DNA from: a virus | Taxonomy: Duplodnaviria; Heunggongvirae; Uroviricota; Caudoviricetes | Virus record (IMG/VR): IMGVR_UViG_2531839579_000019 | Length of the DNA stretch: 10,845 nt | Reading direction: 5' to 3' (one strand) | Part shown: positions 1-10,845 of the stretch, piece by piece | How the letters are laid out: each line of letters begins with the position of its first letter | Position numbering within the stretch: the stretch's first letter is position 1 | Made by a program: the position numbers and the translations under genes | Notes under the pieces: model-generated | What the model saw: only the letters and a program-made list of their open reading frames with translations | Told to the model about the DNA's origin: nothing | Database searches by the model: none

Positions 1-1
1 A

Positions 2-208
2 TTTTTATTAGCATCAGAAATTTCAGACAACTATGACAATCTTCCTGAGAAAGTATCCAAGCTTGTTGAAAACTATAAAGGATTTAGATTTAACTCAGAA
101 GCAGAGACAATCAGAAATTTATTACGCTATATAGTCAACACACGGAAATTAAGTGATTTCTCACAAGCACTTTTGAAGATTGAAGAGATAATAAATAATT
201 ACAAATAA
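2..208 (+). CDS. 3' end of an unknown AT-rich cargo gene (5'-truncated by the window edge); C-terminal 68 aa ...LLKIEEIINNYK, stop TAA at 206-208
   Basis: Frame open from the window start to TAA 206-208. Base composition is strongly AT-rich (about 30% GC by my count), unlike the GC-rich P4-like core next to it. Ends 18 bp before the cos sequence. No recognisable motif in the visible tail. Confidence 0.5.
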   Translation, partial: FLLASEISDNYDNLPEKVSKLVENYKGFRFNSEAETIRNLLRYIVNTRKLSDFSQALLKIEEIINNYK

Positions 209-226
209 TTTCGTTCCTAGCGCGCA

Positions 227-245
227 GTGCTTTCCCCGCCTCGCC
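227..245. other. cos: cos site: 19-nt P2/P4-type cohesive-end sequence
   Basis: Sequence gtgctttccccgcctcgcc is the exact reverse complement of GGCGAGGCGGGGAAAGCAC, which I recall as the P2/186/P4 cohesive end. It lies just beyond the psu stop, as in P4. Confidence 0.7.
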
Positions 246-348
246 CGCCCGCTTTGCGGGGCGGTTTTAATGCAGTTGCACTGACACGCTCAGACCGCGC
301 CGGGAATGGCGCGGTTTGCAGAAAATGAGGCAGGGAAACGCATGCAAA

Positions 349-379
349 GCCATGCACCTTATCGATGCATGGCTTTTTT
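349..379. terminator. Rho-independent terminator hairpin between convergent genes
   Basis: Perfect 8-bp stem gccatgca (349-356) / tgcatggc (366-373) with a 9-nt loop, followed by TTTTTT (374-379) on the plus strand. On the minus strand it follows the psu stop but has only a short T tract. Confidence 0.6.
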
Positions 380-409
380 CAGTAAAAACGGGCGGATTTT
401 CGGGGAATT

Positions 410-982
410 TTACACTGACTGACGTGATGCCAGTTGCGCACTTTTACGCGAAAAAATCATGTTCTGCGCAGGGGTGAATTTTTCACGGCTGTCATCCACC
501 GAAGCCACGTCAGGCCTGAATCCGATGGTCGTTAAAATGTCGCTATCCTGTGCGGAATAATTAATTTTTTCACCCTTCGCAAGCCAGGACAGAAGGGCTT
601 CACGCAGGGCATCTGTGGCACGCTGTATGGCACAGTTTCGGGCAATGGCCGTCAGCTCACTGTAGCCCATCAGCTCCGGTGCCAGTGCCGCCGCCAGTGC
701 TGTGCCGTGCTGCTGCATAAAATCATTCAGCCGGTCGCGGATGCTGATGTGCTGAACGGCTTCATGCGAACGAATATAACGACCGGCGGCCTGATTCACC
801 TGCCATTTTCTGACTTCGATAATATTGCGTAATTCGTCCAGGCGACTGACGTTTCTGCCTTCTCCTGACAGAAGCCGCAGATATTCCTGTTCGGCCGCTG
901 CCAGCTCATTTTTGCGTTGCAGCCATGCTGCTTTGTTATTCTGACAGGTGTCAAAGGCCTGCTGTAAGGCTGTGCTTTCCAT
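410..982 (-). CDS. psu: Psu, polarity suppression protein (190 aa)
   Basis: Intact 190-aa ORF starting MESTALQQAFDTCQNNKAAW; the length and N-terminus match my recollection of P4 Psu. It is the last gene of a sid-delta-psu operon and ends next to cos. Confidence 0.85.
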   Translation of the reverse strand: MESTALQQAFDTCQNNKAAWLQRKNELAAAEQEYLRLLSGEGRNVSRLDELRNIIEVRKWQVNQAAGRYIRSHEAVQHISIRDRLNDFMQQHGTALAAALAPELMGYSELTAIARNCAIQRATDALREALLSWLAKGEKINYSAQDSDILTTIGFRPDVASVDDSREKFTPAQNMIFSRKSAQLASRQSV

Positions 983-1055
983 CGTTATCTCTTTCTCATC
1001 ATGCTGAAGAATAAAAATACGGTGTGCGGCGACGGCCGGTGTTAACCGGCAGCCC

Positions 1056-1556
1056 TCATTCCAGACGCAGCGAATATGATTGTGTTTTTAACCGTACTGG
1101 CGGCAGTTCCTGTTTTTCATGCAGGCGTTCTGCCAGTTCGTCCGGCGTGACCGGGCGGACAATGAAACGGTTGATGGTCTGAAGCGTTTTAAACACCAGA
1201 CCACAGCCCGGATCCGTGCACACATAAAAACGCTCGGTGACTTCCTGAGACAGACGCCGCGATGTTCTTGACAGTGCAAGGCCTTTACATCTCCGACAAC
1301 AATATCCGGTAACAAGCATTCTTTTCGGGCGTTTCATACTGCCGGAGGCTGACGTCAGTGAATCGCGGTATCTCTGTTTGCCTGAAATGTATTCCATTCC
1401 TGAATCTTTACTGTCAGAGAAAAAGCTTTCACTCGCTTCAAATGTCGCAGAGCAATAAATATTCCGGCACTGTGCAATCATTATCTTGGTGCCATCGTCC
1501 ATGAAATGTGCGCGACGGGTGTGAGCAACATGTCCACACGACGGGCAGTAAATCAT
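1056..1556 (-). CDS. delta: Delta, Ogr/Delta-family zinc-finger late-gene activator (166 aa)
   Basis: Intact 166-aa ORF with the Ogr-type motif C-P-x-C-x-H...QC-x-N-x-x-CSATF (MIYCPSCGHVAHTRR...AQCRNIYCSATF) and a second Cys-rich half (CCRRC...CTDPGCG), consistent with P4 Delta as a fused Ogr-like dimer. Its ATG overlaps the sid stop (ATGA). Confidence 0.85.
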   Translation of the reverse strand: MIYCPSCGHVAHTRRAHFMDDGTKIMIAQCRNIYCSATFEASESFFSDSKDSGMEYISGKQRYRDSLTSASGSMKRPKRMLVTGYCCRRCKGLALSRTSRRLSQEVTERFYVCTDPGCGLVFKTLQTINRFIVRPVTPDELAERLHEKQELPPVRLKTQSYSLRLE

Positions 1557-2278
1557 GACAGCAGTCCTCTGGCCTTAAGCTCTGCTCCCTGCTGGTCTAT
1601 TTTGTCCTGCCACACCTTGCGCTGTGCCGGTGTGCCTGCCACCTCATAATCCATGTGCGGGAGTGTTGCCGCTGACAGTCCGGTCAGCCGGAGAACCGGC
1701 TCGCCGGTGAGGCTGATTTGCATCTGTTTAATTTTCTGTTCCAGCGATGATTTCACCTGCTGCATGACAGCCTTTTCCGGTGCGACGTAGCCCTGATGGC
1801 CGGTGGTGTTGGCGAGCGGATTTTCCTGTACCAGAATGCTCAGATGCATTGCCCGGACAAGCGCCTCACAGGTTTCATTCAGGGCGTGTTCCAGCTCATG
1901 CTCTGCATACAGACTCAGAGGTGATGATGTGCCTTCCGGTAGGCGGTGGCCGTGCTGTCACACGCCCCTTTCAGGCGTTCCGTTCAAATTCAGCACCACG
2001 GCCAGATTGTCATATTCCTGTACCAGCTCCCGGCGTGCCACGCGCTCAATGTGGCGCTGTTTCAGCTCGTCGCTCAGGACACCACCGGCTGCACGAAAGG
2101 CGTGCGCCAGTCTCAGCGTCTTTCCGTCGGCCTGCGCCAGCGCATTTTTTTCCTGCTCTGCCCGTTCAATGGCCGTACGGTCTCATCCATCAGGCGGGCG
2201 TTCTCAAGATGGCGGCTCTGGCTTTTCCAGTTGTGCCAGTGCGGGTTGCAGATATTCAGGGATGGTGTTGTCAGACAT
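1553..2278 (-). pseudogene. sid: sid (capsid size determination) homolog, interrupted by frameshifts
   Basis: ATG at 2278 is preceded by AGGAG, but the frame stops after 24 codons (TGA at plus 2204-2206). Protein-like sequence continues in alternating frames, with at least four frame changes between about 1914 and 2224 and a second in-frame TGA. The C-terminal 98 aa (1553-1849) is in the starting frame. The 726-nt span is close to the 244-codon P4 sid. Confidence 0.7.
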
Positions 2279-2312
2279 TTTCCGGCTCCTCGTCACTTCA
2301 GGTTAAGAAAAT

Positions 2313-2368
2313 TGTGACGTACACCGGACAACAACACGACGCATTGCAGATGTGCCAGCCCTGACACA
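2313..2368 (-). promoter_or_regulatory. Psid-type late promoter region with two Delta/Ogr-type TGT-N12-ACA dyads
   Basis: Perfect TGT-N12-ACA at 2313-2330 and 2351-2368, centred 43 and 81 bp upstream of the sid ATG and 38 bp apart. This matches the P2/P4 late-promoter arrangement with activator sites near -55 and about -18. Confidence 0.6.
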
Positions 2369-2447
2369 GGAGACTCATCCTCAGACCGGCAAGCCAGGAA
2401 AAGGTCGCAGGAAAAACCGGCTTACTGTTTGTTTTTTTATATTTTAC

Positions 2448-2551
2448 TGTTCACCTCTGTTCACCTTAAGAAAAAAGATAAGTAATACAGTAAGTTAAAG
2501 GGTGAACAATCGCAGTAATGACTGTTCACCGTCTGTTCACCACTGTTCACC
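2448..2551. repeat. ori-like iteron cluster (TGTTCACC octamers)
   Basis: Five direct copies of TGTTCACC (2448, 2458, 2523, 2534, 2544) and one inverted copy (GGTGAACA at 2501), in the divergent region between sid and the rightward operon. The same octamer recurs in the crr-like repeats about 4.8 kb away. Confidence 0.7.
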
Positions 2552-2710
2552 CGTTGATGGGCTTTTTGTGCTGTTTACTACTGTTTGTTTTTATTAATTC
2601 GCCTGAATGAATAAGAAGAAACGATTTGTATTTCACTATAAAAATTACGAATTGCTTTAAGTGGCTTTAAATGACTATATGGTGGAGATGAACAAAAAAC
2701 ACACAGCCAT

Positions 2711-2728
2711 TGTAAGGCTGCCGGAACA
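2711..2728 (+). promoter_or_regulatory. Candidate Delta-binding dyad of a PLL-type late promoter upstream of vis
   Basis: TGT-aaggctgccgga-ACA (TGT-N12-ACA) about 110 bp upstream of the vis ATG. A second, imperfect CTG-N12-ACA lies about 35 bp downstream. Single perfect dyad only, so weak. Confidence 0.35.
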
Positions 2729-2830
2729 AATCCCCCCTGTTGCGTCTGCTGAAAATATTCACAAAATAAAGCGCTACCCGAAGCCGGACGGACTTATCCG
2801 GTGCTGTATGGACATTAACGAGGTAGCCCG

Positions 2831-3097
2831 ATGCAAGCTGTTTTTTCTTCCCCGTCTCCCGCCCCTGTGACGCCACTGATGCCGCTGCCGGACATCACGC
2901 AGGAGCGTTTTTTACGTCTGCCGGAAGTGATGCACCTGTGCGGCCTGTCACGCTCGACCATCTACGAACTCATCCGTAAGGGGGAATTTCCGCCGCAGGT
3001 GAGTCTTGGCGGTAAAAATGTGGCCTGGCTGCACTCTGAAGTCACCGCATGGATGGCCGGACGCATTGCCGGACGCAAACGGGGGTACGACGCATGA
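2831..3097 (+). CDS. vis: Vis/orf88, AlpA-family helix-turn-helix regulator (88 aa)
   Basis: Intact 88-aa ORF with GAGG 6 nt upstream. Contains the AlpA-type HTH signature RLPEV...[14 protein letters not shown]. It is the first gene of the rightward operon, as for P4 orf88. Confidence 0.75.
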
Positions 3098-3132
3098 TGA
3101 TGCCCGCTCTGCAAAAACTCCCTTTTTCTGGC

Positions 3133-3162
3133 TTGCCTTTTTCCGGCATTTGCGGATATAGT
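3133..3162 (+). promoter_or_regulatory. Candidate sigma70 promoter (PLE-like) at the head of the immunity/early leader
   Basis: TTGCCT (3133-3138), 18-bp spacer, TATAGT (3157-3162), immediately downstream of vis where P4 places PLE. Hexamer match only. Confidence 0.4.
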
Positions 3163-3225
3163 TTTTCCGCTGCCGCAAAATCGGCAGCCGGGCGTAGGAA
3201 CCCGTGTAACTCGTCGGCGACATAT

Positions 3226-3247
3226 GACGCGCCATGCGTCTTTTTTT
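3226..3247 (+). terminator. Short hairpin plus T7 tract in the early leader (attenuator/timm-like terminator)
   Basis: Stem gacgc (3226-3230) / gcgtc (3236-3240), 5-nt loop, then TTTTTTT (3241-3247). Sits about 75 nt downstream of the predicted PLE start, where a termination-based immunity mechanism would act. Confidence 0.45.
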
Positions 3248-3675
3248 GTGTCGCAATCAACGCCACAGAGCACCAGATTATGGTGTGGCGTGTGGTTTGC
3301 CGTGCAGGTATGATCCTGTTCGCAATCGCATGTTATGCCACTGAGTCAATGGTAGCTCAGGCGGGGCAGCCTCCGGGCTGGCCGGTTTCCGATAACGCCG
3401 GTATTCTCACCCCCGTCTGGGCTATCGCCATCGAGCGTGAGAACTCCGGCGATAGCGTCATTTACGCTGTTATCGGAGACTGCCTTATGGCTACGACCCT
3501 TACCCCCTCACACCCTGAATTTGTCTTTGTGTTTGCGGCTGTCCGTCGCGCAGACCGTCATCCCCGTATCTGATGCTTCGCACCGTCGCCGGTGATGAAC
3601 GCAGCGCCCGCCGTTCCCTTGTCCGTGACTATGTGCTCTCCCTTGCTGCCCGTCTGCCGGTGGTGGAGGTGTCCC

Positions 3676-3963
3676 GTGCGTAATAAAAAAGCCCCTCAGA
3701 CCGTCTCAGCACGTCATGACGCCCGTGAACACCTCAGCATTGAGGCTTACCATAAGCTCAACCGCGCCAGCGCCGTATCCCAGTTTGTTGGGGGTGATTT
3801 GATTCACCGTGAACTCTCCGGCCTGCATCAGCTCTACATTCCGCATATTTTCAGCTACCTGAATGAAGATATTGATTTTGTGCTGAATGAGCTGAAAGCC
3901 AAAGGCCTGTGCCGCGATTTTCTCGCCCAGCAGAAAGACCGGGGAGACAGGACGCATGTTTGA
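3676..3963 (+). CDS. Epsilon-like small protein (95 aa from GTG 3676; frame is open from 3592)
   Basis: GTG at 3676 is preceded by GGAGG (3665-3669) and gives 95 aa. The stop overlaps the orf151 start. Start choice is uncertain; the alternative at 3592 has no Shine-Dalgarno sequence. Confidence 0.55.
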
Positions 3964-4411
3964 TTTTCCCCAGCCCGGTGAGATTTACCGTTCTGCCGGT
4001 TTTCCCGATGTGGCCGTGGTCGGCATTCTGGAAGACGGTATTCCGTGGGAAATGCCGTACCGCTGCCCGGACATTGTCTGGAACCCGTACCGCCGTAAAT
4101 TCAGTATCCTTGTGCGTATCCTCGCTGACGGGCGCACCACAGACATCCCGCTGGGGCGTTTTCTGCGGGAATTTACCTGTGACCGTCCTGACCTGTTTAA
4201 ACGCAGCCCCGTAAACCGGCATGCGGTACTGAAAGAAATGGCCGGAGACCCGGAATTACAGAAATGGCGGGAGAAATATCTGGATATTTACCCGCAGGAC
4301 ACTGTTCCGGTCAGCCGGGCAGCACCGGTGGCGCGGGAATGGCGGGAAATTCCCCGCACGGAGCCTGACCCGGAAACCACCCCGGATAACAGTTACCGCA
4401 ATTATCTGTAA
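3956..4411 (+). CDS. orf151-like protein (151 aa)
   Basis: Intact 151-aa ORF with GGAG upstream, overlapping the epsilon stop. Size and position match P4 orf151 between epsilon and alpha. Confidence 0.75.
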   Translation: MFDFPQPGEIYRSAGFPDVAVVGILEDGIPWEMPYRCPDIVWNPYRRKFSILVRILADGRTTDIPLGRFLREFTCDRPDLFKRSPVNRHAVLKEMAGDPELQKWREKYLDIYPQDTVPVSRAAPVAREWREIPRTEPDPETTPDNSYRNYL

Positions 4412-4546
4412 TTAAAAAACGACACCCGAAAAATTAAATGTGCGTATTCGCGCAGGGATACGCACGTCTTCAGGAGACGCAGATATGCCTTATCAGTTAA
4501 TGCAACCGGCACGGAATGCAGTCATCTGTCACAGGGAGGAAAGCAA

Positions 4547-4866
4547 ATGAAAACACCCTTACCGCCCGTCTTACGCGCTGCCCTTTACCGTCGCGCTGTC
4601 GCCTGTGCCTGGCTGACCGTGTGCGAACGTCAGCACCGCTACCCGCATCTCACCCTTGATCACTGGAGGCGGCCATCGCCGCTGAGCTGGAAGGCTTTTA
4701 TCTGCGCCAGCACGGTGAGGAAAAAGGGCGTCAGATAGCCTGTGCCCTGCTGGAAGATTTAATGGAATCCGGCCCCCTGAAGGCCGCGCCGTCGCTGTCC
4801 TTTCTCGGGCTGGTTGTGATGGATGAACTCTGTGCCCGTCACATAAAAGCGCCGGTACTGCACTGA
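4547..4866 (+). pseudogene. orf106-like small ORF upstream of alpha, with one apparent 1-nt frameshift
   Basis: ATG 4547 is preceded by GGGAGGA. The frame reads 63 aa, then protein-like sequence continues in another frame from about 4663 ([33 protein letters not shown]...) to TGA 4864-4866. Restoring one base near 4655-4665 would give a continuous 106-codon ORF. Confidence 0.5.
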
Positions 4867-4880
4867 AGGAGAACAACACC

Positions 4881-7210
4881 ATGAAAATGAACGTAACCGC
4901 CACCGTCAGCCATGCGCTCGGCCACTGGCCGCGTATTCTCCCGGCGCTGGGGATTCAGGTGCTGAAAAACCGTCATCAGCCCTGTCCGGTCTGTGGCGGG
5001 AGTGACCGCTTCCGTTTTGATGACAGGGAGGGGCGCGGCACCTGGTACTGCAATCAGTGTGGTGCCGGTGACGGCCTGAAACTGGTTGAAAAGGTGTTTG
5101 GTGTTTCCCCGTCCGACGCGGCCACAAAGGTGGCTGCCGTGACCGGCAGCCTGCCCCCGACTGACCCGGCAGTGACGGCTGCCGCCGGTGCTGAAACAGA
5201 CGCTGCCCGGAAGAACGCCGCCGCACTGGCACAAACCCTGATGGCGAAAACCCGTCCCGGAACCGGTAACGCCTACCTGACCCGCAAGGGCTTTCCCGGC
5301 CGGGAATGCCGGATGCTGACCGGCACACACAGAGCCGGTGGCGTGAGCTGGCGCCCGGTGACCTTGTGGTGCCACTGTATGACGACAGCGGCGAACTGGT
5401 TAACCTTCAGTTAATCAGTGCTGACGGCCGTAAGCGCACCCTGAAAGGCGGACAGGTCAGGGGCACCTGTCACACCCTTGAAGGACAGAATCAGGCCGGA
5501 AAACGTCTGTGGATAGCGGAGGGATACGCGACCGCACTTACCGTCATCACCTGACCGGTGAAACGGTGATGGTGGCGCTTTCTTCCGTGAACCTCCTTTC
5601 TCTGGCCAGCCTTGCCCGGCAGAAGCATCCGGCCTGTCAGATTGTCCTTGCCGCAGACCGTGACCTCAGCGGTGACGGCCAGAAAAAAGCCGCCGCAGCC
5701 GCAGATGCGTGTGAGGGCGTTGTTGCCCTGCCGCCGGTCTTCGGTGACTGGAATGATGCCTTCACGCAGTACGGCGGGGAGGCCACCCGTAAGGCCATTT
5801 ACGATGCCATCCGGCCACCGGCTGAAAGCCCGTTCGACACCATGAGCGAAGCAGAGTTTTCCGCCATGAGTACCAGCGAAAAGGCCATGCGTATCTATGA
5901 GCATTACGGCGAGGCGCTCGCGGTCGATGCCAACGGCCAGCTTCTGTCCCGTTATGAAAATGGTGTCTGGAAGGTGCTGCCGCCACAGGACTTTGCCCGG
6001 GATGTGGCCGGGCTGTTTCAGCGTCTGCGCGCGCCGTTCTCCTCCGGGAAGGTGGCCTCCGTGGTGGACACCCTGAAGCTGATTATTCCGCAGCAGGAAG
6101 CCCCCTCCCGCCGCCTGATTGGCTTTCGTAACGGCGTGCTCGACACGCAGAACGGCACGTTCCACCCGCACAGTCCGTCACACTGGATGCGCACCCTGTG
6201 CGATGTGGATTTCACCCCGCCGGTGGACGGTGAAACGCTGGAACCCACGCCCCCGCGTTCTGGGCTGGCTTGACCGTGCCGCCGGTGGCCGTGCGGAAAA
6301 ACGCGACGTGATTCTGGCCGCACTGTTTATGGTGCTGGCAAACCGCTACGACTGGCAGCTCTTTCTGGAGGTGACCGGTCCCGGCGGCAGCGGCAAAAGT
6401 ATCATGGCCGAAATAGCCACCCTGCTGGCCGGGGAGGATAACGCCACGTCGGCCACCATTGAGACGCTGGAATCCCCGCGTGAACGTGCCGCGTTAACTG
6501 GCTTCTCACTGATACGCCTGCCGGACCAGGAAAAATGGAGCGGCGACGGTGCCGGACTCAAGGCCATCACCGGCGGCGATGCGGTGTCCGTGGACCCGAA
6601 ATACCGGGATGCGTACTCCACGCATATCCCGGCGGTGATTCTGGCCGTGAACAATAACCCGATGCGCTTCACCGACCGCAGCGGCGGCGTGTCACGCCGG
6701 CGGGTGATTATTCACTTCCCGGAACAGATAGCCCCGCAGGAGCGCGACCCGCAGCTTAAGGACAAAATCACCCGCGAGCTGGCGGTCATCGTGCGTCACC
6801 TGATGCAGAAGTTCAGCGACCCGATGCTCGCCCGGTCACTGCTTCAGTCCCAGCAGAACTCAGACGAGGCGCTGAACATCAAACGGGATGCCGACCCGAC
6901 GTTTGATTTTATCGGCTATCTGGAAACCCTGCCGCAGACCAGCGGCATGTATATGGGGAACGCCAGTATCATCCCGCGTAATTACCGTAAATACCTCTAT
7001 CACGCCTATCTGGCCTACATGGAGGCAAACGGCTACCGGAATGTACTCAGTCTGAAAATGTTCGGGCTGGGGCTGCCGGTGATGCTGAAGGAATACGGAC
7101 TGAATTACGAGAAGCGCCATACCAAACAGGGGATACAGACCAACCTGACGCTGAAAGAGGAAAGCTACGGCGACTGGCTGCCAAAATGTGACGACCCTGC
7201 AACAGCCTGA
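4881..7210 (+). pseudogene. alpha: Alpha-type primase/helicase, split into four frame segments by three frameshifts
   Basis: AAGGAGA 8 nt upstream of ATG 4881. Zinc-binding primase N-terminus (CPVCGG...RF...WYCNQCG), a Toprim-like segment (5306-5554), and a helicase part with Walker A GPGGSGKS (6119-7210). Frame changes fall within 5306-5414, 5509-5554 and 6119-6273. Total span 2330 nt, close to the 777-codon P4 alpha. Confidence 0.8.
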
Positions 7211-7226
7211 CCCTCATAACTCATCT

Positions 7227-7251
7227 GACCGGCATCTGCCGGTCTTTTTTT
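7227..7251 (+). terminator. Rho-independent terminator after alpha
   Basis: Stem gaccggc (7227-7233) / gccggtc (7238-7244), loop atct, then TTTTTTT (7245-7251), 17 nt after the alpha stop. Confidence 0.75.
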
Positions 7252-7267
7252 ATCCCTGAATCCCCCG

Positions 7268-7566
7268 AAGGTGAACAATCCACTGTTCACCCTTCACCGT
7301 ATATTCACCCGTTATCACACTGAAATTAAAAGAGAAAAACGAAAGGTGAACAGTGTGAACAATCAAATCAAAAAAAACTTTTTTCTTCCTGAGTGATTTC
7401 AGTGCGGAGGATTAATCACCGGTATGAGTCACACCGGCAGAATGCCGGAGGTGAAGAATCGAATGTTCACCCTTCACCCATTATTCACCACCTATCACTC
7501 TGAAATAAAAGGAGAAAACAGAAAGGTGAACAGTGTGAACAGTTCTTTCGAAAAAAAATTTTTTAT
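7268..7566. repeat. crr-like cis replication region: two ~117-bp direct repeats carrying the iterons
   Basis: Unit 1 (about 7268-7384) and unit 2 (about 7448-7566) are imperfect direct repeats with a 180-bp period. Each carries several TGTTCACC/GGTGAACA motifs and ends in an A-run/T-run. Matches the two-repeat crr downstream of alpha in P4. Confidence 0.7.
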
Positions 7567-7757
7567 GTGGATAAAAGATGCACTGGTTTGGATCCGAGCT
7601 ACGGATCCAAACTTACTGATTAAAAATGATTTAACTTTCCGATTTATTGATGGGCTGAAAATAGATTGGTCAGAAAAACAGTGGGGGCACAAAAGGGGGC
7701 ATATTTCATTGTTGTGTTTTATTATTTGTTTTTTATCATTAACTTATTTTGATGTTT

Positions 7758-7776
7758 GAGTCCGGCCTTCGCACCA
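7758..7776 (+). other. attP: att core resembling the 3' end of tRNA-Leu (leuX), with no tRNA body upstream
   Basis: gagtccggccttcgcacca matches the leuX 3' end GAGTCCGGCCTTCGGCACCA as I recall it, except for one missing G. The sequence upstream (7700-7757) is AT-rich and not tRNA-like. Lies 190 bp upstream of int. Confidence 0.55.
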
Positions 7777-7792
7777 TATAAAGTTTTTTTCA

Positions 7793-7876
7793 AGTCTACT
7801 CACGTCTACTTTAGTCCATAAAAACAGTAAATTAAGCAGGTTTTTTGCTTTTCTTAGTCTGTCCACGTCTACTTAC
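7793..7876. promoter_or_regulatory. Direct repeats between att core and int (candidate integrase arm-type sites / int promoter region)
   Basis: agtctactcacgtctacttt (7793-7812) and agtctgtccacgtctactta (7857-7876) match at 17 of 20 positions, 64 bp apart. Function is inferred from position only. Confidence 0.35.
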
Positions 7877-7965
7877 TTCTATCCACATATACCAACGAAT
7901 GATGGTATAACTGGTGGTATCTTCGGTTCGATTGATTTTGATACCAACAGCGGAGGTATCAACTG

Positions 7966-9216
7966 ATGGCACTTACTGATATCAAAGTTAGGACTACCAA
8001 GCCCTCCGACAAACCTTTCAAACTTACAGATGGGCAGGGTATGCACCTGCTGATCAACCCCAATGGTTCAAAATACTGGCGACTCCAATACCGTTTCGAT
8101 GGCAAACAGAAAGTTTTAGCATTGGGAGTTTATCCAATAGTCTCTCTTGGTGAAGCTCGCAGGAAACGAGATGAGGCCAAAAAGTTGGTATCTGATGGTA
8201 TCGATCCTTCCGAGAAGAAAAAAGCAGACAAGATCGAGCAGAGCGAAGCTCTGACATTCGAGGCTGTCGCAAGGGACTGGCATACTGCCTGTAAAAGGAA
8301 ATGGTCTGATTCCCACAGCGAGAGAGTTCTAAAAAGCATGGAAGATGGTCTCTTTACTGCTATTGGTAAAAGAAAAATATCCGAACTTAATACCAGAGAT
8401 CTTCTTGCCCCTATCAAGGCTGTTGAAGCTTCCGGGCGATTGGAAGTTGCTTCCCGATTACAGCAAAGAACAACGGCGGTAATGAGATATGCTGTCCAGA
8501 ACGGGCTGATAGATTACAACCCTGCTCAGGAGATGGCAGGAGCTATTGCGGTAGCTAAAAGAGTCCACAGGCCAGCTTTGCCATTCGAACGATTCTCAGA
8601 ACTTTTAGAACGAATTGATAGTTTCAAGGGTAGAAAACTCACGAAGTTAGCCGTGAAACTCACATTGCTCATTTTCATTCGTTCAAGTGAACTTAGGTTT
8701 GCTCGTTGGTCAGAGATAGATTTCGACAATGCCATGTGGACTATCCCTGGGGAACGTGAGCCATTGCCAGGGGTCAAACATTCTCATCGAGGCTCAAAAA
8801 TGAAGACCCCACACCTCGTGCCGTTAAGTCGCCAGGCTATAGAACTCCTCAAAGCTATCAAAGAAATCAGCGGTGAATGTGAACTTGTGTTCATTGGTGA
8901 TCATGATTTTAGAAAGCCTATGAGTGAAAACACGGTAAACAAGGCTTTAAGGTCTATGGGCTACGACACTACGGTTGAAGTATGTGGACATGGTTTTCGT
9001 GCGATGGCATGTAGTGCGTTGATCGAATCGGGAAAATGGTCAAGGGATGCTGTTGAACGGCAGATGAGCCACCAAGAGCGAAACTCCGTTCGTGCTGCCT
9101 ACATTCATAAAGCAGAACACCTTGATGAAAGAAGGCTTATGTTGCAGTGGTGGGCTGATTACCTTAATGCCTTGAAAGATAGGTTTATCAGTCCCTTTGA
9201 TTTTACAACAAAGTAG
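7966..9216 (+). CDS. int: P4-type tyrosine integrase (416 aa)
   Basis: GGAGG 9 nt upstream of ATG 7966. P4-family N-terminus (MALTDIKVRTTKP...YWRLQYRF...), catalytic-region H-x-x-R (HGFRAMA) and a tyrosine in RAAYIHKAEHLDERR. Intact. GC is visibly lower than the psu-alpha core. Confidence 0.9.
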   Translation: MALTDIKVRTTKPSDKPFKLTDGQGMHLLINPNGSKYWRLQYRFDGKQKVLALGVYPIVSLGEARRKRDEAKKLVSDGIDPSEKKKADKIEQSEALTFEAVARDWHTACKRKWSDSHSERVLKSMEDGLFTAIGKRKISELNTRDLLAPIKAVEASGRLEVASRLQQRTTAVMRYAVQNGLIDYNPAQEMAGAIAVAKRVHRPALPFERFSELLERIDSFKGRKLTKLAVKLTLLIFIRSSELRFARWSEIDFDNAMWTIPGEREPLPGVKHSHRGSKMKTPHLVPLSRQAIELLKAIKEISGECELVFIGDHDFRKPMSENTVNKALRSMGYDTTVEVCGHGFRAMACSALIESGKWSRDAVERQMSHQERNSVRAAYIHKAEHLDERRLMLQWWADYLNALKDRFISPFDFTTK

Positions 9217-9303
9217 CTTGATCAACGATTAACTATCCACTGGCATAGCCGTGTGATATGATTACAATGGCTATATTTTTAATTTAAATTTAATAGGTAA
9301 AAA

Positions 9304-10443
9304 ATGTCCACAATTAACCCCGCAATTTTTTCTTTTTTCTCTGGTTCAGGATTTCTTGATCTTGGATTTGAAAAAAATGGTTATGAAGTGGTTTTCGTGA
9401 ATGAATACCATGCTCCGTTTATGGATGCATATAAACATTCGAGGAAAAAATTAAATATAGCACCACCTCGTTTTGGGTATGCAGAGTGCAGTATTGAAGA
9501 TGTAGAACATGAAAAAATTAAGTCTTCTATGCTTCAACTTAAAAATGAGGGGCGATTGACTGGATTTATTGGTGGTCCACCATGCCCGGATTTCTCTGTA
9601 GCGGGTAAAAATAAAGGTCGAGATGGTGAAAACGGTCGGCTTTCACAAAGCTATATTGATATCATTCTTGAAATGAAACCAGATTTCTTTCTTTTTGAGA
9701 ATGTTAAAGGTCTATACCGTACCAGTAAACATAGGGAATTTTTTGACCATTTAAAAACTCAATTAGAATCGGTTGGTTATTGTTTGCATGAAAAACTAAT
9801 AAATTCTATTGAATATGGTGCTCCTCAAGATAGGCAACGAATCATATTGATTGGTTTCCTTGATGAAAAATATGCAAGCCAATTCAATTGGGGGCAAAGA
9901 GTCTACCCTGAAAGAACTGCATTTGAATATAAATGGCCGACGACAAACCAATTTTCAGAAAACACTTCTGTTATAAAACCAAAGGGTATCCCAGAAGAGT
10001 TAACAGTAGAGCATTGGTTCAAGAAAAACCAGGTTGATAATCATCCAAATGCAAAGCATGTATTCGCGGCAAGAGCAGGGCTTGCGAGGTTTTTGACTGT
10101 CGAAGAAGGGGATGATAGTAAAAAATCCTATAAAAGGTTGCATAGATGGAGATTTTCACCAACTGCTGCTTACGGTAATAATGAGGTACATTTACATCCT
10201 TATAAACCAAGAAGAATTACTGTTGCCGAAGCATTAGCAATTCAGTCTTTACCAAAAGAATTTGAATTACCTGCTTATATGACTCTGTCTAATATGTTTA
10301 AAACTGTCGGTAACGGTGTACCCTACTTAGCAGCGGCCGGTATTGCCAAATCTATTATAGAGCATTTAGGAATCGAATATGAGAGTAACTGCGGCGAACT
10401 TAGCACAGGCGATTGCCAATCTACCAAGAAACACGCAGTTTAA
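9304..10443 (+). CDS. DNA (cytosine-5)-methyltransferase (379 aa), intact
   Basis: Ordered C5-methyltransferase motifs: motif I-like FSGSGF, motif IV GGPPCPDFSVAG, motif VI FENVKGL, motif VIII QDRQR, motif X TVGNGVP. AT-rich; first gene after int. Confidence 0.85.
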   Translation: MSTINPAIFSFFSGSGFLDLGFEKNGYEVVFVNEYHAPFMDAYKHSRKKLNIAPPRFGYAECSIEDVEHEKIKSSMLQLKNEGRLTGFIGGPPCPDFSVAGKNKGRDGENGRLSQSYIDIILEMKPDFFLFENVKGLYRTSKHREFFDHLKTQLESVGYCLHEKLINSIEYGAPQDRQRIILIGFLDEKYASQFNWGQRVYPERTAFEYKWPTTNQFSENTSVIKPKGIPEELTVEHWFKKNQVDNHPNAKHVFAARAGLARFLTVEEGDDSKKSYKRLHRWRFSPTAAYGNNEVHLHPYKPRRITVAEALAIQSLPKEFELPAYMTLSNMFKTVGNGVPYLAAAGIAKSIIEHLGIEYESNCGELSTGDCQSTKKHAV

Positions 10444-10453
10444 TTATTTAAAT

Positions 10454-10845
10454 GTGCGAAATTCGGGAAGAATCATTGTAACGAATGTTCAACTTCCCGA
10501 AGGCCCAATAGAATTCAAAAGATTCGATCCAAAAAAGGGTGAGACACTGCATAGTTCTAAATCGGAAAGCATCTCCACACAAATGATGTGGAGATTGGCT
10601 AATGCTTTACAGGAAGATGTCCCTGTCAATTTGGATCGTATTTTTGGTGCAAGCTATAATACACGTGCTGTTCTCGAAAGCCTTTTGGCCCATACTCCTG
10701 AGTTTTATTGGTGTAAGCTTGATCGCCTTGAGGTAATGAACACTCAGAAAAATATTAAAAAAGGTCACAAGCACCTTATTTATAGACCAAATGACCCACA
10801 TGAAAATGGTGTAGCAATAGAACATACTACTAATGTTATAATTTC
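10454..10845 (+). CDS. Unknown ORF immediately downstream of the methyltransferase (3'-truncated by the window edge); possible functional partner
   Basis: Frame open from 10442 to the window end, 130 codons visible. Candidate starts are GTG 10454 (10 nt after the methyltransferase stop) or ATG 10583; neither has a clear Shine-Dalgarno sequence. Same strand and composition as the methyltransferase. No diagnostic motif in the visible part. Confidence 0.45.
   Translation, partial: MRNSGRIIVTNVQLPEGPIEFKRFDPKKGETLHSSKSESISTQMMWRLANALQEDVPVNLDRIFGASYNTRAVLESLLAHTPEFYWCKLDRLEVMNTQKNIKKGHKHLIYRPNDPHENGVAIEHTTNVII

Follow-up and report, generated by a model that had tools for sequence, protein, structure and literature searches.

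P4-like satellites carry a hotspot of anti-phage systems. It lies between psu and int, adjoins cos and was described for 5,251 loci with a mean length of 2.6 kb (Rousset et al. 2022; PMC9122126). The P4 capsid limits the genome to ~12 kb (Rousset et al. 2022; PMC9122126). The same authors argue that a system borne by a satellite would generally be expected to leave the helper of that satellite unrestricted (PMC9122126). One of the catalogued proteins is WP_001399512, which appears as system 9, 'SIR2_2', is counted at 115 loci and carries the comment 'Likely a NADase' (Rousset et al. 2022, Table S1B; PMC9122126). The SIR2 construct tested in that study, pFR88 from strain M605, codes for another protein (PMC9122126). 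A literature search returned no paper with the accession WP_001399512 and no published phage or NAD+ test.

DSR2 of Bacillus subtilis is the closest described system on the protein level. The published enzyme forms a tetramer and is autoinhibited. Its trigger is the tail tube protein of a phage, which docks as a monomer on its middle and C-terminal solenoid domains, and the compaction on docking activates the SIR2 NADase. The loss of NAD+ aborts the infection. N133 and H171 are the catalytic residues (PMC11087589). A second defence sirtuin, DSR1, is a SIR2 domain fused to an Avs7-like TPR sensor (PMC12803255).

The window, that is, the whole stretch of DNA analysed here, has 10,845 bp and is identical with the complete draft contig AQBU01000082.1 of assembly GCA_000358575.2. 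This contig is missing from the tables of Rousset et al., and a literature search for the assembly accession gave no paper. At the left edge, frame 2 of the plus strand is open from position 2 to 205, comprising 68 codons, and ends with a TAA at 206-208. Each of the remaining five frames is interrupted by 4-9 stops within bases 1-208. By our own arithmetic, a 68-codon open frame has a probability of ~0.003 to occur by chance at the local base composition. The GC content of 1-208 is 28.8% versus 56.2% in the satellite backbone (209-7210). Both ends of the window cut AT-rich genes.

The 68 visible residues are 100% identical to the C-terminus of WP_001399512, a SIR2 family protein of 906 amino acids. 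Bases 2-208 (plus strand) are the 3' end of this DSR2-like SIR2 gene, with the last 68 codons and the TAA, and correspond to residues 839-906, the terminal helices of the C-terminal alpha-solenoid. The full gene is present in strain 504237, where 2,721 nt (L001:11488-14208) encode WP_001399512. Window 1-420 shares 99.8% DNA identity with four complete E. coli chromosomes. The junction of the gene with cos was found in 32 of 5,426 complete E. coli genomes, and the gene is annotated there as 'SIR2 family protein'. One relative has the database name 'NAD-dependent protein deacylase'.

The complete genomes reveal the missing left side of the locus. Three of them were inspected and have the order tRNA-Sec, a 387-aa integrase, the sirtuin gene, cos, psu, delta, sid ... 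alpha. The sirtuin gene starts 12 nt past the integrase stop in the inspected genomes. The integrase-gene junction is present at an identity of at least 99% in all genomes with the gene-cos junction (32/32). Because these 32 genomes show both junctions, the sirtuin gene occupies the variable region alone. In IMG/VR, a scan for the gene-cos junction yielded one contig; it has the tRNA-Sec-type arrangement and the same order from integrase to alpha as the complete genomes. The position between int and cos/psu that defines the P4 hotspot is thus seen from two sides: the window provides cos and psu, and the 32 genomes and the IMG/VR contig provide the integrase. An ordinary host gene next to the satellite, the case that would have overturned the preliminary description, was rejected, as the gene is located between the satellite integrase and cos in the complete genomes. 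The sirtuin is a stand-alone gene; eight distant full-length homologues share no conserved neighbour gene.

The right boundary of the variable region lies within the window. The 19-nt cohesive end of P2 and P4, GGCGAGGCGGGGAAAGCAC, is located at 227-245 on the minus strand, exactly 18 nt past the TAA. In the alignment, window position 246 pairs with base 11624, at which the linear P4 record ends, and 245 to 227 are P4 bases 1-19. Together with a conserved flank at 220-226, the cohesive end constitutes the cos feature at 220-245 (minus strand), which was identified by its identity to P4 bases 1-19. Homology to P2 and to satellites with other cargo begins at 219/220. Because the conserved cos flank starts there, cargo-specific DNA past the stop codon amounts to only ~11 nt, a spacer at 209-219. 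A consensus scan revealed a GC-rich, terminator-like hairpin followed by TTTT at 245-264 (plus strand), abutting cos downstream of the sirtuin gene. This predicted terminator could stop transcripts that read out of the cargo gene over cos. Past cos, psu (410-982, minus strand; Pfam Psu) is the first of the conserved satellite genes. It is convergent with the sirtuin gene, and its product is 100% identical to P4 Psu in a protein comparison.

Unrelated genes occupy the same position between conserved flanks in other satellites. P4 itself has gop/beta/cII at the cargo position. The tRNA-Leu satellite of strain 504237 has another cargo of two genes in the hotspot (L002:12357-13762), and homology resumes at window position 220. 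One protein of this cargo has a weak PADLOC match to RexB, and the pair is labelled 'RexA + hypothetical' in the table of Rousset et al. (2022; PMC9122126). The sister cargo illustrates cargo swapping with a probable breakpoint at window 219/220. The sirtuin cargo of ~2.7 kb resides at the same locus beside cos and is near the mean of 2.6 kb reported for the hotspot (Rousset et al. 2022; PMC9122126). The sirtuin is not among the systems cloned in that study. The window contains only the last 208 nt of the cargo.

These results confirm the preliminary description of the left edge as an AT-rich plus-strand ORF that stops at 206-208 directly before cos and psu, by the open frame, the low GC content and the gap of 18 nt between stop and cos. 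The proposal of a cargo gene at the cos-proximal edge of the int-cos variable region, read in the direction from int to cos, is supported by the complete genomes and by Rousset et al. (2022). Locus and protein are already catalogued, the one as the published P4 defence hotspot and the other as a probable NADase, and in this respect the finding adds little new.

The family of the protein was identified with profile and structure searches, as the preliminary description had advised. They were run on the full 906-aa protein or its relatives, and DSR2 was the best match in the phmmer and Foldseek searches of the PDB. Pfam detected SIR2_2 alone at E<=0.01 (residues 105-238, E=3.5e-24). With phmmer against the PDB, the best matches were many entries of B. 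subtilis DSR2 (E=8e-38, residues 12-295). The counterparts of the catalytic DSR2 residues N133 and H171 are N110 and H148, each of which is at least 90% conserved among 52 relatives. An exhaustive HMMER search with an 88%-identical relative as query found 4,431 cluster representatives, including more than 100 full-length proteins with 27-49% identity. A genome scan detected full-length relatives with 35-40% identity in Bacteroidota, Arcobacteraceae, Desulfobacterium and others. The homology extends beyond the SIR2 domain. A profile of the 52 relatives matched DSR2 over residues 24-862 (E=2.5e-94) and a DSR2 chain lacking the SIR2 domain with E=2e-11. The sub-alignment of the ~1000-aa relatives matched DSR2 end to end (22-1004, E=1e-130). 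An hhalign comparison of the enterobacterial clade with the ~1000-aa clade gave a probability of 100% (E=7.5e-97) over residues 4-874. The protein has an N-terminal SIR2 domain with the catalytic Asn and His, a homologous helical middle domain and a C-terminal solenoid, in which residues 875-906 are unaligned and ~100 C-terminal residues of DSR2 are absent.

A structural model was obtained with AF2 for the 88%-identical relative from a shallow alignment of 15 sequences. The pLDDT was 60 overall and below 50 in the SIR2 domain. The part from residue 580 to 906 was modelled well and is all helical. It ends with the helices 830-842, 852-861, 870-885 and 889-905 at pLDDT values of ~67-90. Foldseek against the PDB had DSR2 structures as all of the top 39 matches, with TM-scores of only ~0.3. 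Because the model is poor for the SIR2 and middle parts, the structural conclusions rest mainly on sequence profiles. The matches in the profile, hhalign and Foldseek comparisons identify the 906-aa protein as a DSR2 homologue. Judged from these comparisons, the DSR2 family has in it a somewhat divergent and as yet uncharacterised member.

The 68 visible residues are the last three to four helices of the putative sensor and do not form a separate domain. Sequence identity among the family relatives is 46% in the SIR2 domain, 24% in the middle part, 23% in the C-terminal part and 19% in the last 68 residues. Such a falling conservation is the pattern expected for a putative effector fused to a fast-evolving sensor. 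The earlier statement that no motif can be assigned to the visible residues was fair, for they are the least conserved part of the helical sensor domain.

The PADLOC model for Dsr2 (PDLC02184) had no match at E<=0.01 to the E. coli protein or the 88%-identical relative; it matched 16 of the 52 more distant relatives. The placement in the DSR2 family was possible though the standard defence annotator misses the protein, and short DSR2 variants are probably under-counted for this reason. The sirtuin, the restriction enzyme and the DUF6387 protein all lacked a match in NCBIfam.

Other defence systems with SIR2 domains were considered. The SIR2 NADase domain of ThsA is related (PADLOC ThsA E=5e-27, residues 7-210), and the PDB matches include ThsA and KomC. 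In contrast to the full-length similarity to DSR2, matches to ThsA, SIR2-HerA, Avs5 and DSR1 are confined to the SIR2 domain. Thoeris ThsA, which consists of SIR2 and a C-terminal SLOG domain and has a ThsB/TIR partner, was rejected: Pfam detected no SLOG domain, and the hotspot has no ThsB gene. Avs5/SIR2-STAND and SIR2-HerA were rejected as well. Pfam detected no STAND NTPase domain, and the single gene between int and cos leaves no HerA gene. For DSR1, the PADLOC Dsr1 models miss the protein and match at most 8 of the 52 relatives; the full-length homology is to DSR2.

Like B. subtilis DSR2 (PDB 8WKX, 8K98 and others), the satellite sirtuin is a single protein that has kept the Asn and His of the SIR2 domain and has a homologous helical middle domain and solenoid. 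Unlike the Bacillus protein, it stops ~100 residues earlier at the C-terminus, and its final ~32 residues cannot be aligned. The carrier also differs: it is a Gram-negative satellite with a myovirus helper, so that something other than a siphovirus tail tube protein may be the trigger.

We consider it probable that the gene with its 3' end in bases 2-208 is an anti-phage module by itself, a DSR2-family sirtuin in the int-cos hotspot of a P4-like satellite. The SIR2 domain, residues ~1-295, would act as NAD+ hydrolase, and the remaining ~600 residues, an all-helical middle domain and a solenoid, would serve as sensor. By analogy with B. subtilis DSR2, the resting state may be an inactive tetramer. 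A phage protein made during infection would dock on the helical C-terminal part. The resulting conformational change would switch on the SIR2 domain, and NAD+ depletion would block phage replication in an abortive response.

Sensing and trigger may differ from those of the Bacillus DSR2, because the clade is without the last ~100 residues of DSR2. The trigger may differ also because the extreme C-terminus is unlike DSR2 and the satellite depends on a P2-type myovirus. A further-reaching idea is that the ~900-aa clade with its own fast-evolving terminal helices senses a phage protein other than the siphovirus tail tube, fires on rival coliphages and ignores the structural proteins of the P2 helper. 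This is speculative and, in our estimate, rather unlikely. If true, the defence sensor would be shaped by the satellite's own interests. The sirtuin is a convenient candidate to find out what a satellite-borne DSR2 senses and whether the helper phage is spared.

The right part of the window presents a different situation. The satellite ends with a P4-type att P arm at 7560-7757 (plus strand), recognised by its match to the P arm of P4 attP and with GGGGGCA repeats at 7683 and 7695. The att core follows at 7758-7776 (plus strand). In an alignment with the tRNA-Leu genes of IAI1 and strain 504237 and with the P4 attP core, it equals the 3' end of tRNA-Leu (leuX) minus one G. In P4 attP, GGGGGCA arm-type repeats are present on either side of the core, two on one arm and three on the other. 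In the window, the right arm has no GGGGGCA. It has four TGGTAT repeats with the same offsets as in IAI1 from tRNA-Leu to int2. This arm region and the 416-aa integrase int2 (7966-9216), identified by the repeats and by integrase Pfam domains, represent the start of a separate leuX island at 7777-9216 (plus strand). Int2 and P4 Int share 59% identity. The second island also has a Type II restriction-modification pair, at 9304-10845 (plus strand). Its methyltransferase is a C5 enzyme (9304-10443; Pfam DNA_methylase E=5e-54, PADLOC MTase_II E=1e-163), and its restriction enzyme is represented by the N-terminal 155 codons (10379 to the contig end; PADLOC REase_II E=4e-44). The two genes overlap by 65 nt, and the restriction enzyme is only 'hypothetical' in RefSeq.

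Two genomes show this island in other contexts. In IAI1 the locus has no satellite: tRNA-Leu is directly followed by int2, the methyltransferase and the restriction enzyme, and the non-P4 genes behind them extend over more than 10 kb. Strain 504237 has a tandem arrangement with tRNA-Leu, int1, cargo, cos...alpha, int2 and methyltransferase, in which the satellite has its own integrase. Because the arm repeats differ and because of the colinearity with IAI1 and 504237, the site at 7758-7776 is a hybrid of the satellite attR and the attL of the second leuX island. The methyltransferase belongs to the second island and is therefore outside the satellite cargo. The hybrid att junction had no match in a scan of IMG/VR, and a tRNA gene search of the window had no hit.

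The att arm of the window is of the tRNA-Leu type, whereas the sirtuin gene is paired with a tRNA-Sec-type integrase in every complete genome. One explanation is a mis-join in the draft assembly. Near-identical P4-like satellites of one strain would have been collapsed, with the sirtuin flank from the copy at tRNA-Sec, the flank with attR, int2 and the restriction-modification genes from the copy at tRNA-Leu, and no linkage between the two ends. We give this explanation a chance slightly below even. A mis-join is favoured by the window being a complete draft contig and by the presence of both loci in strain 504237. It is also favoured by the state of the backbone. In comparison to three close relatives, the contig has 15 single-base deletions and essentially no insertions. 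They are located at 1918-2221, 3572, 4659, 5354, 5544, 6241 and 6263. Nine affect sid and the rest the cI region, orf106 and alpha; as a result, sid, orf106 and alpha are broken into several frames. Five of the 15 coincide with the 2.5% of sites that differ between the two satellite copies of strain 504237 (~0.4 expected), and the backbone matches one copy or the other in an interleaved fashion. This suggests that the deletions originate from a collapsed-repeat consensus and are not real pseudogenes. A 71-nt stretch at 3170-3240 in the Icd-like/cI region had no exact match in the 5,426 complete E. coli genomes (best 97.2%), and its flanks are common. Taken together, these features suggest that several satellite copies may have been collapsed into this contig and that its flanks may derive from different loci.

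A simple consensus of the two 504237 copies was rejected as a full explanation of the backbone, as 27 private substitutions are left. These substitutions speak against the mis-join, as does the natural mosaicism that is common between satellites. In view of them, a genuine recombinant satellite at tRNA-Leu is a possible alternative. The conclusions on the sirtuin gene and the methyltransferase are the same whether the contig is collapsed or recombinant.

The role of the sirtuin may be questioned independently of the assembly. The protein might be a sirtuin that acts outside defence, as a protein deacylase or an ADP-ribosyltransferase, or this strain might have no more than an inactive remnant of it. 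The contig holds only the last 68 codons, so the intactness of the gene in this strain is not visible, and the RefSeq name 'SIR2 family protein' and the deacylase name of one relative would fit such a role. We regard it as improbable in view of the location in a hotspot of anti-phage systems and the full-length homology to DSR2, a demonstrated NADase defence protein. The domain is Pfam SIR2_2, and after DSR2 the solved structures nearest to the protein are those of ThsA and KomC, both defence NADases. The 68 amino acids are 100% identical to those of intact copies, which speaks against a remnant.

The preliminary description had suggested that sirtuin and methyltransferase bracket one cargo region, by circular permutation or as one insert, with int2 as the satellite's own integrase and the methyltransferase, restriction enzyme and sirtuin in a single int-cos region. 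The idea was reasonable because reference P4 has alpha, crr, attP, int, cargo and cos one after the other and oriented as in the window, and the cargo-like genes are all AT-rich and read in one direction. It is nevertheless very improbable: the hybrid att site has GGGGGCA on the left arm only and TGGTAT on the right arm only, int2 and the restriction-modification genes reside at tRNA-Leu in IAI1 without a satellite and with more than 10 kb of non-P4 genes behind them, the 504237 tandem has a separate satellite integrase, the sirtuin is alone in the hotspot in 32/32 complete genomes, the window ends do not overlap, and the element would measure at least ~14 kb by our own arithmetic versus the capsid limit of ~12 kb (PMC9122126).

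For practical purposes, when a draft contig has an integrase beside alpha and crr, this may belong to an element other than the satellite. What looks like a circular element can be the product of tandem islands at tRNA-Leu and of collapsed satellite copies.

Two ~120-bp direct repeats with TGTTCACC-type octamers at 7270-7560 are the P4 crr replication region. An ORF of 111 amino acids at 7424-7759 overlaps crr and the att site, like the GeneMark-only ORF P4p05, and is probably no gene. The delta region is replaced or shortened in some satellites bearing the same sirtuin. Window 968-1542 is unmatched in the IMG/VR contig with the sirtuin (L004:7818-8078), and the Ogr/Delta protein of the sirtuin-bearing satellite in SMS-3-5 (L034:9997-10242) has only 81 amino acids.

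Follow-up and report, generated by a model that had tools for sequence, protein, structure and literature searches.

The window is the whole stretch of DNA that was analysed, 10,845 nucleotides; its positions 246-7777, between the cos end and the attP core, are 98.1% identical by megablast to the satellite phage P4 (X51522). The gene order, psu-delta-sid, ori, ORF88/vis-cI-epsilon-ORF151-alpha-crr-attP, is that of the P4 record, with psu, delta and sid on the minus strand, and ORF88/vis, the cI/Ash region, epsilon, ORF151, alpha and crr on the plus strand. The core set of P4-like satellites comprises int, psu, delta, sid, alpA/vis, epsilon and alpha (PMC8628076). The P4-like core genes in the window are collinear with those of P4, with sid and alpha interrupted, and the C4/CI RNA is present (Rfam); the element's own integrase gene lies outside the window, and the integrase encoded at 7966-9216 is part of an adjacent island. 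Identification of the window as a circularly permuted free genome was considered and rejected, given that there is no terminal repeat and no tRNA gene. The features of the sid operon, its late promoter (Psid) and the adjacent intergenic region are:

410-982, minus strand: psu, third in the Psid operon (190 aa; corresponds to the psu CDS of P4; Pfam Psu, E = 1.3e-88)
1056-1556, minus strand: delta, two-finger activator of the Ogr/Delta type, second gene of the Psid operon (PF04606 in two stretches, E = 6.9e-22)
1553-2278, minus strand: sid, capsid size determination, interrupted (nine 1-nt deletions relative to P4 in alignments)
2286-2291, minus strand: Shine-Dalgarno sequence of sid, GAGGAG, read from the sequence (GAGGA(G/A) in most related loci)
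2304, minus strand: predicted transcription start (A), 7 nt downstream of the -10 hexamer and 26 nt before the sid ATG
2311-2316, minus strand: putative -10 hexamer CACAAT, in a GCA(C/G)AAT block that is kept in all of the 20 unique upstream sequences
2313-2330, minus strand: proximal Psid dyad, perfect, centred at about -17.5 from the predicted start, its 3' half overlapping the -10 hexamer
2351-2368, minus strand: distal Psid dyad, perfect, putative Ogr/Delta activator site, centred at about -55.5 from the predicted start
2388-2413, minus strand: conserved 26-nt block TTCCTGMGACCTTTYYCTGGCWWGCC, at about -84 to -109 from the predicted Psid start
2446-2551, no strand assigned: type-1 iterons of the P4 origin, TGTTCACC, a repeat family labelled 'ori type 1 repeat' in X51522, between Psid and PLL
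2711-2728, plus strand: PLL dyad, perfect TGT-N12-ACA, in the divergent late promoter upstream of ORF88/vis (2831-3097)

A pattern search of the window identified perfect TGT-N12-ACA dyads at 2313-2330 (TGTGACGTACACCGGACA) and 2351-2368 (TGTGCCAGCCCTGACACA), the starts of which are 38 bp apart, as the earlier note had described. On the minus strand, sid begins with an ATG at 2276-2278, reading MSDNTIPEYLQPALAQLEK..., and the dyad centres (2321.5 and 2359.5) are 43.5 and 81.5 nt upstream of it, in agreement with the 43 and 81 bp claimed previously. The TGT-N12-ACA-type dyad that characterizes late promoters upstream of late operons is accordingly found in two perfect copies before sid. A consensus scan of positions 2150-2900 detected no sigma-70 promoter with a -35 element. 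When CACAAT is taken as the -10 hexamer, the predicted transcription start falls on position 2304, which would place the centre of the distal dyad at -55.5 and that of the proximal dyad at -17.5; with no -35 element and a weak -10, sigma-70 RNA polymerase would need an activator at this promoter. The distance of the distal dyad compares with 55-58 nt in the P2 record (AF063097), where activator sites are centred that far upstream of the mapped starts at four late promoters, and the half-site TGTGTCAG of P2 PO is common to Psid. The proximal dyad would be a second dyad near -18, as in P4 Psid. The TGT-N12-ACA consensus and the Ogr dependence of the P2 late promoters have been described (PMC3931495).

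Comparison with P4 shows zero differences across positions 2270-2469, a 200-bp interval that includes both dyads; given this 100% identity, the dyads are those of P4's own Psid promoter. We consider it highly probable (about 0.9) that the 56-bp segment spanning the two dyads forms the core regulatory part of Psid, the promoter for late transcription of sid-delta-psu in a P4-type prophage; its dyads are the activator-binding sites that have been characterised previously in the sid late promoter of P4. The proposal that the arrangement reproduces P2/P4 late-promoter geometry thus holds: the region is P4 Psid base for base, the distal dyad is conserved, and the predicted spacing matches the P2 annotation. 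In the 1995 study of Julien and Calendar (J Bacteriol 177:3743), Delta footprints were reportedly obtained at -55 in all six P2/P4 late promoters, together with, in Psid, a second in vitro footprint at -18, and Van Bokkelen et al. (1991) are said to have performed a mutational analysis of Psid. The -55.5/-17.5 geometry derived here agrees with these reported footprints at -55 and -18. Promoter or transcription-start annotation is absent from the GenBank and RefSeq records of P4, and an open full-text literature search returned no paper naming Psid and one review without promoter content (PMC6893505). The 142 bp at 2279-2420 were found in 982 of 5,426 complete E. coli genomes (~18%), and at at least 99% identity in 776 complete genomes. 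As a textbook promoter of a model satellite phage, the segment has little value as a discovery.

Ogr/Delta zinc-finger activators recruit RNA polymerase via its alpha subunit, as known from work on P2 and P4, and transcription from P4 Psid is known to depend on Ogr, Delta or a homologue, as well as on the polymerase alpha subunit. The sequence, from which we infer the transcription start, binding and activation at Psid, is consistent with a mechanism in which either the Ogr of a helper phage, infecting or induced, or the satellite's own Delta would bind the distal dyad at -55 and bring sigma-70 RNA polymerase to this promoter, which offers no more than a weak -10 (CACAAT). With delta inside the Psid operon, Ogr or Delta, once present, would set off an activation that reinforces itself. 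The proximal dyad, at about -18, overlaps the spacer and the -10 hexamer and may be a second, P4-lineage-specific Delta site; such a site would be accessory rather than essential, being absent from every other satellite lineage. Ogr and Delta activate the P4 late genes (PMC7552001, PMC8628076), and the element carries a cognate zinc-finger activator gene of its own. The claim that delta is intact is borne out by a 166-aa open reading frame with two Ogr_Delta zinc-finger matches, the product of which is 99% identical to P4 Delta (164 of 166 residues), with both differences located in the linker between the fingers.

For a phylogenetic footprint, a Sid profile search of species-representative genomes yielded 20 loci from Mangrovibacter, Scandinavium, Enterobacter, Citrobacter, Kluyvera, Klebsiella, Raoultella, Buttiauxella and other genera. 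In one locus (L003), Sid is 99% identical to that of P4, and in the remaining 19, the identity is 57-67%. The distal dyad is perfect in all 18 divergent loci for which upstream sequence was available, with its centre 76.5-82.5 nt from the sid ATG. Its consensus across genera is TGTGYCA-N4-TGSCACA, in which the central 4 nt are free, and conserved 7-nt half-sites around a variable centre are typical of a site bound by a dimer. The proximal dyad is perfect in the P4 clade only (P4, the window and L003); in all 17 unique upstream sequences from outside this clade, the corresponding element is TGT-N12-AGA. The -10 block likewise contains CACAAT in the P4 clade and CAGAAT elsewhere. A delta homologue follows sid in 20 of the 20 related loci. 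In each of the 19 loci outside the P4 clade, it encodes a one-finger Ogr-like protein of 67-87 aa, whereas the 166-aa two-finger Delta is confined to P4, the window and L003, such that the two-finger Delta coincides with two perfect dyads, and the one-finger protein with one.

These patterns bear on the function of the proximal dyad. Its symmetry could be partly incidental, given that the dyad is conserved in the P4 clade only and that its 3' half coincides with the -10 hexamer. The distal dyad might then be the sole functional activator site, and the proximal one a by-product of the GTTGTTGT and -10 GCACAAT blocks without any regulatory role, a possibility that deserves consideration even though we deem it unlikely. 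Outside the P4 clade, the conserved parts of the proximal element are the GTTGTTGTGT block and a -10-like GCAGAAT, which are not symmetric, as reflected in the TGT-N12-AGA found in 17 of 17 unique sequences. Moreover, the centre-to-centre spacing of 38 bp corresponds to about 3.6 helical turns, so that the two sites are on different faces of the helix, out of phase, and cooperative binding is not obviously favoured. Conversely, the footprint reportedly observed in vitro at -18 in Psid speaks against the by-product reading, as does the fact that the single C/G difference that completes the proximal dyad co-occurs with the two-finger Delta. The -18 dyad could be an innovation of the P4 lineage that appeared along with the tandem duplication of the activator; we offer this as a tentative and rather doubtful proposal, the association between Delta fingers and dyads being only suggestive, since it effectively represents one evolutionary event. 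Should the link be causal, a covalently duplicated activator bridging -55 and -18 would be a distinct architecture of activation or autoregulation within the family; the connection between the Delta duplication and the second dyad may already be implicit in the literature of the 1990s. Two usable by-products of the footprint are the cross-genus definition of the activator site, TGTGYCA-N4-TGSCACA, and the confinement of the -18 site to the lineage with the duplicated Delta.

The earlier note had further considered sid to be broken and, with the promoter and delta preserved, had proposed selective decay. The first part is correct for the window as given: nine 1-nt deletions within the first 370 nt, compared to 3 substitutions in the same interval, introduce a stop after codon 24. 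We consider it likely, however, that this interruption, as well as that of alpha, is an artefact of a collapsed or mixed consensus, rather than the result of decay. Alpha is also frameshifted, by five 1-nt deletions, so that the damage is not selective for sid. Overall, the differences from P4 include approximately 16 single-base deletions as opposed to 2 insertions, and 15 private 1-nt deletions are located at window positions 1918-2221 (sid) and 4659-6263 (alpha). None of the window's private deletions was seen in the 987 complete E. coli genomes that carry the region. Nine of the 15 coincide exactly with positions that vary among four reference variants (P4, L024, L025 and L031), compared to a background of 4.9% polymorphic sites (binomial p ~ 6e-9). 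For sid, the proportion is six of nine, and the window's gaps at sid positions 162, 171, 183, 300 and 369 each correspond to a substitution in L025. When reads of two related copies are merged, a consensus caller drops the variable base; gaps placed on variable bases are therefore the mark of a consensus drawn from such a pair of copies and not of mutational decay. Up to four copies of such elements are present in a single E. coli genome. In E. coli 504237, which is the closest among the complete genomes with this neighbouring island, sid (244 aa) and alpha (777 aa) are both intact.

Genuine inactivation of sid, with Psid and delta retained by selection, for example, for the manipulation of helper late genes, appears improbable against this background, and the selective decay proposed earlier is unsupported. 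What speaks for this reading, in addition to the interrupted sid of the window as given and the unchanged promoter and delta, is the existence of real sid truncations in the prophages L024 and L025, caused by one 1-nt deletion each, at different sites, and of a 98-aa sid remnant open reading frame in 163 blocks of the collection. The excess of deletions over substitutions in sid is, however, an unnatural mutation spectrum, and the damage to alpha, the placement of the private deletions on polymorphic sites, their absence from complete genomes and the intact genes of the most similar complete locus all count against it. The 200-bp identity of Psid to P4 reflects recent common ancestry and is no proof of purifying selection. 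Given the consensus-artefact signature, the pseudogenisation of sid and alpha in this sequence is unfit as evidence of prophage decay.

Larger deletions were observed in three other P4-type prophages, L026, L027 and L028. These three deletions are all different and share a left breakpoint inside sid (...CCTTCCGGTA|), with the equivalent of window position 1941 joined to those of 3566, 4560 and 4636, respectively; the right ends are different, TA/GTA microhomology of 2-3 nt being present at each, and all three deletions remove Psid, ori and PLL.

Elsewhere in the window, the immunity region at 3156-3500 is by far the part most diverged from P4, with 46 substitutions and a 9-nt indel, and is close to that of L025, which is integrated at selC. 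This suggests a different immunity type, swapped by recombination. Three RNAs are predicted in this region (Rfam):

3156-3208: c4-a1b1
3169-3246: isrK
3345-3432: C4 antisense RNA

To the right of the attP core (window 7758-10845) are the non-P4 integrase (7966-9216) and a C5 cytosine methylase (9304-10443). This right-hand island matches E. coli 504237 at 100% identity, and the P4 part of the window differs from the same strain at 133 positions; no exact copy of the P4 part was found among complete E. coli genomes. Given that the island directly adjoins tRNA-Leu in other strains, the P4-type prophage would be in tandem with another island at leuX. To the left of cos, positions 1-219 are AT-rich and unlike both P4 and strain 504237, and presumably represent variable cargo of the satellite's hotspot beside cos.

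The location of the segment raises the question of whether the dyads serve alpha, Vis or the P4 origin rather than an activator. The segment is inside the rep_origin interval of X51522 (locus 1816-2539) and only about 80 nt from the ori iterons. However, the annotated ori repeats (TGTTCACC and type-2) differ in sequence and are located elsewhere, the same dyad type occurs at PLL, and related sites are found at the annotated P2 activator sites, with no origin close by, making such an alternative role very improbable. The 26-nt block TTCCTGMGACCTTTYYCTGGCWWGCC, a possible Vis/AlpA site or portion of ori, is almost unchanged in 20 P4-like upstream sequences from more than 8 genera and is present as a single copy, with no second one within the window. 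A hairpin or terminator at 2388-2413 was rejected on inspection, the complementarity being perfect only in L006 and lost in P4. Plus-strand open reading frames in this part of the window (e.g., 1780-2364 and 2352-2498) were likewise rejected as genes and treated as non-coding because they are antisense to sid or located in the intergenic spacer and because the intergenic part contains indels in the related loci.

Altogether, we identified 6 TGT-N12-ACA matches in the window, compared to 2.5 expected. In first-order Markov simulations, two sites less than 60 nt apart occurred anywhere in 10.8 kb with p = 0.04, and at least two sites within one given 100-nt interval with p = 0.0003. Apart from the two Psid dyads, the matches are the P4 PLL dyad at 2711-2728 and those at 3205, 4407 and 7187, of which the first two are missing from P4 and the third is located in alpha; three such matches are in keeping with chance. 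The loose 6-base pattern is short enough to yield 2.5 matches per window, and chance would account for three of the six, but it is a negligible explanation for the two Psid dyads in view of the p-value for the 100-nt interval and of the invariance of the distal dyad across genera while its central spacer varies. The PLL promoter is divergent from Psid and 470 bp away. Its dyad shows three substitutions relative to P4, all in the N12 spacer, with TGT and ACA intact, and is centred at about -54.5 from the start predicted via the CAAAAT hexamer at 2761-2766.

Comparison with known systems places the segment closest to P4 Psid itself (X51522 / NC_001609): the sequence from sid codon 3 to the ori iterons, including the dyads, the -10 hexamer and the Shine-Dalgarno sequence, is the same, as are the flanking genes and their order. 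There is no change in the promoter, and the difference lies downstream, in the nine, probably artefactual, 1-nt deletions of the window's sid. P4 PLL, the partner of Psid, shares a perfect TGT-N12-ACA dyad about 54.5 nt before the predicted start; unlike Psid, it has one perfect dyad only, and its spacer in the window is unlike that of P4 at 3 positions. The Ogr-dependent P2 promoters PP, PO, PV and PF (AF063097 sites at 3057-3087, 10239-10266 and 17555-17583) have an activator site centred 55-58 nt upstream of the mapped start, comparable to the position predicted for Psid, and lack a -35 element, as does Psid; PO and PF also have the left half-site TGTG(T/C). However, all four P2 sites deviate from a perfect TGT-N12-ACA (PO/PP and PF have TGT-N12-CCA, and PV has TGT-N11-ACA), and none of the four promoters has a second dyad near -18. 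Perfect dyads are a trait of the satellite promoters, as opposed to those of P2. Finally, the Psid-equivalents of Klebsiella, Raoultella, Enterobacter, Citrobacter, Mangrovibacter, Buttiauxella and other genera have, in collinear arrangement, the same distal dyad, -10 block, GTTGTTGT block, 26-nt upstream block and ori iterons, with a delta homologue directly after sid, but differ from P4 and the window in that their proximal site is TGT-N12-AGA and their delta product is a single-finger protein of 67-87 aa, compared to the 166-aa tandem.

Follow-up and report, generated by a model that had tools for sequence, protein, structure and literature searches.

The stretch between ORF88/alpA and epsilon in this element raises the question of whether it houses an RNA-based immunity switch of the P4 type and, if so, where the immunity RNA lies, what it pairs with and how the small overlapping reading frames downstream are to be understood. 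The original prediction, made from the letters of the sequence, had proposed a P4-type immunity leader at 3133-3590 and had named a covariance-model search for the CI/C4 RNA and an alignment to the P4 leader as ways to check it. All coordinates refer to the window, which is the whole stretch of DNA that was analysed (10,845 bp) and corresponds to the entire contig AQBU01000082.1 of the draft assembly GCA_000358575.2.

Both checks were positive. Positions 3050-3750 aligned with the phage-plasmid P4 (X51522, 8811-8101) at 92% identity over 701 nt and with E. coli P4-like prophages (RefSeq, complete genomes) at 98.6% identity; a match to this interval was present in 1473 of 5426 complete E. coli genomes. 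The gene order is that of P4, with psu, delta and sid on the minus strand followed by ORF88/alpA, the immunity leader (cI-kil-eta), epsilon, orf151, cnr and alpha, and the RefSeq relatives carry the same annotation. Three Rfam models scored above their gathering scores on the plus strand: C4 antisense RNA (RF01695; 76.2 bits against 45, 3345-3432, model positions 1-87 of 87), isrK (RF01394; 71.9 bits against 50, 3169-3246, model positions 1-77 of 77) and, as a marginal pass, c4-a1b1 (RF03163; 49.1 bits against 46.7, 3156-3208). As a control, P4 itself was matched by the C4 and isrK models exactly at the aligned positions, the C4 match falling on the P4 CI gene. The covariance-model matches, the P4 alignment and the shared gene order all support the proposal, and 3133-3683 is very probably the immunity and early-leader region of a P4-like satellite prophage, operating in the P4 fashion. 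Such a switch in an E. coli P4-like prophage is an already known system, and its known mechanism is left unchanged by the present results. IsrK and C4 have been described as structural homologues of P4 seqA and CI RNA (Barquist et al. PMC3632133; Hershko-Shalev et al. PMC4825925), and CI pairs with seqA and seqC to bring about premature termination (PMC3632133, PMC4825925). By analogy with P4, the first distal gene silenced by the switch would be epsilon:

3676-3963, plus strand: epsilon (derepression protein), starting at GTG 3676, with a Pfam Derepression match of 170 bits and the P4 annotation

The leader begins with a promoter and a short terminated unit, made up of the following features:

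3133-3162, plus strand: PLE-type sigma-70 promoter, with a -35 hexamer TTGCCT (3133-3138), an 18-nt spacer and a -10 hexamer TATAGT (3157-3162), 9/12 matches
3169-3247, plus strand: leader or IsrK-type short transcript ("seqA RNA" in the P4 literature), from the isrK and c4-a1b1 matches and the folds
3169-3188, plus strand: hairpin 1, GCTGCCG/CGGCAGC
3189-3192 with 3201-3204, plus strand: stem of hairpin 2, with its loop at 3193-3200
3226-3247, plus strand: intrinsic terminator t1, with a six-pair stem GACGCG/TGCGTC (3226-3240), loop CCA and a T7 tract (3241-3247)

Between 2800 and 4000, on both strands, PLE was the only promoter-like site and t1, which starts 64 nt past the -10, the only terminator-like site. 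Shuffled sequences are expected to give 0.4 and 1.1 such sites, respectively, and the t1 pattern by itself is not significant. Because both patterns are statistically weak when taken alone, their weight comes from homology and conservation. PLE is base-for-base the same as in P4, X02534 marks a "consensus -10" that agrees with its -10, and neither hexamer varies among 69 unique related sequences. The terminator is conserved among the relatives, with a single variable position at the loop-closing 3235, and its stem coincides with the terminator stem of the isrK model and is located where P4 t1 lies. In P4, t1 is reportedly situated between PLE and cI. The TTGCCT-18-TATAGT promoter and the hairpin with a T7 tract about 65 nt after it, both called in the original prediction, were thus borne out; the second hairpin that it described (gctgccg...cggcagc) exists as well, at 3169-3188 rather than one position earlier at 3168-3187. 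From its sequence, PLE is predicted to be a constitutive sigma-70 promoter of the P4 type, and the spacing together with the start of the isrK model would place the transcription start near 3169.

An anti-terminator under CI control, in which binding to seqA would free t1, was also considered. The minimum-free-energy fold of the window's leader does not contain the t1 hairpin, and 3190-3198 pairs instead with the 3' arm of t1. As a general mechanism the anti-terminator was rejected: the t1 hairpin had a probability of at least 0.9 in the leaders of P4, CH423 and L013, whether seqA was masked or not, and the alternative fold was seen only in leaders that carry the GTAGGAA allele of the upstream target.

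Downstream of t1 lies the RNA that the leader is expected to deliver, with these parts:

3351-3430, plus strand: CI RNA (C4 antisense RNA family), the immunity factor, within a C4 match at 3345-3432; its mature ends are those that we infer
3351-3366 with 3411-3426, plus strand: closing stem of CI, 16 bp
3367-3380, plus strand: CI hairpin A
3381-3402, plus strand: CI hairpin B, with its loop at 3387-3396
3403-3410, plus strand: 3' single strand of CI, 8 nt
3427-3430, plus strand: 3' GCCA of CI, after the long acceptor-like stem

The minimum-free-energy fold of CI (-47.4 kcal/mol, z -5.05) is identical to the centroid, and none of 200 shuffles was equally stable. The stems are compensated in homologues from Serratia and Buttiauxella. 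The original prediction had expected the immunity RNA at 3160-3250. That interval holds the upstream target seqA and the terminator t1, and the C4 model places CI at about 3351-3430, still within the 3133-3590 leader that had been proposed. In P4, CI is said to be processed out of the leader, and its maturation involves RNase P and PNPase. Published work identifies the immunity factor as an RNA (PMC4825925, PMC5499578) and lists P4 CI RNA as an RNase P substrate (PMC5499578).

To compare CI with its targets, IMG/VR was scanned for conserved CI stems with free loops, and P4 and loci from E. coli genomes were added, for a total of 79 related loci. The DNA patterns built around these stems yielded 35 loci at first and later 69, and an epsilon protein scan of species-representative genomes gave 7. 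Duplex energies were computed from the exposed CI segments, as whole-length RNA duplex prediction gave unrealistic full-length duplexes. In the alignment, the differences between the window and P4 are clustered in short blocks. CI exposes two segments, each of which has a complement both upstream (seqA) and downstream (seqC), so that each pairing site has three members:

Site 1, CI member: 3404-3410, plus strand, second pairing segment of CI in its 3' single strand, TTCTCAC
Site 1, upstream member: 3194-3200, plus strand, seqA hairpin-2 loop, GTAGGAA; the window's own CI needs GTGAGAA, making this target non-cognate
Site 1, downstream member: 3437-3443, plus strand, seqC, GTGAGAA, cognate to CI 3404-3410
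Site 2, CI member: 3389-3396, plus strand, seqB core in the hairpin-B loop of CI, CCGATAAC (P4 equivalent CCTGTGAA)
Site 2, upstream member: 3210-3217, plus strand, seqA core, CTCGTCGG, a chimera of the CTCGAAGG and GTTATCGG alleles
Site 2, downstream member: 3469-3478, plus strand, with the seqC core GTTATCGG at 3469-3476, cognate to CI 3389-3396

In the window, CI and seqC are joined by perfect matches of 7 nt and 9 nt (duplex -35.2 kcal/mol), and site 2 of seqC overlaps the kil Shine-Dalgarno sequence (GGAG 3475-3478, with the kil ATG at 3487). Across the related loci, the site-1 match between CI and seqC was 7 nt long in 79 of 79, and the site-2 match was 7-9 nt in 77 of 79. On the upstream side, site 1 was a perfect 7-nt match in 75/77 loci, the exceptions being the window and L062, and site 2 matched over 7-8 nt in 72/77. 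Three alleles were found at site 1 (GTGAGAA, GTGGAAA and GTAGGAA) and at least five at site 2, in at least nine combinations. The CI complement varies together with the target allele, giving a three-way covariation between CI, seqA and seqC, and elements from Serratia and Buttiauxella follow the same pairing logic with further alleles. This covariation provides direct comparative evidence for the model of RNA-RNA pairing in trans. Even with the threshold relaxed to E<=1, the c4-a1b1 model gave no match at the downstream target, and the putative seqC is drawn entirely from complementarity and covariation.

The covariation implies that several heteroimmune groups may exist among P4-like elements. 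The window carries the allele pair CCGATAAC + TTCTCAC, whereas P4 carries CCTGTGAA + TTCTCAC; since the CI/seqC specificity allele differs, we expect the element and P4 to be heteroimmune. A wider reading, which we offer tentatively and consider rather doubtful, is that the two sites, whose alleles combine freely in the survey, form a modular RNA "address" that defines many mutually heteroimmune P4-like groups, with recombinants uncoupling seqA from CI and seqC. If so, seqA recombinants would lose t1 autoregulation or would partly obey the CI of another co-resident satellite, which would amount to satellite cross-talk in one cell. In any case, the alleles surveyed can be set out as a short table of the immunity specificities predicted for P4-like satellites, which lends itself to testing.

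These elements can be assembled into a proposed course of events. Constitutive transcription from PLE (3133-3162) would initiate the leader at about 3169, and part of the transcripts would end at t1 (3226-3247) as an IsrK-type RNA of about 79 nt. The read-through RNA would contain CI (~3351-3430), whose 5' end would be cut by RNase P and whose 3' end would be formed by trimming. In mature CI, CCGAUAAC in the loop of hairpin B (3389-3396) and UUCUCAC in the 3' single strand (3404-3410) would be exposed and would pair in trans with nascent leader RNA, at a two-part target. At the downstream target, GUGAGAA (3437-3443) and GUUAUCGG (3469-3476) lie over the kil ribosome-binding site, and their pairing with CI would cause premature termination just downstream and would also block kil translation. 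The untranslated C-rich tract would then be exposed to Rho (timm); a C-rich, G-poor tract at about 3470-3530, with a GC skew of -0.4 to -0.46, is the candidate Rho entry site. With termination and blocked kil translation, the epsilon and alpha replication genes would stay off, which would constitute immunity. At the upstream target, pairing with seqA would normally let CI raise t1 termination and so regulate itself.

The P4 homology, the promoter, t1, the CI fold, the model matches, the two-site complementarity and the covariation come from this analysis; CI processing, termination at t4 and timm, and autoregulation are carried over from the P4 literature and would apply here by analogy. In P4, seqC pairing reportedly leads to t4 termination, to a block of kil translation and to Rho-dependent termination at timm, and seqA pairing is said to enhance t1 termination, giving CI autoregulation. 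Maintenance of immunity reportedly requires one target, and its establishment requires both.

The small frames between CI and epsilon had been taken in the original prediction as possible kil/eta-like genes. Both exist as described, one running from ATG 3280 to TGA 3573 and the other a 36-codon ORF at 3573-3683 that overlaps the epsilon start. The assignment to kil/eta was correct, as judged from the Icd-like profile and the eta frame; their treatment as two separate genes was not, with one profile split across them by a 1-nt deletion. The two frames concerned are:

3487-3683, plus strand: kil (Icd-like, 65 aa in relatives), split here into 3487-3573 (28 aa) and 3573-3683 (36 aa)
3094-3573, plus strand: eta reading frame, beginning at the stop of ORF88, extending across the promoter, seqA, CI and seqC, and ending together with kil

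The frame of ATG 3280 is that of a longer ORF (3049/3094 to 3573), which contains it and has its stop at TGA 3571-3573. The overlap of the 36-codon ORF with the epsilon start (GTG 3676) is 8 nt, as it is in P4. Positions 1-17 of the NCBIfam phage_ICD_like profile fall in 3487-3573 and positions 19-48 in 3573-3683. In intact relatives a 65-aa Kil is nested at the end of a 196-aa eta frame, and RefSeq calls the 196-aa protein "Icd-like". At the junction, the relatives and P4 read TG[T/C]ATG (T in 41, C in 36), and the window is without that base after 3572. The missing base creates the TGA at 3571-3573 and turns the native Met codon into the start of the 36-codon ORF. An intact nested kil/eta frame ending 8 nt into epsilon is not present in the window, being broken after 3572. 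The two small ORFs are therefore the two parts of a single nested gene, kil/eta (Icd-like), which a 1-nt deletion divides. This deletion was absent from 77 of 77 relatives checked and is private to the contig.

The frameshift at 3572 is probably an assembly artefact. Further private 1-nt deletions in the contig break sid, cnr and alpha, and of 15 private deletions, 9 coincide with columns that are polymorphic among 32 relatives, compared with a 5.3% background (p = 1.3e-8; 11-fold enriched). Column 3572 is itself divided evenly among these relatives (T 16, C 16), and other public assemblies have contig ends or N-gaps exactly at 3572/3573. An E. coli genome can have as many as five P4-like copies. 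The concentration of deletions on SNP columns points to a consensus of collapsed paralogous copies rather than to real deletions, and the gap most likely arose as an error in the consensus of a draft assembly that had collapsed several P4-like copies. The listing of the contig for 3 samples would weaken the artefact reading if these are independent assemblies. Without a check of the reads, frameshifts in this contig should not be taken as biology.

The upstream target poses a related problem. The longest contiguous matches between the window's CI and its own seqA are 3 nt at site 1 and 4 nt at site 2, and the duplex energy is -17.3 kcal/mol, compared with -24 to -27.5 kcal/mol for cognate seqA pairs and a mean of -16.8 +/- 3.3 for non-cognate ones. 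The GTAGGAA loop and the first half of the core fit the O157-type allele set (GTAGGAA with CTCGAAGG), and from 3214 on the sequence is of the CH423 type. The allele pattern of the contig changes repeatedly within 300 nt (3196-3213, 3214-3474, 3479-3480 and 3495). No exact copy of the seqA 43-mer at 3186-3228 was found in 5426 complete E. coli genomes; the 108 E. coli genomes that match it at 95.3% have CTCGAAGG together with a CI that fits it. A search for a CI allele that would be cognate to the seqA of the window (CCGACGAG) found none. Mismatched seqA occurs in 5/77 loci (the window, L043, L062, L021 and L026), and given the four others, real seqA recombinants may exist elsewhere. In the window, the chimera may share its cause, assembly error, with the kil/eta gap. 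Given the assembly evidence and several allele switches in 300 nt, the window's seqA may be either a real recombinant or a consensus mosaic. If the chimera is real, the P4 literature would predict that t1 autoregulation is lost and that maintenance of immunity is kept. The pattern in which seqC is always matched to CI and seqA sometimes is not fits P4 genetics, with the downstream site essential.

Taken at face value, as assembled, the contig has a seqA unmatched to CI and a broken kil/eta gene, leaving the circuit partly impaired. If the contig is accurate, the element would be a decaying (cryptic) P4-like prophage with its immunity circuit partly disabled, a reading that we consider possible but rather unlikely. 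A true kil/eta frameshift would remove the toxic Kil and uncouple translation about 110 nt before epsilon, and recombination with another immunity type would have swapped seqA, leaving no boost to t1 and repression through seqC alone. The broken sid, cnr and alpha genes would agree with such decay, as would the closest relative (L026, 99.4% identity), which has some of the same deletions and degenerate CI-target matches. The non-cognate seqA in other assemblies suggests that such recombinants may occur, the contig is recorded in 3 samples, and pseudogenes are common in P4-like elements (PMC8628076). The private deletions, however, are enriched on SNP columns in a way that real deletions would not be, the break at 3572 is the exact point at which other assemblies end or place N-gaps, and none of the 77 relatives has the deletion. 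The seqA 43-mer that is missing from every complete E. coli genome and the repeated allele switches within 300 nt likewise argue against decay, and the collapse of several P4-like copies into one draft consensus remains the preferred explanation.

The short transcript from PLE to t1 (3169-3247) could also be more than a by-product of attenuation. By analogy with IsrK of Salmonella Gifsy-1, it might be a trans-acting regulatory RNA that binds the long leader or CI and stimulates the translation of the small ORF downstream and of the anti-repressor, which we judge improbable. The leader of the contig is not complementary to its own CI, so that any sponging of CI would be weak, and P4 genetics reportedly treats seqA as a cis target. 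The isrK model is nevertheless matched end to end at 71.9 bits, and the layout is parallel, running from a short RNA to a C4-like RNA, a small ORF and a derepressor. IsrK has a dual role as small RNA and messenger RNA, and the C4-like STnc1160 downstream of it is complementary to IsrK (PMC4825925); S. Typhi requires IsrK-like elements that lie in P4-like prophages (PMC3632133).

The remaining question is whether the eta frame upstream of kil encodes a protein. The historical "ash/cI" ORF of P4 (137 aa, annotated in X02534) lies in the eta frame and begins at ATG 3280, and Pfam Phage_ASH matches the frame at 80.7 bits. Variable sites in 3169-3486 are spread over the three codon positions as 24/25/27, compared with 6/2/14 in kil, 4/3/13 in epsilon and 11/5/25 in alpA. 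The eta frame upstream of kil therefore shows no sign of protein-level selection and evolves as RNA, and with no third-position bias the Phage_ASH match would largely reflect conserved RNA elements. That the immunity factor is a protein made from the ATG 3280 ORF, which is annotated in GenBank X51522 as well as X02534 and has the Pfam match just given, is extremely unlikely and was rejected on the codon-position test and on the finding that variation sits mainly in the pairing sites of the RNA, which covary at three places, in a stretch that fits structured-RNA models and for which the literature names an RNA as the factor (PMC4825925, PMC5499578). Annotation of this region should label the CI RNA (C4), the seqA/IsrK leader, t1, seqC and one kil/eta gene, and not two hypothetical ORFs.

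The closest known system is the P4 immunity region itself (PLE, seqA, t1, cI/CI RNA, seqC and kil/eta; X51522 ~8704-8168), which the window resembles at 92% identity and in gene order. Both have the identical promoter, the same terminator and the same CI fold, with a two-part target on either side of CI, the downstream one overlapping the kil ribosome-binding site. They differ in the CI/seqC specificity allele (CCGATAAC/GTTATCGG in the window, CCTGTGAA/TTCACAGG in P4) and in a 9-nt deletion in the spacer before CI, and, as assembled, in the non-cognate seqA and the 1-nt gap that splits kil/eta.

The immI region of P1/P7 (c4 antisense RNA, a1b1/a2b2 targets, icd and ant) belongs to the same RNA family (Rfam C4 and c4-a1b1). 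It shares with the window a processed leader RNA, two exposed segments and two-part targets upstream and downstream, the latter covering the ribosome-binding site of an Icd-like gene. In the window, however, the distal genes are epsilon (helper derepression) and alpha (replication primase) and not the Ant antirepressor. The region thus functions like immI and is no member of it, with an Icd-like gene present and Ant absent. Unlike P1/P7 immI, P4-type control uses direct RNA-dependent termination (t1 and t4) besides polarity.

The isrK/STnc1160/orf45/anrP region of Salmonella Gifsy-1 has the same succession of a terminated IsrK-type RNA, a C4-like processed RNA, a small ORF and a derepressor-type gene (PMC4825925), although its host element is a lambdoid prophage and the window is a satellite. 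Gifsy-1 IsrK activates translation of the long isoform in trans, and Hfq binding and this trans-activation are known only for Salmonella Gifsy-1 IsrK (PMC4825925); for P4-like elements such a role is only conjectured, by analogy. In the linear plasmid-prophages N15, phiKO2 and PY54, the leader and CI segments align to the window at 77-80% identity; C4/IsrK-like systems have been noted in N15 (PMC3632133). Here the RNA elements alone are held in common (14-30% of the query), and the neighbouring genes differ.

Immunity alleles in these elements are combinatorial. In the 79 related loci compared (within L001-L083), three alleles of site 1 and at least five of site 2, the two exposed CI RNA segments with their complements in seqA and seqC, occurred in at least nine combinations. 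No description of this diversity was found in the open-access survey of P4-like elements PMC8628076, in which the immunity RNA falls outside the coverage. The closest relative of the window is locus L026 (IMGVR_UViG_2537561692_000012), which is 99.4% identical over window positions 220-7564, and approximately 20 of the 47 differences between the two fall within three specificity blocks (3196-3213, 3387-3394 and 3459-3479). The CI loop of L026, CCTATGAC, is a poor match to both of its own targets, and the L026 seqA is cognate to the CI RNA of the window.

The promoter, seqA, CI RNA and seqC are all overlapped by the eta frame (3094-3486), which is matched by Pfam PF10554, Phage_ASH (‘Ash protein family’). 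No codon-position signature of protein selection was seen in this frame, and what the family picks up is probably a set of conserved RNA and DNA elements, not a folded protein. The beginning of kil contains a C-rich, G-poor tract (3470-3530, GC skew as low as -0.46), a plausible Rho utilisation site that would correspond to the Rho-dependent terminator timm known from P4.

The window (1-10845) is a complete stand-alone contig, AQBU01000082.1, of the draft assembly GCA_000358575.2; the contig covers nearly the entire P4-like element and is on record for three samples. Multi-copy elements in short-read assemblies typically end up as separate contigs. In other public assemblies (loci L086, L088 and L090-L094), the ATG at 3573 is the exact point where contigs begin or scaffold N-gaps stop. 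Column 3572/3573 is thus a recurrent assembly breakpoint, at which the variable immunity block gives way to a long exact repeat.

Compared with P4 and E. coli relatives, the window carries private single-nucleotide deletions at 1918-2221, 2603, 4659, 5354, 5544, 6241 and 6263, which break sid, cnr/DUF5375 and the alpha primase-helicase gene, leaving the following:

1553-1849, minus strand: open reading frame of the sid remnant, 98 aa remaining
4881-5414; 5509-6273; 6119/6230-7210: pieces of the alpha primase-helicase, split by private deletions

The private deletions are strongly enriched on columns that are polymorphic among relatives (9/15 versus 5.3%, p=1.3e-8), which suggests that they are errors in a consensus sequence into which several repeat copies were collapsed.

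At the end of the element, a tyrosine integrase (7966-9216) is followed by a cargo gene for a DNA cytosine methyltransferase (9304-10443, Pfam DNA_methylase), an arrangement common to the window and E. coli strain 504237 (L004). In a near-identical P4-like element of E. coli CH423 (L003, 966-2990), GapS4a and GapS4b genes adjoin the integrase, which illustrates how cargo varies at the hotspot of these satellites.

Within window 3149-3456, segments of the leader and of CI align with the linear plasmid-prophages phiKO2 and PY54, as well as with several Klebsiella phages, at 77-84% identity. As judged from these alignments, the seqA/CI module is evidently not confined to satellites.

Follow-up and report, generated by a model that had tools for sequence, protein, structure and literature searches.

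The window analysed here, a stretch of 10,845 nucleotides, carries a satellite prophage of the P4 type and, beyond it, a different island. Neither the replication gene alpha nor the small gene orf106 upstream of it can be read there as a single open reading frame. This raises the question of whether the satellite has lost its ability to replicate or whether the deposited sequence is at fault. The earlier note on this DNA had offered both readings, a genuinely inactivated replication gene and systematic deletion errors. We compared the window with intact relatives, with the other drafts of the same sequencing project and with complete genomes carrying the same islands.

The window was found to be identical to the entire contig AQBU01000082.1 (10,845 bp) of draft genome GCA_000358575.2, from ETEC E. 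coli p0305293.11. A search for exact protein matches to the truncated alpha product of 177 aa led to a single contig, AQBU01000082.1, and a 48-mer spanning the deletions before 6242 and 6264 had no exact match in IMG/VR, the GTDB representative genomes or the JGI metagenomes. The identity of the NCBI contig and the window also ruled out stripped ambiguity codes as the cause of the missing bases. The P0305293 series comprises ETEC isolates from Bangladesh (2011), sequenced at the IGS GSCID, the centre of the same project. According to the project paper, multiple colonies per patient were sequenced with Illumina HiSeq2000 paired ends at more than 200x coverage and assembled with Celera Assembler; going by that paper, the same methods would apply to p0305293.11.

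The features of the window are listed in Table 1.

Table 1. Features of the window and the bases missing from them
Feature	Position	Strand	Remarks
SIR2-family gene, 3′ end (satellite cargo)	1-208	+	Left flank; that of the selC copy in genome 504237
P4-like core	218-7564		Bounded by the limits of homology to the leuX (X) and selC (Y) copies in complete genome 504237
psu	410-982	-	
delta	1056-1556	-	
sid (capsid size determination)	1553-2278	-	Nine single-base deletions
ori	2448-2551		Six TGTTCACC type-1 repeats
orf88, epsilon, orf151		+	In the order orf88, ASH/Icd-like gene, epsilon, orf151, orf106
Phage_ASH/Icd-like gene	3094-3683	+	One base missing before 3573
orf106 (DUF5375)	4547-4866	+	One base missing between 4658 and 4659
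alpha primase-helicase gene	4881-7210	+	One base missing before each of 5355, 5545, 6242 and 6264
crr region	7270-7532		Five exact TGTTCACC repeats
leuX-type att core (attR)	7758-7776	+	GAGTCCGGCCTTC-GCACCA
Integrase	7966-9216	+	Part of separate leuX island
DNA cytosine methyltransferase (Dcm-type)	9304-10443	+	Part of separate leuX island

Alignment of positions 4400-7300 with the closest intact relative, the prophage of E. coli strain 120899 (L001), revealed seven substitutions and five single-base deletions, one in orf106 and four in alpha. The same five deletions were obtained with the complete genomes L003 and L005, and likewise with each of the 57 distinct relatives that were aligned; among the 25 best matches, not one shared any of the five, each match having 2,906 bases for 2,901 bases of the query. 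At the DNA level, the orf106-alpha stretch shares 98.3% identity with P4 and 99.6% with strain 120899, and the alpha region was found in 1,157 of the 5,426 complete genomes of E. coli.

Restoring a single A before position 4659 gave an ORF106 of 106 aa that is 100% identical to that of P4 and matches PF17345 over its full length, in agreement with the earlier statement that this ORF needs one base; the base beside the deletion is an A/G polymorphism, 25:32 among the relatives. The alpha gene, which had been described as occupying four frame segments, is actually divided into five (4881-5354, 5355-5544, 5545-6241, 6242-6263 and 6264-7210), the fourth of which, only 22 nt long, had been overlooked. 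The indel count by alignment came to four single-base deletions in this gene. A single ORF of about 777 codons is absent from the deposited sequence and appears once the four bases are restored; the resulting 777-aa protein has no further lesion and differs from the alpha protein of strain 120899 by two residues, and from P4 alpha by seven or eight, depending on the allele restored at codon 159. The gene is recognisable from end to end, as the earlier note had claimed, with the Pfam domains Zn_Ribbon_Prim, Toprim_3, D5_N, DUF5906 and Pox_D5 in the repaired protein. The zinc-ribbon primase domain (PF08273) was located on residues 30-66 with an E value of 1.9e-18, and was detected on the 177-aa fragment as well; PF13362, PF08706, PF19263 and PF03288 (Toprim, then D5_N and the D5-type SF3 helicase) all scored above their cut-offs in the repaired protein, and the P-loop motif GPGGSGKS was seen in the translation.

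In P4, the alpha protein is a primase-helicase that binds the origin and drives replication of the element from ori and crr, and its action is tempered by orf106, the cnr gene of P4. The gene in the window lies in the same context, with orf106 upstream, crr downstream and an ori with TGTTCACC repeats. This octamer occurs 11 times in the window against 0.42 expected, and both cis elements for replication are present; the number of type-1 repeats in the window ori is the same as that annotated in the ori of P4 (six). The gene order of P4 is also that of the window, and P4 alpha has the same domain set as the repaired protein. However, orf106 and alpha are continuous in P4, whereas in the window, which lacks the five bases, neither gene is a single ORF; the cargo of P4 is cII-beta-gop and that of the window a SIR2-family gene; and the element in the window adjoins a second leuX island. 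Intact P4-like prophages of E. coli 98.5-99.6% identical to the window are found, for example, in strains 120899 (CP025916), 504237 (CP025862, with copies at leuX and selC) and 2016-17-550 (LR883965). They have continuous ORFs of 106 and 777 codons, and their flanks match those of the window.

The recurrence of single-base losses remarked on earlier was confirmed, five in the region from 4547 to 7210 and 15 across the contig: nine in sid, one in the Icd-like gene, one in orf106 and four in alpha. The most affected gene is sid, which lies outside the region treated in the earlier note and whose deletions, before 1919, 1981, 1986, 2102, 2113, 2121, 2177, 2212 and 2222, fall within 304 nt, eight of the nine at third codon positions. 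Repaired Sid is 244 aa long and one amino acid from P4 Sid, and exactly this protein is present on at least 1,000 contigs. The tenth deletion outside the orf106-alpha region, before 3573, is at a site that is a T/C polymorphism (11:11 among relatives), and its repair gave an Icd-like product of 196 aa.

All 15 deletions lie in the 7,043 nt core and none in the 3,802 nt flank (Poisson P = 3e-4), and the window from 7261 to 10845 (about 3.6 kb) is 100% identical to the complete genome of strain 504237. No insertion was reproducible against all relatives, and no private substitution was found in 4,293 aligned columns, as against 14 deletions that are absent from every relative outside the project. 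Thirteen of the 15 lie in runs that show polymorphism among the 57 relatives, against a background of 0.154, or about 15% (P = 2e-9); by inspection the number rises to 14 if the A/G site beside 4659 is included. The deletion before 6264 is at an invariant, non-homopolymer site. Seven of the deletions are in runs of two to four identical bases and the other eight lie outside any homopolymer, so that the homopolymer-linked, strand-biased read errors suspected earlier do not fit, and the deletions have the look of consensus errors in a collapsed multi-copy element. The spectrum of neutral decay, in which substitutions far outnumber indels, indels are of mixed size and sign and there is no tie to population polymorphism, was not observed.

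The truncated 63-aa ORF106 was also found on contigs of four more drafts of the project (L098-L101), under names that include p0305293.8 and p0305293.13; the strain names and the project paper suggest that the five drafts represent one clone. The four contigs have the same core as the window, each with a different subset of single-base deletions. In window coordinates, and over the conserved parts of the core, these stand at 1919, 1986, 4659, 5355, 5389, 5545 and 6264 in L098; at 4538, 4659 and 5545 in L099; at 3711, 4659, 5389, 5452, 5475, 5545, 6151, 6179, 6228, 6231, 6242, 6264 and 6415 in L100; and at 758, 1981, 2000, 3573, 3711, 4659, 5389, 5452, 5475, 5545 and 5690 in L101, with more small indels at 2600-2690, at 3460-3500 and downstream of alpha. 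The deletions at 4659 and 5545 are therefore common to all five drafts examined, and ten of the 12 extra sites in the sibling drafts are polymorphic among the relatives. L099 and L100 have an identical flank from L099 position 4496 to the end, and all of their 29 differences are at or before L099 position 4495, 27 of them within the stretch homologous to P4 and the final two immediately past it. Since the frameshifts vary between drafts whose flanks are identical, they do not behave as inherited mutations.

Three kinds of right flank were found on this one core: the leuX island in the window and L101, selC-setC in L099 and L100, and the pao genes in L098. The p0305293.11 clone therefore probably has at least three P4-like copies, which would be about 98-99% identical over roughly 7.3 kb and lie at leuX and selC and next to the pao genes. 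Strain 504237, whose complete genome has three sid-bearing copies, offers a comparison: the left flank of the window (1-217, with the SIR2-family gene) is that of its selC copy, and the right flank (7565-10845) that of its leuX copy, while the core alternates at fine scale between the leuX (X) and selC (Y) alleles. The contig is thus probably a collapsed consensus and possibly chimeric, as judged from these alignments; the combination of left and right flanks is the same in L101 and may be genuine. As a stand-in for the isolate, strain 504237 is related and not equivalent, given the mosaic, about 35 window sites that match neither X nor Y, and only five of the 15 deletions at sites where X and Y differ.

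In L098 (AQCD01000081.1, 346 kb), the locus from 1 to 20192 has yjgB-leuX-int-cII-beta-gop as left flank and LysR-paoD-paoC as right flank on either side of the core. Two distant loci have likely been joined wrongly in this draft.

These data suggest that the frameshifts arose as consensus errors in a 2013 draft assembly in which near-identical satellite copies were collapsed, and are not mutations, a reading to which we assign a probability of about 0.88. The deletions track sites that are polymorphic in the population, and since mutation cannot know such sites, this points to a consensus of mixed copies. The assembler would have merged reads of several copies into one core and attached arbitrary flanks to it; wherever a substitution separates the copies, the pair of alleles was probably set in adjacent, half-filled alignment columns, each of which would be outvoted by the gap, with the loss of one base from the consensus. 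In the true copies, orf106, alpha, sid and the Icd-like gene would most likely be intact, as they are in hundreds of relatives. Like the collapsed-repeat errors of other short-read drafts, those of the window are confined to the multi-copy element, are not reproduced between assemblies of the project and come with inconsistent flanks, and they fall at variable positions; unlike them, they are uniformly clean single-base deletions. No paper on this exact assembler behaviour was found in the literature.

For sid, a haplotype constructed to carry the alternative allele at each of the nine sites had no exact match among complete genomes, the best match being 99.0% identical over 390 nt, and the alternative alleles belong to no fewer than three haplotype classes. 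A simple 50:50 mixture of two copies was therefore not demonstrated for this gene, no single database haplotype having all the alternative alleles.

Several points run against an artefact: the presence of 4659 and 5545 in all five drafts, the invariant site at 6264, the deletion at 1981, which is shared with an IMG/VR contig, the lack of a database haplotype that accounts for sid, the small number of deletions at X-Y differences, and the flank combination common to the window and L101. The lesions at 4659 and 5545 might be real in at least one copy, which would then be a replication-dead satellite, the other deletions being assembly noise; we consider this unlikely, but if true, that copy would have been kept as a carrier of SIR2-family cargo beside a second leuX island. 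Somewhat less probable again is genuine pseudogenisation of the whole set, by which real single-base losses in alpha, orf106, sid and the Icd-like gene would have left an island unable to replicate but still carrying psu, delta and its defence cargo. The deletions do stand in the deposited record, two of them recur in five related drafts, and isolated frameshifts are known from other P4-like elements (orf106 of BvCmsA139A, and single gaps in L012, L036 and L072). Yet decay of this kind would have to produce 15 deletions and no private substitution, and to target them to polymorphic sites and third codon positions, which no mutational process known to us does; it would also have to leave the repaired genes free of other damage and to give different sets in drafts of one project, even in two with identical flanks.

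That all the reproducible indels are single-base deletions, nearly half of them in short runs of identical bases, would also be expected of ordinary read-level errors unrelated to copy number, such as homopolymer undercalls or errors from low coverage or poor quality. We hold this to be very improbable, as such errors are not expected from Illumina data at more than 200x, more than half of the deletions are outside homopolymers, and they are confined to the repeat core, where they coincide with polymorphic sites. Real heterogeneity among colonies, with P4-like copies recombining or mutating rapidly within the patient, would account for drafts that differ from each other only in the P4-like part and for the fine-scale switching of the consensus between X and Y alleles. 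Recombination, however, swaps alleles without losing single bases at variant sites, whereas all the reproducible indel differences are frame-breaking single-base deletions, and this is the explanation to which we give the least credence, hardly any at all.

Between the two readings offered at the outset, systematic deletion errors are thus favoured by the polymorphic sites, the lack of private substitutions and the disagreement between drafts, and the genuinely inactivated replication gene is not. The proposal of a non-replicating satellite is not supported, no evidence having been found that alpha is dead, and the frameshifts themselves hold no new biology. They do call for caution, as in drafts of this kind substitutions that distinguish paralogous mobile elements can end up as single-base deletions, and the replication, capsid-size and regulatory genes of satellites would then mimic pseudogenes. 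Any survey tallying degraded P4-like satellites, or reading frameshifts as evidence of domestication, would be misled by such contigs. Diagnostic signs are the occurrence of deletions only, with no private substitutions; their position at sites variable among relatives; and disagreement between sibling assemblies.

The att core in the window, GAGTCCGGCCTTC-GCACCA, is shorter by a single G than the 3′ end of leuX and the attP of P4. This absence, pointed out in the earlier note, is correct, but it does not belong to the pattern of losses: the complete genome of strain 504237 has the att core exactly as in the window, and the loss of the G is therefore genuine and independent of the frameshifts. 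The core is a genuine junction variant between two islands. The integrase and methyltransferase genes downstream of it are found directly beside leuX in most genomes, and from this usual place they are part of a separate leuX island and not satellite genes, contrary to the suggestion that the satellite keeps its int. In both the window and strain 504237 the P4-like satellite is inserted between leuX and this island, so that two islands stand in tandem at a single tRNA site. Besides the integrase and the methyltransferase, the region 7966-10843 includes the start of an NmeDI_C-like ORF, and the island usually adjoins leuX and yjgB.

The cargo slot of P4-like satellites is a known anti-phage hotspot. 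SIR2-family genes were found in it as two alleles (L005, L096 and L001), and other copies carry a RexA-like gene or the cII-beta-gop genes of P4. An independent frameshift of orf106, four codons downstream of that in the window and likewise giving a 63-aa product, is present in the unrelated strain BvCmsA139A (protein P0032, GCJ14136.1). The only other IMG/VR contig with the deletion at 1981 in sid is IMGVR_UViG_2537561687_000016 (L073/L097), at about position 5740; in other respects it is identical to the window over 1500-2400, a span that includes sid, and has none of its other deletions. Just after the alpha stop codon, at 7213-7221, there is a 9-bp indel polymorphism; the nine bases are present in the window and in about half of the relatives, and missing from P4 and the others.

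Follow-up and report, generated by a model that had tools for sequence, protein, structure and literature searches.

When an integrase gene directly follows the replication region of a P4-like element, does it belong to that element in an unintegrated form, or to a neighbor? Integrated P4 prophages have the order attL-int-cargo-cos-psu...alpha-crr-attR. We analyzed a 10,845-bp stretch of DNA (here referred to as the window), which is the whole of draft contig AQBU01000082.1 (assembly GCA_000358575.2). In it, crr (7265 to 7564), an att core (7758 to 7776), and an integrase gene (int2; 7966 to 9216) are contiguous, and an intact cos in joined form (227 to 245) lies internally. An earlier sequence-only reading had described all of these features correctly. 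It took the order for that of a circular attP and named, as the alternative, the internal junction of a tandem array with the integrase and the AT-rich cargo assigned to a second element. It is the alternative that is seen in complete genomes. Positions 7565 to 7965 of the window are, with high confidence, a composite site in which the attR of a P4-like satellite runs into the attL of a separate island at the tRNA-Leu gene leuX.

Results

A P4-like backbone with an internal cos

Between positions 246 and 7777, the window is collinear with bacteriophage P4 (98.1%), from the right cos end to the attP core, and the homology ends within the core. The P4-like satellite set of psu, delta, sid, alpA/vis, epsilon, alpha, cos, and crr is present in P4 order. 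On the minus strand, psu (410 to 982; Pfam Psu), delta (1056 to 1556; Pfam Ogr_Delta), and sid (about 1553 to 2290) match P4 at 98%, with nine one-base deletions breaking the sid gene. The plus strand carries the P4 left operon (2831 to 7210), in which vis/alpA, the CI (C4) RNA region, epsilon, orf151, orf106, and alpha were assigned by collinearity with P4 and by Pfam families; Rfam matches to C4, isrK, and c4-a1b1 fall at 3156 to 3432. The gene for the alpha primase-helicase (4881 to 7210, plus strand) is split by one-base deletions into four open reading frames. Beyond it lies the cis replication region, crr, for which a repeat search returned two 120-nt direct repeats on the plus strand (7265 to 7384 and 7445 to 7564), collinear with the crr annotated in P4 record X51522 at 4291 to 4590. 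The G+C content drops from about 0.55 to 0.65 in the backbone to about 0.35 to 0.45 from crr on.

At the opposite end of the window, positions 1 to 208 (plus strand) translate as the 3' end of a SIR2-family defense gene, consisting of 68 codons and the stop. The full gene (WP_001399512.1) is annotated as SIR2 family, with ThsA-type SIR2 matches by PADLOC, and is cargo of a P4-like element. A P4-like copy borne at selC in Escherichia coli strain 504237 equals window positions 1 to 220 at 100% identity. The cos cohesive-end sequence (227 to 245, minus strand) is the reverse complement of P4 bases 1 to 19 and directly abuts the reverse complement of the P4 right end, so that cos is both joined and internal; P2-type cos regions also match the window at 211 to 292. 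From this internal position the earlier reading had concluded that the element was circular, which was a mistake: integrated P4 prophages have an internal joined cos as well, and because every one of them does, the feature is uninformative on integration state.

The core and its two arms

Immediately downstream of crr, positions 7565 to 7757 (plus strand) are identical to the left (P) arm of P4 attP, here in the place of the attR arm of the P4-like element. This arm contains two 12-nt repeats on the plus strand, GTGGGGGCACAA (7681 to 7692) and AAGGGGGCATAT (7693 to 7704), which equal the P4 repeats annotated as "attP arm sequence repeat" features at 4151 to 4174. Next comes the shared att core, a 19-nt fragment of the leuX 3' end with the sequence GAGTCCGGCCTTCGCACCA (7758 to 7776, plus strand), located by alignment and motif count. 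It is the sole match in the window, where 0.00 are expected (200 shuffles), and it points the same way as leuX does in the identical 504237 locus. Compared with the 20-nt P4 attP core and leuX 3' end, it lacks one G of CGGC, with 19 of the 20 positions present. ARAGORN predicted no tRNA gene anywhere in the window, and Rfam gave no tRNA match at an E value of ≤1. The sequence upstream of the core is P4's own attP arm and holds no tRNA sequence. The observation that the 3'-end core is present with no tRNA body therefore stands, and reanalysis with both programs brought up no complete tRNA gene overlapping 7758 to 7776.

Positions 7777 to 7965 (plus strand) form the attL (P') arm of the second element, as delimited by arm alignment and motif scan. 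In the junction alignment, the window was compared with P4 attP, a pair of leuX attL sites, and the corresponding E. coli 504237 locus. The int-side arm is not homologous to the int-side arm of P4; it aligns to the arm that separates a complete leuX from the int2 homolog in Salmonella houtenae and E. coli 120899. In the P4 record, attP is flanked on each side by 12-nt arm repeats whose core is GGGGGCA, whereas in the window these repeats occur on the crr side only (7683 and 7695) and the int side has none. Motif scans instead found TGGTAT repeats on the int side (7903 and 7915 on the plus strand and 7889 and 7941 on the minus strand), confined to that side and arranged with the same 12-nt tandem spacing as the GGGGGCA repeats, plus inverted copies. 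GTCTAC repeats lie in the same arm at 7794, 7804, and 7867. In strain 504237, the matching GGGGGCA-bearing arm is located beside int1, adjoining leuX; the matching TGGTAT-bearing arm is at the distal end of the int2 island, where it precedes a third copy of the core. Given that the two arms differ in repeat type and that each has its cognate partner elsewhere, the junction is not a coherent attP for either integrase.

int2 and the element that it heads

The int2 gene (7966 to 9216, plus strand) encodes an intact P4-family tyrosine integrase of 416 amino acids (Pfam PF13356, PF22022, and PF00589). At the protein level it is 59% identical to P4 Int and 90% identical to the leuX-adjacent integrase of S. 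houtenae; int1 of strain 504237, the integrase gene of the satellite itself, is 94% identical to P4 Int. The int2 protein has the same accession, WP_001399624.1, in strains 504237 and 120899. Downstream lies a type II restriction-modification (R-M) cargo, beginning with a C5 cytosine DNA methyltransferase gene (9304 to 10443, plus strand; Pfam PF00145; PADLOC MTase_II, 1e-163). It is followed by a type II restriction endonuclease gene (10379 to 10845, plus strand) that is cut by the contig end after the first 155 of 358 amino acids. This fragment is identical to the N terminus of WP_032190416.1, the full-length protein scoring 8.7e-124 as REase_II in PADLOC. In complete genomes, int2 heads an island of ~27 kb that contains no P4 genes and starts with the type II R-M pair. 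The int2 gene belongs to a second element, a leuX island.

The same junction in complete genomes

Window positions 7565 to 10845 are 100% identical to the leuX array of strain 504237. The order there is ahr, leuX, int1, two cargo genes, cos, psu...alpha, crr, core, int2, methyltransferase, restriction endonuclease, and DUF6387. Beyond DUF6387, the island holds two further recombinases, relaxase fragments, IS elements, and Abi/DUF262/DUF3696 genes. The third core copy, detected by BLAST and a regular expression and containing a TTCGCACC triplication, lies ~27 kb downstream; a KpLE2-type remnant comes next, and then nanS and the fim genes. This genome accordingly has three core copies, at leuX, at the junction, and at the far end of the island. 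Inspection of the flanks for tRNA-Leu, which the sequence-only reading had proposed, gave a divided answer: a complete leuX with int1 heads the identical 504237 locus, and none is present in the window. The tandem structure is therefore demonstrated in a near-identical complete genome, the window itself being without the array head (leuX and int1).

Other strains show the leuX site with either element alone. In strain 120899, which serves as the control with an unoccupied site, leuX leads directly into the same int2 island; the protein accessions are identical, and a P4-like element is absent. Strain 13E0767 has a P4-like element without the int2 island, and its attR abuts the same downstream remnant; in APEC O18, too, a P4-like element is present and the int2 island absent. 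Strains NS-NP030 and B27 have arrays built in the same way: the satellite, again with its own integrase, stands before other islands (type III R-M, Dpd). A complete leuX heads the array in NS-NP030 and B27 as it does in 504237. Among the matches listed, annotated tRNA-Leu abuts 54 of 60 int2-type E. coli loci. In a sample drawn by pattern scans from IMG/VR and GTDB species representatives, a P4-family integrase gene followed ~200 nt after the P4-arm-linked core in 16 of 33 assessable loci, and this integrase was closer to int2 than to P4 Int in all but one of the 16 (the exception being locus L043). The exact junction was absent from IMG/VR in an exact-match scan.

Reliability of the contig backbone

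The left cargo of the window (SIR2) differs from the cargo of the leuX copy in strain 504237, so the contig has to be either collapsed or chimeric, or else a natural recombinant. Two loci of strain 504237 are relevant here, the selC-borne P4-like element (int-SIR2-cos) and, about 725 kb away, the leuX array. Their P4-like copies differ at 180 sites; of these, the window agrees with the selC copy at 120 and with the leuX copy at 51, switching between them 43 times, and 41 further differences are private to the window backbone. Relative to the leuX copy there are 15 one-base gaps, every one of them a base missing from the window, in the shared backbone between 1918 and 6263. Nine of these gaps lie within about 300 bp of sid, and none falls in the 3.3-kb unique right flank. 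Exact-match scans for a window-specific stretch with two of the deletions returned nothing from IMG/VR, GTDB genomes, or JGI metagenomes.

We consider it probable that several P4-like prophages of a strain resembling 504237 were collapsed into a single consensus to give this backbone. If so, the two unique ends, SIR2-cos and crr-core-int2, most likely come from different loci (selC and leuX, respectively), and on the same reading the frameshifts in sid and alpha are most likely artifacts. It is unlikely, by comparison, that the contig is a faithful copy of a natural recombinant with SIR2 cargo at leuX, in tandem with the island and with truly decayed sid and alpha. P4-like backbones are mosaic in nature, and that of the window does shift rightward from mostly selC-copy-like to mostly leuX-copy-like; however, as many as 43 switches at 180 distinguishing sites speak against a faithful copy, as do two unique ends that are each 100% identical to 504237 loci 725 kb apart. 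The combination of the SIR2 end with the leuX-type arm occurs in no complete E. coli genome, and the pattern of gaps is more readily explained by consensus error in a collapsed repeat than by natural decay. The tandem junction is identical whether the backbone is collapsed or faithful. An unreliable backbone leaves the junction unaffected, since the junction lies in the unique part of the contig and is reproduced in a complete genome.

The missing G of the core

The core with a single G also occurs at the equivalent junctions of strains 504237, NS-NP030, and B27. More broadly, a single-G core stands behind P4-type arms in 41 of 43 loci, which have at least 12 different right flanks and come from several genera, and every leuX copy examined has GG. 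Where the right arm is of the int2 type, the core has G behind a P4-like element and GG behind leuX or a non-P4 element. Because the G state varies with the left neighbor, it is linked to the element side, which would place strand exchange within GCACCA. A contrary observation is that a single G, together with the TTCGCACC triplication and one particular flank, is found behind three different left arms, those of the P4-like element, the int2 island, and a prophage of strain 582. The strain 582 prophage recombines about 43 nt into leuX. The attP of laboratory P4 has GG, and no other true attP was found for the G/GG comparison. Integration of PAI II536 is reported to restore leuX.

Two simple placements of strand exchange were tried and not adopted: one 5' of the G site leaves the arrays unexplained, and one 3' of that site fails to account for the strain 582 prophage. 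We tentatively raise, as the less favored view, that the missing G may be informative rather than a product of decay, with natural P4-like attP cores being one G short of leuX. If this were true, P4-type integrases would exchange strands 3' of the missing-G position, within GCACCA, contrary to the usual view that the tRNA 3' end is supplied by the element.

Discussion

We infer the order of insertion events and the present activity of the sites as follows. Two P4-family tyrosine integrases would use a common core, the 3' end of the tRNA-Leu gene leuX, and recognize different arm repeats. The island, which spans about 27 kb in strain 504237 and includes int2 and the type II R-M pair, may have taken leuX first, its int-side end regenerating the leuX tRNA gene. 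The P4-like element would then have entered the regenerated leuX by means of its own integrase, int1, a P4 Int ortholog. Entry of the satellite would have pushed a core copy and the island's int-side arm downstream, to a position directly behind crr. The predicted excision pair of the satellite consists of the leuX-int1 site and the left arm of the junction, and that of the island consists of the right arm of the junction and the third core copy with the far arm at the island end; each element could in principle excise alone. The layouts of strains 120899 and 13E0767 are those expected from independent loss or gain of each element. A core one G shorter than leuX counts against this scheme, and recombination at the junction is putative.

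How well would a circular or episomal form account for the same sequence? The P4-like element would be unintegrated, or would be a recombinant satellite using int2, crr-core-int2 would be a true attP, and the R-M genes and SIR2 would make up one cargo block between int2 and cos. The alpha-crr-core-int order is indeed the same as in P4 phage DNA, but the arm repeats on the two sides of the core belong to different integrases, and int2, with 59% identity to P4 Int against 94% for int1 of 504237, is not the satellite's own. In complete genomes int2 heads the ~27-kb island without P4 genes, and in all of 32 complete genomes the SIR2 gene directly follows a selC-type integrase gene of its own. The two contig ends have compatible reading frames. 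Closure of a circle through them was rejected, as such compatibility has a one-in-three chance of arising by coincidence and the fragments, the SIR2 C terminus and the restriction endonuclease N terminus, come from unrelated proteins with no terminal overlap. Closure would also need at least 3 kb more sequence (the SIR2 gene lacks about 2.5 kb and the restriction endonuclease gene 0.6 kb), for a circle of at least 14 kb versus 11.6 kb for P4. The assembly topology, another check that had been proposed, is that of a linear contig that ends in unrelated genes and does not overlap itself. Phage and nucleotide matches and a plasmid collection yielded no phage or plasmid record with the layout of the window. 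We therefore regard the circular attP order put forward by the sequence-only reading as very improbable.

That the junction (7565 to 7968) is an assembly artifact, or its core a chance match to a tRNA end, is more improbable still. The contig does come from a draft assembly with evident consensus problems, but the same junction is found base for base in the complete 504237 genome, and analogous junctions are found in several other complete genomes. An unrelated chance match, which the earlier reading had named as one way of being refuted, is at odds both with that recurrence and with the shuffled expectation of 0.00 for the core. The composite junction of two stacked elements is thus the reading that we retain.

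Compared with the P4 attP region (X05947/X51522), the window has the same crr, the same left arm with two 12-nt repeats, and the same core, at 99 to 100%, as well as the alpha-crr-core-int gene order. It differs in that its int-side arm is without GGGGGCA, its integrase is 59% identical, its core lacks one G, and its sequence is chromosomal and not phage DNA.

The arrangement is an ordinary one that has already been described. Tandem arrays at tRNA genes were defined in these terms by Islander (PMC4383910), and the array of strain 504237 resembles them in having an integrase and a tRNA-gene fragment for each member and a complete tRNA gene only at the head. Moura de Sousa and Rocha noted that an integrase is found, rarely, next to alpha and attributed it to neighboring mobile elements (PMC8628076); the alpha-adjacent integrase of the window is likewise explained by a neighbor, and nothing essential differs. 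Islands at leuX with P4-like integrases are also known, an example being PAI II of E. coli 536 (PMC3202238). As in such islands, int2 is of the P4 family and lies directly beside leuX when its island is the sole occupant, and the island contains mobilization remnants and defense genes. Unlike theirs, its cargo is a type II R-M pair, recombinases, Abi, and DUF262/DUF3696 rather than virulence genes. KpLE2/intB of K-12 is another leuX island with a P4-like integrase.

For the annotation of P4-like satellites, an integrase beside alpha-crr is no sign of an excised or plasmid form, and an internal cos is never one. Where a draft contig runs over a multicopy P4-like backbone, flanks from different loci can be joined, and artificial frameshifts can arise. 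Comparing the arm repeats across the core provides a quick test, from sequence only, that distinguishes a true attP from a composite attR/attL. At leuX-type hot spots, satellites stack before resident islands, with the same core and different arm sites.

Core sequence at the att site

The core of the window (7758-7776), a fragment of the leuX (tRNA-Leu) 3' end, has a single G, one fewer than leuX or the attP of laboratory P4. This single-G core lies behind P4-type arms in 41 of the 43 loci with such arms, and many different right flanks follow it; the cores concerned are at 20559 in L001, 16557 in L006, 16536 in L007 and ~3059 in L009 to L011, and in the set L014 to L064. GG was found in every leuX copy read, and the core next to an int2-type arm is also GG when it stands behind leuX or a non-P4 element (L068 and L069). 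This pattern may place the crossover at GCACCA, or the G may have been lost recurrently.

At 1382-2400 of L043 (IMGVR_UViG_2921842437_000005), a single-G core linked to a P4 arm precedes a different arm in which GGGGGCA repeats are absent. The integrase that comes next shares 88% identity with P4 Int, so this locus may represent either two P4 elements in tandem or a variant of the arm. A core variant of the form GAGTCCGGCC(TTCGCACC)x3A, which contains a triplication of TTCGCACC, occurs in L005 (~43618-43660, minus strand), L009 (3059-3093) and L067 (~2500-2560). The triplicated core and the same KpLE2-type flank stand behind three different elements: one is the int2 island, another is P4-like, and the third is a prophage recombining ~43 nt into leuX. 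An unoccupied leuX beside a related flank (L066) has GG without the triplication.

The P4-like backbone

The P4 immunity RNA system was identified by Rfam above gathering scores at 3156-3432. It comprises the C4 antisense RNA (3345-3432, 76 bits), the a1/b1 target of that RNA (3156-3208) and isrK (3169-3246). A 111-amino-acid ORF (7424-7759) starts at the second crr repeat, crosses the P4 arm and terminates at the core. It had no Pfam match and is labeled hypothetical in RefSeq (WP_001405510.1); a shorter version is named "integrase" in one genome.

Five places in E. coli strain 504237 match the window. Relative to this strain, 15 one-base gaps were found at 1918-6263, each a base absent from the window, with 9 of them within 1918-2221, in sid; together they fragment sid, orf106 and alpha. 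The AT-rich unique flank (7500-10845) showed no one-base gaps and no differences. The gaps are probably consensus errors in a multi-copy repeat that was collapsed in the draft assembly. Positions 221-7564 form a fine-scale mosaic of the strain's two P4-like copies (120 selC-like sites, 51 leuX-like sites and 43 switches). The mosaic also carries 41 private differences, and the overall pattern suggests that a third copy contributed to the backbone.

Cargo of the int2 island

A type II restriction-modification pair (9304-10845; 22105-24256 in L001) comes first among the genes carried by the island. It consists of a C5 methyltransferase and a 358-amino-acid endonuclease, with an overlap of 65 nt between their genes. 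The endonuclease gave a strong REase_II match in PADLOC and no match in Pfam. Further into the island in L001, two more tyrosine recombinase genes, adjacent and overlapping, are found at 26202-28746, followed by relaxase fragments broken up by IS100 and IS66-family elements. This recombinase pair and the interrupted relaxase fragments suggest a decayed integrative mobilizable element.

What the first reader, a model, noticed from the sequence alone, without database searches (positions are those of the whole stretch)
9217..10845. AT-rich cargo downstream of int: methyltransferase plus a tightly linked unknown gene in the satellite's variable slot
Right after an intact P4-type integrase, the composition drops sharply and an intact C5-cytosine methyltransferase is followed 10 nt later by an unknown ORF that runs off the window. 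In P4 this int-to-cos/psu position holds accessory genes, and in P4-like satellites it is a known hotspot for anti-phage cargo. The pair could be a restriction-modification system, a modification-dependent system, or a methyltransferase-containing system of a new type. The partner's visible 130 aa show no motif I can recognise, so the function is open.
Basis: partly seen in the sequence, partly recalled or inferred. Interest (0 to 1): 0.8.

Follow-up and report, generated by a model that had tools for sequence, protein, structure and literature searches.

The report
NmeDI-type restriction-modification gene pair
The methyltransferase and its "unknown" neighbour are an ordinary two-gene restriction-modification system of the already characterised NmeDI family, and it sits on a separate genomic island lying next to the P4-like satellite, not in the satellite's defence slot.

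Summary
The sequence features are real: a P4-family integrase (7966-9216), a GC drop, an intact C5 cytosine methyltransferase (9304-10443) and an ORF that runs off the window. The partner ORF starts at ATG 10379 and overlaps the methyltransferase by 65 nt; it does not start 10 nt downstream.

The full 358-aa partner was recovered from identical E. coli loci.
- It matches a PADLOC Type II restriction-enzyme model end to end (E 8.7e-124).
- Its homologues carry Pfam PF27126 "NmeDI_C".
- It is 51% identical over its full length to the restriction enzyme of the Neisseria pheS-vsr-M-R-pheT NmeDI locus. The methyltransferases are 62% identical.
- The methyltransferase-then-nuclease pairing is kept in 78 of 80 genomes from many phyla.
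- The predicted C-terminal domain resembles FokI/BspD6I-type cleavage domains.

R.NmeDI is a characterised enzyme that cuts at (12/7)RCCGGY(7/12).

The context claim fails. The satellite's cos site is at 227-245, so its psu-int hotspot lies at the other end of the window. The satellite ends at a leuX att core (7757-7776). The same int-M-R module follows an intact leuX with no satellite in other strains.

Verdict: a new member of a known kind, of low interest.

The parts
7757..7776 (+). att core: a degenerate copy of the 3' end of tRNA-Leu (leuX), GAGTCCGGCCTTCG-CACCA with one base missing. It marks the right end of the P4-like satellite and the left end of the island that carries int-M-R.
   Evidence: Fuzzy match to the leuX 3' end. 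The window junction is identical to strain 504237, and the sequence to its right is identical to what follows the intact leuX in strain 120899. Many of the listed satellite matches in other E. coli genomes stop at about 7776.
7966..9216 (+). P4-family tyrosine integrase of the leuX island. It is not the satellite's own integrase.
   Evidence: Pfam Arm-DNA-bind_3, Phage_int_M and Phage_integrase. It is 58% identical to the satellite's own integrase in strain 504237. It is found directly after leuX without any satellite in strains 120899 and IAI1.
9304..10443 (+). C5 cytosine DNA methyltransferase (379 aa), the M subunit of an NmeDI-type R-M system.
   Evidence: PF00145 5.1e-54 over the full profile. 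PADLOC MTase_II PDLC03355 1e-163. 62% identical to the methyltransferase of the Neisseria pheS-vsr-M-R-pheT locus. Target-recognition region 57% identical, and its C-terminal half 74%.
10379..10845 (+). First 155 codons of the R.NmeDI-family restriction endonuclease. The full gene encodes 358 aa and continues 610 nt, stop codon included, beyond the window. It overlaps the methyltransferase gene by 65 nt.
   Evidence: Start and frame. Full gene from 100% identical loci. PADLOC REase_II PDLC03534 8.7e-124, residues 2-356 against profile positions 5-350 of 351. Homologues carry PF27126 NmeDI_C. 51% identity to the Neisseria enzyme.
227..245 (-). Context only: the exact 19-nt P2/P4 cos sequence. 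It places the satellite's real psu-int hotspot to the left of 227.
   Evidence: Exact match; 0.01 expected by chance. psu lies at 410-982 on the minus strand. Hotspot definition from PMC9122126.

Best explanation
The pair is a two-gene Type II restriction-modification operon of the NmeDI family.

- Modification (inferred from homology): the C5 methyltransferase, encoded first, methylates a cytosine in its target on host DNA. The target is most likely RCCGGY/RCCGGB, as for M.NmeDI.
- Expression (inferred from the gene layout): the restriction gene overlaps the methyltransferase gene by 65 nt, so it is probably co-transcribed and translationally coupled.
- Nuclease architecture: the encoded 358-aa nuclease has an N-terminal domain, inferred to be the DNA-recognition domain, and a C-terminal PD-(D/E)xK cleavage domain of the FokI/BspD6I type.
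- Cleavage (inferred from homology): by analogy with R.NmeDI it would need only Mg2+, work as a tetramer on two sites, and cut unmethylated DNA at a fixed distance on both sides of the palindromic site (12/7 ... 7/12). This would excise a short fragment and so restrict incoming phage or plasmid DNA.
- Location (shown here): the operon is the integrase-proximal cargo of a leuX-integrating mobilisable island (int-M-R-DUF6387-AlpA ... two tyrosine recombinases ... relaxase). In this genome the island lies in tandem behind a P4-like satellite.

Shown here: homology, gene order, conservation of the pairing, fold and context. Inferred only: recognition sequence, cleavage geometry and in vivo activity.
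For: Restriction enzyme identity:
- Full-length match to PADLOC Type II REase model PDLC03534, E 8.7e-124.
- 1639 homologues at E <= 0.001. All 120 listed carry Pfam PF27126, and several are named 'restriction endonuclease'.
- PF27126 is named NmeDI_C.
- A member of the same 90% cluster is named 'type II restriction enzyme NmeDIP'.

Comparison with the Neisseria locus:
- Neisseria viridiae locus L077 is pheS-vsr-M-R-pheT. Its R gene is 1056 bp (351 aa) and overlaps M by 29 nt, about 9 codons.
- That matches the published NmeDI description (PMC2095814; PMC7973814).
- The E. coli R is 51% identical and 71% similar to it over the whole length, E 8e-139. The N-terminal domain is 53% identical and the C-terminal domain 59%.
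- The methyltransferases are 62% identical.

Conservation of the pairing:
- In 78 of 80 genome loci from many phyla, a 52-99% identical methyltransferase homologue lies directly upstream on the same strand. The other two loci are cut at a contig end.

Structure:
- AlphaFold model with mean pLDDT 84.6.
- D250 is invariant, and E265 and E267 nearly so, across representatives down to about 28% identity.

Context.
Against: - No sequence of the authentic R.NmeDI (AJ238948) was available. The comparison used the syntenic locus of a commensal Neisseria, plus the Pfam family name and a source annotation.
- 51% (R) and 62% (M) identity do not guarantee the same recognition sequence or cut positions.
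- The local Pfam and NCBIfam copies gave no hit for the nuclease. No solved structure matches by sequence. Foldseek found nothing at E <= 0.001.
- The catalytic triad reads D...ExE rather than D...ExK. BamHI has the same variant (my own knowledge).
- No vsr gene accompanies the E. coli pair, unlike the Neisseria locus.
- Only 155 of the 358 codons lie in the window. The rest is taken from loci that are 100% identical over 9217-10845.
Confidence: 0.85

Rival explanations
1. One reading: the pair is accessory cargo in the variable int-to-cos slot of the P4-like satellite. It could be a methyltransferase-containing defence system of a new type.
For: - The window does carry a P4-like satellite: psu, delta, C4/CI RNA and an alpha-type primase.
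- The integrase is of the P4 family.
- The region is AT-rich, like horizontally acquired cargo.
Against: - cos is at 227-245 next to psu, so the hotspot is at the other end of the window.
- The satellite ends at the att core at 7757-7776.
- The closest genome (98.5% identical, and 100% from 7409 on) has a separate satellite integrase next to leuX. It also has 15 kb or more of island genes after the R gene.
- The module occurs without any satellite and also behind an unrelated island.
- The partner is a known restriction enzyme family.
Confidence: 0.03
2. It is an NmeDI-family R-M pair, but with a recognition sequence or cut geometry different from (12/7)RCCGGY(7/12).
For: - The N-terminal domain of the nuclease, inferred to be the recognition domain, is only 53% identical to the Neisseria enzyme.
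- The first half of the methyltransferase target-recognition region is poorly conserved; the whole region is 57% identical.
- Specificity changes at this level of divergence are common among Type II systems (general knowledge).
Against: - The C-terminal half of the target-recognition region is 74% identical.
- Both nuclease domains align without large indels, apart from one 10-residue gap and the linker.
- PMC2095814 reports that REBASE predicted RCCGGY or RCCGGB for two more distant homologues, at 61-72% similarity.
Confidence: 0.25
3. The pair works mainly as a selfish stabilisation (post-segregational killing) module that keeps the leuX island in the chromosome. In this reading phage defence is not its main role, or the nuclease is inactive and the methyltransferase acts alone.
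For: - It sits at the integrase-proximal edge of a mobilisable island and travels with it between Escherichia and Kosakonia at 98-99% identity.
- Stabilisation of mobile elements by Type II R-M systems is established (general knowledge).
Against: - The nuclease ORF is intact in all 13 E. coli genomes that carry it.
- The M-R pairing is conserved across phyla in many unrelated contexts, including next to other defence genes such as GmrSD.
- The NmeDI system reduced lambda vir plating 1000-fold (PMC2095814).
- The two roles are not mutually exclusive.
Confidence: 0.1

Closest known systems
NmeDI restriction-modification system of Neisseria meningitidis (M.NmeDI C5 methyltransferase + R.NmeDI; Kwiatek & Piekarowicz 2007, PMC2095814)
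   Same: - Gene order M then R on one strand, with overlapping reading frames.
- Nuclease of nearly the same length (358 vs 351 aa), alignable end to end at 51% identity to the Neisseria-locus enzyme.
- Methyltransferase 62% identical.
- Both are covered by the same Pfam family (NmeDI_C).
- Two-domain nuclease with a FokI-like C-terminal cleavage domain, which fits NmeDI's description as a 'symmetric Type IIS' enzyme (PMC4081073).
   Different: - No vsr gene next to the pair.
- The overlap is 65 nt rather than about 27-29 nt.
- The methyltransferase lacks the roughly 50-residue N-terminal extension of the Neisseria protein (379 vs 419 aa).
- It is carried on a leuX-integrating island in Enterobacteriaceae instead of between pheS and pheT.
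- Recognition sequence and cut positions are untested.
Defence cargo of the P4-like satellite hotspot between psu and int, next to cos (Rousset et al. 2022, PMC9122126)
   Same: - AT-rich horizontally acquired defence genes near a P4-family integrase at the leuX locus.
- From my own memory, not checked here, the EcoO109I R-M genes were reported inside a P4-like prophage.
   Different: - This pair is not between the satellite's psu and int and is not next to cos.
- It lies beyond the satellite's right att core, on a different element with its own integrase.
Cfr10I / BsrFI / NgoMIV-type enzymes (orthodox RCCGGY or GCCGGC cutters)
   Same: - The same or an overlapping likely recognition sequence, and a PD-(D/E)xK fold.
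   Different: - No sequence similarity. The PDB sequence search found nothing, and PMC2095814 reports none between R.NmeDI and Cfr10I or BsrFI.
- Those enzymes cut inside the site, whereas NmeDI cuts outside it on both sides.

Membership tests
NmeDI-type Type II R-M system | Nuclease homologous to R.NmeDI over its full length | tested here: met
   51% identity and 71% similarity over residues 2-356 to the 351-aa nuclease of the Neisseria pheS-vsr-M-R-pheT locus. Homologues carry PF27126 NmeDI_C. A cluster member is named NmeDIP. Caveat: the deposited R.NmeDI sequence itself was not available, so a syntenic Neisseria orthologue stood in for it.
NmeDI-type Type II R-M system | Cognate C5 cytosine methyltransferase encoded immediately upstream on the same strand, with overlapping genes | tested here: met
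   65-nt overlap in the window. The methyltransferase is 62% identical to the Neisseria one. The arrangement is kept in 78 of 80 loci.
NmeDI-type Type II R-M system | C-terminal nuclease domain separate from the recognition domain (Type IIS-like architecture) | tested here: met
NmeDI-type Type II R-M system | Recognises RCCGGY and cuts 12/7 nt away on both sides; Mg2+ only; tetramer; needs two sites | not testable with these tools
   These are biochemical properties reported for R.NmeDI in PMC2095814. Only homology supports them here.
NmeDI-type Type II R-M system | Associated Vsr mismatch endonuclease (present in the Neisseria locus, not essential to the family) | tested here: not met
   No Vsr homologue flanks the enterobacterial loci L008-L012, and none is annotated next to the pair in L001-L004. 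Vsr is present in only about 19 of the 80 loci, so it is an optional accessory.
P4-like satellite hotspot cargo | Located between the satellite's psu and its int, adjacent to cos | tested here: not met
   cos at 227-245 and psu at 410-982. The finding lies beyond alpha and the att core at 7757-7776. Hotspot definition from PMC9122126.
P4-like satellite hotspot cargo | The adjacent integrase is the satellite's own | tested here: not met
   Strain 504237 has a different integrase (58% identity) next to leuX at the satellite's left end. The int-M-R module occurs at leuX without a satellite and behind an unrelated island.
C5 cytosine DNA methyltransferase (PF00145) | Full-length match, with catalytic motifs I, IV (PC), VI (ENV), VIII (QxRxR) and X (GNxVP) | tested here: met
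   PF00145 5.1e-54, residues 8-352 against profile positions 3-323 of 324. TIGR00675 6.3e-48. The motifs can be read in the translation.

The most novel reading that the evidence does not exclude
The enterobacterial branch of the NmeDI family has drifted to a new recognition sequence or cleavage geometry. Alternatively, its position at the junction of a tandem satellite-plus-island array at leuX has a functional consequence. For example, it could protect or restrict the neighbouring P4-like satellite, which carries 39 RCCGGY sites in 7.7 kb.
Probability: 0.15. Interest if true: 0.35.

Novelty: new member of a known kind. Interest (0 to 1): 0.15.

Why it matters
It matters little. It adds an uncharacterised enterobacterial member to a restriction enzyme family whose prototype has an unusual property: it recognises a palindromic site and cuts on both sides of it. 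The family is widespread, with a conserved M-R pair in many phyla.

The practical lesson concerns annotation. At leuX, P4-like satellites and other integrase-bearing islands stack in tandem. An integrase that follows the satellite's primase therefore belongs to the next element. The satellite's defence hotspot has to be located from cos and psu, not from the nearest integrase.

Tried and rejected
Searches that found nothing for the nuclease:
- Local Pfam and NCBIfam scans of the 155-aa fragment and of the full protein gave no hit. The family model PF27126 is newer than the local copy.
- The PDB sequence search gave no hit at E <= 10.
- A literature search for 'PF27126' found no papers.

Other dead ends:
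The closer alignment A1 worked.
- I asked whether DUF6387, AlpA or the integrase travel with the R-M pair. They do so only in the near-identical Kosakonia island. They are absent from the 74%-identical enterobacterial homologues and from all other loci, so they are not part of the system.
- I looked for avoidance of RCCGGY in the island part. One site is observed and about one is expected for 3 kb at 39% GC (sites; the expectation is my own arithmetic), so this is uninformative.
- The promoter and terminator scan of the operon found no more sites than in shuffled sequence. The -35/-10-like site at window 9240-9268 is therefore not evidence.
- No tRNA gene is present in the window. Only the 20-nt att core remains.

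Full report
**Observation**

The window's right end holds three features.
- A 416-aa integrase lies at 7966-9216. It has the Arm-DNA-bind_3, Phage_int_M and Phage_integrase domains, the architecture of P4-family integrases.
- A 379-aa protein lies at 9304-10443. It matches the C5 cytosine methyltransferase family PF00145 over the entire profile (5.1e-54), and the canonical motifs can be read in its translation.
- GC content falls from about 0.45 in int, and about 0.6 in the primase gene, to 0.35-0.39.

A further ORF on the same strand runs off the window. Its frame is closed by a TAG at 10367-10369, and its first start is ATG 10379, preceded by AGGA. It therefore overlaps the methyltransferase gene by 65 nt. 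RefSeq annotators chose ATG 10379, and the N-terminal residues it adds are conserved in homologues.

**Recovering the rest of the partner gene**

The stretch 9217-10845 is present at 98.8-100% identity in 13 complete E. coli chromosomes. In these the partner gene encodes 358 aa. The 155 residues visible in the window are identical to it.

**What the partner is**

- The local Pfam and NCBIfam copies and a PDB sequence search found nothing.
- The PADLOC library matched a Type II restriction enzyme model end to end: PDLC03534, E 8.7e-124, residues 2-356 against profile positions 5-350 of 351.
- A search of 5.8 billion proteins found 1639 homologues. All 120 listed carry Pfam PF27126, and several are named 'restriction endonuclease'.
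- The context look-ups name that family 'NmeDI_C'.
- One member of the same 90%-identity cluster is annotated 'type II restriction enzyme NmeDIP'.

R.NmeDI of Neisseria meningitidis is a characterised enzyme (PMC2095814).
- It is 351 aa long, encoded by a 1056-bp gene whose first nine codons overlap the upstream C5 methyltransferase gene.
- It recognises RCCGGY and cuts 12/7 nt away on both sides, releasing a 25-bp fragment.
- It needs only Mg2+, is a tetramer and prefers two sites in cis.
- Together with M.NmeDI it lowers lambda vir plating 1000-fold.

A review calls it a 'symmetric Type IIS enzyme' (PMC4081073). In meningococci the system, with a vsr gene, lies between pheS and pheT (PMC7973814).

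**Direct comparison with the Neisseria locus**

A scan of species-representative genomes returned a Neisseria viridiae locus (L077). Its order is pheS - vsr - C5 methyltransferase (419 aa) - a 351-aa protein from a 1056-bp gene that overlaps the methyltransferase by 29 nt - pheT. This matches the published layout.
- The E. coli nuclease is 51% identical and 71% similar to that protein over its whole length, E 8e-139.
- The N-terminal domain is 53% identical and the C-terminal domain 59%.
- The methyltransferases are 62% identical.
- The target-recognition region is 57% identical, and its C-terminal half 74%.

I did not have the deposited R.NmeDI sequence, so this orthologue is a proxy for it.

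**Conservation of the pair**

In 78 of the 80 loci returned, a 52-99% identical homologue of the methyltransferase lies directly upstream of the nuclease gene on the same strand. Its alignment ends within about 60 nt of the nuclease start. The two exceptions are cut at a contig end. The loci come from many lineages, among them Proteobacteria, Bacteroidota, Bacillota, cyanobacteria, Chloroflexia, Verrucomicrobia and Elusimicrobia. A Vsr homologue is adjacent in about 19 of them, but not in the enterobacterial ones. The integrase, DUF6387 and AlpA genes that flank the pair in E. coli accompany it only in a near-identical Kosakonia island. The functional unit is therefore the two genes.

**Fold**

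An AlphaFold model built on 43 homologues has mean pLDDT 84.6. It shows two domains joined by a low-confidence linker at 157-164.
- Foldseek against the PDB gave nothing significant.
- This is a PD-(D/E)xK nuclease, closest to the cleavage domains of enzymes that cut outside their site.
- D250 is invariant, and E265 and E267 nearly so, in representatives down to about 28% identity. The D...ExE pattern is the variant also seen in BamHI (my own knowledge).
- More distant relatives share only residues about 175-335, attached to other N-termini. That fits a modular recognition-plus-cleavage design.

**Context: the 'satellite slot' claim**

The window does contain a P4-like satellite:
- psu at 410-982, on the minus strand;
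- delta at 1056-1556, on the minus strand;
- C4/CI-type antisense RNA at 3345-3432;
- an alpha-type primase at 4881-7210.

The exact 19-nt P2/P4 cos sequence is at 227-245. The P4 defence hotspot is defined as the cos-adjacent interval between psu and int (PMC9122126). For this satellite the hotspot therefore lies to the left of 227.

At 7757-7776 there is a degenerate copy of the 3' end of tRNA-Leu leuX. To its right, the window is identical to the sequence that follows the intact leuX gene in strain 120899. Many of the listed satellite matches in other E. coli genomes stop at about 7776.

Four comparisons show that the int-M-R module is a separate element.
- Strain 504237 is 98.5% identical to the window overall and 100% identical from 7409 on. 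Its order is leuX, the satellite's own integrase, two cargo genes, psu ... alpha, the att core, and then int-M-R-DUF6387-AlpA, two tyrosine recombinases and an IS-disrupted relaxase.
- Strains 120899 and IAI1 have the same int-M-R island directly after leuX with no satellite.
- Strain CUVET19-1937 has it behind an unrelated island.
- Strain FORC_042 shows the canonical satellite, with a Kiwa-like gene between int and psu, followed after the core by yet another integrase.

The two integrases in strain 504237 are 58% identical. The integrase at 7966 and the R-M pair thus belong to a leuX-integrating mobilisable island stacked behind the satellite.

**Mechanism**

- Shown: the methyltransferase is encoded first, and the nuclease gene overlaps its 3' end.
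- Inferred from homology: the methyltransferase places m5C in RCCGGY/RCCGGB-type sites. The nuclease binds unmethylated sites through its N-terminal domain and cuts at a distance on both sides with its FokI-like domain, restricting incoming DNA.
- The recognition sequence could differ from that of NmeDI. I put this at about 25%.
- A role in stabilising the island is possible and is not exclusive of defence.

**Novelty and verdict**

The pair is a new, uncharacterised member of a known and experimentally described R-M family. Current defence-finder models already recognise it. Interest is low.

Noticed in passing
window 1-245: The true P4 hotspot of this satellite begins here. An AT-rich ORF on the plus strand ends at about 205, just before the exact cos 19-mer (227-245, minus strand). 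Window 1-219 does not match strain 504237 but does match other satellites such as the one in NZ_LR883965, so this satellite carries different hotspot cargo, mostly beyond the left edge of the window.
   Followed up: partly
window 1918-2221 and 5354, 5544, 6241, 6263: Relative to strain 504237 the window has nine single-base deletions in the sid region and four in the alpha primase gene. These split alpha into three ORFs (4881-5414, 5509-6273, 6119-7210). All 164 differences between the two sequences lie before 7409. The satellite is either decaying, or this part of the assembly carries indel errors.
   Followed up: partly
window 2500-3500: Half of all differences from strain 504237 (81 of 164) fall in this 1-kb stretch around the immunity region. 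The stretch also holds the Rfam matches isrK (3169-3246), c4-a1b1 (3156-3208) and C4 antisense RNA (3345-3432).
   Followed up: no
window 7265-7384 and 7445-7564: Two 120-nt direct repeats, 82% identical and 180 nt apart, lie just after the primase gene. They are rich in GGTGAACA/TGTTCACC motifs and look like P4 ori/crr-type iterons for the alpha protein. That resemblance is from my own knowledge and was not tested.
   Followed up: partly
window 1-7776 versus 7777-10845: The satellite part has 39 RCCGGY sites. The island part has one, at 10336 inside the M/R overlap. The low island count is about what its 39% GC predicts, and I did not work out an expectation for the satellite part, whose GC reaches about 0.6. 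If the R-M pair has NmeDI specificity, the neighbouring satellite would be a dense target unless methylated.
   Followed up: partly
L001 14381-25629; L003 16381-28638; L004 16381-29629: The rest of the leuX island carries a DUF6387 protein, an AlpA-type regulator, two adjacent tyrosine recombinases followed by a 534-624-aa protein of unknown function, and a MOB relaxase (IS100/IS66-disrupted in strains 120899 and 504237). The distal cargo varies: an Abi-family protein in IAI1 and Ser/Thr kinases in CUVET19-1937. It looks like an integrative mobilisable element with its own variable defence cargo.
   Followed up: no
L008 (Kosakonia cowanii, 1588-6732): The same int-M-R-DUF6387-AlpA module is present at 98-99% protein identity for int, M, R and DUF6387, and 84-90% for AlpA and the next gene. 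This indicates recent transfer of the island between enterobacterial genera.
   Followed up: no
L005, L006, L007: In Bacillus cereus and Roseobacter the NmeDI-type pair sits beside GmrSD-like (PF03235) genes, and in L005 beside a MutH-family gene. These are typical defence-island neighbourhoods.
   Followed up: no

Follow-up and report, generated by a model that had tools for sequence, protein, structure and literature searches.

Organization of the locus and identity of the methylase

The DNA analysed here and referred to as the window is a 10,845-nt stretch of the virus record IMGVR_UViG_2531839579_000019. Its left part (positions 1 to about 7750) consists of a P4-like satellite with the genes psu (410-982), delta (1056-1556), and alpA (2831-3097), and with pieces of the primase-helicase (alpha) gene (4881-7210); a short sid-like ORF is also carried by this satellite. 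The junction between the satellite and the adjacent island is formed by the degenerate 3' end of a tRNA-Leu (leuX) gene on the plus strand (7757-7779), ttgagtccggccttcgcacca, which has two differences from the tRNA-Leu gene and includes an exact 14-nt match to the T-arm. When the whole window was searched with ARAGORN, no tRNA was found, only the degenerate 3' fragment being present. The features that follow are located on the plus strand as well. They are the gene of a P4-type tyrosine integrase of the island (7966-9216), with the Arm-DNA-bind_3, Phage_int_M, and Phage_integrase domains, the gene of a 379 aa cytosine-5 DNA methyltransferase (9304-10443), and the first 155 codons of a gene encoding an NmeDI-type restriction endonuclease (10379-10845), which starts with ATG and whose frame leaves the window at its end. 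A scan for promoters and terminators between 7700 and 10845 revealed no more sites than in shuffled sequence.

The methylase is encoded by a single ORF with an ATG start. Its product matches the Pfam family PF00145 (E 5.1e-54, 184 bits at a cut-off of 22, profile positions 3-323 of 324) and TIGR00675 (E 6.3e-48, 164 bits at a cut-off of 100.65), which indicates that the ORF is a real gene. It is also recognized by the MTase_II model of PADLOC (PDLC03355, E 1e-163), and its counterpart in Escherichia coli strain 504237 is the RefSeq protein WP_001399625.1. The conserved motifs of the family were located by script, all of them on the plus strand: motif I, the AdoMet loop, reads FSGSGF (aa 12-17, 9337-9354), motif VI reads ENV (aa 132-134, 9697-9705), motif VIII reads QDRQR (aa 175-179, 9826-9840), motif IX reads RRITVAE (aa 303-309, 10210-10230), and motif X reads GNGV (aa 336-339, 10309-10320). 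In motif IV, the catalytic loop (PPCPDFS, aa 92-98, 9577-9597), Cys94 is the catalytic residue and Pro95 replaces Gln. The PC pair (aa 93-94), ENV, QxRxR, and the GN of motif X follow one another in the canonical order.

The two unusual readings reported in the first-pass annotation of this DNA, PPCPDFS in motif IV and FSGSGF in motif I, are correct according to both the script and an alignment with M.HaeIII (PDB 1dct), and its description of ENV, Q-x-R-x-R, and GNGV as canonical is accurate. In the alignment, GGPPCPDFS of the methylase falls on GGPPCQSWS of M.HaeIII, and FSGSGFLDLGF falls on FSGAGGLDLGF, so homologous positions have indeed been substituted, Q by P after the catalytic Cys and G by F where motif I ends. 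The closest solved structure is that of M.HaeIII (PDB 1dct/3ubt), which shares the fold and the order of motifs with the methylase (E 7e-32 for the N-terminal catalytic half) but differs from it by PCQ and GxGG, by a target-recognition region that gives no alignment, and by its specificity for GGCC. Confidence in the AF2 model of the methylase (pLDDT 83, pTM 0.85) is low in just two places, the mobile catalytic loop (residues 97-108) and the C-terminal tail. With this model as a Foldseek query, the best PDB matches were M.HaeIII and M.HhaI, with a probability of 1.00 and a two-domain methyltransferase fold.

The ATG of the endonuclease gene at 10379 is located upstream of the end of the methylase stop codon at 10443, and the two genes, which have the same orientation, overlap by 65 nt; the sequence AGGA (10368-10371) precedes this ATG. 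As the window holds only 155 codons of the endonuclease gene, its integrity was judged from complete genomes that have a 100% identical stretch, and in that of NZ_CP025862 it encodes a protein of 358 aa (annotated CDS L001:18080-19156). This protein matches the REase_II model of PADLOC (PDLC03534, E 8.7e-124, positions 5-350 of 351), and its homologues bear the precomputed Pfam label PF27126 NmeDI_C. In one RefSeq record of E. coli the neighbouring gene is named 'type II restriction enzyme NmeDI-related protein'. Searches of the local copies of Pfam and NCBIfam and of PDB sequences gave no match to the endonuclease. Its conserved residues D250, E265, and E267 would be located in the C-terminal half and may form a PD-(D/E)XK-type site, and in our opinion a FokI-like cleavage module would fit an enzyme that cuts away from its recognition sequence. 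The earlier supposition that the methylase may be part of a defence system gains support from this gene, since a gene of an NmeDI-type endonuclease, as judged by PADLOC, by the NmeDI_C label, and by the 51% identity described below, follows and overlaps that of the methylase.

Relationship to the NmeDI restriction-modification system

[quoted passage not shown] The gene of R.NmeDI was cloned in E. coli with the use of a co-expressed M.NmeDI gene, and E. coli with the cloned pair of genes restricted lambda-vir 1000-fold (PMC2095814). As far as the citation in PMC2095814 goes, M.NmeDI recognizes and modifies RCCGGB.

The Swiss-Prot entry Q9RLM4 (P0490 in our protein set), described as 'Type II methyltransferase M.NmeDI' of Neisseria meningitidis, belongs to the same 90%-identity cluster as the methylase of the Neisseria viridiae locus L074. 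Its sequence contains FSFFSGAGFLDLGF (FSFFSGAGF) and GGPPCPDFS, and both methylases thus share FSG[AS]GF and GGPPCPDFS. The identity between the methylase of the window and M.NmeDI amounts to 61% over 360 residues (11 gap positions, E 1e-162), and the alignment spans the variable region between motifs VIII and IX. The E. coli endonuclease (358 aa) and the 351 aa NmeDI-type enzyme of Neisseria share 51% identity when compared over the full length of the former. The organization of the genes is alike too, with the methylase gene followed by the endonuclease gene in the same orientation and with the start of the latter inside the 3' end of the former, although the overlap is of 65 nt in E. coli and of nine codons in Neisseria. 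Other differences concern the surroundings of the two genes. In N. viridiae the order is pheS, vsr, M, R of 351 aa, and pheT, with the nine-codon overlap of M and R, and thus the Neisseria pair lies between pheS and pheT with an adjacent vsr gene, whereas the E. coli pair is located on an integrative island at leuX that is without vsr. A tblastn search with the Vsr protein of L074 did not find vsr near the methylase and endonuclease genes of the E. coli loci L001 and L002.

Taken as the M subunit of an NmeDI-like Type II restriction-modification operon, a reading to which we assign a probability of about 0.88, the methylase has a characterized relative with the same residues, and the E. coli pair is a member of the subfamily that this relative already represents. 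The site methylated by it is probably RCCGGB/RCCGGY, and a specificity identical to that of NmeDI seems likely, although at 61% (M) and 51% (R) identity it is not guaranteed. Changes of specificity are possible among Type II systems at such distances from the prototype, and a system of the NmeDI family that recognizes a sequence other than RCCGGY/RCCGGB is a sub-variant of the same explanation that we consider possible but rather unlikely. The alignment of the variable (target-recognition) region to that of M.NmeDI shows many identical blocks and no large gaps, and database relatives at 61-72% similarity are likewise predicted to be RCCGGY/RCCGGB recognizers (PMC2095814), which argues against such a shift.

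A scan of species-representative genomes with an alignment of the endonuclease gave 257 relatives, and 80 of their loci (L005-L084) were read. In 74 of these loci the endonuclease homologue is directly preceded by the gene of a PCPDFS methylase; motif IV was unreadable in the remaining six, mostly owing to the cut of a contig. The vsr gene was found, by tblastn with the L074 Vsr, in 18 of the 80 loci. The 257 species representatives with methylase and endonuclease of NmeDI type include Enterobacteria, Neisseria, Roseobacter, Bacteroidota, Bacillota, Cyanobacteria, Elusimicrobia, and candidate phyla. Conservation of the endonuclease beside the methylase across many phyla indicates that methylases with PCP protect their hosts. 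Among 5426 complete genomes of E. coli the pair is present in 46, as the allele described here in 13 of them and as an allele of about 70% nucleotide identity in 33.

In most E. coli genomes the two genes are currently labelled in RefSeq as 'DNA cytosine methyltransferase' and 'hypothetical protein'. We propose the annotation NmeDI-like Type II restriction-modification system with the predicted site RCCGGY. The importance of this assignment beyond the correct annotation is small.

Conservation of the catalytic motif variant

The motif PCPDFS is present in all 120 protein clusters that are closest to the methylase (the best clusters of a 90%-identity protein collection, 57-100% identity), and in the 108 of them in which the pattern of motif I was matched, this motif has the form F[SA]G[ASCVG]G[FL]. 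In an alignment of 53 sequences that are 57-92% identical to the methylase, the residues P92, P93, C94, P95, D96, F97, and S98 of motif IV are all invariant, as are E132, N133, V134, Q175, R177, and R179, and, in the C-terminal part, R303, R304, E309, G336, N337, G338, and V339; F17 of motif I is at least 90% conserved in the same alignment. The invariance of these residues in the alignment and the occurrence of PCPDFS in 120 of 120 clusters indicate that PCP and GxGF have become fixed as the signature of a subfamily and did not arise by decay. The P95 variant appears to be under purifying selection.

When 50%-identity representatives were searched exhaustively, 25,676 matches were obtained at E <= 0.001, and among the motif IV instances in the best 150 of them PCP was counted 76 times and PCQ 43 times, the others including a few cases of PCT, PCV, PCI, and PCA. 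In a neighbour-joining tree of full-length representatives, the methylase and M.NmeDI fall inside a large set of PCPDFS proteins, the sister groups of which have PCQD[FY]S. In nearly all members of the tree, GxG is followed by F, L, I, or M, and not by G. The methylase can thus be placed, as had been suggested, in a divergent subfamily: PCPDFS and F-x-G-x-G-[FL] occur in all of its close relatives, and PCP is shared by a clade that comprises the 120 closest clusters, the methylases of the 74 readable loci, and M.NmeDI. The combination of PCP-D-F-S with GxG-F offers a quick way to recognize members of this methylase subfamily. A full-text search of the literature found no published discussion of the PCP variant of motif IV.

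Certain proteins of the same methylase clade (P0133, P0140, P0171, and P0190, among others) have at times PCVDFS, PCTDFS, PCIDFS, or PCQDFS. The presence of V, T, I, or Q after the catalytic Cys within one clade makes this position appear evolutionarily permissive. Phages of Vibrio and Akkermansia (PQ189377, OR762784, ON453894) encode methylases that are 48-56% identical to the methylase of the window, which indicates that the subfamily is also phage-borne. Possibly, its phage-borne members are anti-restriction methylases.

Predicted mechanism and the question of altered activity

In the family of cytosine-5 methyltransferases, the attack on C6 is made by the Cys of motif IV, N3 receives a proton from the Glu of ENV, and the arginines of motif VIII position the base, while the Asn of ENV holds the backbone carbonyl of the Pro that precedes the Cys (PMC4802922). 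To the residue that follows the catalytic Cys no catalytic role has been assigned, and it is Asn in Dnmt3a, which has PCN (PMC4802922). Dnmt3a resembles the methylase described here in being an active cytosine-5 methyltransferase without Gln at this position (PMC4802922), but it is eukaryotic, has Asn instead of Pro, and is a distant relative.

By analogy, a flipped-out cytosine would be attacked at C6 by Cys94 of the methylase, with Glu132 (ENV) and Arg177/Arg179 (QxRxR) serving to activate and position the base, and AdoMet, bound by motifs I-III and X, would donate the methyl group. The methylase lacks none of the residues to which a role has been assigned, and hence ordinary formation of m5C can be expected, the activity being predicted from the sequence. 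The Pro after the Cys and the Phe of the glycine loop would then be fixed signature residues and not lesions. Methylation would shield the host DNA from the endonuclease, whose gene is presumably co-transcribed with that of the methylase and overlaps it translationally. The endonuclease itself, by homology to R.NmeDI, would recognize RCCGGY and, as a tetramer requiring two sites, would cut on both sides of it, (12/7)RCCGGY(7/12).

The invariant Pro, together with the Asp-Phe-Ser that follows it and the Phe in the glycine loop, might be taken as a mark of a functionally distinct catalytic loop, or the E. coli pair might have acquired a new specificity by drift; our results point to neither, and we regard these readings as unlikely. 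If the loop were distinct, one possibility is that its closure is altered or that it could cause less of the enzyme-induced deamination of cytosine. The latter property, if true, would explain why many members of the subfamily, including the E. coli one, are without a linked gene of Vsr repair.

An altered activity was raised as a possibility in the first-pass annotation. The changes of PCQ to PCP and of GxGG to GxGF would, according to such a view, have modified the chemistry of the enzyme, rendering it inactive or very slow or making it transfer another group or use another cofactor. PCP is indeed a minority variant, in every PDB chain among the alignments listed this position is occupied by Q or an engineered residue, and a C5-carboxymethyltransferase (8yf3) among the PDB matches demonstrates that the fold is able to use other cofactors. 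The match to 8yf3 (E 1e-9) is, however, far weaker than that to M.HaeIII (E 7e-32), and the third position of the motif is not catalytic, given that Dnmt3a is functional with PCN (PMC4802922). P95 is invariant among the 53 aligned sequences, with no sign of decay, and in 74 loci of many phyla PCP methylases are linked to an intact endonuclease gene, which needs protective methylation. Moreover, M.NmeDI, with identical motif residues, was co-expressed with a lethal endonuclease and is, as far as the source in which it is cited goes, reported to modify RCCGGB; PCP and GxGF thus occur in an enzyme reported to be active. The supposition of altered activity did not hold against this evidence. Nothing in our analysis suggests an altered chemistry of the methylase, and we find such a change very unlikely.

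The methylase as cargo of a leuX island

The best genomic match to the right part of the window is the genome of E. coli 504237 (NZ_CP025862), with 99.9% identity over 7300-10845 and 100% over 9304-10845. The order of genes in this strain is tRNA-Leu, integrase, satellite, second integrase, M, and R, followed by genes of a DUF6387 protein and AlpA, two more recombinases, and relaxase fragments. In E. coli IAI1, the block of integrase, M, and R, with an intact relaxase gene, is located directly at tRNA-Leu without any satellite, and the same integrase-M-R block at tRNA-Leu without satellite is present in other complete genomes. The homology to the satellite-free genomes begins at window position 7754, with the tRNA-Leu gene under the match. 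The GC content changes from 0.50-0.64 in the satellite to 0.35-0.46 after about 7300. The att remnant, the second integrase, and the satellite-free block indicate that the methylase is cargo of a separate island stacked at leuX. Two integrase-bearing elements that are independent of each other are stacked here in tandem at one tRNA site, and the island with the methylase and endonuclease genes is probably mobilisable.

In strain 504237, the rest of the island (L001:19298-27220) comprises genes of the DUF6387 protein, an AlpA regulator, two adjacent tyrosine recombinases, and a relaxase, as well as of hypothetical proteins of 534, 132, and 142 aa without family matches. The relaxase gene is disrupted by IS100 and ISCro1 in this strain and intact in IAI1.

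The arrangement of the two elements also bears on the earlier proposal that the methylase protects the satellite. According to that proposal, it would be an orphan or anti-restriction enzyme carried by the P4-like satellite and guarding its DNA. The methylase gene is indeed located about 2 kb from the satellite primase gene, and the satellite part of the window (1-7750) contains 39 RCCGGY sites. About 10 such sites would be expected there from base composition, which indicates that the P4-like part shows no site avoidance; the 3.1-kb island part (7751-10845) contains one site, at 10336, inside the methylase gene, with 1.3 expected. However, the methylase is located outside the P4-like element, past the tRNA-Leu remnant that forms the satellite att boundary, and behind an integrase of its own, it has a cognate endonuclease, and the integrase-M-R block is found at leuX without satellite in IAI1 and other complete genomes. 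P4-like sequence is present in 2677 of the 5426 complete E. coli genomes, versus 46 with the methylase and endonuclease pair. The readings of the methylase as an orphan enzyme and as satellite cargo were rejected on the basis of the att remnant, the satellite-free occurrences, and the cognate endonuclease, and protection of the satellite now has very little to recommend it. For satellite biology the useful point is a negative one, as the methylase belongs to the second leuX island and is not part of the satellite cargo.

The least probable assignment of all, as DruM, the cytosine methylase of the Druantia type II defence system, has in its favour a full-length match to the PADLOC DruM model (PDLC00030, E 5e-142), but a better score is reached with the MTase_II model (E 1e-163), the adjacent gene encodes a Type II endonuclease, no Druantia model matched the downstream proteins tested, and no large helicase of DruE type is annotated within 15 kb. 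Druantia type II was thus rejected, as DruE, DruF, and DruG are absent beside the methylase in L001 and L002, and the partner, unlike in Druantia type II, is a Type II endonuclease. The full-length match to the DruM profile indicates that DruM methylases belong to the same methylase subfamily as the enzyme of the NmeDI-like operon.

Observations on the satellite

The satellite part of the window has a match of at most 98.7% to the best complete E. coli genome. In comparison with the closest complete genome it has many single-base deletions, nine of them in the region 1918-2221 and others at 5354, 5544, 6241, and 6263, as a result of which sid and alpha are split into several ORFs. These deletions could reflect either errors of assembly or pseudogenisation.

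Close to the end of the satellite, two direct repeats of 120 nt (7265-7384 and 7445-7564) are 82% identical to each other, are separated by 180 nt from start to start, and are rich in GGTGAACA/TGTTCACC. The crr replication region of phage P4 contains two 120-bp repeats that are 60 bp apart and are bound by the alpha protein, and we take the arrangement of repeats in the window to match this region. The ORF 7424-7759, which overlaps the repeats and is annotated in RefSeq as 'hypothetical protein', is probably spurious.
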